Assembly: GCA_963847445.1 (NCBI GenBank)
Contig: CAWJZV010000006.1
Coordinates: 128,001-192,000 of the forward strand
Source: an uncultured delta proteobacterium
GTDB taxonomy: Bacteria; Desulfobacterota; Binatia; UBA9968
Reading direction: 5' to 3'
Length of the DNA stretch: 64,000 nucleotides
Shown: piece after piece, positions 1 through 64,000 of the stretch
How the letters are laid out: every line of letters begins with the position of its first letter
How positions within the stretch are numbered: position 1 is the stretch's first letter
Program-made: the position numbers and the translations under genes
Notes under the pieces: model-generated
Database searches by the model: none
What the model saw: only the letters and a program-made list of their open reading frames with translations
Told to the model about the DNA's origin: nothing

Positions 1-818
1 CGCTGGTGGAAAAAACCTTTCGCCTCAACTTGGTCGAGAAGCGGCTGCAAGAGCTGATCGCCGAAGGCACGGTGCTGGTGGATGTCACCGGCGCGGCGGT
101 CGGTCAGGTCAACGGCCTAGCGGTGTATCAGATGGGCGACTTTAGTTTTGGCAAGCCGTCGCGTATCACGACAAAGACTTTCCTGGGCCGCAGCGGCATC
201 GTCAACATCGAGCGCGAGGCGAAGATGAGCGGCAGGAGTCATGACAAGGGCGTGCTGATCCTCGGCGGCTATTTGGGCGGCAAGTACGCCCAGCAAAGTC
301 CGCTATCGCTCTCCAGCACGATTTGTTTCGAGCAGTCTTACGATGGCGTCGACGGCGACAGTGCGTCGTCCACTGAACTCTACGCGATCCTTTCAAGTCT
401 TTCCGAAATGCCGATTCAGCAGGGCATCGCTGTCACCGGTTCAGTAAATCAAAACGGCGAGGTGCAAGCGATCGGCGGGGTCAATTTCAAGATCGAAGGC
501 CACTTCGATGTCTGCCGCTTGAAAGGACTGACCGGCGAACAGGGCGCGATGATCCCCCAGGCCAACGTGCACAATCTGATGCTCCGTGGCGACGTCGTCG
601 AGGCGGTCAAAGCCGGCAAGTTTCATATTTACTCTGTAAGTAGCATTGATGAAGGCATCGAAGTGCTCACCGGCGTCGCCGCCGGCGCGCGTCAAGCCGA
701 CGGCAGTTATCCCGACGGCACCATCAACGACCGGGTGCAAAAAAAATTGCAGCTGTTCACCGAACTGCAAAAAAAATTGACCGCGGGAGATCAAGAGCCG
801 GCGGCGACGAACAATTGA
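1..818 (+). CDS. Lon-like ATP-dependent protease (peptidase S16), C-terminal part; 5' end lies outside the window
   Basis: GQVNGLAV, VDGDSASSTE (catalytic Ser region) and IGGVNFKIEG (catalytic Lys) motifs of the Lon proteolytic domain. Confidence 0.9.
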   Translation, partial: LVEKTFRLNLVEKRLQELIAEGTVLVDVTGAAVGQVNGLAVYQMGDFSFGKPSRITTKTFLGRSGIVNIEREAKMSGRSHDKGVLILGGYLGGKYAQQSPLSLSSTICFEQSYDGVDGDSASSTELYAILSSLSEMPIQQGIAVTGSVNQNGEVQAIGGVNFKIEGHFDVCRLKGLTGEQGAMIPQANVHNLMLRGDVVEAVKAGKFHIYSVSSIDEGIEVLTGVAAGARQADGSYPDGTINDRVQKKLQLFTELQKKLTAGDQEPAATNN

Positions 819-888
819 TGTCTCGCTCGGAGAGAGTTGAAATGGCCTCGGCGTCCGTTGCCGTGAATATTCGTCATGCCGGCCCTAT

Positions 889-958
889 CGTCACCCCGGT
901 GGAAACCGGGGTCCATCCCAACCCCAGAATCTGGATACCGTTTTTCAACGGTATGACG
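889..958. repeat. REP-like double-palindrome element
   Basis: CGTCA...TGACG termini enclosing two hairpins: ccccggt-ggaa-accgggg and ataccgtt-tttc-aacggtat. Confidence 0.7.
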
Positions 959-1076
959 GACGCTGTCCGTCACCTGGACACGATTTTTCAACGGTACGAC
1001 TGAATCGCGAGTGGACTTCTAGTTGACAAGCTCAGAATCCCTCGGCGTGCCGCCGAGGATCGTTCAGCAGTCTGCG

Positions 1077-2138
1077 CTAACCTTCGCGCGGCTTGGCCGA
1101 CTCGGGCTTGATACCGAGGGGCACGGTCAAGTGAATCGACTTGCCTTTGCGGAGTATTGAAAGTTGCACCATGCGGCCGGCTTCCAGGCCGCCGACCATG
1201 CGAGTCACCTCGCGCGGGCTATCGACTTGAGTGTCGTTGACCGCGACGATGACATCCTGTTTTTGCACGCCCATCCGCGCCGCCGGTTGCCCCGGTAAAA
1301 CCGAGCTCACCACCACGCCTTTAGCGGGATAAATTCCTAATGATCTCGCCTGGCCCAGAGTGATGTCCGACATTTGCACGCCAAGCCAGCCCCAGGCGAA
1401 CCTCTCACCTTTGACCAAGCGGGGCAGAATTTTTTTGATTAAATTGATCGGCGTGGCGAAGCCGAGATTGCCGCGTTCGGAGGCCATGGTGATCATGCCG
1501 ACGACATCGCCCTGGCTATTCAACAGCGGCCCGCCGCTGACGCCGGGATAGGCGCCGGCATCGGTTTGAACGAAATCGTAACCCGCCGAGTCGGGATAGG
1601 TGCGCCCGGCGCGGCTGATGATGCCCAGGCTCATGGAACTCTCACGGCCAAACGGGTAGCTGAAGACAATCGCCAAGTCGCCGACCTGAATGCGCTCGGA
1701 ATCGCCGAAGCGCAGCACCGGCGCTGACCGCTCGCTTTGAATCTTCAACAGCGCCAGGTCGAGCTGACTGTCGGCGACGACCAAGCGCGCCGCCAGACGC
1801 TGGCCATCGGCGGTGCGGACTTCAATCTCCTTGGCCTTGTCGATGACATGCTGCGCCGTCAGGATGTAGCCTTCCGGATCGATGAAAAAGCCCGAGCCGC
1901 GGTTGCCTTGGGTTGGGCTATTGTCTGAACCGCTGACGCGAATCTGCACGATCGCCGGGCGGGAAGTTTTCGCCAACTGAACAAAGGCGCGATTGAGCCG
2001 GTCGAGATCGCTCTCGCTAGTTGGCGGCTGTGCTTCGCGCCAGTTAACCAGTGACGATTTATCAGTGTTTGTGTCCGCCCCCGGCGCGGCTGGAAAGCAC
2101 AGTGAAGCGAGTAGCAGTCCAATGATTAGATAGTGCAC
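1077..2138 (-). CDS. HtrA/DegP-family trypsin-like serine protease with one PDZ domain and signal peptide
   Basis: GSGF, LTAQHV (His), DLALL (Asp), PGVSGGPL (Ser), GWLGV start of PDZ; hydrophobic N-terminus; GAGGT SD before GTG. Confidence 0.92.
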   Translation of the reverse strand: MHYLIIGLLLASLCFPAAPGADTNTDKSSLVNWREAQPPTSESDLDRLNRAFVQLAKTSRPAIVQIRVSGSDNSPTQGNRGSGFFIDPEGYILTAQHVIDKAKEIEVRTADGQRLAARLVVADSQLDLALLKIQSERSAPVLRFGDSERIQVGDLAIVFSYPFGRESSMSLGIISRAGRTYPDSAGYDFVQTDAGAYPGVSGGPLLNSQGDVVGMITMASERGNLGFATPINLIKKILPRLVKGERFAWGWLGVQMSDITLGQARSLGIYPAKGVVVSSVLPGQPAARMGVQKQDVIVAVNDTQVDSPREVTRMVGGLEAGRMVQLSILRKGKSIHLTVPLGIKPESAKPREG

Positions 2139-2255
2139 GAATCCACCTCTCAGCGAGTCTGGCTGGCAGTCCCTTTATCGAAATCCTCCGGCGAGCACAA
2201 GCGCCAAAGCGGTTGGTCTTGCGTTTCACGCCAGGGCATATGCTATGGTTCGAGT

Positions 2256-3035
2256 ATGAACGACCTCGCCGACAAAATCGTTCTGGTCACCGGCGGCAGC
2301 GGCGGCATCGGTGCCGCCATCGCCGGGCAGTTCGCCATGCTCGGCTGCCGGGTAGCGATCGCAGCCCGCGATCACAAGAAACTTGCGACAGCGGCGGAAA
2401 AAATTGCTGAGAATGGCGCACAAGTCCGCGCGATTGCCTGTGACGTGACGCGCCGCGAGGAGGTGCAGCGGCTGCGGATTGCGATTCAAGAATTGTGGGG
2501 CGACGTGCAGATCTTGGTCAACAACGCCGGCATCGCCAGCGCTGTCAGCTTTGCCGACATGTCCGATGCAACCTGGGACCGAACCTTGGATACCAATCTG
2601 ACCGGCGCTTACAATTGCTGTAAAGTATTTTTACCGGCGATGATCGAAGCCAATTGGGGCCGCATCGTCAACATCGCTTCGACCGCGGCCAAAGTCGGCT
2701 ACAGCCATGTGACCGCCTACACCGCGTCGAAGCATGGGCTGCTCGGACTGACCCGGTCGTTAGCGCTGGAAACCGCGCGCCAGGGCGTGACCGTGAATGC
2801 GATTTGTCCGGGCTATGTCGACGACGAACGCACCCGCGAGAACGCGCGCATCATGGCCGAGAAGACCGGCAAGAGCGACGACGATATTTTAAAAATCTTC
2901 GCCGCCAGCGCGCCGCAGAACCGATTGATCGAAGCCACGGAAGTTGCGGCGCTGGCATGTTTGATCGCTTCGTCGCAAATGAGCGGCATGACCGGGCAGG
3001 CGATCAATGTCGACGGCGGCGCGGTGATGAGCTGA
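2256..3035 (+). CDS. Short-chain dehydrogenase/reductase (FabG / 3-hydroxybutyrate dehydrogenase-like)
   Basis: TGGSGGIG, NNAG and YTASK motifs; start set at ATG 2256. Confidence 0.92.
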   Translation: MNDLADKIVLVTGGSGGIGAAIAGQFAMLGCRVAIAARDHKKLATAAEKIAENGAQVRAIACDVTRREEVQRLRIAIQELWGDVQILVNNAGIASAVSFADMSDATWDRTLDTNLTGAYNCCKVFLPAMIEANWGRIVNIASTAAKVGYSHVTAYTASKHGLLGLTRSLALETARQGVTVNAICPGYVDDERTRENARIMAEKTGKSDDDILKIFAASAPQNRLIEATEVAALACLIASSQMSGMTGQAINVDGGAVMS

Positions 3036-3124
3036 CGGAAATGCGCCGGACTTCAAAGAAGGCTATCGGGCGTTTGCCGAGAAGCGACCGGCGAAGTTCA
3101 ATCAATCCTAGTTAGAGTTTCTCG

Positions 3125-4262
3125 ATGTTGCCTTTTTTCACGCACGATCATGCCACATTGCAGGCGCAAGCTCGCTTGTGGGCGGAAAAGAATCTGTTCG
3201 CCGGCCATGGCAGCGAAGATCTAGAGCGGCACGCCAGGACATTGGTTAAGCAACTGGGCTTGGCGGGCTTCCTCAAGCATGCCGTGTCGAAGCAGTTCGG
3301 CGGGGTTCGTGAGCAAGTCGAAGCGCGCGATCTTTGCATCCTGCGCGAAGAGCTGGCGCGCGGCGATGCGCTCGCCGATACTATGTTCGCGTTGCAGGCG
3401 CTGGGCAGCTATCCGATTACGCTGGCGGGAAACGCCGCACAAAAACAAAACTATTTGTCGCAGGTTGCCAGCGGCGACGCGATCGCTGCGTTTGCGATCA
3501 CCGAACCGGAGGCGGGTTCCGACGTCGCTGCGCTACAAACAACCGCGCTGCGCCAGGGCGAACAATTCGCTCTAAACGGCACCAAGCGATTTATTTCCAA
3601 CGCCGGCATCGCAGACTTCTACGTGGTCTTCGCGTCGACTGAGCCGGAGAAGAAAGCAAAAGGCGTGAGCGCTTTCATCGTCGACGCGACCACGCAAGGC
3701 TGGGCCGTAACGGAAAAAACTAAGCTGCTTTCACCGCATCCGATCGGTGTGCTCGAATTCACCGGCTGCGTTGTGCCGCAAGGCGCATTGCTCGGCGCCG
3801 AGGGCGACGGTTTGAAGATTGCTTTGGAGACCCTCGATCTATTGCGTTGCAGCGTTGGCGCCGCCGCCGTCGGGTTTGCCCAACGGGCTTTGGAAGAAGC
3901 GATTCGTTACAGCAAGACGCGCCGGCAGTTTGGCCGGGCCATCGCTGAGTTCCAAGGGATTGAATTCAAGCTCGCTGAGATGGCTACGGATTTAGAAGCG
4001 GCGCGCTTGTTAGTCTACCAAGCTGCTTGGGCTCATGATGTGGGCAATGCGGATGCCAAACTGAAATCGTCGATGGCGAAATTCTACGCCACCGAAGCGG
4101 CCCAGCGCATCGTCGATCAAGCATTACAGATTCACGGCGGCAACGGTCTCGATCGCCGGCAGCATCATGGAGCGGCTCTACCGTGATGTGCGCGCGCTGA
4201 GGATTTACGAAGGGACTTCGGAAATTCAGAAAATCGTCATCGCCCGGGGATTGCTGAAATAG
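3125..4262 (+). CDS. Acyl-CoA dehydrogenase with one frameshift near 4150 (probably sequencing error)
   Basis: [11 protein letters not shown] and [10 protein letters not shown] motifs; conserved C-terminus [21 protein letters not shown] continues in another frame to TAG at 4260-4262. Confidence 0.9.
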
Positions 4263-4345
4263 GCTCGGCCGAAGGCTGATCAGCCATCTGACAGAGGCCG
4301 GAAGTCAGAGGTCAGGTGTCGGCAAAAAAGAGGGATCGAAACCGA

Positions 4346-5331
4346 ATGATTAAAAAAGTTCTTTGTCTGCGCTCTTAGCGCTCTACTCTTGGCGCTTAGC
4401 TTTCCAGTTGAGGCGCAGCAACCGAGAAGATTCCTCGGATAGGATACCTAAATGCTACCTCCGCTTCCACGATCCCCGCCCGCGTTGAGGCGTTTCGCCA
4501 GGGTCTACGTGAGCTTGGATACGTGGAGGGGAAGAATATTGTCATCGAGTTTCGACATGCAGAGGGAAAACTCGATCGTCTCCCCTCGCTCGCGGCGGAG
4601 CTTGTGCGTCTCAAAGTCGACATCATCGTCTCGGGTGGCCCGAGCAGCAACCCGTCCCGCCAAGGAAGCAACTGCTACGATTCCCATCGTCATGGCGACG
4701 GATAATGATCCTGTTGCCACCGGGATCGTCGCCAGCCTGGCGCGACCAGGCGGAAATATCACTGGATTGTCCACCCTTGCCCCGGAGATTAGCGGAAAAC
4801 AACTGGAGCTTCTGAAAGAGATCGTTCCCAAACTCTCGCGTGTGGCCGTGCTCGGGACTTCAACCATCCCGAGGCAAGTACAATCGTTAAGAGAGGTGGA
4901 TCTCGCCGCAGGGGCGTTGAAAGTGAAGATTCAATACCTAGACGTACTCGATCCCAATGCCATTGAAACCGCATTTCAAAACGCAACCAAAAGACGTGCT
5001 GATGCACTCCTCGTGCTCCCAGAGCGCCGTCATGAATCCTCAGCGAGAAAAGGTTGCGGATTTAGCGGCAAAGAACCGGCTCCCGGCGATTTACTTCCAA
5101 AGCCAATATATGGAAGTCGGCGGCCTCATGTACTATGGCCCGAATACTGCCGACTTGTTCCGCCGCGCCGCTACGTATGTGGACAAAATTTTGAAGGGAA
5201 GGACGCCCGCGGATCTTCCCGTCGAGCAGCCGATCAAGTTCGAGTTCATCGTCAATCTGAAAGCCGCCAAGCAGATCGGTTTGACGATTCCGCCGAATGT
5301 GTTGGTGCGGGCGGATCGGGTGATCAGATAA
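4346..5331 (+). CDS. ABC transporter substrate-binding protein (COG2984 / ABC_sub_bind type), about four frameshifts; sequencing error or pseudogene
   Basis: Fragments in successive frames: GYVEGKNIVIEFR, SLARPGGNITGLS, GKQLELLKE, ATYVDKILKGRTPADLPVEQP, NLKAAKQIGLTIP. Confidence 0.8.
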
Positions 5332-5483
5332 GGCAAAAGTAAAAGTTATGAAGGCAAAATAAAGATTTCGGATTGCCGTCTGCGGGGCCGCTCTTGGATG
5401 AGTTTCACCTCCGTGTCAGATAGCCCAATTGGAGAACTGAAGAATTATTGCGCGGCACTGGAGGGCGTGGTACGGTTTTGGAC

Positions 5484-5840
5484 ATGAGCGCGGACGCCGT
5501 CAAAAAGATCATTGACCCTTTTCTCACTCATGGGATTTGTAAAGATGAGGCCGAGGCGTTGAAGATGCTGGCCAAGGATTACGTCCGGCGTCAGGTCAGT
5601 AAATATCACGAGCGAGTGGAGCATTTTCGCTCCTTCTACCAGATGTCGGTGGAAGATTTTGCCAAGCAGGTGGCTGCGCTTTGCCAGGGAACCGAGACAA
5701 TCCCTGTGTTGAGCCATCTGAACAAACAACAACAGATCTTGCAGGCCGAGGATGATTTAGAGGAATGGCAGGCCGCCGAGCAGTTCCTAGCCCGCTGGCA
5801 GGCAGTGGAGGCGGATTTGCCGAATGCTCCCGCTGCTTGA
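5484..5840 (+). CDS. Small helical protein, putative antitoxin of the downstream TumE-like gene
   Basis: 118 aa with acidic EDDLEEW segment; overlaps the next ORF; two-gene TA-like layout. Confidence 0.6.
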   Translation: MSADAVKKIIDPFLTHGICKDEAEALKMLAKDYVRRQVSKYHERVEHFRSFYQMSVEDFAKQVAALCQGTETIPVLSHLNKQQQILQAEDDLEEWQAAEQFLARWQAVEADLPNAPAA

Positions 5841-6168
5841 GTCTCTCCTACGGACTTCTTCTAAGGTCAAATCCTTTCATATCATCGATAGCGATCCGCT
5901 CGATGAGGAGAACTTCCTCTTTAAGATCCGCTGTGAGCTGATATCGGGACAAACCCTCCAGATAAGGCTTCGAGCAGTTTTCGGCAGCATCCGATATTCA
6001 TATCAGGAATTCTCAGAAATCCCATTGCGGCGCTGGGATAACGCGCCCCATTTTCCCAATCTTCCGAACTTTCCACACCATCATCACGACTCTCAAGGCA
6101 ACATTTTGGAATCAACGCTGACAGGCGATCCGACCGCCGACCTTGATCGAGTGTTAAATACACTATAG
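5824..6168 (+). CDS. DUF6516 / TumE-family putative toxin
   Basis: YSYQ...RRWDNAPHFP....FPHHHH signature typical of DUF6516. Confidence 0.75.
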   Translation: MLPLLESLLRTSSKVKSFHIIDSDPLDEENFLFKIRCELISGQTLQIRLRAVFGSIRYSYQEFSEIPLRRWDNAPHFPNLPNFPHHHHDSQGNILESTLTGDPTADLDRVLNTL

Positions 6169-6326
6169 CAATCGTTCCAACGTGGTTGCCGTTCGTTCGG
6201 TGGAGTCATGCGAAGTTTAGATGAACAGTATTGCTGCTTGTAATCTAACACTCCGCCGACAAGTTTTTTGCCGAAAGCGCTGGGCGGGTTCGTCAATAGA
6301 AAGTTACTTTTTGCTACGGAGGAACG

Positions 6327-7478
6327 ATGGATTTTGATTTGTCAGACGAGTTGATCGCCGTGCGCGACTTGGCGCGGGAGTTTGCCGAAAAGGAAATCGC
6401 GCCGACCGCGGCCAAGGACGATAAGGAACAGAATTTTCGCGGCGATCTGGTTCGGAAGATGGGCGAGCTGGGGTTCTATGGCACGATGATTCCAGAAAAC
6501 TACGGCGGCAACGGTCTGGGTTTTCTCGCCATGGTGCTGATCACCGAGGAGATCGCGCGCGTGCATAGTGCCATGCGCGTCGCGATCAATATGCAGATCG
6601 GTCCGGCGTTGACGCTGCTGCAATTTGGTAGCGAAGAACAGAAAAAGAAATTCATTCCGGGTTTGATGTCGGGAGAAACCATCGGTTGTTTTGCCATCAC
6701 CGAATCCGACGCCGGCTCGGATGTCGCGGCGATGCGCACGACGGCGACGCGCAGCGGCGATAACTATTTACTCAACGGCGGCAAGATTTGGATATCCAAC
6801 GGCCCGGTGACCAACGGCGGGCTGGTATACGCCTACACGGATAGAGCGCAAAAACACCGCGGCATGAGCGCCTTTTATACCGACTGGAGCGAGCCCGGAT
6901 TGACGCGCAAGTCATTGGAAACCATGGGCGCGCATTGTTCGCCGTTGGGCGAACTGACCTTCGACAATTTTCCGATTCCTGCGTCGAACCTTTTAGGCAA
7001 TGAGGGTGACGGTTTCAAAATCTGCATGTGGCAGTTGAATCAAACCCGGCTCAACTGCGCCGCCGGCGCATTAGGCGTTGCCCGTGCCGCGAAAGAGGCC
7101 GCGCTGAATTACTGCAACCAGCGCGCCCAGTTCGGCCAGAAGATCGGTGAGTTTCAGATGAATCAAGACTTGATTGCGCAGATGATCGTTCACGAAGAAG
7201 CGGCGCGGCTGCTGGTTTACCGAGCCGCGTGGCTGGCGGATCAGCAAAAACCGAATAATTTGGAGACTTCCATCGGTAAGTACTGCGCGGCGGAGGCCGC
7301 CAACTTCGCCGCCGACGCGGCGATGAAGATTCTCGGCGCCTACGGCTACTCCACCGAGTTCCCGGTGGAGCGGTACTACCGTGACGCCAAGTCGTACCAG
7401 ATCGTCGAAGGTTCCTCCAACGTGCAAAAGATGATCATCGCCCAGGATGCGTTGGGGTATCGCAAGGCGAATCGCTGA
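6327..7478 (+). CDS. Acyl-CoA dehydrogenase, glutaryl-CoA dehydrogenase (non-decarboxylating Acd)-like
   Basis: FAITESDAGSD; C-terminus RYYRDAKSYQIVEGSSNVQKMIIAQDALGYRKANR resembles the deltaproteobacterial Acd; GGAGG SD. Confidence 0.85.
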   Translation: MDFDLSDELIAVRDLAREFAEKEIAPTAAKDDKEQNFRGDLVRKMGELGFYGTMIPENYGGNGLGFLAMVLITEEIARVHSAMRVAINMQIGPALTLLQFGSEEQKKKFIPGLMSGETIGCFAITESDAGSDVAAMRTTATRSGDNYLLNGGKIWISNGPVTNGGLVYAYTDRAQKHRGMSAFYTDWSEPGLTRKSLETMGAHCSPLGELTFDNFPIPASNLLGNEGDGFKICMWQLNQTRLNCAAGALGVARAAKEAALNYCNQRAQFGQKIGEFQMNQDLIAQMIVHEEAARLLVYRAAWLADQQKPNNLETSIGKYCAAEAANFAADAAMKILGAYGYSTEFPVERYYRDAKSYQIVEGSSNVQKMIIAQDALGYRKANR

Positions 7479-7480
7479 TC

Positions 7481-9001
7481 TCACTGTTGAGCGAGGATGC
7501 GCTGGATCAGCTCCATGTTTAAGCTTGCTCGCACGTGAGCGGCGAGCCGGTCGTATTGCTCGTCGGCGGAAAAGTTCGCGACGCTTGGCGCCAGCGTCAG
7601 TCCTTTTCGCTCGGCGAGTTCGAGCAATATCGCCCGGCGCAACCCATGGTTGTGAAACAGGCCGTGAATGTAGGTGCCGACCACGTTGCCATCGGCGCTG
7701 AGAGTTCCGTCGCCATCCGAGCAAATTTGCTGGGAGCGTTGCTCGATTAGAAACGGTTGCGATACCCCCTGACCTTCGGTTTGCCCCATGTGAATCTCAT
7801 ATCCGGAAATGACCGCATTTTGCGCTTTGGCGAGCAGGCCGAAGCCGGCCAAAGTGCGCGCGCGCACTTGATGGGTCGATTTCACTGGGAGAAAGCGTGT
7901 CGCCACTGGCAAGAGTCCAATGCCGGCGGTCAGCGCCGTCGATGACTCGATCAGTTCGGGATCGTGAATGGCGCTGCCGAGCATCTGATAGCCGGCGCAA
8001 ATGCCGATGATCGGGACGCCAGCCGAAGCCGCGCGCAGAATCTGCTGTACCCGGCCGCCGCTGCGGAGATAACCAAGATCGGCCACCGTCGCTTTGCTTC
8101 CAGGAAGAATAATCAGATCAGGTGCGCCAAGATCGTCGCCGGCTTCGACGTAACGCAACCGCACGCGCGGTTCACGTTCAAAGGGATCGAAGTCATCAAA
8201 GTTGGCGATATGCGGCAGAGCGATGACGGCGATATCGAGGTCGAAATCGCGGCGATTTTTCATCATGTAGCGTTTTTCCAAGGCGACGGAATCTTCCTCG
8301 GCGATATGGATATCGTGGTAATAGGGCACCACGCCGGCGACCGGTATTCCGGTGCGCGCTTCCAACCAATCCAGTCCCGGTGTGAGCAATGCGACATCGC
8401 CGCGAAATTTATTGACGATGAACGCTTTGACTCTTTCCTTCTCCGGCGCTTCGAGCAGTTCCAGGGTTCCCACCAGCGCGGCAAATATCCCGCCGCGGTC
8501 GATATCGGCGGCGAGCAACACCGGCGCGTGACAGTGAAGCGCGACTTTCATGTTCACCAGATCGCGATCCTTGAGATTGATCTCCGCGGGGCTGCCAGCG
8601 CCTTCGATGACGACGACATCGTAAGCGCCGCGCAGATCGTCGAGAGATTCCGTGATCGCGCACCAGAGTTCGGCTTTGAGTTGGGGAAAGCGTGCCGCGG
8701 AGATTCGCGTCAGCGGTTTGCCCCGGACGATAATCTGCGCGTGATTATCGCTTTCAGGTTTCAACAGCACCGGGTTCATGGCGACCGTCGGCGCAATGCC
8801 CGCCGCTTCGGCTTGGACCACTTGGGCGCGGCCGATCTCGTCGCCGGCGGCGGTGACGAAGGAGTTGAGCGACATGTTTTGCGCCTTGAACGGCGCGACT
8901 TTCAACCCCTGCTGTTTGAAAATACGGCACAGCGCCGTGACCAGAATGCTTTTGCCGACCGATGAACCGGTTCCTTGGACCATTAGCGTTTTGGCGAGCA
9001 T
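7481..9001 (-). CDS. cobQ: Cobyric acid synthase
   Basis: MVQGTGSSVGKS, FKAQNMSLNS, IEGAGSPAEINL, GICAGYQMLG, GYEIHMG, GTYIHG motifs. Confidence 0.97.
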   Translation of the reverse strand: MLAKTLMVQGTGSSVGKSILVTALCRIFKQQGLKVAPFKAQNMSLNSFVTAAGDEIGRAQVVQAEAAGIAPTVAMNPVLLKPESDNHAQIIVRGKPLTRISAARFPQLKAELWCAITESLDDLRGAYDVVVIEGAGSPAEINLKDRDLVNMKVALHCHAPVLLAADIDRGGIFAALVGTLELLEAPEKERVKAFIVNKFRGDVALLTPGLDWLEARTGIPVAGVVPYYHDIHIAEEDSVALEKRYMMKNRRDFDLDIAVIALPHIANFDDFDPFEREPRVRLRYVEAGDDLGAPDLIILPGSKATVADLGYLRSGGRVQQILRAASAGVPIIGICAGYQMLGSAIHDPELIESSTALTAGIGLLPVATRFLPVKSTHQVRARTLAGFGLLAKAQNAVISGYEIHMGQTEGQGVSQPFLIEQRSQQICSDGDGTLSADGNVVGTYIHGLFHNHGLRRAILLELAERKGLTLAPSVANFSADEQYDRLAAHVRASLNMELIQRILAQQ

Positions 9002-9023
9002 ATTTGTGCGTTCGGGTGGGAGA

Positions 9024-9818
9024 TCACTTGGAAAATGGATCGCGCGGTACGAAGTAGCGTGGGCGTGAATCGGTTCCGGCGATCGCTGTCATGTCGACGT
9101 TCAGTAGCGCTTTGATGCTGGCTTCATTGATGACCTCGGTGACGGGACCGAAGCCGCGCAACACGCCGCCGCTCAGCAGCAGCGCTTGGTCGGCGAATAG
9201 CGAAGCCAGATTCACGTCATGCAGCACGGTGATGACGGTGATTTCCTCGTCGACGCATAGCCGTCTCAATGCCGAGAGAATTTGTAATTGAAACTTGAGA
9301 TCGAGATGCAGCGTCGGCTCGTCGAGAAGTATGACCCGTGCCGATTGCGCCAGGGCGCGGGCGATCAAGACTTTCTGCTTCTCGCCGCCGCTCAGCGTGT
9401 TGAACTGCCGGTCGCTCAGTTCAATCGCCGCGGTTCTTTCCAACGCGTTGGCAATGGCGAGTTTGTCGGCGGCGGATTCCTTGCCGCGCGCGCCATGGGG
9501 ATAACGGCCGAGGGATACCAGCTCGCGTACGGTCAGGGGAAAGCTTAGTGCGGGTTGCTGGGAAACATAGGCGATGGTTTTCGCTCGCGCTTTGGGGTGA
9601 TAAGTCGACAGGGCTTGGCCGTGCAGCGTCACCGTGCCGGAGTTCGGCGCCAGCAGGCCGAGCAAGATTTTCAGTAGCGTGGTTTTGCCCGAGCCGTTGG
9701 GGCCGATTAGGGCGATGAGTTCTCCGGCGGCGATGGCGAACGAAAGGTTATTTAACAGCAGGCCGCCGTTGTAGCCGAAGGCGATGTTGCGGACTTCGAG
9801 AGCGCTCGTCGATGTCAT
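9024..9818 (-). CDS. Corrinoid/siderophore ABC transporter ATPase (BtuD/FhuC-like)
   Basis: GPNGSGKTT Walker A, LSGGEKQ signature, LLDEPT, H-loop. Confidence 0.93.
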   Translation of the reverse strand: MTSTSALEVRNIAFGYNGGLLLNNLSFAIAAGELIALIGPNGSGKTTLLKILLGLLAPNSGTVTLHGQALSTYHPKARAKTIAYVSQQPALSFPLTVRELVSLGRYPHGARGKESAADKLAIANALERTAAIELSDRQFNTLSGGEKQKVLIARALAQSARVILLDEPTLHLDLKFQLQILSALRRLCVDEEITVITVLHDVNLASLFADQALLLSGGVLRGFGPVTEVINEASIKALLNVDMTAIAGTDSRPRYFVPRDPFSK

Positions 9819-9822
9819 GTTA

Positions 9823-10797
9823 TCAACCCAGATCGCTGGACTCTTTTCGGATCATGTAGAGAAAAATCGGCACACCGACCAACGAGGTGACGATGCCGAC
9901 GGGCAGTTCCGCCGGCGCCATGACGGTGCGCGCCGCGGCGTCGCAGAGCACGAGAAAGATCCCGCCGGAAAAAAATGTCAGCGGCAACAAAGTTCGATGA
10001 TCGGCACCGAAACTCAAGCGAATCATATGCGGCACAATCAAACCGACAAACCCGATCAAGCCCGCCACCGATACCGAAATCGACGTCAGCAGCGCCGCGA
10101 CAATGGCGAAGAGCAGTTGAATGCGACCGGTGCGAACCCCGCTGCTTTGCGCCGTCTCCTCACCGAGCAGCAGTAGGTTTAACTCTGGCGCGAAGTAACA
10201 GGAGATAAGCGCGGCGAGCGGAATGCATGCGAGGGAAACCCAGGTGGTATCCCAACTGGAGGTGGAAAAGCCGCCGAGAAAGAAAAAGATCAGCGCTTTC
10301 AATTCTTCGCCGGCCATCAGCATGAAAATGGCGACCAACGATGAAAGAAACAGGCCGACGCCCAGACCCGAGAGCAGCAACCGAAAGATCGAGAATCCGC
10401 CTTGGCGATGGCCGAAATAGAAAACCAACGCGAGGGCGCCCAGCGATCCGGCAAAAGCGAAGACACTGACGGCGGCGAAGTTCGCCAGTGGCGACGCCAG
10501 TTTGAAGACGATTGCCGCCGCCGCGCCCAATGACGCGCCGGAGGAGACACCGAGCAGGTAGCTATCGGCGATGGGATTGCGAAAAAGACCTTGGAAGATC
10601 GCGCCGGCCAAGGCTAAACCGCCGCCAACCAAAAAGGCCGATAGGACGCGCGGCAGGCGTAGATTGAATAAGATTTCTTTGTCGGTCGCGGACAACTCCA
10701 GAAACGAGATTGGCACTGTACCGATGCTCAGGCCAATCAGGATGGTGGCCAAAAGGGTTGCTGATAACAGCACGAACGTTGCGCTGCGGCGACTCAC
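9823..10797 (-). CDS. FecCD/BtuC-family ABC permease
   Basis: LRLPRV, FRNPIAD, GLIGFVGLIVPH, ELPVG motifs; GTG start overlaps the upstream TGA (GTGA). Confidence 0.93.
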   Translation of the reverse strand: MSRRSATFVLLSATLLATILIGLSIGTVPISFLELSATDKEILFNLRLPRVLSAFLVGGGLALAGAIFQGLFRNPIADSYLLGVSSGASLGAAAAIVFKLASPLANFAAVSVFAFAGSLGALALVFYFGHRQGGFSIFRLLLSGLGVGLFLSSLVAIFMLMAGEELKALIFFFLGGFSTSSWDTTWVSLACIPLAALISCYFAPELNLLLLGEETAQSSGVRTGRIQLLFAIVAALLTSISVSVAGLIGFVGLIVPHMIRLSFGADHRTLLPLTFFSGGIFLVLCDAAARTVMAPAELPVGIVTSLVGVPIFLYMIRKESSDLG

Positions 10798-11721
10798 TTG
10801 GGCTCCGTCCGCAGCGGTCCCGCAGTTGCGGCTATAGAGAAGAGGCAGTTGTGCAGCTTTGCTAAGCCATCGACGAACATGATGCTGCGGCGAATATCCG
10901 GTTCTTCGATGAAACAAAAGTGGCGGTCGCGCACGCCGCGGATCGACGACCAGCCGGGACGGCGCGGGAGCGTTTTTACAAACGCTGCCTGTTCGGCGAG
11001 AAAGATCAGCACTTCGGGATTTCTCTGGATCAGCGATTCCAAACCGATCTGCCCCGAGTCAAATGACATGTCGCCGAAAATATTGACGCCCCCAGCGGCG
11101 CTGACGAGCCAATCGGTGAACGATACTTTGCCGACGGTGATCAACGGCTCGGTCCACATCTGTAAATAGGCGCGCCTTTTCGGCATAGCCTGCGCTTTGG
11201 TTGCAATCGCGTTAAAACGTCGCTGCATGTCGTCGATAAAGCTTTGCGCTTTATGATCCTGCCCGAGCAGCTCGCCGAGAAGCAAGAAATCTTTCACCAG
11301 CCCAGTCATGTCACGGGGCCACAGGCTTACAACCGCATAGCCCAGGTTCTTAAGGGGCACGGCGAAGCGCTGCTGGGTTGGCCCGTTGGTGAGGATGAGA
11401 TCGGGTTGGAGCTGGACGATCTTCTCCAAATTCGCGTCGAAGCCGCCGCCGATGATTTCAGTTTGCTTGCGCTGGATTCTGCTAACCAGATTCCTCGGGA
11501 AAAAAGTCGTAACGGGTGCCGCCTTTCAAACGCTCGCAGTCCAACAAGCACACCATCTCCGAATTGGTCGGCACCAGCGACACGACCCTGCGGATATCCC
11601 GTTTGACAGTGACTGTGAAACCGAGATCGTCAACGATGGTTCTGCTTCCGGCCGCTGCCAGAGCGACGGAACTTAACAGTGTCGCGAGAGCGTAAATCGA
11701 TATTATCGCCGGACACTGCAT
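10794..11721 (-). CDS. Cobalamin-binding periplasmic protein (BtuF-like), frameshift near 11490
   Basis: Signal peptide and RRVVSLVPTNSE in one frame; NLEKIVQLQPDLI and AAGGVNIF in the next. Confidence 0.85.
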
Positions 11722-11760
11722 ACCTTACGTGGCCTCACGCGCTTTCAAGAATGCTTTCAT

Positions 11761-13789
11761 CTAGTACTTGAATGACAGACCGGCGAAGACGTTGAACGTC
11801 GGCGCGGGAACACGGAACGGTTCGTTGACCAATATGCCGGAGGTCGAATACTTTCGGTTGGTCAGGTTGTTGAAGTTGACGTATCCCGTCCATTGTTTCC
11901 ACTGATACGCGATACGGCTGTTGAGGACAAAATAGTCAGCGATCTTCTTGGCTTGATTGGGTTCGTCACTCTGCATAAATTGCGCGCCGACATAATTACC
12001 GAACAGCGAAACGGTTAAGCCTTCGATGGGATAGGTATTGATGCCGACGCCGACCCGATGGCGCGGCACGAGCGGCAGATCGTCGCCTTTTCTCACTTGG
12101 CCGGAAAAGAGCAAGACATCGGTTTCAAACGTGGCTTTCATGGCGGTGTAATTGATAAAACCATCGAGCCACTTTTGGTAGCGAGCTTTAAGCGAGAGCT
12201 CGATGCCCCGGCGCAAGGTGCGGGATATATTCTCATTGCGACCGAAGAATAAAAGCGGGTCGGTGACTATAAAAAGTATCTCATCACGCACAGGCGTGTA
12301 AAACAGCGCCAGCGACGCGTCGAGCCAATCTTGCAGCTGAGCTTTGGCGCCAAGCTCGAAATTGCGGCTGGTCATGGCCTTCAAGTCCGGATTGGAGCCG
12401 AACGGTCCCTGCGCGAATAGTTCGTCCACCGTTGGAATTCGCACTCCCTCTGAGTAACTAAACGAAAAGCTCAAATTCTTGACCGGCGTATACACGAGCC
12501 CGGCCTTTGGGCTGACGCGGTTGTAGGTCTTTATACCGCTGAGAGTTGGATCGATTTCATCAGTGAAGTTAAGGCGATCCCAGTCGTAACGGAAGCCGCC
12601 GTTGACGACCAACGATTCGAACAGATGAAAACTATCGGTGAGAAAGATACCCGCGACATCTTCCTTAGTCGAGCGTAAGTTTTGGAACGTGAAAGCCGGC
12701 AAGAAGATCCCCGCGTTGGCTGTGTCGAATTTATTCCGGGTGTATTCGACACCGAGCGTCAAAAGATTTTTTTTGTTCAGGATGGCGCCCTCGTGGCTGG
12801 CCTGGATCGTCGTGCCACCGGAATTCGTCTCCGTCTGGAGGGTCGCCTCACTGCTTAAGCCGCGAGTAAACAGCTCGATGTCGTTGCGCCGGAAGAATCC
12901 GTTGAGCGCAACTGAGAAACCCATTGGAAGTTTCTGTGTCAAATTAAGCGCGACTTGATGGAGATTGTCTTTTTGCTGATCGCCCGGAGTCAAATTGTCG
13001 TTCCTGTCGACCCGCAGCCGACTAGCCGGCAGCGACCCCGCCTGGCTGATATTATCCAGCACGCGCGTATAGGCGAGGCTGGCGTCGGTGTTGTCGCCGA
13101 GCCGATAACCGAGTTTTGTCAGCAGACGCGTGATCGTCGCGCCGGCGTGCCGCGAGCCGAATTCCTCTCGATAACCGTTGGTCAGCTCGCGCGTGACACC
13201 GAAGTAGTAGTCAAAGTTGGGGATTAACGGCAGCGGACCATCGGTGCTGAACGTGTATCGTTGCCTGCCGTAGCTGCCGCCGCCGATGTTCATGCCGATG
13301 TGCGGCCGGTCCGCGCGCCCGCGCTTGGTCGTGATATTGATGACACCGGCGAGGGCATTGCGGCCAAACACGGTTGCGGTTCCAGGCAAAATCTCGATGC
13401 GTTCGATGTCTTCGAGCGGTATTAGATTAAAATTGATCGTATTGAAATCCGGCTCATTGACTCGGACGCCGTCGATGAAGACGCTGGTGGTGGTAACCGG
13501 TTGCGCGTTGAACCCGCGCAGGTCGACGGTCTGCTGAAACTCGTTACCCACAGAGTCGTAGAGCACGATGCCGGTTTGATATTGCAGGACTTCTTGGATT
13601 GTCTTGGCGCCGAGCTTTTCGATCTCATCGGCGCTGACGACGATGACTTTGCCGGGAACTTGGCTCGCCGGTTGCTCGACATCCCGGAGCCGTGTCGAAG
13701 TGACCACCACTGGCGGCAGCGTATCCTGGGCATCCGATACTCCCGGCGCTCCCAGCAAAAACGAGTAAAACCAAACCTCGTGCTTTCAT
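11761..13789 (-). CDS. TonB-dependent receptor (BtuB-like); ATG at 13789 is offset by 1 nt at a T run in the signal-peptide coding region
   Basis: TonB box (PPVVVTSTR), plug motif IERIEILPG...GVINITTK, NLTNRKY, C-terminal aromatic residue; AGGAGG SD; cobalamin riboswitch upstream. Confidence 0.9.
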
Positions 13790-13833
13790 GAAGCCCTCCT
13801 TCTCCCGCGAAAGGGGAACGTTGTGGCGGAGCG

Positions 13834-14050
13834 GACAGGTCTCCTGACTTGAGCATCAAACCTAATCGCTGCGTCTTCCCGTCGGCGCCGCGCCGACAGT
13901 GACTCGATTGCAGCTTTCGTAGCTCTTACAGTTGCGGGGCAGTAGAGGCATTCTCCGAAAAGGATGTTAAGGATGACGGATAAAATTCATCCTTCGACTT
14001 ATATCCTTTTGGAGTCACATCTTTCCCTAGGTCCGCTCTGCGGTTGATAA
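13834..14050 (-). ncRNA. Cobalamin riboswitch upstream of btuB, with a hairpin insertion
   Basis: Minus strand AGGGAA...CTGCCCCGCAACTGTAA...GTCACTG...GGGAAG...AAGTCAGGAGACCTG (B12 box); boundaries approximate. Confidence 0.88.
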
Positions 14051-14076
14051 GTCTAGCTTCTATGGCCTCCTTAGCT

Positions 14077-14832
14077 TCATCGTTTGGCATTCGACAGCTG
14101 AAATTCGATCGGTACCTTGACCCAAGTCTCGATCGGTATGCCACTGACGCGAGCCGGCACGAAGCGCCATTTCTTGAGCGCTTCAGTGGCGGCCTGGTCG
14201 AGCATGTGGTGGCCGGAGCTGGTATTGACCTCGATCGCCTTGGTTCTGCCCTCTTCATCGACAAGCACGCGTAGTAGCACCCGGCCTTCTTTGCCTTCAC
14301 GCCGCGCGCTATCCGGGTAATGAGGCTGAGGGGTTTCGCGATAGCGGGCTTGAATGAGCGGAGTTCCAGCTTGTCCCGTTCCTGAACCTTCGCCGTTGCC
14401 GGCACCGTTGCCGGAGCCAGTGCCCGATCTTTCTCCGGCGAGATTATTTCCGCCAGCTCCGTTGTCGCTCCCGTAGCTGTCACCCGTTCTGTTGGCAGTA
14501 CCAACCATCGAGACGCCAGAGATCGACGTTACACTCGTATCAGCGACAACCGGCGGACTCTCGGTCGGCAATCTTTCCAACGCGGCGGGGGGCGAGGCCG
14601 GCGCGATATCGCCGGTGCGCTCAGTGGGTGTTTTGGCGAAGTTTTTCGCAGTGACTCGATCAGCCGCGGCATGCCCGCCGCCGGGACCTCCGCTGGGTTC
14701 AGTGGCGGATTCGATCGGCAAGATCGTCACCTGGATGGCGCGATCGGTTACCGGTCCATTCAATGAAATGGGAACCAGGATCGCTGCCGCATGGACTGCG
14801 AAGGATAGGAAAAAAAATAGCGCCAGCTTCAT
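14077..14832 (-). CDS. tonB: Energy transducer TonB
   Basis: N-terminal TM helix with His (SFAVHAA), Pro/Gly-rich linker, C-terminal PHYPDSARREGKEGRV...SSG...LDQAA...WRFVPA. Confidence 0.92.
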   Translation of the reverse strand: MKLALFFFLSFAVHAAAILVPISLNGPVTDRAIQVTILPIESATEPSGGPGGGHAAADRVTAKNFAKTPTERTGDIAPASPPAALERLPTESPPVVADTSVTSISGVSMVGTANRTGDSYGSDNGAGGNNLAGERSGTGSGNGAGNGEGSGTGQAGTPLIQARYRETPQPHYPDSARREGKEGRVLLRVLVDEEGRTKAIEVNTSSGHHMLDQAATEALKKWRFVPARVSGIPIETWVKVPIEFQLSNAKR

Positions 14833-14920
14833 CCGAGCTCACTACTGGCCTCTGGAAAATTGACGGGAAAGATTGCGAAACCTTTCTCTCTTCTCCGGAG
14901 AGGCCGGTCGATTCGCTCTA

Positions 14921-15070
14921 GGTAGGTCTCCTGGCTTAGGCTTTTTTCTACTCGCCGCGCCTTCCCATTCCCTCGAACAGTGGCTGAGTTGCGGCTTTCG
15001 TCGCCGTTACAGTGGCGGGACCGCGCCGGATTTACACCGGACTTCCCTTTGAACCTAGGGCTCCGAATTG
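14921..15070 (-). ncRNA. Cobalamin riboswitch upstream of tonB
   Basis: Minus strand AAAGGGAAGTCCGGTGTAAATCCGGCGCGGTCCCGCCACTGTAA...GCCACTG...GGGAAG...AAGCCAGGAGACCT, canonical consensus. Confidence 0.95.
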
Positions 15071-15125
15071 ATGTAAACGGAAACTATAACGCGCAGATTA
15101 GACTGTCAACTGGTTGTCGAATTCG

Positions 15126-16001
15126 TTAGAGGATCAACCACAAGACGATCGGAATTGTCAGGACGGATAGAAAAGTGCTGATAACCACGATGGACGCGGC
15201 GAGAGCGGGGTCTTGGCGGTACTTTTCGGTCAAGACGAAATTGATCACGGCGGCGGGAAGTGCGCCATAGAGCAGCAGCACTTGGCGATTGACGCCGGTG
15301 GCGCCGATGGCCAACACCGCAATGTTGGCGGCGGCGAAGCCACCGAAGATGCGTAACAGAGCGCCGCCCAGCGCGTGGCCCCATTGTAACGACTCCACCT
15401 CGTGCAACCGGTAACCCAAGCTGATGAGCATGATCGGGATCGTCGCTTGCCCTAACATGGCGACCGGCTGGAGCAAGATTTCCGGGATTTTCACCTGGGC
15501 GAGATTGATCACCAGACCGGCGACGGCGGCGTAGATCAACGGCAAACGAAAACTTTCGCGCCAATTGCCGCGGCCGTGCAATATGTAAATGCCCAACGAG
15601 TACTGCAGAAACGTAATGATCACGAACATCAGCGTGGCGCGCTGCAGGCCGGCTTGGCCGAACGCGAAGAACGCGAGCGGAATACCCATGTTCCCCGCGT
15701 TCATGAACAGCGCCGGCAAGGCAAAGCCACGCGATGCGAATCCGAACAAGGCGAAGTAGCCGCGGATCAGCAGGCCGACACCGGCGAAAATCACGACGAT
15801 ACCGGATGACAAGATCAAGATATCGTTGGCGAATAGTGGTTTACTCACCAGCGAGCTGAAAACCAGCGCAGGGGTGCCAAGGTAGACGATGATTTCGGTC
15901 ACCGATGCCAAACTGATTTTTTTCCAATGGGCAAAAATAAATCCGGCGGCGATCAGCATGAAGACTGGGATGACCGGCGAGACGGGCTCGAAAATTTCCA
16001 T
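15126..16001 (-). CDS. AEC (auxin efflux carrier / Mem_trans) family transporter
   Basis: About 10 TM segments; PALVFSSL, NAGNMGIP, LPAAV and ISTFLS motifs. Confidence 0.9.
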   Translation of the reverse strand: MEIFEPVSPVIPVFMLIAAGFIFAHWKKISLASVTEIIVYLGTPALVFSSLVSKPLFANDILILSSGIVVIFAGVGLLIRGYFALFGFASRGFALPALFMNAGNMGIPLAFFAFGQAGLQRATLMFVIITFLQYSLGIYILHGRGNWRESFRLPLIYAAVAGLVINLAQVKIPEILLQPVAMLGQATIPIMLISLGYRLHEVESLQWGHALGGALLRIFGGFAAANIAVLAIGATGVNRQVLLLYGALPAAVINFVLTEKYRQDPALAASIVVISTFLSVLTIPIVLWLIL

Positions 16002-16026
16002 AGTGGGGTCGGCCGGGCGCCATTCT

Positions 16027-16734
16027 CTAAAGAACGGTCATCAGCACCAGAGTCAACGCTTCGCTGAGATCGGTGACCGCGCCAAAGTTGTTTTGCGTGA
16101 GGATCGCATGACGACGATGCAGCAGTGCGCGGCTCAGCAGCGCCAGCAGCGACAAGGCTAAGCCGATCCACAAAGCTTCGCGGCCGAGTAGATAGGTTGC
16201 CAAGACTAACGTGATGAGTGTCGTGACCGCAAGGTGCCATAGTTTGGTATTCTCAGCGATCGGCCGCATGGTCTCCTCACAGCGGTCGTGGTAGCCGTAG
16301 AGCAGCACCACCAAGGCCCAGCGCGCCAACGCAGGTGCGAGAAAGATATTGGCGGTCACTTTGTCGTCCATGATGTCGACGGCGTGGACTTTGAGCAGGG
16401 TCACGATGATGATCGCGGCGAAGCCAAAAATATCCCCGCCACGGTCGCGCGCCGCCGCGGTGGGCCACTGCATGGAATCGAACGTGCTCTTGGTCCCGGC
16501 CAATGGCATGGCGCCGGTGGCGACGATCAAAAGCGCGATCATTAAAACGCTGAGAATTTCCGAATCGACGTGCAAAGCCAGTAGGTAGTAGATCGCCGCC
16601 AAAACTACACCGATCGCTAAACCGACCAGCGGAAACCATAGTGGAGCGTTGCCAAATCCCGCAGGATCGCTTGCCGGCGCGCGCCAACGGCCCAAAATCG
16701 TTAAGTATTTGAACGCTGTGACGAGGCTTTGCAC
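16027..16734 (-). CDS. CobS-family membrane protein with degenerate conserved motifs
   Basis: AFKYLTIL, WFPLVGLAIG and LAPALARW match CobS; the HxDGxADxxD and TGDxxG motifs are absent. Confidence 0.75.
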   Translation of the reverse strand: MQSLVTAFKYLTILGRWRAPASDPAGFGNAPLWFPLVGLAIGVVLAAIYYLLALHVDSEILSVLMIALLIVATGAMPLAGTKSTFDSMQWPTAAARDRGGDIFGFAAIIIVTLLKVHAVDIMDDKVTANIFLAPALARWALVVLLYGYHDRCEETMRPIAENTKLWHLAVTTLITLVLATYLLGREALWIGLALSLLALLSRALLHRRHAILTQNNFGAVTDLSEALTLVLMTVL

Positions 16735-16962
16735 GGCCTCTGTTGTCGCTCAGTGGGGTCATAGAGTCAACCGACCGAGCGGCAAAAGCGTAGCGCCTTT
16801 ACGGCAATTTCCCAAAGGTCCGAAAAATTCAAATAATTGCTTGGTAATTCAATGCCTTATAGCTCTTTTTACGCTTTACTTTCGCGCTCCTTTCCGGTAC
16901 TATTTTGGTTAGCTGAAACTCTGTCTAACTCCAGAACTTTTCTAGCAAATTTCGAAATTTAG

Positions 16963-19416
<2,454 letters not shown>

Positions 19417-19493
19417 TGCGCCGTTGGCGGTGCTGGCACCTTGCCCAGCGCCGCACCGAGAAATAATTCACCTAGCAGATTGGCGAGCGATTC

Positions 19494-21953
19494 ATGGAAG
19501 CTACTATCAAACCGCAAAAGGTTCCGGTCTACATCGAAGAAGAGATGCGCGAGTCGTTCATGGCCTATGCCATGAGCGTCATCATCAGCCGGGCTCTGCC
19601 GGATGTGCGCGACGGCTTGAAGCCGGTGCATCGGCGCGTGCTCTACGCCATGTACGACGCCAGCAACACTTCGGATAAGCCCTACAAGAAATCCGCCCGT
19701 CTGGTCGGCGATATCATGGGTAAGTACCATCCCCATGGCGACACGGCGATCTACGACACCGTGGTGCGCATGGCCCAGGACTTCAACCTGCGCTATCCGC
19801 TGGTCGACGGCCAGGGTAATTTTGGTTCCATTGACGGCGATAATCCGGCGGCCATGCGTTACACCGAGATCCGCATGACCCTGTTGGCCGAGGAGATGCT
19901 CGCCGACATCGAGAAAGACACCGTCGAATTCGTCCCCAACTACGACGATTCGCTCAAAGAACCGTCGGTGCTGCCGTCGCGGATTCCCAATCTGCTGATC
20001 AATGGCTCAGCCGGCATCGCGGTTGGCATGGCGACCAATATTCCACCGCATAATCTGAGCGAAGTGATCGATGCCTTGGTGGCGCTGGTGGATAACCCCG
20101 AGATGACGATCAAGCAGTTGATGCGCCATATCCCCGGACCGGATTTTCCCACCGGCGGATTTATTCATGGCCGCGAGCCGATCATTCGCGCCTACCACGA
20201 GGGCAAGGGCATCATTCAAATGCGCGGCAAGGCGTTTACCGAAACGGTCAAGCGCACCGGCAAAGAACAGATCATCATCGGGGAAATTCCCTACCAGGTA
20301 AACAAGAAGCGGTTGATCGAACAGATCGCCGAACTGGTCAACGAGAAAAAGATCGAAGGCATCGGCGATCTGCGCGACGAATCGGACCGCGACGGCATGC
20401 GCATCGTCATCGAGCTCAAGCGCGACGCGGTGGCCGAAATCGTCATCAACCAGCTGCACAAGCATACCCAACTGCAAGATTCTTTCGGCATGAACATGCT
20501 CGCCATCGTCGATGGCAAGCCCAAGCTGCTTACTCTCAAGGACGCGCTGAAATGCTTCCTCGATCACCGCAAGGAAGTAGTGACCCGGCGCACCGCCTAC
20601 GATCTGCGCAAGGCCGAAGAGCGGCTGCATATCTTGGAAGGGTTTCGCATCGCGCTCGACAACCTCGACGCGGTGATCGCGCTGATTCGCAATTCCGCCG
20701 ACGGCAAAGAAGCCAAAGAAGGGTTGATGAGCAATTTCGCGTTGAGCGAATTGCAGGCCCAGGCGATCCTCGACCTGCGCTTGCAGCGCTTGACCGGCTT
20801 GGAACGCGACAAGATCATGGACGAGCACCGCGAGACCGTCGCGCTGATCGCCAAGCTGCGGGCGATCCTCGCCGACGAGAAAGAGATCTACAAAATCATC
20901 GTCGGCGAGCTCAAAGAGATCAAGAAGCAGTATGGCGACGAGCGCCGCACCCAGATCGTCGATCACTCCGATGATATTTCCATCGAGGACATGATCGTCG
21001 ACGAAGACATGGCGGTGACGATCTCTCATGAGGGCTATATCAAGCGCAACCCGGTGACTCTCTACCGGGCGCAGCGGCGCGGCGGCAAGGGCAAGATCGG
21101 CACGACGACCAAGGAAGAGGACTTTGTCGAGTCGTTGTTCATCGCCTCGATGCATTCCTATATTCTGTTTTTCACCACCGTCGGCAAGGTCTATTGGATC
21201 AAGGTCCATGAGCTGCCGCAGGCGAGCCGGGCGGCGCGCGGCAAGCCGATCGTCAACCTGCTCAATCTCGAGCCCGGCGAAAAAGTCTCGGCGTTTCTCT
21301 CGGTGCGCGAATTTCAAGAAGGGCGATTCATCATTTTCGCCACCAAGAACGGTCTGATCAAAAAGACCGAGCTGATGGCCTACGCCCATCCCCGGCCCAG
21401 CGGCATTCGCGCCATCGGGCTCGAAGAGCATGACGAGGTCATCGGCGTGCGCCTGACCGACGGCCTGCAGGAGTTGATACTTTCCACCGCCGAGGGACAG
21501 TCGATTCGTTTCAAGGAAGAGCAAGTGCGTTCCACCGGCCGTGGTACCTTCGGCGTCGTCGGCATGCGTCTGGACGAAGGCGATCATATTGTCAGCATGG
21601 AGATTCTCACCCGTGGCTTCGCGGTCTTGACGGTTTCTGAGGGCGGCTACGGCAAGCGCACCGAGATGGATGAATACCGGCTGCAATCGCGCGGCGGCAA
21701 GGGCATTATCACGATGAAGACCAGCGACCGCACCGGCCGTGTCGTCGGCGTGCAACAAGTCACCGAGGAGGACCAGCTCATGCTGGTCTCCAACATCGGT
21801 AAGATCATTCGCCTGCGTATCAAAGATATCCGCATCATCGGCCGCAACACCCAAGGGGTGCGCTTGATCGAACTCGAAGAAGGCGAGCGGCTGGTGTCGC
21901 TGGCGCGTGTGGCGGAAAAAGAGGAAGAGGACGATGGCGGGGGCGACGCCTAG
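19494..21953 (+). CDS. gyrA: DNA gyrase subunit A
   Basis: [22 protein letters not shown] (catalytic Tyr), GyrA box QRRGGKG. Confidence 0.99.
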
Positions 21954-22055
21954 ACGCGCAGTGCCTTGCGTGGCGATAGCCCTGACGAACAATCGTTGAT
22001 CTATCGCGGTAACGAGCCGATTTCAGCCAATAATCATTTTTCGTGTGGATCGACC

Positions 22056-23067
22056 ATGGCTAGAGAGATTGGCGTCGTCGGCGCCGGCGGTTGGGGTACG
22101 GCGCTGGCCAAGCTGCTGGCCGACAAGGGCGAGCGGGTTACTTTGTGGTGTCATGGCGACGGCTAGTTTTCGCGAACTGGCGGAACAACGGCAGAATTTG
22201 ACTTATCTCCCCGGCATTTTGCTGCCCGACAATCTTGCCGTCACTCAGACGTCTAAAAGATGCGGTGGCCGATAAATCGCTGGTGATTTGTGCCGTGCCA
22301 TCCCATGCGGTGCGCGCAAGTATTCACCGACGCGGCGCGCGTACTTCGATCGCCAAACGCTTTTGCTGTGCGGCACCAAGGGGCTGGAAGAGCCGACACT
22401 GCAGACCATGGCTGAGCTGTTCGGCGATATTCTCGGCGCCGCAAGCAAGGAACGCCATGGCTTTCTTTCCGGGCCGACCTTTGCGATCGAAGTTGCCCGG
22501 GGCTTGCCGGCCGCGGTGACAGTCGCTTCCACTTCAGAAAACGTGGCGCTCTCGATCCAAGAGATGCTCAGCACCGCCAGTCTGCGGGTTTATACCTCGC
22601 TCGATGTGGTCGGCGTGCAAATGGGCGGCGTGGTGAAAAATGTCATCGCCATCGCCGCTGGCATTAGCGATGGTCTCGGCCTCGGGCAGAACGCCAGGGC
22701 GGCGTTGATCACCCGCGGTTTGGCGGAAATCACCCGTTTGGCTGTACGCATGGGTGCCGATCCGACGACCTTGGCGGGATTGCCAGGTTTGGGCGATTTA
22801 GTGCTTACCTGTGCCGGTGACTTGAGCCGCAACCGCGCGGTGGGTTTACAGATCGCCGCCGGCAAGAGTTTGCAGGAGATTACGAGTTCGACTCGCACCG
22901 TGGCTGAAGGGGTACGCAATACCCGCGCGCTGCACGCTTTGGCCCAGCGTTTGGCGGTGGAAATGCCGATCGTCGAGCAGATGTACCAGGTGCTCTATGG
23001 CGCTAAGCGGCCGGCCGACGCGGCGCGCGATTTGATGCAACGGTCGCTAAAACCCGAGGCCGGTTAA
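22056..23067 (+). CDS. gpsA: NAD(P)H-dependent glycerol-3-phosphate dehydrogenase, several frameshifts in 22160-22340
   Basis: GAGGWGTALA, YLPG, AVPSH, TKGLE, LSGPTFA, KNVIAIAAG, GDLVLTC and SRN motifs spread over different frames. Confidence 0.93.
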
Positions 23068-23141
23068 AATTGACTTCGCCTGGACGGTATGATTGATATA
23101 GTCACTTGGCTGTGCAGGCGGCCTGAAGGGGAAGTAGTCTT

Positions 23142-23306
23142 ATGAGCAAAAGAACCTATCAACCGAGCAACATCCGTAGAAAGCGCACTCATGGCTTTCT
23201 CGCGCGCATGGCGACTCCGGGCGGGCGCAATGTCATCAAACGGCGCCGCGCCAAGGGACGCAAAAAATTGACTGTGTCGGTGCCGCCCAAGCGGGCGCGC
23301 ACCTAA
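23142..23306 (+). CDS. rpmH: 50S ribosomal protein L34 (missing from the ORF track)
   Basis: [45 protein letters not shown]. Confidence 0.97.
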
Positions 23307-23321
23307 CCACGGGGGAAGGCG

Positions 23322-23681
23322 CTGAAGGATAATCAAGCGTTCCCGAAGTCGGCCCGCCTGAGAAAACGACGCGAATTTTTGCGATTATCGCGATCCGGTC
23401 ACAAGATCCATTCCGCAAACTTTGTCGTTATCAGCAAAACTAGCGATCATGCCGAGTCCCGCGTGGGAATCACCGTTAGCGGTAAGGTTGGCAACTCAGT
23501 GATCCGCAATCGGATCAAACGGCAAGTACGGGAGTTCTTCCGCCGCCGCCGCGCGGCATTGCCGCAAGCGGTGGATTTCCTCGTCATCGCGCGTCAAAGC
23601 GCGGTGAACCTGCCGTCGAGTATGCTCGACGCCGAATTGGCCAAAAGTTTCTCGCCGCCACGCGGGCGCCGGATGGTATAA
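23322..23681 (+). CDS. rnpA: Ribonuclease P protein component, probable CTG start
   Basis: FPKSARLRKRREF N-terminal motif, RVGITVSGKVGNSVIRNRIKR (RNR motif); lies between rpmH and yidD. Confidence 0.93.
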   Translation: MKDNQAFPKSARLRKRREFLRLSRSGHKIHSANFVVISKTSDHAESRVGITVSGKVGNSVIRNRIKRQVREFFRRRRAALPQAVDFLVIARQSAVNLPSSMLDAELAKSFSPPRGRRMV

Positions 23682-23685
23682 CCGC

Positions 23686-23898
23686 ATGATCCGCTGGTTA
23701 TTGATCTTGCCGATTCGCGCCTATCGCCTGTCGGTCTCGCCCTGGTTGCCGCCCGCTTGCCGGTTTTACCCCAGTTGTTCGGCCTATGCGCAAACGGCAA
23801 TTCACCGTCACGGTGCGGTCAAAGGTCTGCTCTACACTCTATGGCGTTTCTGCCGCTGCCACCCTTTCAGCGCCGGCGGATACGATCCGGTCAGTTGA
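23686..23898 (+). CDS. yidD: Membrane protein insertion efficiency factor
   Basis: CRFYPSCSAY and RCHPFSAGGYDPV motifs. Confidence 0.96.
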   Translation: MIRWLLILPIRAYRLSVSPWLPPACRFYPSCSAYAQTAIHRHGAVKGLLYTLWRFCRCHPFSAGGYDPVS

Positions 23899-23907
23899 AC
23901 TTAATCA

Positions 23908-25536
23908 ATGGATAAACGCGCACTCATCGGCATCGCATTATCGGTCCTGGTCTTGGTCGGTTACCAAGAATTTATTAGCCGTTATTATGGCCCGCCGCCG
24001 ACAGTTCCGGCGCCGGCCGCGGAAAAGACGGACGCCGCTGCGCCGCCCTCCGGCGCTACTCCCGCCGCGCCCAGCGCTGTCCCGGCGCAAGTTGCGCCGG
24101 CTCTCGTACCGCCTGGCCAAGCGGCTCGAAACATTCAGGTTGAAACCGATAACTACATCGCCGTTTTCACCAGCCACGGCGCGCGCCTGAAAAGCTTTCA
24201 GTTCAAAAACTATCGCGCCAGCGCGGATACTAAAAGCCCGCTCCAGGAAATAATTACCACCGCGAAAGATGTGCCGTTGCCGCTCGGTGTGCGCTGGCAG
24301 GCGCCGGCGCCATTCGATGATGCAAGTGTGTCTTACTCCGTTCAGGGCGCCGATCTTAAACTCACAGGCGAAGCCAAGGGTACCTTGGTATTTCAAGGCC
24401 AGACCGCCGATGGCGCGACGATTACCAAGTCTTTGACATTTACCGGCAATGTTTATCCTATTCAGTTCGATGTTGCCGTTCAGTCCGCCGCGGCCACTGC
24501 GCCGGTGCCAGAAGTTTTTCTGACCGACAAAAGCGATCATACCGTGGTCAATCCCGGCGCGCCGTTCGAAGGCTTCGTCGCCTTGGTCGATAACAAGATC
24601 AAGCGCGAGGCGACGGTGGACGCGAGTAAGGGACATGAGTTTAGCGGCGACGTCGCCTGGGCCGGTTTCGGCCACACTTATTTTTTCGTGGCTTTGATGC
24701 CGGAAAATGGCGCCGGGCACAAAGTTTCGGTGCGGCAAAATGGCGCCGCGCTCGTCGCTTCGCTGAGCGGACCGGCGGCCGGCGGCCGCTATCGTCTGTT
24801 CATCGGACCCAAAGAACTCGAACTCCTACAGTCGGTGGGCAAGGACATCGATCGTGCCATCGACCACGGCTATTTCGGCTTCGTCTCGGTGCCGCTGCTC
24901 TACGTGCTCCACTTCTTTCACCGTTTCACCGGCAGTTATGGGATCGACATCATTATACTGACGGTGCTGATCAAGCTGATCATGTGGCCGTTGACGCATA
25001 AGAGCTTTAGTTCCATGAAGTCGATGCAGAAGCTTGGGCCGCAGATGGAAAAGCTCAAAGAACGCTTCGCCAACGACAAAGAGAAACTCAATAAAGAGAT
25101 CATGGATCTGTACAAGCGTAACGGTGTCAATCCGTTGGGCGGCTGCCTGCCGATGGTGCTGCAATTTCCGGTTTTCATCGGTCTGTACAACGCGCTCAGC
25201 ACGCCCATCGAGCTGCGCCATGCGTCGTTTATGTGGATTCAAGATTTGTCGCGGCCCGACTGGGAAGCGCTGCAGTTCACAGTTCCCGGCTGGTGGCCTT
25301 CGCTCTTGCCGTCCGGCATTCCGATTCTGACCATTGTCATGGGCGCCACCATGTTTATCCAACAATGGATGACGCCGTCAGCGGGCGATCCCAACCAGCG
25401 AAGAATAATGATGTTGATGCCGCTCATGTTTACCTTCATGTTCGTGTCGTTTCCCGCTGGCTTGACCGTTTACTGGCTGGTGAACAACGTGCTGAGCATC
25501 GCGCAGCAGTACTGGATCAATCGCAGCGATAAGTAG
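23908..25536 (+). CDS. yidC: Membrane protein insertase
   Basis: N-terminal TM, large periplasmic domain, GVNPLGGCLPMVLQFPVF, GLTVYW. Confidence 0.97.
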   Translation: MDKRALIGIALSVLVLVGYQEFISRYYGPPPTVPAPAAEKTDAAAPPSGATPAAPSAVPAQVAPALVPPGQAARNIQVETDNYIAVFTSHGARLKSFQFKNYRASADTKSPLQEIITTAKDVPLPLGVRWQAPAPFDDASVSYSVQGADLKLTGEAKGTLVFQGQTADGATITKSLTFTGNVYPIQFDVAVQSAAATAPVPEVFLTDKSDHTVVNPGAPFEGFVALVDNKIKREATVDASKGHEFSGDVAWAGFGHTYFFVALMPENGAGHKVSVRQNGAALVASLSGPAAGGRYRLFIGPKELELLQSVGKDIDRAIDHGYFGFVSVPLLYVLHFFHRFTGSYGIDIIILTVLIKLIMWPLTHKSFSSMKSMQKLGPQMEKLKERFANDKEKLNKEIMDLYKRNGVNPLGGCLPMVLQFPVFIGLYNALSTPIELRHASFMWIQDLSRPDWEALQFTVPGWWPSLLPSGIPILTIVMGATMFIQQWMTPSAGDPNQRRIMMLMPLMFTFMFVSFPAGLTVYWLVNNVLSIAQQYWINRSDK

Positions 25537-25552
25537 CCGAGGAAGGTCAGTT

Positions 25553-26599
25553 ATGGATTTCGTCGAAACCGAAGGCGATAACATCGACGCCGCCATCGAA
25601 AACGCGCTGAAGGCACTCGGCGTCGGGCGCGAAAAGATCACCGTCGATATCATTTCGGAAGGACGCAAGGGGATACTCGGTTTTGGCGCGCAGAAAGCGA
25701 AGGTTCGTGCTTCGCTGCGCAAGCTCAATCTTGAACCCGACCCGACGCCCGCCAAACCCCAGGCCGCGCAGACCCAGCAGGCACCGGCAAGAGCAGCGGA
25801 GCCCAGACCGCGGCCTCCAGAGCGGCGCCCGGCCGAATCGCGCCGAGCGGAACCACCAAGAGCCGAGTCGCGCGCCAGGGCGCCGGAACCTAGACCGCGA
25901 CCGCCTGAGCCGCGTTTCCGGCCTGAACCACGTCCGGCCCAGGCTCCTTCGCCCCGTCCGCCAGCGGAACCGCGCGCGGCCGACGCGCCGCCGCCGCTGA
26001 CACCAGCGGAGGTCGAGGCGATGGTCGCCAAGGCGAAGACGGCGCTGGCTGAGATTCTAAATTTAATGGGCATGAACGCGACGGTCGCAGAAAAAGCCGG
26101 CGTCGACAGCGAGGAAACGATCCTCGAGGTCAAGAGCGATAACAGCGGCTTGATCATTGGCCGCAAGGGACAGACCTTAGAAGCGTTGCAATACCTGATC
26201 ACCCGCATCGCCGGCGAACGGCCCGGCAATGAAGCGCCGCATGTCGTCATCGATATCGAGAACTACCACGAGCGCCGTCGCCAGACCTTGCAAGACATGG
26301 CGCTGCGCTTGGGCGAGAAGGCCAAACGCCAGCGCAAGACTGTCACCATCGATGCGCTCAGCGCAGCGGATCGCCGGGTCGTTCATGCGGCGCTGCAAGA
26401 CGATCCTTGGTTGACCACGCGCAGTCTCGGCCAGGGCGCTTATCGCCGCTTGCTGATCATTCCCGAGGGTGATCGTAAAATAAAAGATGATGGCCCTGCA
26501 CCGGCGCAAGAGCGCGAGGGCGAACGGCCGCAGAGAAGCAAGCGGCCTAATCCGCCGCAGCCGGATGAACCAGAAGAAGATGATAGCGGTGCTTCGTAG
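25553..26599 (+). CDS. jag: Jag/EloR (KhpB) RNA-binding protein with Pro/Arg-rich linker
   Basis: Jag_N (KGILGFG), KH domain IIGRKGQTLEALQ, R3H motif RRVVH. Confidence 0.93.
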   Translation: MDFVETEGDNIDAAIENALKALGVGREKITVDIISEGRKGILGFGAQKAKVRASLRKLNLEPDPTPAKPQAAQTQQAPARAAEPRPRPPERRPAESRRAEPPRAESRARAPEPRPRPPEPRFRPEPRPAQAPSPRPPAEPRAADAPPPLTPAEVEAMVAKAKTALAEILNLMGMNATVAEKAGVDSEETILEVKSDNSGLIIGRKGQTLEALQYLITRIAGERPGNEAPHVVIDIENYHERRRQTLQDMALRLGEKAKRQRKTVTIDALSAADRRVVHAALQDDPWLTTRSLGQGAYRRLLIIPEGDRKIKDDGPAPAQEREGERPQRSKRPNPPQPDEPEEDDSGAS

Positions 26600-26749
26600 T
26601 CTGGCGCGGACGCAGTAGCGGAGGATTCGAAGAGTTGACCAGGATGGACATGGTTCGACGGCGGTCACTACAGGCTCCGATCACGATGTTCGGAATTTTA
26701 GTGATCCAAATACTTCGTTAAGTTCTCGTTACGGCGCAAATTTGTTAAG

Positions 26750-26778
26750 TTGACCCCAATGAATCGGTTCTCTATAGT
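26750..26778 (+). promoter_or_regulatory. Sigma70-type promoter of ispG
   Basis: TTGACC-N17-TATAGT, ending 6 nt before the ATG. Confidence 0.7.
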
Positions 26779-26784
26779 CGAGCC

Positions 26785-27882
26785 ATGATTGAGCGACGCA
26801 AGACCAGGCAGATTGAGCTGGGCAAAGTGAAAGTCGGCGGCGACGCGCCGATCACGGTCCAGTCGATGACCAAGACCGACACCCGCGACGTGCGCGCCAC
26901 GGTGCAGCAGATCTGGTCCTTGGAAGCGGCTGGTTGCGAAATCGTCCGCTGTGCCGTGCCGGTGCGCGAAGCGGCCGAGCAGCTTGGTGAAATCAAGAAA
27001 AAAATCCGCATTCCGTTGGTCGCCGACATCCATTTCAATTACAAACTGGCGTTGATCGCCATCGAGCAGGGCGTCGACGGCCTGCGCCTCAATCCCGGCA
27101 ACATCGGCGCTCGCAAGTATGTCGAAGAAGTGGTCAAGGCCGCGTCCGAGCGCAAGATTCCCATCCGCATCGGCGTCAACGCCGGCTCGCTGGAAAAAGA
27201 CTTGCTGCAAAAGTACAACGGCCCGACGGCTGAAGGCATGGTCGAAAGCGGTCTGCGCCATATTCATATTCTCGAAGATGTCGGTTATTCCGAGATCAAG
27301 ATTTCCCTCAAAGCTTCCGATCCGTTGATGATGATCGAAGCCTATCGCATGCTCGCCGACCAGGTGAACTATGCATTTCATCTCGGTGTGACCGAGGCGG
27401 GGACACCGGGCATCGGCACGATCAAATCCGCCGTCGGCTTAGGCACGCTCTTGGCCGAAGGTATCGGCGACACCATTCGCGTGTCGTTGGCGGCTGACCC
27501 GGTGGAAGAAGTGCGGATCGGTTTGGAAATTTTGAAAGCGCTCAAGCTGCGCAAGGACGGCATGACCTTTGTCGCCTGTCCGTCCTGCGGCCGCGCCGAT
27601 GTCGATCTTATAGCGCTGGCGAAGGCGGTGGAAGAGCGCATGCTGCCGTACAGCAATCAAAACATCCATGTCGCGGTGATGGGTTGCGAAGTCAACGGTC
27701 CGGGCGAAGCGCGGGCGGCGGATCTCGGCGTTGCCGGCGGCAAGGGCATCGGTCTGATCTTCAAGCGCGGCGAAGTCATTCGCAAAGTTCCCGAAGCGCA
27801 GATCGTCGATGCGCTGATGGAAGAAGTCGCCAAGTTCGCCGCCGAAAAAGCCGCTGAAGCCTCGACGGCCGCGCTCAACTGA
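26785..27882 (+). CDS. ispG: (E)-4-hydroxy-3-methylbut-2-enyl diphosphate synthase
   Basis: VQSMT, ADIHF, RLNPGNIG, RIGVNAGSL, GDTIRVSL, CPSCGR, MGCEVNGPGE. Confidence 0.98.
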   Translation: MIERRKTRQIELGKVKVGGDAPITVQSMTKTDTRDVRATVQQIWSLEAAGCEIVRCAVPVREAAEQLGEIKKKIRIPLVADIHFNYKLALIAIEQGVDGLRLNPGNIGARKYVEEVVKAASERKIPIRIGVNAGSLEKDLLQKYNGPTAEGMVESGLRHIHILEDVGYSEIKISLKASDPLMMIEAYRMLADQVNYAFHLGVTEAGTPGIGTIKSAVGLGTLLAEGIGDTIRVSLAADPVEEVRIGLEILKALKLRKDGMTFVACPSCGRADVDLIALAKAVEERMLPYSNQNIHVAVMGCEVNGPGEARAADLGVAGGKGIGLIFKRGEVIRKVPEAQIVDALMEEVAKFAAEKAAEASTAALN

Positions 27883-27927
27883 GCTTTTCTGTCTCGTTCG
27901 ACATTGCCCATTCTCAATCGAGCTACT

Positions 27928-29655
27928 ATGCGTTGGAGTAAAACCCTCATCCCGACATTGAAAGAAGACCCGGCGGACGCCGAGGTCATCAGTCACAAGC
28001 TCTTGATGCGCGCCGGCTACATTCGCCAGGTCAGCCGCGGCATCTACGATTACTTTCCGTTGGCTCTCAAAGTCATTCGTAAGATCGAAACCATCGTGCG
28101 CCAGGAAATGGACCGCGCCGGCGCGCAAGAACTTTTGCTGCCGATTGCCGCGCCCGCCGAACTGTGGCAGGAGAGCGGCCGCTGGGAGTTTTACGGCAAA
28201 GAACTGCTGCGCTTCAAGGACCGCCATGAGCGCGATTTCTGCCTCGGTCCGACCCATGAAGAGCTAATCACTGATTTAGTCCGGCGCTCGGTGCGCTCCT
28301 ATCGTGAGCTGCCAATCAATTTGTACCAGCTGCAGACCAAGTTTCGCGATGAAGTGCGACCGCGCTTCGGTTTGATGCGCGGGCGCGAGTTCATTATGAA
28401 GGACGCCTACAGTTTTCACACCGATGTCGAGGATTGCCGGCGCGAATACGACAACATGTATCAGACCTACAAGCGCATCTTCAGCCGCTGCGGTCTGAGC
28501 TACCGTCCGGTGGAAGCGGACACCGGCGCCATCGGCGGCAGCCTGTCCCATGAGTTTCAAGTGCTGGCCGCGTCCGGTGAAGACGCCATCGTTAGCTGCG
28601 ACGGCTGCGAGTACGCCGCCAACGTCGAAAAGGCCGAAGTCAAAGGCAGGCCGCCGGCGGCGCGGGATATTTCCCAGGAATCCCCTAAGCTGAACAAGGT
28701 CGCCACACCGGGTAAAAAGACCGTGCCCGAGGTCGCCGAGTTGCTAAAATTACCTGCCAATCAATTCATCAAGACGCTGGTTTACAAGACCGATGGCGGC
28801 GACTTGATCGCGGCGCTGGTGCGCGGCGATCATGAAATCAACGAACTGAAACTGCGCACGGTGCTCGGCTGCCGCGAAGTAACCCTAGCCGACGAAACCG
28901 CGGTGACGGCGGCGACGGGTGTGGTGCCCGGCTATATGGGGCCGATTGGTTTGCAGTTGCGCATCGTCGCCGATCTGTCGGTGCATGGCATGCGCGGCGC
29001 GGTCACCGGCGCCAACGAAGCCAATTTCCATTATATCGATATCGATCAGGAGCGCGACTTCACGCCGAGTGCGTTCGCCGACTTGCGCCTTGCCGTGGCG
29101 GGCGATCCTTGTCCGCGCTGTGAGTCGGGCAAGCTGCAGACCCATCGCGGCATTGAAGTGGGCCAAGTTTTTTATCTCGGCACCAAGTACAGCGAGAAGA
29201 TGGGCGCGACCTATCTCGACGCCGAAGGCCGTGAGCAGGCCATCGAGATGGGCTGTTATGGCATCGGCATCAGCCGCATGGTCGCTGCCGCGGTCGAGCA
29301 GAACCACGATGCCAACGGCATCATCTGGCCGTTGTCCATTGCGCCGTTTCAAGTGCTCGTCCTGCCGATCAATTACAAAGAAGAAAAACTGCGCGATGCC
29401 GCCGAGAAACTTTATCTAGAGTTGCAGCGCGCCGGCGTTGAAGTGATGCTCGACGATCGCGATGAGCGCGCCGGGGTCAAGTTTAAAGACGCCGACCTGA
29501 TCGGCATCCCGCTGCGCGTCACCATCGGCGCCAAGGCCCTAGACAAAGGCTGTATCGAGCTGCGTAACCGGCGCAACGGCAAGACCGACGAAGTGGCGCT
29601 CGGCGAGGCGGTAAAATCCATTCAAACCATCATCGCCCAGGCGGTCCAGGGATAA
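27928..29655 (+). CDS. proS: Proline--tRNA ligase with editing domain
   Basis: LGPTHEE, KFRDEVRPRFGLMRGREF, GIEVGQVF, MGCYGIG. Confidence 0.98.
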   Translation: MRWSKTLIPTLKEDPADAEVISHKLLMRAGYIRQVSRGIYDYFPLALKVIRKIETIVRQEMDRAGAQELLLPIAAPAELWQESGRWEFYGKELLRFKDRHERDFCLGPTHEELITDLVRRSVRSYRELPINLYQLQTKFRDEVRPRFGLMRGREFIMKDAYSFHTDVEDCRREYDNMYQTYKRIFSRCGLSYRPVEADTGAIGGSLSHEFQVLAASGEDAIVSCDGCEYAANVEKAEVKGRPPAARDISQESPKLNKVATPGKKTVPEVAELLKLPANQFIKTLVYKTDGGDLIAALVRGDHEINELKLRTVLGCREVTLADETAVTAATGVVPGYMGPIGLQLRIVADLSVHGMRGAVTGANEANFHYIDIDQERDFTPSAFADLRLAVAGDPCPRCESGKLQTHRGIEVGQVFYLGTKYSEKMGATYLDAEGREQAIEMGCYGIGISRMVAAAVEQNHDANGIIWPLSIAPFQVLVLPINYKEEKLRDAAEKLYLELQRAGVEVMLDDRDERAGVKFKDADLIGIPLRVTIGAKALDKGCIELRNRRNGKTDEVALGEAVKSIQTIIAQAVQG

Positions 29656-29658
29656 GCC

Positions 29659-30414
29659 ATGACCTCGAAGCTCGAGCTGGTACGTAAACATGGTTCCATG
29701 CGCGAGCGATTGATCGTCGCCCTCGACGTCGATGACTTGGAACAGGCCGCCGAGTTAGTGCGCCAGCTCGCCGGCGAAGTCGGCATGTTCAAAATCGGCA
29801 AGCAGCTCTTCACCCACGCCGGGCCGCAGGCGGTGCGGCAGATTCAAGAGCTGGGCGGCGAGATCTTTCTCGACCTCAAGTTCCACGACATTCCCAATAC
29901 CGTCGCGAAAGCGGCCATCGAAGCGACCCGGCTCGGCGTGAAAATGTTCAACGTCCACGCCTCGGGCAGCTTGGAGATGATGCGCCTGACCGCCAAGGAA
30001 GTAAGACGGGTGTGCCGGCAGCAAAAGCTGCGCAAGCCGATCATGCTGGCGGTCACCGTGCTGACGAGCTTGAACCAAGACGATCTGCAGCGCGTCGGCG
30101 TCGAGCGCAAGGTCGCCGATCAGGTGGTGCGTTTAGCTCTGCTTACCAAGGAAGCGGGGATGGATGGTGTAGTCGCTTCGCCTCATGAAGTGGCGGATAT
30201 CCGCGAGGCCTGCGGCCGGCGCTTCGTCATCGTCACGCCGGGGATTCGCCCGTCAGATGGCAATCGCAACGACCAACAGCGCGTCATGACACCGCAAAAT
30301 GCCGTGCGCGGCGGCGTCGACTACATCGTCGTCGGCCGGCCGATTATCGAAGCCAAAGATCCGGTGGCCGCCGCCCGCGCCATCGTCGCCGACATGCAGC
30401 TGGGCGCCAAGTAG
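29659..30414 (+). CDS. pyrF: Orotidine-5'-phosphate decarboxylase
   Basis: LIVALD, FLDLKFHDIPNTV, TPGIRP, VVGRPI. Confidence 0.98.
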   Translation: MTSKLELVRKHGSMRERLIVALDVDDLEQAAELVRQLAGEVGMFKIGKQLFTHAGPQAVRQIQELGGEIFLDLKFHDIPNTVAKAAIEATRLGVKMFNVHASGSLEMMRLTAKEVRRVCRQQKLRKPIMLAVTVLTSLNQDDLQRVGVERKVADQVVRLALLTKEAGMDGVVASPHEVADIREACGRRFVIVTPGIRPSDGNRNDQQRVMTPQNAVRGGVDYIVVGRPIIEAKDPVAAARAIVADMQLGAK

Positions 30415-30493
30415 CCTCATAGCCTCGCTGGCGCGAGACATTTCACATTGCAAATTTCACACGGCAAATTTCGGGTTGGCTGAGATTCGCCTG

Positions 30494-31288
30494 CTACGCT
30501 TTCCAATACCGATAGAAATGATGCACCGGGCTGTGGCCTGAGCCAATCCGGTAGCTGTGGCGCAACGCATCGGTGATGTAGCTTTTCGCGTTGGTCACTG
30601 CCGCGACAATATCCTGGCCTTTGGCCAGGTTCGCCGCGATGGCGGCGGAGAGAGTGCAGCCGGTGCCATGGGTGTTTTTGGTAACGATGCGCGGCGCGTT
30701 GAGCGCGGTGAACTTTTTACCATCGTAAAAAAGATCCATGGCTGACCCTTTGAGATGGCCGCCTTTGATGAGCACGGTTTTTGCGCCCATCTTGACGATT
30801 CGTTTTGCCGCTTCCTTAGTTTCCTCCGCGCTGCGAAGCTTCATGCCGGTGAGCACCTCGGCTTCTGGAATATTCGGCGTGACGACAGTGGCTAATGGAA
30901 TCAGTTTACTGCGCAGCGCGGCGACGGCGCTTTTTTCAATCAGCAAATCGCCCGAGGTCGCAACCATCACCGGATCGACGACGATATGCTTTAAGCGATG
31001 CTGGCGAATCTTCTTTGCCACCAGGTCGATGATCGCAGCGTTAGCGAGCATACCGGTCTTCACCGCATGGGCGCCGATGTCGGCGATGATCGCGTCGATC
31101 TGCGCGCCGACGAGTTTGGCATTGACCGCCAACACGGCCGTGACGCCAATGGTATTCTGCGCCGTGATCGCAGTGATCGCCGAGGTGCCGTAGACGCCAT
31201 GGGCGGCGAAGGTTTTCAGATCGGCTTGGATGCCGGCGCCGGCGCCGGAGTCCGAGCCGGCGATGGTGAGGGCTTTGCGGATGGTCAT
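30494..31288 (-). CDS. thiD: Hydroxymethylpyrimidine/phosphomethylpyrimidine kinase
   Basis: [42 protein letters not shown]. Confidence 0.96.
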
Positions 31289-32358
31289 GATGATTTCGCG
31301 TCGCGCATGATCAGTCGATTGTAGAGTTGCACGAGTTCAGCGGTGCGCTCGCCCCATTTCTCGTGGGATACCACTTGTTGCTTACGCGGTCCGGGGTCGA
31401 CTTGATACTTGACGTCTTTGCGGCTCACCCAGCGCCCCTGGTTGGCCATGATCTCTTGGGCTTTTTTCGCCAGCATGAAGTCGACGAAGAGCGCCGCCCC
31501 GTGCGGATGGGGCGGCCGGGCAGCGACCCAGAATCCCTGCGGGATCATCACTGGGATGAACGGCTCGGGAAATATATATTCGATCGGCGCGCCTTTTTTC
31601 TTTAGATCGTGGGCCAAATGATTCGAGCCGTCGACCATGATGGAGAATTCACCGGCGGCCACCAGTTGGCCGACTAGTGTAGTACCGCGGCGAAAACCGG
31701 GCTCCTGCTTGCCCAAGGCTTCTGCCATGCGCCGGCCCTCCGTGTCGCCGTAATGATCGAGCATGGCGGCAAGCAGGTCGTAGGACTCGTTGTCCATGGC
31801 GAGCTTGCCCTTCCACTTGGGCTCGAGCAGATTGGCAAAGGATTTCGGGTAGTCTTTCGGCGCGACCAAATTCTTGTTGACGATGAACATGAAGGCGCGC
31901 GTAAAGGTGGCGTTGAAATAGCCCTCTTGATCGACGAAGCCGGGGCGGAGAAATTCCCGCAGCGGCGTACGGTAGCGCATGATCACGCCCGCTTTGCGCG
32001 TCGGCGTGAGAAAAGTCGCGCGGTAGCCGGTGGCGTCGTAGAGATGGGCGCCGGCGCGGTATTCGGCGGTGATGCGGTTCAACGTCTTCGGTCCGCCGGC
32101 GGTGACGAAGCTCAATTTAATATAGGGATAGTCGGTTTCGAAAGCGCGAATCAGCTCGTTGGAATCTTCACGATTCATCGTCGAGTACCAGACGACCTCG
32201 CGTTCTTTCTTCGCGCCGTCTTCGAGGCGGCGCTGGCGTTCGACGGCAGGCAGGCGATTGATTTCTTCGAGCAAATCTTCCGGTGATTTCTGCGCCGACA
32301 AGTCAGGCGCGAAAAACAGCATGGAAGCGAAGATCGATATCCATACTCGCTGTTTCAT
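31285..32358 (-). CDS. ABC transporter extracellular solute-binding protein (AfuA/SBP_bac-type)
   Basis: Signal peptide, [33 protein letters not shown]; ATGA overlaps with both neighbours. Confidence 0.85.
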
Positions 32359-33830
32359 GCTTGAGCTCCGTGCGGCAACTTCGGCGAACTGCTCGCTAAC
32401 AGCTGAGCCACCGCACTTTCGCAGACGGTGCCTGTGAAGAAGTCGGGGTTCATGCCGGCGTACAGCATCGCCGCGTTGGTGAAAGTATAATCGCGAAAAT
32501 CTTCTTCGCCGATCAAGCCGTCGTCGACCAGTTCATGGGCCTCTTCGACGACTTCGTTCATCTCGGTGACATCCCAGTGGCCGATGTCGGAGCTCATCAT
32601 CGCTTTCAATTTGGCGCCCATGGGATTGGTTTTCGCATTGAACGCCCAGGCCACCATCGGGTCGTCGGCTTCGCAGCCGAAATAAAAATTCGGAATGAAT
32701 AGATCGCGCAGATCTTCCAGCTTCTCGGCGCGGCAGGCGGCCCAATCGTCGAGATTCTTCGGATGGCGCTGGGGCTGGCTTAGCCAGTCCATGATGGCGT
32801 CAACCTTGGCGGTCATTTTCTCATTGCCATGTTCGCCGATCAGTTGGCGCATCAGTGCGCGATCCAGGTTGGCGGGATCGAGATCGTGAATCGCCTTGGC
32901 GTTGCGTTTCTTCCAGTGGCCGACGATGTCCGAGTAAACGCCGCAGGCCCAGTGCACGCCGCCTTCGAGAAAAGCGAAGTTCAACGTCGGAAAACGGCGC
33001 GTCACGCCGCCGAAAAACAGCGCCTTGCACATCGCTTCGCCGGCGGCGCCGAAGTGGCCGATGTGGTTGAACATATAATTGGACACCGAGCGGCGGCTGC
33101 CCCAGCCCTGGCCGGTGGCATGAGTGGTAACGGCGACTTTGAGCTCGACGCATTTGGCCCAGAACGGGTCATAGTCATACTCGCTGTCGAGGGCGAGCAG
33201 ATCGATATACGTCATGTTGGCGGCCAGGTCGGGATGTTCTTGCAACATTTTCGGCACCGGCCGTTGCACATGAGAAATCACCGCGGCTTTGAAGCCCTGT
33301 TGCTTCACGGCAAATTCCACTTCCTCCATGGCTTCTTGCGGCGAGTGGACCGGGATCACCGCCACCGGCGTCATGCGGTCGGCATAGTCGCGATAGATGT
33401 CTGAGTGAAAGGCATTCAAAGCGCGGCAAGCGATCCGGCGCACTTCTTCTTCCTCAATGCGCGGCGGTTCGGTTAGACCGAAGGTCGGGTAGAGCACGGT
33501 GAAATCCATGCCGAGCTCATCCATGCGCCGGTGCAGCAAGCGCGGCAGTGAGGCGGTCGCGCGGTCGAGGGTGTTTTTCGCCGGGCGCGCCCACCAGGGC
33601 GGACAAGTCGCACGCGAATAGCGGCGCTCGTCATCGGTCAGTTCCATCCAGCGGTTGTTGGCCCGGCTGCCGACGGCTGTCTTGTAGCGTTCGATCATAC
33701 CGGCGCCGCCGATCGCTTTAATGTAATCGAAAAACACTGGCGTCAGCTCGACGGTGTGGCCGTCGGTGTCGATGATCGGGTGATCGAGCTGCGCGCGGAC
33801 CTGAGATGATTTGGAACCGTTCGCTGACAT
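32355..33830 (-). CDS. Amidohydrolase family 2 protein
   Basis: IIDTDGH metal motif, DFTVLYPT, FLEGG, SSDIGHWD, NAAMLY. Confidence 0.88.
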   Translation of the reverse strand: MSANGSKSSQVRAQLDHPIIDTDGHTVELTPVFFDYIKAIGGAGMIERYKTAVGSRANNRWMELTDDERRYSRATCPPWWARPAKNTLDRATASLPRLLHRRMDELGMDFTVLYPTFGLTEPPRIEEEEVRRIACRALNAFHSDIYRDYADRMTPVAVIPVHSPQEAMEEVEFAVKQQGFKAAVISHVQRPVPKMLQEHPDLAANMTYIDLLALDSEYDYDPFWAKCVELKVAVTTHATGQGWGSRRSVSNYMFNHIGHFGAAGEAMCKALFFGGVTRRFPTLNFAFLEGGVHWACGVYSDIVGHWKKRNAKAIHDLDPANLDRALMRQLIGEHGNEKMTAKVDAIMDWLSQPQRHPKNLDDWAACRAEKLEDLRDLFIPNFYFGCEADDPMVAWAFNAKTNPMGAKLKAMMSSDIGHWDVTEMNEVVEEAHELVDDGLIGEEDFRDYTFTNAAMLYAGMNPDFFTGTVCESAVAQLLASSSPKLPHGAQA

Positions 33831-33995
33831 ATCGAATACCTCTATGCCCGGTATATTACGCGGGCTTCCTGACTGTCAATTCGATTGCTCACGCTAAGTT
33901 GCGGTGCTACGTGTATCGGAAGCAGCAGAGGGAATTATCCCCGCGCAAAGGCGCAAAGCGCGCTAAGCGAGTCAATGATGCGCAAGGGTGTTGAC

Positions 33996-34844
33996 ATGAG
34001 CGAGAGCAAAACCGTGGATATTCGCCTCGATGTGCCGTATGGCGGCGGGGCGGCGGGAAATCTTTGTGTCGATCTCTATTTGCCGACTGGCGCAGGAGCG
34101 CATCCGGCACTGCTCTGTCTGCACGGTGGCGCGTGGCTGCGCGGGTCGCAGCGGCAATACAAGAGCTGGGGGCCATGGCTGGCCGAGCGCGGCTACGCCG
34201 TAGTGGCGGTCGACTATCGTCTGTCGAGCCAAGCGAGTCCGGCGTGGCCGGGCGTGTGGCAAGATGTCTGCCGCGCGTTGCAGTGGTTGATCGACCAAGC
34301 CCCAGCGCTCAATCTCGATCCATTGCGGCTCGGCGCCATCGGCGACTCCGCCGGCGGCCACATGGCGGCGATGCTGTCGCTGCATGAAGCCACGGCGAAA
34401 CATATTCGCGCCATGGTCGGGGTTTACGGCATTTACGATTTGCCGGATTGGTGGCGCGTCACCCAGCCGCCCAAGCGCACCGACGATCCAGTGAGACAGC
34501 TCATGGGCAAATCCTACGCCGAGGCGAAAGCGGACTACGAATACTTCTCGCCGCTGCACCGCGTGCAAGCGTTGAAAGCGCGGCCCGGCGCAAATTATTT
34601 AATTATCCACGGCGACGAAGACGCCATCGTGAATCACAATCAATCGGAGCGTTTCATCGCCGCGTTGCGTGAGCAGGAAGCCGGTGTCGAAGACATGCTG
34701 ATCCCCGGCGCCGGCCATCACTGGTTTACCGCTCGCGACGACAATCCGGCGCGCCGACGCGTCGATGAGGAGCCGAATGTCACGGTGGCGCCGGTGCTGC
34801 TGCGATTTCTGCAGCGGACTCTACTTCGGGGAAGTGAGGAGTGA
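33996..34844 (+). CDS. Alpha/beta hydrolase (HSL/BD-FAE-type esterase)
   Basis: HGGAW oxyanion motif, GDSAGG nucleophile elbow, HGDED, GAGH. Confidence 0.9.
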   Translation: MSESKTVDIRLDVPYGGGAAGNLCVDLYLPTGAGAHPALLCLHGGAWLRGSQRQYKSWGPWLAERGYAVVAVDYRLSSQASPAWPGVWQDVCRALQWLIDQAPALNLDPLRLGAIGDSAGGHMAAMLSLHEATAKHIRAMVGVYGIYDLPDWWRVTQPPKRTDDPVRQLMGKSYAEAKADYEYFSPLHRVQALKARPGANYLIIHGDEDAIVNHNQSERFIAALREQEAGVEDMLIPGAGHHWFTARDDNPARRRVDEEPNVTVAPVLLRFLQRTLLRGSEE

Positions 34845-34908
34845 ATAGTAAGGAGTAAGGAGGCTCGGATCGGAAGCTATCTTTTGAAACCTTCAAGGAG
34901 AAAGCACG

Positions 34909-35806
34909 ATGAGCAATGATGCAAATATCCTGACGCTTAGAACGCTATTGGGCGATTACCCGAACACCAAGGCGCTCAAGAGCGGCGCAGTTCATTCGTC
35001 CAGCGTCGCACTCGATTTCGCCGACGTGAAAGTGCCGAATACAGCCTTTAAAGATGTCGTGCGCCATTTGAAATACGATGTCGCCGAGTTGGCGATCGTA
35101 ACCTATTTACAGGCGAAGGCGCATGGCAAACCGCTGGTGCTACTGCCCGCGGTGGTGGTCGGCGCATTGCCGCATCCGTTTCTGGTCTACAATGCCGAGC
35201 GCGGGCGGATTTCACCTGCTGATCTCAAAGGGAAGCGCGTTGGCATCCGCGCTTATTCCGTCACCACAGCGGCTTGGGTTCGCGGCGTCTTACAGAACGA
35301 ATATCGAGTTGATCTCAACAGTATCAATTGGGTGACGTTCGAAGACCCCCATGTCGCGGAATATTCCGATCCGCCGACGGCAGTGCGGGCGCCGGCCGGC
35401 AAGTCGCTGGCGCAGATGCTCATCGACGGTGAGATCGACGCCGGCGTGGTCGGCGGCCCTGATCTCAAAGATGTCGCGCTTGCAGCCGGTGATTCCAAAC
35501 CCTAACGAAGCGGCGCAAGCATGGTGCAAAAAACATGGCGTGCTGCCGATCAATCATATGCTGGTTGTCAAAGAGTCGCTGGTGCAAACGAATCCGGCGG
35601 CGGTAAAAGAAATTTTCCGGATGGTTCGCGAAAGTAAACAAGCGATGTCACCGATGGGAACTGCGCTCGATCCGATACAGTTCGGATTGGCCAACATTCG
35701 CCGCAGCCTGGAGCTGATCGTCGATTATGCGACACAGCAAGGGTTGATTCCGATGAAGTTTCCGGTGGATGATTTGTTCGACGATAGGACTCGGAATCTG
35801 CTTTGA
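34909..35806 (+). CDS. 4,5-dihydroxyphthalate decarboxylase-like / PBP2-fold protein, frameshift near 35474
   Basis: YDVAEL, DLKGKRVGIRAYSVTT, W.RG.L, LIDGEIDA and then PINHMLVVK...QQGLI in the next frame. Confidence 0.78.
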
Positions 35807-35863
35807 GCTTACAAAACCTTAAAAGCCATTGGCCGCTGTGTGAACATATTGAGGAGCCACGCC

Positions 35864-36571
35864 ATGAAATTAATCGGACTGATTTCACCGAACAGCAGCG
35901 AAGAAACTTTGGCGGATGTCTATAAGATCTTTCCCAAGGACATTCGCATCGAAGCGCGGAACTTGCATGTCGCTAAGTACACCGACGATGAATTTCACCG
36001 CGCCGAGATGACCTTTCAAGGACTCGTCCGCGATTTGGTCAAGCAGCCGTTGGATTTTCTGATGGTCACCGGCGAACTGTTTCTGTCTTACAAAGGGCCG
36101 GGCTCGGATCGGGAAATCCTCGATCTCGTCAAACAGATCACGGCGACGCCGGCTTCGACGGTATTGACCGCGGTGACGCGCGGTTGCCGCGCTCTGGGAC
36201 TCAAGCGCGTGGTGATGGCTTCGCCATTTCCCGAGGACCAAGACGAGCGGCTGGTGAAATTTCTCGCCCACGACGGCATCGAGGTCGTGGCCTTTCGCGG
36301 CTTGGGCTGCCCCAACGCTGAAGTGATTTGGCAACTGGCGCCGGAAACCGGTTACGACTTGTCGATGGCGCTGTTGCGCGAACATCCCGAGGTCGATGGC
36401 GTCTACATGCCGTGCAACAAGTGGCGCACGGTTTCCGTCATCGAACGGATCGAAAAAGACAGCGGCAAACCGGTGGTGACCAATACTCAGGCGTGGACGT
36501 GGGAGGCGCTGCACGGGATGGGCATGCGCGAGCCAATTACTGGCTTCGGCCGGCTGTTGCGGCAGCAGTAG
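35864..36571 (+). CDS. Maleate isomerase / arylmalonate decarboxylase (Asp/Glu racemase superfamily) protein
   Basis: IGLISP, ALGLKRVVMASPF, YMPCN, IEKDSGKPVVTN.Q...W, GFGRLL. Confidence 0.85.
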   Translation: MKLIGLISPNSSEETLADVYKIFPKDIRIEARNLHVAKYTDDEFHRAEMTFQGLVRDLVKQPLDFLMVTGELFLSYKGPGSDREILDLVKQITATPASTVLTAVTRGCRALGLKRVVMASPFPEDQDERLVKFLAHDGIEVVAFRGLGCPNAEVIWQLAPETGYDLSMALLREHPEVDGVYMPCNKWRTVSVIERIEKDSGKPVVTNTQAWTWEALHGMGMREPITGFGRLLRQQ

Positions 36572-36744
36572 GAAGTTCACTCCAAGCTACCGCTGGCTCT
36601 GAGGGGGTCACAAGCTTCCCCTGAGTTCAACGTTCAAGGGTTCAAGGTTCAAAGTCAGATTAGGATCAGCTTCAATAGTTCCAACGGTTCAAATGGTTCG
36701 AACGTTAGCAAGTTGGCTACCGGCACCGGAATGGTGTTAGAGAG

Positions 36745-36900
36745 TCAATTTTTTCCGCGCCCCAAAGCCTTCGCCGCGAAACTAAAATCGAACACTTGGC
36801 TCGGCGCGACTTCTTTGGTCAGGCCCATGCTTTTCTTGGTGAACTCGATCGAATGTAGGGTGTTTATCCGGCAAAGTGATCTTGTCCCAGGTAACATGAT
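36745..36900 (-). pseudogene. Orphan C-terminal fragment of an NMT1/SsuA-type solute-binding protein
   Basis: ...KKSMGLTKEVAPSQVFDFSFAAKA resembles SBP C-termini; no N-terminal part present. Confidence 0.45.
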
Positions 36901-36940
36901 GCAATCTAACTGGCCTTGGCCAAGGGCAATAAGAGAGCCG

Positions 36941-37089
36941 GGCAACAGATGGCATACGGATTCAATCATTGAACGGATCGAAAATGACAGCGACAATCCG
37001 ACGGTGACCAGCAGCCAGGCGTGAGCCTGAGAGACGTTAGACGGGTTAGCCCTTCGCGATGTGATCGCCAGTCATGACCGGAACTTGCG
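36941..37089 (+). pseudogene. Decayed copy of the 3' end of the isomerase/decarboxylase gene (36413-36561)
   Basis: Aligns at DNA level (gaacggatcgaaaa.gacagcg.caa.ccg..ggtgacca); two TGG codons have become TGA. Confidence 0.8.
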
Positions 37090-37109
37090 CTTAAAGTTAA
37101 GATCCGCGC

Positions 37110-37307
37110 CTAAACGACCTGCTGCAACAGAGCAACCGCCCGGTCGCGGATGTGGCGCGCGTGCGCTACACCAGCCTTGAAACGGTCTTCGGCATTGCGC
37201 TCCTCTTCCGCCTTGCCCTGAGCAGCGGTGAATGATTCGAAGAATACTCTATACATGAGCTGTATCGTTGCACCGTAGGCTTCCACAACATGCACTTTGT
37301 CATCCAT
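37110..37307 (-). CDS. Small hypothetical protein (65 aa)
   Basis: Strong GAGGAGGAG SD before ATG; helical-looking sequence. Confidence 0.6.
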   Translation of the reverse strand: MDDKVHVVEAYGATIQLMYRVFFESFTAAQGKAEEERNAEDRFKAGVAHARHIRDRAVALLQQVV

Positions 37308-37701
37308 TATTAACTCCTCCTCGGGAAAAATGATTTGCCCAGGTTTGCGACAGCCAATTTGATTATCGCTCGCCGTCGTATAGCTGGCGAGCCGACAACA
37401 GGATTTTAACTTGGAATTGACTGCTGATTGGCGCTTCTATAGCGCCAACAGCCGATTGTAAAGCGTAGAGAGCGGCGTGAAGCGGGTTCATCGCGGTGAC
37501 AATCTGAAGAAAATTTCATTTTACGCAATTTGGTAAAAAGCGCGGCCCGGCCACATCTACCGGTTGAACATCCCATCCCGTGTCGGCTCACGTTATACTG
37601 GACATATCCCCCGTGCCTGGATTAAGTTGTTTGCGGTGCTGGTTCCGGCGTCCACATTTACGGTGCGGATGAAATTTCGACTCGACTTGAGACGACAAAC
37701 G

Positions 37702-38703
37702 ATGACCATAAGAGTGCTAATCATTTTGCTATTACTTTCGCTCCGGGCGGATTTCGGCGCCGCCTATGGCCAGGCCACCAAGCTCATCGTCGCTTATGCT
37801 TCCCCGGCGGCGACTTTCTGCCCCGGTTGGATCGCTCGGCGCGAGGGGATCTTCGCCAAGTACAATCTCGACGTCGAGATGGTTTTGATGCAGGGCGCGT
37901 CGGCTTATATGCCGGCGTTGGCCAACGGCAACATTCAGGTGCTTTATGGCGGCGGCACCGCGGTGTCGCGGGCGATTGCGACCAGGGATTTCGATGTCAT
38001 GGTGATCGCCACCGAGACGCGCTACGTGCCGCTGCGCTTGATGGTCAATGCGTCGACGATCCGCACCCCGGCCGATTTGAAAGGCAAGCGCATCGGCGCC
38101 GGCCTCGCCGGTCTCGACGAGTACGCGACGTTGCTTTATTTGGAAAAACTCGGCCTCGTCGCCGGGAAAGACGTGCAGATGGTCTATCTCGCCGGCGGTA
38201 TTCCCAGCCGGGTGGCGGCGATGAAGCAGGGGCTGATCGACGGCGTAGCGGTAAATCCGCCCAATGAATACGAGCTCGAAAAAGCCGGTTATCGCGAGCT
38301 GGTCAACTTTCTCGACTTGAAGATGCCCTACGCCGGCGTGCCGCACACGGTTAACCGGGCTTTTCGCGACCGCAATCGCCGGGTGCTGGAAGATTACATG
38401 ACCGCCCACGTGGCCGGCATGCAATTGTTTCGCACCAATAAACAATTGGCTTTCAAAGCGATCGTCGAATTAACCCGGCAAAAGGATCCGGTGATTCTCG
38501 AGCGCACCTACGACACGTATTATAAACAATACGAAGCCATCGACGGCCTGCCGCTGCCATGGCAAGCCGGTATCGAGAGCATGATCACCGGCTTCCACGA
38601 ACGCTTCAATCCCCAGGGCATCAAAAACCGCGATGCTTCGGGTTCTCTCGATGCGTCCTTCGTGCAGAAAGCCGCCGAGCGGCTGAAGCTCGGCAAGAAA
38701 TAA
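37702..38703 (+). CDS. NMT1/THI5/SsuA-family ABC substrate-binding protein
   Basis: Signal peptide, EGIFAKYNLDVE, DLKGKRIG, GLVAGKDV, DASFV. Confidence 0.88.
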   Translation: MTIRVLIILLLLSLRADFGAAYGQATKLIVAYASPAATFCPGWIARREGIFAKYNLDVEMVLMQGASAYMPALANGNIQVLYGGGTAVSRAIATRDFDVMVIATETRYVPLRLMVNASTIRTPADLKGKRIGAGLAGLDEYATLLYLEKLGLVAGKDVQMVYLAGGIPSRVAAMKQGLIDGVAVNPPNEYELEKAGYRELVNFLDLKMPYAGVPHTVNRAFRDRNRRVLEDYMTAHVAGMQLFRTNKQLAFKAIVELTRQKDPVILERTYDTYYKQYEAIDGLPLPWQAGIESMITGFHERFNPQGIKNRDASGSLDASFVQKAAERLKLGKK

Positions 38704-38790
38704 GCCACGGCGAGCAAGAGGTCGCGTGCAAGCCGTGCAAGTGTTGCGCGTTAGCGCCATTTGCAGCGGGCGGTCTCAGGAGGAAAATCT

Positions 38791-40017
38791 ATGTTGCCGA
38801 GTAAACGCAGTAATTCGTTCGTCACCGCCGGTCCAAAATTGCGGTCGAAATCTTATTGCCAGTTGGCGATCGCCGCTTGCCTCAAACGGTCTCTGCTCCT
38901 TGTTTGGCTCACGGGGTGTGCGTCCGGGCCGGTGCAAGGTCAGGCGCCGCGCTCGCCAACGCCAGCCTCGGTGAATGGCATTGTTCAAGTCCAGTCGATC
39001 GCCAAAGGGCTCGAACATCCCTGGAGCCTCGCCATCCTACCGGACAAGCGCATGCTTGTCACCGAACGTCGAGGGCGATTGCGCCTGGTGGGAGCGGACG
39101 GCCGCGTCTCCGAACCGCTCGCCGGAGTCCCGCAGGTTTACGCAAGCGGGCAGGGCGGGTTGCTCGACGTGGTACTGAGTCCGGGATTCGAAAAGGACCG
39201 GCTCGTTTATCTCTCTTTCGCCGAATCCGGCGAGGGCGGCGCGGGGACCGCGGTCGCCCGCGGGCGGTTCGGCGAGCGCGGGCTCGAAAACACCCAAGTG
39301 ATCTGGCGTCAGCAGCCAAAGGTCGGTGGCTCGAATCACTGGGGGTCGAGAATTGTTTTTCATTCCGACGGCACGCTGTTCGTGACTTTAGGTGAGCGGT
39401 TCAATCACTCCGAGAGAGCCCAGGACCTATCGGCCACGCTCGGCAAGGTCGTGCGCATCAACCCGGACGGCTCGGCGCCGCGCGACAATCCGTTTGTCAA
39501 TCGCGACGGCGCGCGCCCGGAGATCTGGTCGTATGGGCATCGCAACGTCCAAGCCGCCGCGCTCCATCCCGAGACCGGCCAGCTCTGGACCGTGGAGCAT
39601 GGCGCCCGCGGCGGCGACGAACTGAACCATCCCGAAGCGGGGAAAAATTACGGCTGGCCCGTGATCTCGTACGGTACCCACTACACTTTTTTGAAGATCG
39701 GCGAAGGCGCGGTGAAACCCGGGATGGAGCAACCGGTCTACTATTGGGATCCGGTGATCGCGCCCTCTGGCATGACGGTTTATACGGGCGATCTATTCGC
39801 CGGCTGGAAGCACAACTTTCTCATCGGTTCGCTTACCCCGGGGGGGTTGGTGCGGCTGGTGATCAAGGACGGCAAAGTCGCGCAAGAAGAGCGTTACCTC
39901 GGTGATTTACGAGAACGCATCCGCGACGTGCGCCAGGCGCCGGATGGATCGCTCTATCTTCTCACCGACTCGCGCGACGGGCAGATACTGCGCATAACGC
40001 CGGCAGCCAACCGTTGA
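38791..40017 (+). CDS. PQQ-dependent aldose sugar dehydrogenase (YliI/GSDH family)
   Basis: GLEHPWS, GQGGLLD, HWGSRI, YGHRNVQ, EHGARGGDELN, NYGWP, RIRDV. Confidence 0.93.
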   Translation: MLPSKRSNSFVTAGPKLRSKSYCQLAIAACLKRSLLLVWLTGCASGPVQGQAPRSPTPASVNGIVQVQSIAKGLEHPWSLAILPDKRMLVTERRGRLRLVGADGRVSEPLAGVPQVYASGQGGLLDVVLSPGFEKDRLVYLSFAESGEGGAGTAVARGRFGERGLENTQVIWRQQPKVGGSNHWGSRIVFHSDGTLFVTLGERFNHSERAQDLSATLGKVVRINPDGSAPRDNPFVNRDGARPEIWSYGHRNVQAAALHPETGQLWTVEHGARGGDELNHPEAGKNYGWPVISYGTHYTFLKIGEGAVKPGMEQPVYYWDPVIAPSGMTVYTGDLFAGWKHNFLIGSLTPGGLVRLVIKDGKVAQEERYLGDLRERIRDVRQAPDGSLYLLTDSRDGQILRITPAANR

Positions 40018-40104
40018 GTGATAAAAAAGCTGATAAGCTTGGTGCCGGGTCTGACCCTCCTGGACTGACCGAAGCCTTCCTGTGTTTCCTGAACCGATCT
40101 TCGA

Positions 40105-41154
40105 TTAGCGGGCCGGCAGTGGATCCGGACCCGAGAGTTTCTTGAAAAGTTCGACAACGTCGCGGTCACGGGGCAGCTCGCGAATCACTTTCTCCTGCTC
40201 TTCCGGCATCAGTGGCGAGGCCTCGAAGCCCGACAGTTTTTTAAACTCGCGATGAAAATCCGGGTCCTTGAATGCTTTGCGCATTGCTTCCTGGAGAATT
40301 TGCACCTGCAACTTGGGGGTTCCCGGCGCAAGGACGTAGGGCGTGCCGACAAGCCGGAAGGCGCGGTACATGGCTAAAAGTTTTCGCTCAATGTCGGATT
40401 TGGCGAAACCTTCGATTTCGGGCAGGCGCTCGAATCCATCCGGTCTGTTGCCCTTCGGTATTTCAACCAGCGCGTGGAGATCGAGCAGTCCTTTTTTTAT
40501 CTCCTCGAAATTGCGCTGGGCCAATGTTTCTGCGGCATTCGCCCGACCGTCCAATTCGCCACGCGCCAAGGCGATGTCGATTTCCGGACCGCCGTAGCCG
40601 GTAACAAATCGCGGCTCCTTCAAATTCATCAGATAGGCAAACAACCGCCCGGTGATATAGATGTCGTGTCCCACTTCTTGAGCGCCGATTCTTACCCCCG
40701 TCGCCGCGCGCAATTTTTCCAAGTTGTTAAGGCCGGACTCTTTTCGCGTGAGAAAAACGTAATGAAAGACGCTGACGGGCGATCCCAGATAAATCAGTTT
40801 GTCGATATCGTACTGCACCCCGCCGGTGTCGAGTATCGCGTTGCTCACCAGAGAAGACGACACACCGCCGATGGTCAAGCCATCCGGGCGGGCGACGCGG
40901 TAAACGTGGTTTGCCGCCTTTCTACCTCCGCCTCCCGGCATGTAATCGGATACGATCGTTGGATTTCCCGGGATGTATTTCTGCAGAAACGGGAAAAGCG
41001 CTCTACGCCGCAGATCGCCGGTGCCGCCGGCGCCGACGATCTGCACCACGGTAATCGTTTTGCCCTTGTAAAAATCAGACTGGGCATGTCCACGCCCGGC
41101 CGAGCTTACGCAAGCGATTACCGCCAAGGCCGCTAAGACCGTAGGTTTTGTCAT
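40105..41154 (-). CDS. Bug/TctC tripartite tricarboxylate transporter substrate-binding protein
   Basis: FYKGKTI, KYIPGNP, MPGGGG, PDGLTI, GY.G, RGELDG, PGTP. Confidence 0.88.
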   Translation of the reverse strand: MTKPTVLAALAVIACVSSAGRGHAQSDFYKGKTITVVQIVGAGGTGDLRRRALFPFLQKYIPGNPTIVSDYMPGGGGRKAANHVYRVARPDGLTIGGVSSSLVSNAILDTGGVQYDIDKLIYLGSPVSVFHYVFLTRKESGLNNLEKLRAATGVRIGAQEVGHDIYITGRLFAYLMNLKEPRFVTGYGGPEIDIALARGELDGRANAAETLAQRNFEEIKKGLLDLHALVEIPKGNRPDGFERLPEIEGFAKSDIERKLLAMYRAFRLVGTPYVLAPGTPKLQVQILQEAMRKAFKDPDFHREFKKLSGFEASPLMPEEQEKVIRELPRDRDVVELFKKLSGPDPLPAR

Positions 41155-41220
41155 AACCACACCTCCCGCTGCTTCTAGCCGAATCTGCACCACGGGGTGC
41201 CCAGGTTTCGACAGACATTT

Positions 41221-41305
41221 CACACCAGAGGCGCGGAGAGCGCAGAGTTCGGATTATTTCTTGATGAAAAACTCTTTTTTCGCGCACTCCGCGCGTCCGC
41301 CGCAA
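41221..41305. repeat. Imperfect inverted-repeat intergenic element
   Basis: Arms gcgcggagagcgc and gcgcactccgcgc around an AT-rich spacer. Confidence 0.55.
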
Positions 41306-41354
41306 TCATCCGAAGAGATCCTGTCCATCGTGATGATATCAGATACCAAAGATA

Positions 41355-42713
41355 TTATTTAGCGAGCGAAGCCGCCGCGTGCTCCCCCGCTCTCATGCCT
41401 AGACCCAAAGAAGCGAGCAACCCGTTGCCCGGTAGATAGCCCTCCAAACCCTTGCCGGATACGCCGACGGCCACTCCGCCGCCGGCGTAAAGGTTGGGAA
41501 TGATCGAGCCGTCGGCGCGCAGGACTTGGCCGTCGGCGGTTACTTTCAACCCGCCTTGTGTGTGGTACAGCGCCACCGTGACTTTGATGCCATAGAAGGG
41601 TCCCTGGAACGGTTGTGGCAGCGCGCGTCCGAAAGCGTCTTTGCCGCCGCTGGCCGCGCTGTCGTTATACTGTTCAATCGTTCGCTTCAGCCCTTCGGCG
41701 TCGATGGCCAATCTGCCTGCGAGTTGTTCCGGCGTCTCGGCCTTGAGCAAAAGTCCCTCATCGAAATAGCGCGACAAATTTCTCAGTCCCGGCGCGTTTC
41801 GATGCAGCTGGTAGATACGCTCGTCGAAGATCTCGTAGGCCTGCTTGCCGGGCAGCTCAAGCATTTTGATGCCGAGACCGCCGGGATAACGGGTCTCGTC
41901 GACGAACCGACTGCCGCCGGCGTCGACCATGATGCCGCCGGATAGAGCCACCTCGGGCGCCACCGCGCGTTTTCCCGGACCGATGTATGCGGGGTAGGGC
42001 TGGAAGGCGCCCATGTTTTCCGTCGCCGCGCCGACCGCCAAACCCATCTTGATGCCGTCGCCGGTGCTGCCGTGGTGACCTGGAAAAGGAATGTCCAGCG
42101 CTTTGGGAATGTAGCGGTCCAACAATTCCGCGCTCGCGCCGAAACCGCCCGAGGCGAGAATAATTTTTCGCGCCGTGAGCACACCATCCTTTGTCGCCAC
42201 TCCCGTTACCGCGCCGCCGGTTTCCTGTTGGAGCGACAATACCGGCGTCGAGAATCGCACCTGGATATTTTTCTCCCGCTCGACTGTTTCGAAGAGAAAA
42301 TCGGTGATGGTTTTATCCGCCTTCCACGAGTGCGATCGCTGCGCCCCATGACCAAAGGCGAACTCGCCGATTTGAAATTCGATCCCGGCCATATCGGTCA
42401 GGAAATCGGCCACGCGCCCGGAAGTTTCCGCGAGCCGCCTGGTCAGGACGGCATCGCTCTCGTTGTTGTTCCGGCGCAGGATATCCTGGGCGTAGAGTTC
42501 CGCACTGTCCGCGATCTTCAACTCGCGCTGCCGGCGGCTGCCGGCGGCGCGGATGCCCTTGGAAGAGAAAGCGGTCCCGCCTCCCGGTTTGTCCGTCTTC
42601 TCCAACAGCAGCACCCGCACGCCCTTTTTCGCCGCCACCAGCGCGGCCATGAGACCGCACCCTCCGGCACCGATGACGAGGATATCGCTGACCACCGAAT
42701 CTAATTCCTGCAT
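41355..42713 (-). CDS. FAD-dependent oxidoreductase (flavocytochrome c / fumarate reductase flavoprotein, FAD_binding_2 family)
   Basis: VIGAGGCG, LASGGF, STGDG, RFVDE, TQGGL, IPNLYAGG, GNGL. Confidence 0.88.
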   Translation of the reverse strand: MQELDSVVSDILVIGAGGCGLMAALVAAKKGVRVLLLEKTDKPGGGTAFSSKGIRAAGSRRQRELKIADSAELYAQDILRRNNNESDAVLTRRLAETSGRVADFLTDMAGIEFQIGEFAFGHGAQRSHSWKADKTITDFLFETVEREKNIQVRFSTPVLSLQQETGGAVTGVATKDGVLTARKIILASGGFGASAELLDRYIPKALDIPFPGHHGSTGDGIKMGLAVGAATENMGAFQPYPAYIGPGKRAVAPEVALSGGIMVDAGGSRFVDETRYPGGLGIKMLELPGKQAYEIFDERIYQLHRNAPGLRNLSRYFDEGLLLKAETPEQLAGRLAIDAEGLKRTIEQYNDSAASGGKDAFGRALPQPFQGPFYGIKVTVALYHTQGGLKVTADGQVLRADGSIIPNLYAGGGVAVGVSGKGLEGYLPGNGLLASLGLGMRAGEHAAASLAK

Positions 42714-42847
42714 CGAACCTCCAAGCAGCTCAGCCACAATATTTGAAAGCCACTCGGGATTGCAACTTCCTACTGGGTTCTGTTTGAACCAACTTTTAAG
42801 GTGATGCAATTCGGTTCGAGTAAAACTCGATGCAGGGAAACGAAAAT

Positions 42848-43008
42848 GGCCTGCGGCCATGGCAAGCCGGTATCGTGGGCAGGATCACCTGCTTCCACGA
42901 ACGCTCCAATTCGCAGGGGATCAAGAACCGCGATGGGGCGGCGTCTCTCGATGCATCTTTAGTGCAAATAGCCGCCGAGCGGCTGGAGCTCGGCAAAATA
43001 AGCCACGG
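42848..43008 (+). repeat. Diverged direct repeat of the 3' end of the SBP gene (38545-38710)
   Basis: ccatggcaagccggtatcg...ttccacgaacgct...aaccgcgatg...gccgccgagcggctg.agctcggcaa...taagccacgg present at both loci. Confidence 0.9.
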
Positions 43009-43377
43009 GGGAAAGCGCGCTGCGAAATCTCGCAGCAGCTCATTCCCTCGATCGGTAAAAGCACAACTCAGAGGAAGAAGCACTCGATTGCAAATTGCGC
43101 AAATGAATCTGTCGGTAACGGAAATGGTTATCTTATCGAATGAGCGAACCGAATAACTCAATATTCAAGAACGATCCCGCGGCCGGACCATGAAAAAGTA
43201 CTCGCGACTCGACGATCTATCCTAGTCCCAGTGGGCTATGATGAGATGTCCCAGCGACTGATCCGCAGAGTTTCGTACTGTTTAAAGATACGACCCTAAG
43301 TTCCGACCTCGCCGCTGCGCCTGCTTGGCTTTCCGGCTAACAACTGAGGCTCGTATTGATTCTCAGCGAAAGCCCGT

Positions 43378-45174
43378 CTAGGGCTGGGTGACGCCCGCAA
43401 ACGTCACCAGGTCCGCCACTGTGAAATCTCCAGCTGCGGCAGATGGCAGAAATGGAGTGAACCCGCCTGTTACGTTCAGGTAAGACGTTGCATCTCGCTT
43501 CAACATGCGGACGAAAGTCTCCGCCACTATCCTGCCACCCACCGGGCCCAGTTCGTTTCCTCCGCCGATCACGGACGCTTCGCGTAAGATGTAGTACCAC
43601 AACGGCGTTTTCTGCAGCAGGATGCCACCGTTAGAATTCAGCAGACTCACCTCCGTCGCTGGGAGCCCCTGGGTCAGTTGCGCTGTTGTCATCGGCGTGA
43701 TCCCGAAGGAATTCGCCATGCCCTTGCCGCTGGGTAGACCTAGCGCCAAGCCACGCCTGAGGTTCCGCGTTGCGAGCACCGCCATCATTCCGGTAAATCC
43801 TGGCAGCGACTCTAACCCCGCCGCCATGAAGCTGTCGATGGTGCGGGCCTTATTGTGAACTGGGACTGGCACACCGGTATCGAATAGGGCGTTGAAGTCC
43901 ACCACCCAATTTGAAAAAACCGGAAGCCGCGGATTGCGGACGAATTCGAACACCTGTCCCAGTGTTGCCGCCGGAAAGTTGAAATTTACAAAGTATGTGT
44001 CCCGGATCATGCTATGGCCGAAGCGGTAGGCGGCCACAGCAAACTCAACGGGCATGCGAAAGGGACTGCCTTGCGGCGCCACTACCGTTGAAAGAGCGTT
44101 GGTCACCGTCGCTGCGCCACAAATTCGCTTGAGGAAATCGTTCACCACGGCCCACTGATAGTGATGTGTCACGATCTTTTTAGCCTCGGCGAAGATATCA
44201 CCGGCGAACGAAGCCGCTAGTAGCAGTTCCACGACTTTGTTATGAAACCTCAACATGGCGTGGTGGAATTGCGCGATGATCAGGTTTTCGTCATTGCGCG
44301 GATCTCCGATCACGGCTGTGTTCGTCCCCCCAATGCGTGGCACGTCGAATTGGGATTGCGTTACCATTCCGCCAGGAGTCCCGTTGTTGCTCGGTCCGCC
44401 CGGCCCGGTATTTGTGTTCGTCCCGAGCTGGAACTTCACTGCGGTCGTCGGACCCGTGGAAGGGAATGCATAGAGAAACGGATCGAGCGCCGGTCCCCTC
44501 CCATACACGGAATCGAGATCAAGTGTCGGAGTACGCATATTGTGGATCGTGTTCGCATCCGTGGCGCTATCAAGCGACGACGAGACATCCAGGGTAATGT
44601 CATGGTCCACGAATTGGCCGAAATATGTGTAACCCGCCGGGATGGACGACACGCCCTGATCCGCCGAATTATGCGATCCCGGATTCGGATCGCGGCCCGG
44701 ATCGCCCATCAACCCACCCAGTTGGCCCAATAACGACTGATTCACTGCGTTGAAGGCCAACTTGGTCGCGCTCCTAACCGCAGCGCTCGACATGTAGCCA
44801 AACCTCTCGGCGCACGGCGAGGCGAGCCACGGAAACGGAAACCACGTCAGCGATATCTTACTGCCATGCAATCTCCGCTGCTCCGGCTTCATCGCTCGCA
44901 GACTACTTTTGATTTCTTCCGGCATTTTCGCCACAGACTGTCCGGCGTCCGGCTTGATGCGATTCACCGTTTCCACAAGTCGCTCCACTGGAACGCTGGG
45001 TCTCAGATTCAGCTCCGCAAGCCGCTCCCGTAGCTGACGGACGGAAACCGGAGCTGGATTTGCAAACCTTCTCGGAGCCGCCGTTTCTTTGAGCAGCGCC
45101 AACAACCTTGCAGGAATCGCAGGGGTCTCTTTCGGGGAACTACTCTCCTTGGTCCGCGTTTTTTTTGTGGCCAT
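43378..45174 (-). CDS. Heme peroxidase (peroxidase-cyclooxygenase / animal-type superfamily)
   Basis: YTYFGQFVDHDIT (distal His), LDLDSVYG, GDPRNDEN, AAYRFGHSM (proximal His), GLPSG, PLWYYIL.E, LGPVGGRIVAE; AAGGAG SD. Confidence 0.92.
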   Translation of the reverse strand: MATKKTRTKESSSPKETPAIPARLLALLKETAAPRRFANPAPVSVRQLRERLAELNLRPSVPVERLVETVNRIKPDAGQSVAKMPEEIKSSLRAMKPEQRRLHGSKISLTWFPFPWLASPCAERFGYMSSAAVRSATKLAFNAVNQSLLGQLGGLMGDPGRDPNPGSHNSADQGVSSIPAGYTYFGQFVDHDITLDVSSSLDSATDANTIHNMRTPTLDLDSVYGRGPALDPFLYAFPSTGPTTAVKFQLGTNTNTGPGGPSNNGTPGGMVTQSQFDVPRIGGTNTAVIGDPRNDENLIIAQFHHAMLRFHNKVVELLLAASFAGDIFAEAKKIVTHHYQWAVVNDFLKRICGAATVTNALSTVVAPQGSPFRMPVEFAVAAYRFGHSMIRDTYFVNFNFPAATLGQVFEFVRNPRLPVFSNWVVDFNALFDTGVPVPVHNKARTIDSFMAAGLESLPGFTGMMAVLATRNLRRGLALGLPSGKGMANSFGITPMTTAQLTQGLPATEVSLLNSNGGILLQKTPLWYYILREASVIGGGNELGPVGGRIVAETFVRMLKRDATSYLNVTGGFTPFLPSAAAGDFTVADLVTFAGVTQP

Positions 45175-45930
45175 AGGATCTCCTTGTTTTGTTATGGTCG
45201 AGGTTAAGCTCGAAGCGACAACATAATTGTAATTGAGTTAGGCTTTGACGAATTAACAGAAGTAGTGAAGCGCTCGAAGCGCGACCTTAAGCTGTTCCCG
45301 AGCTACGCCAACAGCGTTAGACGGGGTTCGTTTAGAGTTGGCATTGATCAATTCTCTACTTTAGTTTGATGGGAATGCTTATAACAAGCCCGCATGATTT
45401 TTCAGCTGAGACTTTACGCCCCGGTGTTCACTAGTCCGACATGTCGCAACTATTGATAGACTGTTTTCAATAAATAACACCGCATCCGTGGTCCTTTCTC
45501 AAGTCACTCCGGATAAAATGTTACCTCAGTACTGCGTTAGCGCAAGTATAGTGCCATTGAATTTCAATCGTATCTTTGCGGAAAACACAAAAGTACCCAA
45601 CTCGATTTGCCTGTGACGTTTAGCGCTCGTCTACTAAGTTTACAAACCTTCTACGCGTCGTTTACAAAACTGTCGCCAAAGTTTACGCGTCGTTGCGCTC
45701 TACCGCTCGCGTCTCAATAAAGTAGTCAAAACTTGGGGCATTTAAAGTCTACCATCGGAATTCTCGGCGCGGCGCCCGACGCACTGGGTAACCGTTGATT
45801 TTGTGCGCGAAGCTTTTGCACCGCTGATCAAGCGCGTCGGCGGGGTCAAGTCCCGCCTATGTAACCTTCTTGATTCGGCGGCCGTCGATCGATCTCGACT
45901 GAAATAATCATTTGTGATAGGGGGTTGAAA

Positions 45931-46260
45931 ATGCGAGTAGAGAGGCGAATTGTTTTCTTTGCGGCCTTATCCATGCTGCCGATTGCTTTCGGCTGCCAAA
46001 CCATGCGCGGCGAAACCGCGGTGGCAATACCCGCGGTGGAAACGGAAACGCCGCAAGATCAGGCGTTGTCAAAGTCCGTACGGGCACGCCTGCTTGCGGA
46101 TAAGAAAGTGAATCTATCCGGCATCAAGGTGGTATCCAACAACGGGACAGTTTATCTGAGCGGAGTCGTGAGTTCTCTAGATGCACGCCAGCAAGCGATC
46201 AAGCTCGCCTGGGAAACGCGCGGTGTGCAGAGCGTCGTCAACAGTCTTGAAGTTCAATAA
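45931..46260 (+). CDS. BON-domain lipoprotein (OsmY-like)
   Basis: Lipobox AFGC; D..L...VRARL, GTVYLSGVV, GVQSVVNSL. Confidence 0.88.
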   Translation: MRVERRIVFFAALSMLPIAFGCQTMRGETAVAIPAVETETPQDQALSKSVRARLLADKKVNLSGIKVVSNNGTVYLSGVVSSLDARQQAIKLAWETRGVQSVVNSLEVQ

Positions 46261-46450
46261 ATTCCTGAAGCGAAAGTCGCGAGTCTGATTGCTCGTAAGA
46301 AAGCCGGGACAGGCTCTTTCAATCTAGACAAATCTGGGTCGGATTCTTTAACCGTTCCAACTCTCCGAATAAACTACTCGCTTGTATCATCCGGGCTCAT
46401 GGTCACAGTCTGTTCTACGCCCTTGGGGATTTTCCAGATGGTTTCATTTT

Positions 46451-46465
46451 GCGTCGCCCGGACGC
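46451..46465 (-). promoter_or_regulatory. Candidate bacterial SECIS hairpin for selO
   Basis: Minus strand GCGTC-CGGGC-GACGC; 19 nt between the in-frame TGA and the loop; followed by A's, so not an intrinsic terminator. Confidence 0.55.
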
Positions 46466-46470
46466 GTCAC

Positions 46471-47955
46471 TCAGGTGCCTCAGAAGGTTTGGTAGCGCTC
46501 TCGCCCTTCCGGTGCAGGTTCGGCATAGGCGGCAGACTCGAGCTGGTCGTCGAAAGGGCGCGATAGGATTTTCAGCAGCGTTTCGAAGGGCGCGTAATCG
46601 GCGCGTTGCACTGCGGCGCTCAACGCCTCCTCGACGCGATGATTGCGCGCGATGAACTTAGGATTGGCCCGCCGCATGGCTTGCGCGCGCTCCACGGGTG
46701 CCAGCGACTCGGGCTCAAGCCGCGCCCGCCACTGTCCACTCCAGAGATCATAGGCCGACGGATCGGCAAACAGCGCGCGAATCTTTTCTTCCTCGCCTAG
46801 GGCCGCGTCGGCGAGGTAGCGGAACGCCAACGTGTAGTCGACCTTGTTGCTCTCTAGGACGGTAAGAAATCCATTGACAAGATTGAGATCGGCCTCGTCT
46901 TCACTGACCAGTCCGAGCTTGGCGCCCATGCCTTGAAGCCAGTGGCGTTTATATAAATCTGGAAAGCCATTGACCACCTCGCTGGCTTGCGCGATGGCGC
47001 GTTTACTGTCGGCATCGATCAGCGGTAGCAGCGTCTCCGCCAGCCGCGCCAGGTTCCACTGCGCGATGCTTGGTTGATTGGCGTAGGCATAGCGACCGCG
47101 GGTGTCGATGGAGCTGAAGACCGTCGCCGGATCATAATGATCCATGAAGGCGCATGGCCCATAGTCGATGGTCTCACCGGAGATCGCCATGTTGTCGGTG
47201 TTCATCACGCCATGGATGAAGCCGACATGCATCCAGCTCGCGATCAGCGCGGCTTGCCTGTCGCTGACGCTCGCAAGCAACTCAAGGTACGGATTCGCTT
47301 GGTCCTTTAATTCCGGATAATGGCGCGCGATCACGTAATCAGCCAGGCGACGCACTTTGTCCTGCTCACCGCGGGCGGCGAACAACTGGAAAGTGCCGAC
47401 ACGGATGTGGCTCGCAGCGACGCGCGTCAATACCGCGCCTGGCAACGCGGTTTCGCGATATATGGGCTCGCCTGTGATTACCGCGGCAAGCGCACGGGTG
47501 GTCGGAATACTTAGCGCGTGCATGGCTTCGCCGAGCAAATATTCACGCAAAACGGGACCGAGTGCGGCGCGGCCGTCGCCATTGCGCGAAAAGGGAGTGG
47601 GACCCGACCCTTTGAGCTGAATGTCGCGGCGCCGGCCCTGGCGGTCGATGACTTCTCCTAGAAGCAGCGCCCGGCCGTCACCAAGTTGCGGCGAGAAGCC
47701 GCCGAACTGGTGGCCGGCGTAGGCCTGAGCCAGGGGCAGCGCGCCCTCGGGTGTCTCATTGCCGGCAAAAATCCGCGCGCCTGCCTCGGAATCGAGAGCA
47801 TCGGCATCCAGCCCCAATTCCTCGGCCAACTCATAGTTGAGCTTTACCAACTCAGGCCGCGCTACCTGCGCCGCTTTCCACGGCACGTAGAAGCCCTCAA
47901 GTTCGCGCGCATAGGTATTGTCGAAGGTGAATGGTCCGGCGGCGACGTGCATCAT
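46471..47955 (-). CDS. selO: Protein adenylyltransferase SelO (YdiU), predicted selenocysteine at TGA 46480-46482 (ends YQTF-U-GT-stop)
   Basis: YAGHQFG, QLGDGRA, QLKGSG.TPFSR.GDGRA, GFIHGVMNTDN, IDYGPC, RNH; TTC TGA GGC ACC TGA matches the usual ...TFCGT C-terminus. Confidence 0.93.
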
Positions 47956-48278
47956 AAGTGTGACTCTCTCGGTCAGAGGGAATAGTGAATCCCCCGGCCA
48001 TCTTGCTTCTCGATACCGTTAAAAACGCGGAGCTAGCCAGGAGACTGCGCCAGCGTTCTCCAAGCAAATCTTCTCAATCGGGTTCTACCACGAAGATTTT
48101 GCGCTTAATAGGCTCGAGCGCGCAGCGCTAGAACCAGTCTGAAATAGCAGCCGCCGCGGGCAAGATTTCGCGGGGGTATCCGTGGCTGGGTCTGGCGATC
48201 ACAGATTATGGTAATGCAAGACCTGTCTCGATCATCGGCGCGCTCTAGTTTATTTTTTAATGCAACGGTGCCTTTCTA

Positions 48279-49064
48279 TCAACCCTTCGGCGGGGTTGCC
48301 ACTAACGCGCTGCGAATCTCTTTGAGTTTTGCCTTTACTGAGGCAGCATTTTCGCCGCCCATGCGCACGAGGATTTTCTGCCCCGCCGACAGTTTCTCCA
48401 GATTCGCATCGGCGAACTGGTAAAGTACGCTGGTCTGGGTAAGCAGCACGGGATCTTTCACTTCGGGTGCCGCCAGCAGATGGTCGATCACTTGGACCAC
48501 TCGGTCGTTGAAGTACTTGCCCGGATATCCGAGCTTCTCGTACTGTTCCTGGAACAGCGGGTAAAACCTTGCGTATATCGACACCAGCGGCGCAACCGGC
48601 ACCGATTTCGCGACGCCCACATAAGGCTGGTAGCGCGCCGCGTTCTTCGGGCTGAGGCGCAGCTCCTCGCCCTTGCCCGTCGTGATTAGCCAGCCAGGCA
48701 AGGATTTCATCGGCAGTATCTGCGCTGGCAAGTGTTCCAGGGGCAAATTGTCGACGGTGGCGACGACGCGGTGAATGATCCCCTGCAGATTGAAAAACTT
48801 TTGCAGATCCCGACCGAACAGTTTCGCCAGCGCGTCTTGCATCGCCTTGTCGCTATCGGCCAGCGCCGGCAACGGTTCGTCAGACCCCTGCGCTTGACCG
48901 GTCGCCTCGATCGGATAGCGGATCGCCGGTTCCTCTGGCGCAGAAACCGTTGGCGGTTGCGCCATCTGCGGTGCCGGTGTCTCGCTCGCGCGCCAAAGGT
49001 ACAGGGCAACGGCGCCGCCGACTACAACCGCCAACAGAATCAACCACTGGAAGGTTTTATTCAT
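48279..49064 (-). CDS. DUF3014-domain membrane-anchored protein
   Basis: N-terminal TM; LPALADSD, RYQPYV, YPLFQEQY..LGYP, FNDR, LSAGQKILVRMG. Confidence 0.85.
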   Translation of the reverse strand: MNKTFQWLILLAVVVGGAVALYLWRASETPAPQMAQPPTVSAPEEPAIRYPIEATGQAQGSDEPLPALADSDKAMQDALAKLFGRDLQKFFNLQGIIHRVVATVDNLPLEHLPAQILPMKSLPGWLITTGKGEELRLSPKNAARYQPYVGVAKSVPVAPLVSIYARFYPLFQEQYEKLGYPGKYFNDRVVQVIDHLLAAPEVKDPVLLTQTSVLYQFADANLEKLSAGQKILVRMGGENAASVKAKLKEIRSALVATPPKG

Positions 49065-49487
49065 AAGTCGAATTTCCCCCTAGGGACACTGCCGGCCGTA
49101 GGACATGATCGCAGCCGATTTGCCACGGCCCCGGACTCGCGGAAAAGCTCCGCCCTGTTCTAGTCGGACAAAATGATTTCCCAAGCGCGAGTTTGGAGAC
49201 CTTCATCGCTTCCGTTTTCAAGCTGTTGCGCTAACGCAGATCGGATCCTAGGATTTTCCCGCCGAGCACGATTTCGGTACGTGTTACTGACAGAGAACTC
49301 ATCCGCTGCATCACTGTCGGTCATGTTGCGGAAAGCATCATCAAAGCGGCTGGATGTGGGGCATCCTACTTCGGCAGTTCTTTCGGTCAAGTGGGTTTCG
49401 GATAAGGGTTCATAATTCTCTGCAGGCGAATCTCGAAGTGAGGGAGGGAATAATCCGCAAGGGGTTCCATGAAACTGCCGGCGCCGG

Positions 49488-51073
49488 TTATTGCAACCTC
49501 CGAACAGCCGCTTCGGCACAGCGCTCGCCGTCCATCGCCGCCGACACGATGCCCCCGGCGTAACCTGCTCCTTCGCCGCAAGGAAATAAATTTATCAGCT
49601 GCGGGTTTTGCAAGGTGACATTGTCGCGCGGAATGCGCACCGGCGAAGAAGTTCGGCTCTCCACGCCGATGATCTGGGCGTCATTGGTTAGGTATCCCGC
49701 CATTTTATGGCCGAAGCTCTTAAACCCCTGACGGAGCGCGTCGGCGACAAAGCCGGGAAGGAAGGCGCGCATATCGGCCGCAATTAGTCCGGGGTGGTAC
49801 GAGGTCTCGAGCACACTCGACGACATTCTGTTTTCTATGAAATCGCTCAGGCGCTGGGCCGGAGCGGCTTGGGTCTTGCCGGCCACCGCCCAGGCTTTTT
49901 GTTCTACTTCCGCCTGAAACTGCATGGCGGCTAGAGGACCATAGTGGTGCAGATGTTGGTAATCATGCTCATCCACCGCCACGACAATGCCCGAGTTGGC
50001 AAAGCGGGCATTTCTTTGCGAAGGGCTCATGCCATTGACGACCAGCTCGCCCGGCGAAGTGGCCGCCGGCACGATAAAGCCGCCGGGGCACATGCAGAAG
50101 GAAAACACGCCCTTGTCCTTGCCATTGATCTTCGCCTGATGCACCAGGGCATAGGCGGCGGCGGGTAAATATACACCTCGGTCTGCCTGGCAATGGTACT
50201 GAATGCTATCGATGAGGCTCTGTCGATGCTCCACCCGCACACCTAGGGCAAAAGGCTTGGCTTCGATCAGAATCTTCTTATCGTACAGTAAGTGAAAAAT
50301 ATCGCGGGCGGAGTGGCCGGTGGCTAAAATCGTCGCCCGGCCTTCGATGACATCGCCATGCTGCGTGCGCACGCCTTTCATCTCACTTCCATCGAGCAAG
50401 AAATCAGTCACGCGGGTTTGAAAATGAACCTCTCCACCTGCCTGTTTGATACTCTCGCGCAGTTCGGCAACGAGTTTAGGTAGCTTATTAGTGCCGATAT
50501 GCGGATGGGCATCGAAGAGGATTTCATCCTTGGCGCCATGAGCTACCAGTATCTCCAGGATGCGCTGCACGTCGCCACGCTTCTTGGAGCGCGTGTATAA
50601 TTTGCCGTCGGAATAAGTGCCCGCCCCACCTTCGCCGAAGCAATAGTTCGAGTCGGGATTGACGATATGTTCTTTGTTGATAGCGGCGAGATCGTAGCGG
50701 CGCGCATGCACATCTTTGCCGCGCTCCAGCACGATCGGTTTATAGCCCAATTCAATCAATCGGAGCGCGGCGAACAAACCGGCCGGGCCTGAACCGATGA
50801 TGACGACCGGATCTTTGCTATGGACCGAGGGTAGTCCTTGGTGCGTCGCGGCGGGATGTTGGCGCGCTCGACGATGTCGTATTGCACGCGCACGACTATG
50901 TTCCGGCCGCGCGCGTCCACCGAGCGCTTGAGCGGCACCACCGCCAAACTGCCATCGCGAGGGATGGACAGCTTCTTATACAAAACCGCAACAAACAAGG
51001 CCTCGTCAAAGGCCTCTTGCGGCGTCAGGACCAGTTCTTTTATGTTCATATCCGGCAGGTTTTTATCCTGCAA
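49488..51073 (-). CDS. NAD(P)/FAD-dependent oxidoreductase (COG2509 type), frameshift near 50828
   Basis: SVDAR N-domain, IIGSGPAG, FGEGGAGTYSDGKL, HIGT, FCMCPGG, ESRTSSP, GEGAGYAGGIVSAA. Confidence 0.9.
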
Positions 51074-51271
51074 TTTTTGTCATTACGCACCTGCTATTCC
51101 ACATAGACTATAACACGCGTCATGAAAAATATCGGAACGCTTATGCATTCGGTGTAGGAGTGTCAAGTTTATCAAACGAATGCGGCCAGTAATTGAACTG
51201 AACAATCGAGTCGATCCGGCAGTGCTTCGTTGGACTTGCAGAGCGACCCCGTCCAGCAGTAGATTCCCGCC

Positions 51272-52108
51272 ATGGCTACGAACATTGAATATGAAGTCGC
51301 AGAGCGCGATGTCGAGTATCAACGCCAGGCAGGCAAGCCTTGGCTCGCGCGCGTCTATCAACCCAAAGGATCCGGGCCGTTTCCGACCATCGTCGACGTG
51401 CACGGCGGTGCCTGGCACAACGGCGACCGGACTAACAACGCCGGCGTCGACCGGGCGCTGGCGGCCAAGGGTATCGTGGTGGCGGCGATCGATTTCCGCC
51501 AGCCGCCGGAGGCGGGTTATCCGGCGTCGATCTGCGACGTGAATTTAGCCATTCGCTGGCTCAAGACGCATGCGGCGGAGTTCAACGGCACGACCACTGT
51601 CGGCGCCTTCGGCAATTCCAGCGGCGGCCATCAAGTGGTGCTCAGTGCGCTGCGGCCGCGGCACGCGGCTTATTCTACGCTGCCGCTGCCGAACCATCCT
51701 GAGATCGACGCCAGCCTCGCCTATGTGATCGCGGCCTGGCCGGTGATCTGCCCGCTGTACCGGTTTCGTTTCGCCAAGGAGTTCAACCGTGAAGAACATA
51801 TCACGGCGCATATTGAATACTGGCGGACGGAAGAAGCGATGGCCGAAGGCAGTCCGCAATCGATCATTGAAAATGAAAAGCAGGTCGAACTACCGCCGAT
51901 TTTGTACTTGCTGAAGGCGAACGACAAAAATCATCCGCTGGAAATGCAGGAGCGTTTCATCGCGTCGTATCGCAAATGCGGCGGCGCCATCGAGGTGCAT
52001 ACTTTCGACGGCCTGCCGGAGCACCGCATGGTGCCGTCGCCTGTTGAGCCGGAAACCATGCGCTTCATCGACATCGTCAGCGCATTCATTGGGCAGCAAA
52101 GCAAATAG
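51272..52108 (+). CDS. Alpha/beta hydrolase (HSL/BD-FAE-type)
   Basis: HGGAW, GNSSGG, D and H candidates near the C-terminus. Confidence 0.88.
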   Translation: MATNIEYEVAERDVEYQRQAGKPWLARVYQPKGSGPFPTIVDVHGGAWHNGDRTNNAGVDRALAAKGIVVAAIDFRQPPEAGYPASICDVNLAIRWLKTHAAEFNGTTTVGAFGNSSGGHQVVLSALRPRHAAYSTLPLPNHPEIDASLAYVIAAWPVICPLYRFRFAKEFNREEHITAHIEYWRTEEAMAEGSPQSIIENEKQVELPPILYLLKANDKNHPLEMQERFIASYRKCGGAIEVHTFDGLPEHRMVPSPVEPETMRFIDIVSAFIGQQSK

Positions 52109-52415
52109 GAACTGCGGCCGGCCTCTTGATTCATCGTTCGGCTAGTGGCGACACTCTTCCTCAGAGCGGATTTCTAAACCATCGGTAACGCGCCGTCATG
52201 CGGCAACAGAGTGTAGATCTCGGAACGGTGCCTTCACGAGAAAGAGATTTTGCTTTTAAGAAAATTTGTCGACTACAGGGCAACGTAGATAAAGTTCTGA
52301 GTTCGCAAGGGGGCGAGTAATCAACTCATACCCTGTTCGACGCTAAACCTTCCAACAAAAACTTGTATTCTGTGAGCGCCGACCTGATCATGGCGCCGGC
52401 GGAAAGTGACACAGC

Positions 52416-53474
52416 CTACGGTGCTGAAGGCAAGGCGTCCGCGCCGGAGAGCTTGTTAAACAATTCGACAACTTCACGGTCCCGGGGCAAGTCACGAATT
52501 GCCTTCTCGAGTTCCTCCGGCGGCAACGGCGTGGGCTCCTCGCCGACAAGCTTTTTAAATTCTGCGTAGAATTCAGGATCAGCAAAAGTCTTGCGCATCG
52601 CTTCTCGCAGGATCTGGACCTTATCGGGGGGTGTTCCCGGAGGAAGGATGAACGGAGTTCCCGCACTGACAAAGGCCCTTTGCATGGCAAGAAGTTTTCG
52701 GTCCTTCTCCGATTTCGTAAACCGTTCGATATCGGGCAGCCGGGCGAAGACGGGATGAGGGTGTCTTCGCCCCTTCGGAACCTCGTTGACGACATGAAAA
52801 TCCATCAGTTTCTTGTCGATCCAGTCGGGCGCTTCTCGTACCAGAGTGGCCTGAATGGTCCACCGAGCATCGAGCTCGCCTTGCATCAAGGCGAGATTGA
52901 CTTCGTGACCTTGGGCGAATCCGGTAACGAACTTTGGCTCTTTCATGCCGACCAGGTACGCGAGGATGCGGCCGATGTTGTAAAGATTATGCCCGACAGA
53001 CTGGGCGCCGATGCGCACGCCTGAGGCGCTACGGAGCTTCTCCATGCTATCCAGGCGCGCCTCCTTACGGCTCAAAAAAATGTAGGGTTCGCCGCTGGTA
53101 GGTGAGCCAAGATAGTTTAGTTTATTGATGTCATAGAGAACCCCGGTGGAGTCGAGCACAGCCGCCGGTACAAAGCTTGAGAGCATAACGCCCATGGTCA
53201 GCCCGTCCGGTCGCGCCCGATAGATGTAGTTGCCGGCCTTTCGCGATCCACCGCCCGGCATGTACTCGATGATGAAGGTCGGTCTTCCCGGTATGTGTTT
53301 CCGCAGAACAGAAGCGGTCGCTCTGAAGCGCAAATCAACCGTGCCTCCGGGTCCGCCCCCGTAGACAACATTGATGGTCTTGCCTTGATAGAAGTGAGAC
53401 TGAGAGATTCCGTGTCCGGGGAGCCCGATGCTCAACGGCATGGCCAAGAAAATCATCACAGCCAGTTTTTTCAC
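52416..53474 (-). CDS. Bug/TctC substrate-binding protein
   Basis: FYQGKTI, KHIPG.P, MPGGG, PDGLT, QGELD, PPGTP; AGGAGG SD before GTG. Confidence 0.88.
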   Translation of the reverse strand: MKKLAVMIFLAMPLSIGLPGHGISQSHFYQGKTINVVYGGGPGGTVDLRFRATASVLRKHIPGRPTFIIEYMPGGGSRKAGNYIYRARPDGLTMGVMLSSFVPAAVLDSTGVLYDINKLNYLGSPTSGEPYIFLSRKEARLDSMEKLRSASGVRIGAQSVGHNLYNIGRILAYLVGMKEPKFVTGFAQGHEVNLALMQGELDARWTIQATLVREAPDWIDKKLMDFHVVNEVPKGRRHPHPVFARLPDIERFTKSEKDRKLLAMQRAFVSAGTPFILPPGTPPDKVQILREAMRKTFADPEFYAEFKKLVGEEPTPLPPEELEKAIRDLPRDREVVELFNKLSGADALPSAP

Positions 53475-53769
53475 GGCAACCTCCTGGGCGATTTCACGGA
53501 GGATCAGATTGACACAGTGCCTCGTTAGCACACACTGTTCCCTCAGACAATGGCGATGACCAGGCGCGAGTCGTGCACGCGACCCGGTCGCGGAGACGCA
53601 CGCGCAACCTCGACGACAGCGGCTTTATCCACCGGACCTTCACTGCGCTAGGAAAAGATTTGTTCTTGATCAGATTGATATGCCAGACCGGTTAGCCCAT
53701 TCGATCACGGCACAGGATCACCGACACGGCGGTAAACGGTTTGATTGTCGGAAACGATTTATGCGCTCG

Positions 53770-54162
53770 TTAATCGATTAGCGCCTTACCGCCGGCCTTG
53801 ATTTCTTGACCTTCGGGACCGAAACGAGAATTGGCATAGGTTTCCGCCCGGCTGCCCAAGAAAACATAGCCGGTGTGGCTTGGCGCTTCCTGTTGGTAAT
53901 ACTGCCCCTTGGGGATGACGACCATCACGCCCGGGGTAATGGATTGCCTCGTCCCGTCCGGGAAATTTATCATGCATTCCCCTTGGAGACCGTAAAAGGC
54001 TTGATCTGCCGTATGTCTATGCATCGGCCCCTTGTCGCCGGGTACACTATGGTGAATCCAGACATGATAGTTGTCGGAATTGAAAAGGAGCCTCTCATGC
54101 TTGCCAGCTCCCGCTCCTTTCAACGCCGGGTGCTGGTTAACATCGATACGCTTAGCGGGCAT
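53770..54162 (-). CDS. Cupin-domain protein
   Basis: PGDKGPMHRH..DQ.FYGLQGE and PG....IPKG cupin motifs; GGAGG SD. Confidence 0.8.
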   Translation of the reverse strand: MPAKRIDVNQHPALKGAGAGKHERLLFNSDNYHVWIHHSVPGDKGPMHRHTADQAFYGLQGECMINFPDGTRQSITPGVMVVIPKGQYYQQEAPSHTGYVFLGSRAETYANSRFGPEGQEIKAGGKALID

Positions 54163-54471
54163 AAACACCTCCACTATTTTTATTCTAAATAATTTTCTTG
54201 GTAGGCGATGACACGGCGCGGTTGGTCGGCCTGTCGCTGTTTCCTCTCACTAGAAAACAGTCTTTTTGCTTCGTCAATGTTGTGCTCTGTGCCTCACCGA
54301 TACTCTAAACTAGAATGTCGTGTCAACCAGGCAACCATTCGAATTGGCCTTGACACCGATCAGGCTTCGATATAGTCGACGAATGGCGGGAGGAGAGAGT
54401 GGTTGAATGAGTCGCGCAGAGGGTTGAACCGTCACTACGTCAGAGGATCAAGGCAGCGAAAGGAGATTGCT

Positions 54472-55524
54472 ATGAAAGAACGAGTGCTTTTGCTTACGCT
54501 GATTTTCTGTTTTCCAATGTTACTTCCGAACATCGCTCCCAAAGCCGGAGCGCAGGGCGATCAGTTTTATAAGGGAAAGACCATTCGCATCATGGTGGGT
54601 TCGACGGCCGGTGGATTTTATGACCGGTGGGGCCGTCTGTTCGGCAAGTACATGAGCAAGTATATTCCCGGCCAGCCCGAGTTCGTCGTGCAAAATATGA
54701 CCGGTGCCGGCTCCGTGATCGCCGCCAACCACGTATTCAACGTCGCGAAACCGGACGGTCTGACCCTGGTGATGCCGCTCAACGGCGTCTACATCGACCA
54801 GTTTGTCGGCCGTAAGGAAGTCCAGTTCGATATGCGCAAGTTCCGATTCATCGGCAGTCCGGTGACTGAAGCCATCGTCTTCTACATGCGCGCCGACGCT
54901 CCCTACAAGTCCATCGCGGAGATCATCAAAGCGAAAGAGCCGCCCAAGTGCGGCGGCAGCGGCACCGCGAGCAGCGATTTTATCCTGTCCAAAGTGTTGG
55001 AGGAGACGGTGGGGGCGAAGTTCAACACGGTGTTGGGCTATGCCGGCGGCACCGAGATCGATCTGGCGGTGGAGAAAAACGAGGTGGTTTGCCGCGCGCA
55101 CAGCATGTCCGCCCACTTTGGCCGGGAACCCTTCGATACCTGGCACAAGCGGGGTTTCGACCGGCATCTCGTTTACACCTCCAGCAAAAAGGATCCGCGT
55201 GTCACCGACGCGCCGACGCTCAACGAACTCTTTGATCAATACAAGGTGCCGGCAAGCAGCCGCCGTCTCGCGCAGGTGCTTTTGGCGGCCGGGGATTTCG
55301 GCCGGCCGATGATGGTGACGCCGGGCACCCCGCCCGACCGAGTCAAGATGCTGAGAGACGCCTTTGTCAAAACCTTGAGCGACCCCGAAGTGATTGAGGA
55401 AGCGAAAAAAGGGCGGATGGATATAGACCCCGCGACCGGTGAAGAGCTGGAAAAATTAGTAAAAGAGATTTTTGACTCTCCGCCGGACGTCGTCGAGCGG
55501 GTGAAGAAAATTCTCGCCAACTGA
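54472..55524 (+). CDS. Bug/TctC substrate-binding protein
   Basis: FYKGKTI, GG.YD, KYIPG.P, NMTGAGS, KPDGLT, GYAGG, PGTP. Confidence 0.9.
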   Translation: MKERVLLLTLIFCFPMLLPNIAPKAGAQGDQFYKGKTIRIMVGSTAGGFYDRWGRLFGKYMSKYIPGQPEFVVQNMTGAGSVIAANHVFNVAKPDGLTLVMPLNGVYIDQFVGRKEVQFDMRKFRFIGSPVTEAIVFYMRADAPYKSIAEIIKAKEPPKCGGSGTASSDFILSKVLEETVGAKFNTVLGYAGGTEIDLAVEKNEVVCRAHSMSAHFGREPFDTWHKRGFDRHLVYTSSKKDPRVTDAPTLNELFDQYKVPASSRRLAQVLLAAGDFGRPMMVTPGTPPDRVKMLRDAFVKTLSDPEVIEEAKKGRMDIDPATGEELEKLVKEIFDSPPDVVERVKKILAN

Positions 55525-55860
55525 GCGGTATCGGAGTAAAGGCTTTTGCAGAATGTGTCCGGCTTCTGAGGCTGGTGCGAGATCTTGAATCAAGCGCTTA
55601 TCGTTCGTCGCGGCGCGTCGTTTCGTTCTACTCCCTCGAACCCGGGTGAAACGAAACTGCGCGCCGCCTCGCTTGATGGTTTTTCGATCAAGAAGTAAGC
55701 GGCAAACGTGTTCACGGAAATCGCCGACGGCAAAGGAACGCGCACAATCAAATAAGCACTCTCTGATATCGTTTTCACATACTGTACCGGCGTCAGAATT
55801 TCTCACGCCGAAGAATAGTCTGAACAGTGAGCCGATTGCGAATGCCCGATGAGGAAAAAC

Positions 55861-56991
55861 TCAAAAGCCCAAGATCTTGAACTGAACCGTTCCGGTGAGA
55901 TTTGTCTGCTGGTGGTCCGGCGCAGTGAGCCGGGATTCGTTCTTGTATTCCAGTTGCAACGACACCGATTGCTCGCCCAAGAAAGACTTACCGAGTTTCC
56001 AATTCAAGCCCGTGGCGGCATTTACAAGCGATCCCGCTCTGAGCGGGTCTTCGCTCGAGTCTCGGGCGTAAGAAGCTCGTCCGATCCATTGCAGGTCGCG
56101 AGAAGGCGTATAGGTTAGACCGAAGCCGGCCGAACAAGTATCGGTCTTGAGGCTCGTGATCGGCGCCCATTCCTGCTTGAAGCTCACGTTGGGCTCAAGC
56201 GTAAGCAGCGACGTGAACCGGTAGGCGAAAGACAGTCCATGGCTAAGCGCAAGAGTTTTTTGATCTAAATGTTCGTTGTTCGCCATCGTTGAATAACTCG
56301 ACGACAATGCCGCGTTCCAGCCCGGTTTGTTCAGGTAAAAGGATGTCGCCGTCGTTCTGGTAAGGGTCAACTGGCGGGTATCGAAGTTGTCTTCCGACAT
56401 TTCCCCGACGGCACCGCGCACCCGGTATGGACCCAAGTCATATTCCGCCCAGATTTGACTTTCGTCGCGAGCGTGCTCCGTCTTCAAGCCAGCGGGCGAT
56501 ACGTAACCGCGACCGGAAGAACGAGTGGACAACCCATAACCTAACTTTTCCCAGCGTCCGTGCACTCCTAACCGGGTCATCATGGGTAGTCGATCACTTG
56601 ATGGCGGGATGCCCAGCGTGCTGTAAGCGGCTTCGGCCTCGCCGACGAGTTTCCCGCCAAATTGTGATGACACGGCGAGTAAATCGGCATATTTCCCCAA
56701 CCACATCGGATCGCTCGCGCTGCCGAGGGCCGCGGGTTCCTGGATACGCTTCTCAAAGTAGGACGCTTTTACTTCGAGCAACTTGCGGCCGAACTCCAAG
56801 GCAAAATTTACCTTCGACAACGGTGCAGTGGCATCTATTTGTACTCCATTGATGCCGGCGAACGCATTTGGAAAGAGCGCTGTCGCTTCGGAAATTTCCG
56901 AGGGAAACGTACCGGACACCTCTGCTTGTGCGAATGCCAAGGTGCGGCAAAGGCACGAGACGAGGAAAAGCAGTGAGGTAAGCCTGATCAC
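55861..56991 (-). CDS. Secreted hypothetical protein, probable outer-membrane beta-barrel
   Basis: Signal peptide, alternating amphipathic strands, C-terminal Phe. Confidence 0.65.
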   Translation of the reverse strand: MIRLTSLLFLVSCLCRTLAFAQAEVSGTFPSEISEATALFPNAFAGINGVQIDATAPLSKVNFALEFGRKLLEVKASYFEKRIQEPAALGSASDPMWLGKYADLLAVSSQFGGKLVGEAEAAYSTLGIPPSSDRLPMMTRLGVHGRWEKLGYGLSTRSSGRGYVSPAGLKTEHARDESQIWAEYDLGPYRVRGAVGEMSEDNFDTRQLTLTRTTATSFYLNKPGWNAALSSSYSTMANNEHLDQKTLALSHGLSFAYRFTSLLTLEPNVSFKQEWAPITSLKTDTCSAGFGLTYTPSRDLQWIGRASYARDSSEDPLRAGSLVNAATGLNWKLGKSFLGEQSVSLQLEYKNESRLTAPDHQQTNLTGTVQFKILGF

Positions 56992-57338
56992 AGCGTTTGA
57001 ACCGCGACGCGTGCAAGGACGAGACCGGCTGCGGAAAAGAAAAATGGCCAGATCTAACTACTCCACCGGGCGAGTGGCTAAACGACTGCCCTATACCGAA
57101 TCGAAATGGATGTCTGATCGAGATGCGGCAACGAACCAGCAAAGTCGCAGCAGAAATGCTACTGCGATGCGGTAAAAAAGTCTAGATTTTTTTGGCCGAG
57201 GCAAAAATTTATTGTCGTGAGCAAATCACGGGTGATAAATTAGGCAGCCGGCCCATTAGTTAGGCACGTCACGGCGTGATTTCATGCACCGGGCTTGTGA
57301 AATCAAATGAATCTGCATGGCAGTTTCTCCTCCGGCAT

Positions 57339-57354
57339 CGGCATGGCAGTTGCT
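57339..57354 (+). promoter_or_regulatory. Putative sigma54 (-24/-12) promoter
   Basis: cGGCATggcagTTGCt with exact GG-N10-GC spacing, about 100 nt upstream of the phosphorylase gene. Confidence 0.55.
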
Positions 57355-57452
57355 CTTTAATAGCGCCTTCTCGTAAAACTATTGTCGAAGGGGCTTGATC
57401 CGTAGCCCCAGTGTATGGTGAAAAGTAAAATGACCGCGAAGGGATTTAGACC

Positions 57453-60115
57453 TTGAGCCAAACCAAACCCGCGCTGCTTGATGCGGATTACGTTTTGACG
57501 TTGGAAGAAATCGCCGCATTGGCAGCCGAAGGCGGCAAGCCGGCGGAAACTTTGATGAACGTCGTCGCGTTGATCGCTAAGAGATTCCAGACCGACGTAT
57601 GTTCGGCGTATTTACTCGAGCCGGATCGCGCCAACCTGGTCCTGGCCGCCACGCTTGGACTTCGACCGCAATGTATCGGCACCCTGCGCATGCCGATCCA
57701 TGAAGGGCTATCCGGCCTGGTGGCGGAGGAAGTGCGCCCGATCGCGGTGCAGCAAGTGAGAAATCATCCACGCTTCAAATATTTTAAAGAAGCTGGCGAA
57801 GAGGCTTACCAGTCGTTCCTCGGCGTCCCGCTCGTCGATCGGGGAGTCTTGCAGGGAGTCCTGGTCGTCCAAACCATCGAGGATCGTAGTTTTCGAGACG
57901 TCGAAATCCGCATGATGGCCGAGGCCGCCGCGCAGCTTGCGCCGGTGATCTCTGAAGCGCGCACTCTGGCGCGCTTCATCGCGCCGCTTCAGGAGCGGCT
58001 CTGGTCGCTGGCGCGCAATCTCTGGTGGAGTTGGGATCAGGACTCTGTCAACGTGTTTCTCGACCTCGACCCGACGCAATGGCGCCAGCTCAATCACAAT
58101 CCAGTCACGCTGCTTGGCGAGATGCCCTTAGCGGGGATCGAGCGCCGGGCCCGGGAGCTCGTGCTGCACGGCCGGATCAATTACGCCTACCGGCGCCAGC
58201 AGGAATATCTCCAGGCGGATCGCACCTGGGGGGCGAACCACGCGGGCGTGCTGCGGCCGCGTCCGGTGGCCTATTTTTCCGCCGAGTTCGGCTTGCATGA
58301 ATCGATTCCGATTTATTCCGGTGGACTCGGCGTTTTGGCCGGCGATCACATCAAGAGCGCCTCGGATCTCGATATCCCGCTGGTCGGCGTCGGGCTATTT
58401 TACAGCCACGGTTATTTTCGCCAGCAGCTCGATCTCAACGGCTGGCAGCAAGAAGTGTATCTCCAAACCGACGTGAATGAACAGCCGATGGAACCGGCGA
58501 TCGGCGCCAATGGCGAGCCGGTCACCGTGCAAATCGAGACCCGCGGCAGCTCGATCAAAGCCAAAGTTTGGCGCATGAAAGTCGGCCGCTGCGACCTGTT
58601 GCTGCTCGACTCAAACGTAGAAGGCAACACGCCGGAAGATTTGCAACTCACGGCGAACCTGTACGGCGGCGACGCGCGCATGCGCATCCGCCATGAGTTG
58701 CTGCTCGGCGTCGGCGGTTTTCGCGCGCTGAGAGCGATGGGCATCACGCCGAGCGTGCTGCACATGAACGAAGGCCACAGCGGTTTCGCCGTGCTCGAAG
58801 CGATTCGCACCCGCATGGAGGACGAGGGGTTGAGCTTCGATCAAGCGGCGCCGCGGGTTTCGCGCCAGGTGGTTTTCACGACTCACACCCCGGTGCCGGC
58901 GGGCCATGACCGCTTTCACTCCGACCTGATGGAGGAACATCTCGGACCGCTGCGCGAGCAGCTTGGCTTGTCGCACGATCGACTGATGGCGCTTGGACGG
59001 GAAAATCCCGGCAACGCTTACGAGGAGTTTTGCATGACCGTGCTGGCGCTTAAACTCTCGCGCCGCGCCAATGCCGTATCGGCTTTGCACGGCGAAGTGT
59101 CGCGCAATATGTGGACTGGACTCTATCCGGGCAAGCCGGAAGACGCCGTGCCGATCGGCCACATCACCAACGGCGTGCACGTCCCCACCTGGCTGGCGCC
59201 GCAAATGTTCCGGCTCTATGACCGCCATTTCGGCAGCGGCTGGCACCAGCACGGCGCCGAGGGGCGCATTTGGGAAGCGATCGAGTCGGTCGACGACGGC
59301 GAGCTTTGGGAAACCCACCTGAGCTTGAAGTCGCGGTTGATCGAATTCGTCCGCCAACGCGCCGTCGAGCAGGCCGAGCGCCGCGACGAGCCGCCGCAAA
59401 ACCTGCGCCGAATCGCCCGAGTGCTGAGCCCGGACGCGCTCACCATCGGCTTCGGGCGCCGCTTCGCCACCTACAAGCGAGCCAATCTGCTACTGAAGGA
59501 CATCGAAATGCTCGCTTCGATGGTCAACGATCCGAAGCGCCCGGTGCAATTCGTTTTCGCCGGCAAGGCGCACCCGCACGACGAACCCGGCAAGCGGGTC
59601 TTGCAGCAGATCGCCGAGTTGATGCGCAATCCGGAGTTCGCCGAAAAGTTCGTGTTCGTCGAGGACTACGACATCAACGTCGGCCGCCATTTCGTCCAAG
59701 GCGTCGATGTGTGGCTGAACAATCCGCGCCGGCCGTTGGAAGCCTCCGGGCACCAGCGGCATGAAAGTGGTTTTGAACGGCGGGCCTGAATCTCTCCGTC
59801 CTCGACGGCTGGTGGGCCGAAGCTTACGACGGGCTGAATGGTTTCGCCATCGGCACCGGCAAGACCCATACGAACATGGATGTTCACGATACCCGCGACG
59901 GCGAAGACTTGTACAAGACCTTGCGCGAAGAAGTGATCCCGCTGTACTACCAGCGCGACCGCGACGGCCTGCCGCGCGGCTGGATCAAGCGCATGAAGCG
60001 CACCATCCGCACCCTGGGCTGGCGCTTCAACGCCGATCGCATGGTGATGGACTACACGACGAAGTGCTACGTCCCCGCCGCCGGCGGCACGTCGAGCGAT
60101 ATGAGCCCGACGTAG
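57453..60115 (+). CDS. glgP: GAF domain fused to alpha-glucan (glycogen) phosphorylase; two frameshifts near 59750 and 59785
   Basis: N-terminal VCSAYL...EGLSGLVA...HPRFKY...SFLGVPL GAF; AYFSAEFG, YSGGLGVLAGD, NEGH, FTTHTP, RRFATYKR, AGKAHP; PLP motif EASGTSGMK restored across the frameshift. Confidence 0.92.
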
Positions 60116-60488
60116 GGCGGGTGAGATCCGCGCTGCGCTTTATTTGCTTCCTTGTCGTTCCGACCCATCAGGCTCAGGACTACCAAGCTTTTCTTGCCAT
60201 CCTTGCGCTAGCGAAAGCGCGGCAGCACCCGGTTAAGCGGTATTGCCGTTTCGTCGATGCCGAATCATTTTCATTTTGTGATCGAGTCGTCACATCACCG
60301 AGCATGGCCCTGGTGTTCATTTTTCGTAAAGCGGGCGACGTCGAGCAGAACGTTTCGATGTCATAGCTTTACTCCGGTTAGTGGCTTGAATCGTAGATGC
60401 CGCATCCAAGCCACTCTTGGCCGCTCTCACTCTGAGAGGTGCTTTTTAATGGCTGGATCTCAAACCGAGAATGCTCTGTTGGGAGATA

Positions 60489-61127
60489 TTAGACGAGATT
60501 CTTCTCTTGGGCGTAGCGCGTGAGTTTGGTTCGACTATCCAGATCGAGCTTCTGATAAATGTTGTGCAGATGTATCTTGACCGTTCCTTCAGAGATGAAG
60601 AGCCGCTTTGCTATCTCTATATTACGCAGGCCCGCGGCCACCTCCTTAACGATTTCTATCTCCCGGCCCGTCAGAATCTGAGCGGCTTCCTGCCTTCCGG
60701 ACTCGCGCCGGATTAGTTTTTGTAACGCCGTAGTCACCGAGTGCTTCTCCAGCCAGAGCCCGCCTGCGTGCACCTCGCGGACGCATTGTATCAGGAGTTT
60801 GGGGGCTAGTTCTTTTAGCACCAGGCCACGTACCCCAAGACGAATAGCCTCGACCACCTCTTCCTCATCAACTGCGGCCGTAAGAAGCACTACAGGTGTG
60901 GTTATATTTTCATCTCTCATCGCCTGAAGCACCGCGAGGCCGCCTTTGCCAGGCATGCGGATATCGAGGATTAAAATATCCGGGTTGTGTTTGCGCAACG
61001 CGGTCAGAGTCTCCTCGCCGTCGAGGCAGCGGGCCATGATCTTGAGGTCTTTCTCAAGACTGAAGAGCTTCTCTAAGCCGTCAAGGATCAGAGCGTGATC
61101 GTCTGCAAGTATCAGACTAATAGACAT
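60489..61127 (-). CDS. NarL/LuxR-family response regulator
   Basis: LADDH, LDIRMP (phospho-Asp), LTGRE...N.EIA..L.ISEGTVK.H. Confidence 0.95.
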   Translation of the reverse strand: MSISLILADDHALILDGLEKLFSLEKDLKIMARCLDGEETLTALRKHNPDILILDIRMPGKGGLAVLQAMRDENITTPVVLLTAAVDEEEVVEAIRLGVRGLVLKELAPKLLIQCVREVHAGGLWLEKHSVTTALQKLIRRESGRQEAAQILTGREIEIVKEVAAGLRNIEIAKRLFISEGTVKIHLHNIYQKLDLDSRTKLTRYAQEKNLV

Positions 61128-61128
61128 C

Positions 61129-62829
61129 TCAATTATCACGCATTGAAAGCGGCAGCATGATTTCAAGCCGCGCGCCAGATTCGCCGGAATGGATGATCAG
61201 CGAGCCCGCCAGAGAAGCGATTCTGCTTTTGAGCATGGTGGGCCCGATCCCTAAAGCGGTTAGCGTAGCCTCATCGTAGCAACCGCGAAAGGGAAACCCC
61301 ACACCGTTATCGCAAACGCTGATACGGACCTGATGATTTTCGACCTCTACCTGCGCGCGCGCCACCGAGCCCCGTGAATGGCGGGCGGCATTGATCAGCG
61401 CTTCCCGTACAACACGATAAATCTCGCGCCCCATGGCGGCTTGTACGTGCGCATCCGAGCCAGTTATTGTTAGTTCGACGTGAAAACCCCATTGCCGCTC
61501 CACCCTCGTGGCTAACTCGCCAAGCAGATGGCCGACTTTAAAATCGGTCTCGCTCTGAGGTAGCGTGGTAAGCTTCAATTCCTCGACAAAAGAGCGCAGA
61601 TCGCATTGCTCTTGAAAAATCAAATCTTGAAGCGCTCCTAACTGGACTCGAACTGCATCGGGATTTGCGTCTAGGACTTGCAGCGCGGCCTGGAGTTGAA
61701 GTCCAGTGGCGGTGAGCGACTGGAGCACCCCGTCGTGCAGATCGTGGGCAAGCCGCATGCGCTCCTCCCGGACCGCCAGCTGCTGAAGTCGCTGCAAGAA
61801 ATAAAAGTGATCCATGCTTACTGCTGCTTGCCCGGCCACAACATCCGCCAGCATGATGTCGTCCGAGGTCGGGGAAGCTTTGTCCAGGAAGAAAAGTCGT
61901 CCCTTCAGGTTTTCGCCAATAATGCTTACGGATAGAAGGCTCTTCATACTAAAACGCTCGACTAACTTTCGGGTCACGGGCTCTCCGTGCCAATGTTGAA
62001 CTTCAGACGAAGACGCGTCAACGATCACAGCCGTGGAAGTCCGGACATCTTGGCAGAAGAAACTCTTCCCCTCCAACGATGGGGCGATTATGGAATCGAA
62101 GCTTCCCAGCGGTTCGCGGCTCCACTGTGGCTGGCCGTTGGAAACTGCAACCACATGAAGCCAGGGTTCCTCCGACTCCTCCCAGATCAGCAGAAGGCGC
62201 GGAGCCTTAATGATGGCGCCCGCTTGTTCCAAGGCTTGATTGACAACTTTTTCGAGCGCAAGAAGCGGCGTACGTGACCATGCGGCAAGCTGTGCGAGCT
62301 GATTGCGCCGCTGCGACTCATAGGCCCCCAAATAGCCAAGCAGAGCCGCCACCACGGCCAGGTAGACGCTGCGAATGATAAATCGATCGATCTCAAAGGC
62401 CGGATCCTGGAGGATTTCACTCGCATAAAATCCAATTCCAAGAAATGCCGCGAGAACCGCTGCCGCGGTCCACAGGGTGCCCCGCCAGTGCCAGCGCAAG
62501 GTGGCGCAGACTATCGCAAAAACGAAATAAGCAAAAAAAGGGCTGGTCGGCCCTTCGATGAAATACATGAAAAGAGAGAAGATAATCAGATCAACGATGT
62601 GCGTCGCAACTCGGAGGCGGACCAGAGCACCATGAGAGGCCCAGACGACGATGAGCACAACCGCCGCATAAAGCACGTAAGCGATTAGCAAAGGGTAGGC
62701 AATGCTGGCATATCTGGAAGGCGTTGTCGGATCGAGCCAGATCGCTAGCAGAGAGAACGAGGCTAGCACCACCCGGCCGGCAGCGATGAGGCGTTCGGTT
62801 CGCCCCTCGAAAGAAAAGTTCAGATCCAT
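61129..62829 (-). CDS. Membrane-bound sensor histidine kinase (HisKA_3)
   Basis: About 6 TM helices, GAF-like region, EERMRLAHDLHD H-box, EALINAARHS N-box, DNGVGF. Confidence 0.92.
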   Translation of the reverse strand: MDLNFSFEGRTERLIAAGRVVLASFSLLAIWLDPTTPSRYASIAYPLLIAYVLYAAVVLIVVWASHGALVRLRVATHIVDLIIFSLFMYFIEGPTSPFFAYFVFAIVCATLRWHWRGTLWTAAAVLAAFLGIGFYASEILQDPAFEIDRFIIRSVYLAVVAALLGYLGAYESQRRNQLAQLAAWSRTPLLALEKVVNQALEQAGAIIKAPRLLLIWEESEEPWLHVVAVSNGQPQWSREPLGSFDSIIAPSLEGKSFFCQDVRTSTAVIVDASSSEVQHWHGEPVTRKLVERFSMKSLLSVSIIGENLKGRLFFLDKASPTSDDIMLADVVAGQAAVSMDHFYFLQRLQQLAVREERMRLAHDLHDGVLQSLTATGLQLQAALQVLDANPDAVRVQLGALQDLIFQEQCDLRSFVEELKLTTLPQSETDFKVGHLLGELATRVERQWGFHVELTITGSDAHVQAAMGREIYRVVREALINAARHSRGSVARAQVEVENHQVRISVCDNGVGFPFRGCYDEATLTALGIGPTMLKSRIASLAGSLIIHSGESGARLEIMLPLSMRDN

Positions 62830-63289
62830 AAAAGCAAATGATTCTACTTTTCCGGGGCGACGAGAGTCAACGACCCGAGGCACGACTGTCGTGCCGAAGG
62901 GTTGCAAGCACAAGCGAGTCACTGAATCAGCAGTCCTAGCACTTGGGTTTGAGGGTCCGCTCAGCGCGCTAACAGACTCTCCGCACCGTGACGTACGCAT
63001 ACGCGTTGCGCGTGCCCCCCTGCTCCCACACATTGCCATAACCTCACTGGATGGGCTTACGAGCCTCCTCTTGGGTCAATAACCTATATATCTAAAGTTA
63101 TAGAAAAATATCGCCCATGCTCAATTGTGCGCTTCTGGTGTAAATTCTAAAATCACTGGCATCGATTGTAACACGCCGACGAACCCGGAGCTCGGCGCTC
63201 GCCAACATGGAAAAAGCGAATGAAATCGCTGCGCACCGCGTAACGACCCGAGGTTGGTCAATGATTGAGACAGGATTAGGGGAAATTAT

Positions 63290-63727
63290 ATGTATGATGG
63301 ATTGGGTGAAAAGCTGCTGGTCAAGTCAGACGTTCTCTTAATGTTTCGCGTTACCAAGCTGGAATGGGCCAAAGCCGCTTCCGGCCTGGCTGCGCCCGGA
63401 TGGTCAATTCGCTATGCGGCTCATAATACCGGGGCGGAAGTGATTGGAGTGAGTCCGTATACTGGGGCTGGTCTGTCCATTCGGCCTTTCTTCGTGAATG
63501 AGACCGCTACGCCGGAATCAATAGTTATTGTCAACGTTTTGCCTCCGGGAACCTCGACATCAATGACTGCGAGTGGGAGAAAAGAGATGGAATCACTGGC
63601 GCAACAGGAACTCGGCCCCGCGTATTCGGTGACTCTCAAGCACAAGATCAATGCAAATTTGCAAACGGTTATTGAATTTTGGATTACCAAGGCATTGAGG
63701 AAAGCTGCTCAAATCGCTCAATGCTAA
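63290..63727 (+). CDS. Hypothetical protein
   Basis: 145-codon ORF after a GGGGG SD-like sequence; no recognisable motif. Confidence 0.45.
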   Translation: MYDGLGEKLLVKSDVLLMFRVTKLEWAKAASGLAAPGWSIRYAAHNTGAEVIGVSPYTGAGLSIRPFFVNETATPESIVIVNVLPPGTSTSMTASGRKEMESLAQQELGPAYSVTLKHKINANLQTVIEFWITKALRKAAQIAQC

Positions 63728-64000
63728 AGTGTAATTACTCACGTTTGCCAACGATCTAAACTTGTCCCCAGCGACACTCTATATCGTCACCGATGCCTGG
63801 TGCATGGCAAAAAGCTTCGTACTCACTTAACAAGCCCCATAACATGTTTTCAAAAAAAGCCTCGGCGTGCAAATTGTCCGACTTCTGTCCGAGAACTGCG
63901 GCCCAAGTGACGCAAACAAGCCCAACGATCAGAACGTTGCGCAGCCCAAATCATTGCGAATGCTTGGGTCTTCTTGGTTAGTGTTTCGATCATCACTCGA

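What the first reader, a model, noticed from the sequence alone, without database searches (positions are those of the whole stretch)
46451..46500. Bacterial SelO that appears to encode selenocysteine (UGA plus SECIS-like hairpin)
Seen: the ORF track stops SelO at YQTF, but the minus strand reads TAC CAA ACC TTC TGA GGC ACC TGA, i.e. Y-Q-T-F-[TGA]-G-T-stop. After 19 nt comes the loop of a GCGUC-CGGGC-GACGC hairpin with G as the second loop base, followed by A's rather than a U-tract. Established: many bacterial YdiU/SelO proteins end in ...TFCGT, vertebrate SELENOO has Sec at its C-terminal redox position, bacterial SelO is generally regarded as Cys-containing, and bacterial SECIS elements lie just 3' of the UGA. 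Inference: this is a Sec-containing AMPylase with a selenium-based redox switch. Here the SECIS-like hairpin falls in the 3' UTR because the true stop is three codons after the UGA, and without selenium the product would lose its last three residues.
Basis: partly seen in the sequence, partly recalled or inferred. Interest (0 to 1): 0.85.

Follow-up and report, generated by a model that had tools for sequence, protein, structure and literature searches.

The report
Selenocysteine-encoding SelO gene in Binatia
This soil bacterium's SelO enzyme gene very probably encodes selenocysteine three residues before its end, directed by a small RNA hairpin just past the stop codon; bacterial SelO selenoproteins were first predicted in print in 2025, so this is a well-supported new example, not a new kind.

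Summary
On the minus strand SelO (Pfam PF02696, E 2.4e-120) reads ...Y-Q-T-F-TGA-GGC-ACC-TGA. A GCGUC-CGGGC-GACGC hairpin follows, with its loop starting 19 nt after the first UGA.

The selenocysteine (Sec) reading is strongly supported by comparison:
- 45 of 123 genomes of the same order carry SelO: 25 with TGA-GGN-ACN-TGA, 19 with TGC, 1 undetermined.
- After the UGA only third codon positions vary.
- 24 of 25 TGA forms keep the 17-nt hairpin with at most 2 mismatches at a fixed offset. Cys forms show 2-10 mismatches and outgroups 7-10.
- The hairpin's 11-nt top, GUCCGGGCGAC, is identical to the element after the Sec-UGA of selD in this genome.
- fdhA here also has a Sec-UGA followed by a hairpin.
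- selA and selB occur across the order, and tRNA-Sec in 5 of 5 relatives checked.

Weak points:
- In this assembly selB and selA are frame-broken. The assembly is indel-ridden genome-wide, and one run's contigs lack all four selB insertions.
- No full tRNA-Sec gene is assembled.
- The hairpin is not thermodynamically unusual and shows no covariation.
- There is no protein evidence.

Bacterial Sec-SelO was predicted in 2025 (deep-Sep), so this is a new member of a known kind, in a Binatia-labelled lineage.

The parts
46474..47955 (-). selO coding sequence read with UGA = Sec: 494 residues, protein adenylyltransferase SelO/YdiU
   Evidence: ORF to 46480; PF02696 E 2.4e-120, residues 11-463; E 1e-105 to E. 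coli YdiU/SelO structures, aligned through the C-terminal Cys
46480..46482 (-). in-frame UGA, proposed Sec492; aligns with Cys476 of E. coli SelO and with TGC in 19 order orthologs
46474..46479 (-). GGC ACC = Gly493-Thr494, translated only if the UGA is decoded
   Evidence: across 25 aligned sequences, first and second codon positions are invariant and only third positions vary (GGC/GGT/GGG; ACC/ACT/ACA)
46471..46473 (-). true stop codon TGA
   Evidence: TGA in 25 of 25 Sec forms. A 1-nt deletion in the spacer of G014 shows there is no frame constraint beyond it
46466..46470 (-). variable 5-nt spacer (GUGAC) between the stop and the hairpin
   Evidence: these columns vary freely, apart from the near-invariant A and C next to the stem
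46451..46465 (-). SECIS-like hairpin in the 3' UTR: GCGUC (46465-46461), loop CGGGC (46460-46456), GACGC (46455-46451)
   Evidence: fold; at most 2 mismatches in 24 of 25 Sec forms, decayed in Cys forms; same GUCCGGGCGAC as the selD element; stem invariant
47152..47154 (-). Cys268 (DYGPC), the only Cys in the protein; candidate partner of Sec492
   Evidence: Cys at this column in 16 of 16 full-length orthologs; it lies 12 residues before the position that aligns with E. coli Cys272, which is Phe280 here. The partner role is inference

Best explanation
selO of this Binatia-type bacterium is a genuine selenoprotein gene. The UGA at 46482-46480 is decoded as selenocysteine by SelB carrying Sec-tRNA(Sec). 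SelB is recruited by a minimal bacterial SECIS hairpin (GCGUC-CGGGC-GACGC). Because only two codons and the stop follow the UGA, this hairpin lies wholly in the 3' untranslated region. The product ends ...YQTF-U-G-T, with Sec at the position of the regulatory C-terminal Cys of E. coli SelO. By analogy, Sec492 forms a reversible selenylsulfide with the single conserved Cys268, next to the DYG motif, and this gates AMPylation activity according to redox state. When Sec insertion fails, a protein three residues shorter and lacking the switch is released. Shown here: the Sec/Cys codon pairing, in-frame conservation past the UGA, the hairpin's conservation and its loss in Cys forms, its identity with the selD element, and the presence of the machinery in the lineage. 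Inferred: actual Se incorporation, SelB binding, and the selenylsulfide switch.
For: (1) Family: PF02696, E 2.4e-120. The UGA aligns with Cys476 of E. coli SelO.

(2) Sec/Cys alternation: of 45 SelO-bearing genomes among 123 in the order, 25 have TGA, 19 have TGC and 1 match is too short to tell. I read all 44 codons myself.

(3) Translation past the UGA: GGN and ACN vary only at third positions in the 25 sequences aligned (24 of the order's 25 Sec forms, G019 left out, plus bin909), while the spacer after the stop varies freely and carries an indel.

(4) The hairpin is tied to the UGA. The 17-mer has 0 mismatches in 13, 1 in 10 and 2 in 1 of the 25 Sec forms, at a fixed offset. The 25th (G019) has an inserted base. 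The Cys forms have 2-10 mismatches, and five of them show relics with at most 5 mismatches at the same offset. Outgroups have 7-10.

(5) Internal positive controls. selD here has UGA at the known Sec/Cys site, followed by GGUC-CGGGC-GACC whose loop starts 16 nt after the UGA. It shares the 11-mer GUCCGGGCGAC with selO. That element recurs in selD of G004, G014 and G022. fdhA has ...NQARI-U-HSS... followed by GUCCCC-GGUCU-GGGGAC, with the loop 18 nt after the UGA.

(6) Geometry fits the published 16-37 nt window, and an engineered 3'-UTR bacterial SECIS works in E. coli (PMC10778597, passages read).

(7) Machinery: selA, selB and selD lie on contig 14. selA is over its cut-off in 38 of 41 relatives and selB in 36 of 41 (both tallies include the unpublished genome G005). 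tRNA-Sec scores 74-77 bits in 5 of 5 relatives.

(8) The selB frame breaks look like assembly errors. They are four single-base insertions. Of 176 orthologs evaluated genome-wide, 58 are frame-broken, about 0.44 shifts per kb. The contigs of run X1 lack all four insertions.

(9) The hairpin is not a terminator and matches no Rfam family.
Against: There is no protein or selenium-labelling evidence and no RNA evidence.

In this assembly selB is in five pieces and selA changes frame near its end. No complete tRNA-Sec gene is found: the best Rfam score is 45 bits against a gathering score of 47, the aragorn call on C2 looks poor, and blastn finds only a 24-34-nt 3' fragment. The syntenic site lacks the gene.

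The X1 contigs differ from G000 by about 3%, so they may come from a near relative. At L011 position 1089 the X3 contig that covers the place is not listed as lacking the base.

The hairpin has only 5 base pairs. Its folding energy is ordinary (z = 0.00). The stem shows no covariation: 4 pairs never vary, one shows U-A to U-G once, and a sixth pair forms in only 8 of 25 sequences. The loop has no U, unlike the classical G-U loops (recalled).

The tree of the C-terminal 166 residues is unresolved, so independent events cannot be counted.
Confidence: 0.85

Rival explanations
1. In this particular strain the Sec system is defunct: the selB and selA frameshifts are real, and tRNA-Sec was lost when an island inserted at selC. 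The UGA therefore simply terminates SelO at ...YQTF, and the cassette is an inherited relic.
For: selB is in five frames and selA is frame-shifted. No full tRNA-Sec is in the assembly, and only a 3' fragment lies beside a tyrosine integrase. The X1 contigs are about 3% different and may not be the same strain.
Against: Frame breaks are genome-wide (58 of 176 orthologs). All four selB changes are +1 insertions with 87-99% amino-acid identity on every piece, and all four are absent from the X1 contigs. The selO cassette and the selD and fdhA Sec sites are intact with zero hairpin mismatches. The genome is 91.8% complete in 48 contigs, and the island runs to a contig end.
Confidence: 0.07
2. The UGA is an ordinary stop throughout the clade. 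The downstream GGN-ACN-TGA and the hairpin are a conserved 3' element with another role, such as mRNA stability or protein binding.
For: The ORF is complete without the tail. The hairpin is small and energetically ordinary and shows no covariation.
Against: This does not explain why first and second codon positions of GGN and ACN are invariant while third positions vary. It does not explain why the element decays exactly where TGA became TGC, nor why its top is identical to the element after the selD Sec-UGA. No terminator pattern is found on either strand.
Confidence: 0.05
3. The UGA is read through, but by a near-cognate or suppressor tRNA (Trp or Cys) rather than by Sec-tRNA(Sec).
For: The conserved in-frame GT codons only show that translation continues, not which residue is inserted.
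Against: The position is Cys in all 19 order Cys forms and in 6 outgroup sequences. The hairpin matches the selD element. Among 48 tRNA calls aragorn made only one with a UGA-reading (tca) anticodon, the poor-looking tRNA-SeC on C2, and flagged no suppressor. TGA is also the true stop of the same gene in 25 of 25 Sec forms.
Confidence: 0.02
4. The TGA is a sequencing or assembly error for TGC.
For: The assembly is error-prone.
Against: Its errors are indels. The same TGA is present in 24 other genomes of the order and in 26 same-type SelO records in the public species collection, most labelled Candidatus Binatia or delta proteobacterium.
Confidence: 0.01

Closest known systems
Selenoprotein O-like protein of Desulfosediminicola ganghwensis IMCC35004 (deep-Sep prediction, mSystems 2025, PMC12013277; listed in the 2026 review PMC13188914)
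   Same: It is a bacterial PF02696/COG0397 SelO with a predicted Sec-UGA, Cys-containing homologs and a bSECIS-like structure downstream (passages read). It too is computational only.
   Different: It comes from a different lineage; here the carriers are labelled Candidatus Binatia or delta proteobacterium. I could not see the figures or supplements, so I do not know whether its Sec is at the same C-terminal position or whether its SECIS lies in the UTR. Neither paper's text mentions Binatia (0 occurrences).
Vertebrate SELENOO
   Same: It belongs to the same enzyme family and has a single Sec close to the C-terminus, at the position that is Cys in other organisms (PMC7278666, section 6 passages).
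   Different: The eukaryotic protein has a CXXU motif and a eukaryotic-type SECIS read by SBP2/EFSec (same review; the SECIS type is established knowledge). Here the tail is YQTF-U-GT with no CXXU, and the hairpin is a minimal bacterial type 14 nt after the UGA. All phylum-level outgroups are Cys, so an independent origin inside this bacterial clade is likely.
E. coli SelO/YdiU (Cys form; PDB 6K20, 6III, 9JYM) and P. syringae SelO (6EAC)
   Same: E 1e-105 over residues 13-492. The HGVMNTDNM and DYGP segments are conserved, and the C-terminal Cys476 aligns with the UGA. Activity is reported to be regulated by a Cys272-Cys476 disulfide (PMC7278666 citing Sreelatha 2018; I saw only the review).
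   Different: The residue aligned with Cys272 is Phe280 here. The only Cys is Cys268, four residues after the Asp of DYG.
[quoted passage not shown]
   Same: The layout is UGA near the end of the ORF, a stop codon, then a bacterial SECIS outside the reading frame. It works with E. coli SelB (PMC10778597).
   Different: That is an artificial construct using the fdhF SECIS. Here the layout is natural and the hairpin resembles this lineage's own selD element.

Membership tests
SelO/YdiU protein adenylyltransferase (PF02696) | Full-length match to the family profile above the curated cut-off | tested here: met
   402.9 bits against a cut-off of 22.8, profile positions 7-464 of 466
SelO/YdiU protein adenylyltransferase (PF02696) | Conserved catalytic-loop and DYG segments as in solved SelO structures (motif roles recalled, not tested) | tested here: met
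   HGVMNTDNM and DYGP align identically with E. coli SelO
SelO/YdiU protein adenylyltransferase (PF02696) | AMPylation activity | not testable with these tools
   Needs an enzyme assay
Bacterial selenoprotein gene (SelB/SECIS-dependent UGA recoding) | In-frame UGA aligned with Cys in homologs, with conservation on both sides | tested here: met
   25 TGA against 19 TGC; flanks Y-x-T-F/Y and G-T conserved
Bacterial selenoprotein gene (SelB/SECIS-dependent UGA recoding) | Stem-loop with its apical loop 16-37 nt after the UGA (window as quoted in PMC10778597); a G early in the loop is the bSECIS model criterion as I recall it | tested here: met
   the loop starts 19 nt after the UGA and reads CGGGC. 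bSECISearch itself could not be run
Bacterial selenoprotein gene (SelB/SECIS-dependent UGA recoding) | selA, selB, selD and tRNA-Sec present and intact in the same genome | tested here: inconclusive
   selA, selB and selD are present, but selB and selA are frame-broken in an indel-ridden assembly. No full tRNA-Sec is found. Intact in relatives: selA 38 of 41, selB 36 of 41, tRNA-Sec 5 of 5
Bacterial selenoprotein gene (SelB/SECIS-dependent UGA recoding) | Structure supported by compensatory changes | tested here: not met
   the 5-bp core never varies apart from one U-A to U-G. The sixth pair is C-G in 6, U-A in 2 and unpaired in 17. The shuffle controls are not exceeded
Bacterial selenoprotein gene (SelB/SECIS-dependent UGA recoding) | Selenium actually incorporated | not testable with these tools
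   Needs 75Se labelling or mass spectrometry
Eukaryotic SELENOO | CXXU C-terminal motif and a eukaryotic-type SECIS | tested here: not met
   the tail is R-Y-Q-T-F-U-G-T with no Cys three residues before the U; no Rfam SECIS family matches

The most novel reading that the evidence does not exclude
In Binatia, SelO is a natural, clade-wide Sec/Cys toggle. A minimal SECIS, apparently patterned on the selD element, lies entirely in the 3' UTR. Sec has been replaced by Cys repeatedly, leaving graded SECIS relics. The replacement is accompanied by a second Cys five residues upstream: CYxTFC in 14 of 19 Cys forms, against R or H in 24 of 25 Sec forms. This suggests that one selenol is functionally traded for a vicinal dithiol in the redox switch of an AMPylase.
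Probability: 0.35. Interest if true: 0.6.

Novelty: new member of a known kind. Interest (0 to 1): 0.45.

Why it matters
SelO is a conserved AMPylating pseudokinase, and the role of its C-terminal Sec is still unclear. A 2020 review still stated that all prokaryotic SelO carry Cys (PMC7278666). The first bacterial Sec forms were predicted only in 2025.

This locus adds a whole soil lineage in which more than half of the SelO genes examined carry Sec. It shows an unusually clean comparative signature: an in-frame tail, a SECIS that decays when Sec becomes Cys, and a SECIS shared with selD. It is also a natural case of a bacterial SECIS lying wholly outside the reading frame.

Practically, these genes are annotated three residues short. 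The Sec/Cys pairs offer material for testing what selenium contributes to the SelO redox switch.

Tried and rejected
Hairpin as an intrinsic terminator: no terminator-like site on either strand in 45800-46700. A's rather than U's follow it on the gene strand.

Known RNA family: Rfam gave only a chance CRISPR-DR25 hit (E 8.8).

Thermodynamic support: none (z = 0.00).

Covariation support: none.

Tree to count and polarise Sec/Cys changes: 166 columns, 48 rows (G019 and G464 left out as too short). It was unresolved: only 1 change is forced by supported branches, although the best tree needs 11.

aragorn tRNA-SeC at C2:139122-139203: the acceptor stem is poor and the gene is 82 nt long. I treated it as a probable false call.

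Loose motif scan GTCCGNGNGRC after in-frame TGA: apart from selO and selD the hits look like noise.

Wider spread: a draw of 400 genomes from the phylum gave 16 other SelO genes, none with TGA.

Reads: X2, X3 and X4 cover selB only in part, and parts without cover say nothing.

Papers: PMC6524645 (Sreelatha 2018) is not held, so what I say about Cys272-Cys476 comes from a review. A search for Binatota plus selenocysteine found one paper, where the word occurs only in the reference list. The supplements and figures of the deep-Sep paper could not be seen. They may already list the Sec position or Binatia homologs.

Structure prediction was not run, because the tool returns no coordinates from which to measure a Cys268-Sec492 distance.
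Full report
**Observation.** The minus strand at 46500-46441 reads ...GAG CGC TAC CAA ACC TTC TGA GGC ACC TGA GTGAC GCGTC CGGGC GACGC AAAA. The mechanical ORF ends at the first TGA (46480..47955, 491 aa...YQTF). Read with TGA = U, the 494-residue product is a full-length SelO (PF02696, 402.9 bits, E 2.4e-120). The first UGA is 46482-46480 and the true stop is 46473-46471. The stem arms are 46465-46461 and 46455-46451, and the loop CGGGC is 46460-46456. The loop begins 19 nt after the UGA, its second base is G, and A's follow.

**Comparative test of the codon.**
- A search of 40 relatives found SelO in 19 of 41 genomes, G000 included, some with '1 TGA' and some with none.
- Reading the 19 C-termini gave 12 with ...T-F/Y-TGA-GGN-ACN-TGA and 7 with TGC at the same position.
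- Across the whole order, 45 of 123 genomes have SelO.
- I fetched the 25 further C-termini. The totals are 25 TGA, 19 TGC and 1 match too short to tell (G480).
- In a draw of 400 genomes from the phylum, 16 others have SelO and none has the TGA. Five of these, plus a paralog in G469, end in ...TFCGT.
- The UGA aligns with Cys476 of E. coli SelO.

**Translation continues past the UGA.** I aligned 25 TGA sequences: 24 of the order's 25 Sec forms (G019 left out because of its extra base) plus a Binatia-type record, bin909, from the collection scan. The first two positions of both post-UGA codons are invariant and only the third positions vary (GGC/GGT/GGG; ACC/ACT/ACA). The five bases after the second TGA vary, and G014 lacks one of them. 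Reading-frame constraint therefore ends at the second TGA.

**The hairpin tracks the UGA.**
- The 17-mer ACGCGTCCGGGCGACGC has 0 mismatches in 13, 1 in 10 and 2 in 1 of the 25 Sec forms, at a fixed offset. The 25th (G019) has an extra base, and its selO reading frame is also split by a frameshift.
- The changes fall in the last loop positions, or give U-G in place of U-A.
- The 19 Cys forms have 2-10 mismatches. G023 (2), G012 and G518 (4), and G024 and G514 (5) keep a recognisable relic at the same offset. The outgroups have 7-10.
- Relics in Cys forms point to Sec-to-Cys replacement. A tree of the last 166 informative residues is too poorly resolved to count events.

**Internal controls.**
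- selD of this genome carries UGA at the known Sec/Cys site (...VKSAG-U-AAKLGPGDL). It is followed by GGUC-CGGGC-GACC, with the loop 16 nt after the UGA.
- The shared 11-mer GTCCGGGCGAC occurs 6 times in 7.19 Mb (about 8.7 expected). Only the selO and selD copies follow an in-frame TGA and have complementary flanks.
- The selD element recurs in G004, G014 (with CGGGU, the variant also seen in the selO hairpin of G015) and G022. G025 has a variant.
- An FdnG-type formate dehydrogenase on contig 34 has ...NQARI-U-HSS... followed by GUCCCC-GGUCU-GGGGAC, with the loop 18 nt after the UGA.
- All three spacings lie in the 16-37 nt range quoted for bacterial SECIS. An engineered 3'-UTR bacterial SECIS is known to work for C-terminal Sec in E. 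coli (PMC10778597, passages read).

**What does not support the structure.** The folding energy is ordinary (-8.3 kcal/mol, z = 0.00, 93 of 200 shuffles at least as good). The five core pairs are essentially invariant, so there is no covariation. No Rfam family matches. The hairpin does not look like a terminator.

**Sec machinery.**
- selA, selB and selD lie together on contig 14.
- In this assembly selB is split into five frame segments by four single-base insertions, relative to both G014 and G004. The pieces are 87-99% identical in protein. selA changes frame near its end.
- As a control I called ORFs of at least 250 aa in 400 kb of G014 and compared them with G000. Of 290 ORFs, 176 passed my filters (best hit at least 65% identical, at least 60% covered). 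Of these, 58 showed frame changes, 88 in all, about 0.44 per kb. The assembly is therefore indel-ridden throughout.
- Contigs of run X1, the best holder of the selO stretch, leave out one base at each of the four places (L011 positions 531, 697, 1089, 1396). X4 does so at 1089. X3 covers 1089 but is not listed as lacking the base. The X1 contigs differ from G000 by about 3%.
- Across relatives, selA is over its cut-off in 38 of 41 and selB in 36 of 41 (G005, flagged unpublished, is included in both tallies).
- tRNA-Sec scores 74-77 bits in 5 of 5 good relatives. In G000 no full gene is found, and the syntenic site lacks it.
- A 24-34-nt 3' fragment lies at C12:77569-77602, directly beside a tyrosine integrase (Arm-DNA-bind_2 plus Phage_integrase), and the contig ends 21 kb further on. 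I infer that an island inserted at selC and that the intact copy fell into an assembly gap. This is not shown.

**Mechanism.** A review reports that E. coli SelO is regulated by a Cys272-Cys476 disulfide, Cys476 being the residue replaced by Sec in higher eukaryotes (PMC7278666, section 6 passages). The primary paper is not held. Here the residue aligned with Cys272 is Phe280. The protein's only Cys, Cys268 in DYGPC, is invariant in 16 of 16 full-length orthologs. A Cys268-Sec492 selenylsulfide switch is therefore a reasonable inference and nothing more.

The residue five positions before the Sec/Cys is R (16), H (8) or C (1) in Sec forms. In Cys forms it is C (14), R (3) or G (2). Shared ancestry may explain part of this pattern.

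**Taxonomy and spread.**
- A scan of the species-genome collection for TAY-MRN-ACN-TWY-TGA-GGN-ACN-TGA gave 47 stretches. Of these, 27 are SelO and 20 are chance matches.
- Twenty-six of the 27 are of the same type with the same hairpin. Most of their records are titled Candidatus Binatia bacterium or uncultured delta proteobacterium. A few carry other labels.
- The 27th is in a MAG titled Reyranella sp. (60% identity, a different hairpin). That genome has selA.
- In its family 113 of 130 genomes have SelO, and 6 show an in-frame TGA. I verified three of them, with U at the same third-from-last position.
- There the hairpin CCUGCUCC-loop-GGAGCGG is also kept in Cys neighbours. In one case it is followed by a U-run, so it may double as a terminator.

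[quoted passage not shown] A 2026 review lists 'Selenoprotein O-like protein PF02696' among prokaryotic selenoproteins (PMC13188914, passages). Neither text mentions Binatia. Figures and supplements were not visible.

The kind is therefore already in print as a prediction. This locus is a new and unusually well-supported member in another lineage. Its added points are the wholly 3'-UTR SECIS, the selD-like hairpin, the relic SECIS in Cys forms and the change at the fifth residue upstream.

**Verdict.** Confidence that this selO type is a true selenoprotein gene is about 0.85. There is a residual doubt of about 0.07 that the system is functional in this particular strain. Interest is moderate (0.45).

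Noticed in passing
G000 genome-wide (for example selB, C14:193251, 193414, 193808, 194117): The assembly carries many single-base indels. Compared with G014, 58 of 176 orthologs evaluated are frame-broken, about 0.44 shifts per kb. Gene calls in this window should be read with that in mind.
   Followed up: yes
G000 C12:77569-77602 (-) and C12:77653-78855 (-) = L158:253-1455: A 24-34-nt 3' fragment of tRNA-Sec lies directly beside a tyrosine integrase (Arm-DNA-bind_2, Phage_integrase). Methylase- and primase-like ORFs run on to the contig end. This is probably an integrative island at selC.
   Followed up: partly
G000 C34:150014-153297 (-), TGA at about C34:152728: An FdnG-type formate dehydrogenase alpha subunit, itself frame-broken in the assembly, has Sec-UGA at ...NQARI-U-HSS and a GUCCCC-GGUCU-GGGGAC hairpin.
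   Followed up: partly
G000 C2:139122-139203: aragorn calls an 82-nt tRNA-SeC(tca) with a weak acceptor stem. It is probably a false positive.
   Followed up: partly
residue 487 of SelO (window 46495-46497, -) across orthologs: The residue five positions before Sec/Cys is R or H in 24 of 25 Sec forms but Cys in 14 of 19 Cys forms (CYxTFC). All 19 Cys forms in the order use TGC. This could be compensation or shared ancestry.
   Followed up: partly
L159, L161, L164 (G522, G629, G608) and rows G590, G569, G626: A second lineage, the family of a Reyranella-labelled MAG, has sporadic Sec-SelO (6 of 113 SelO-bearing genomes). Its hairpin is different and is kept in Cys neighbours too.
   Followed up: partly
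G003:C29:435912-436148 and G004:C9:295149-295385 (L042, L043): In two Cys-form genomes a second, 79-residue copy of the SelO C-terminus (73-76% identical, no stop inside) lies about 3.3 kb from the full gene.
   Followed up: no
window 43378-45174 (-), 45925-46260 (+), 48279-49064 (-): The neighbours of selO are an animal-haem-peroxidase-family protein, a convergent BON-domain protein and a DUF3014 protein, with FAD-dependent oxidoreductases further out. No clear operon link to selO.
   Followed up: no
L112, L113, L144: Some records with the Binatia-type selO and hairpin are titled Candidatus Acidiferrales, Pseudomonadota or Chloroflexota. The labels or the binning are probably inconsistent.
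   Followed up: no
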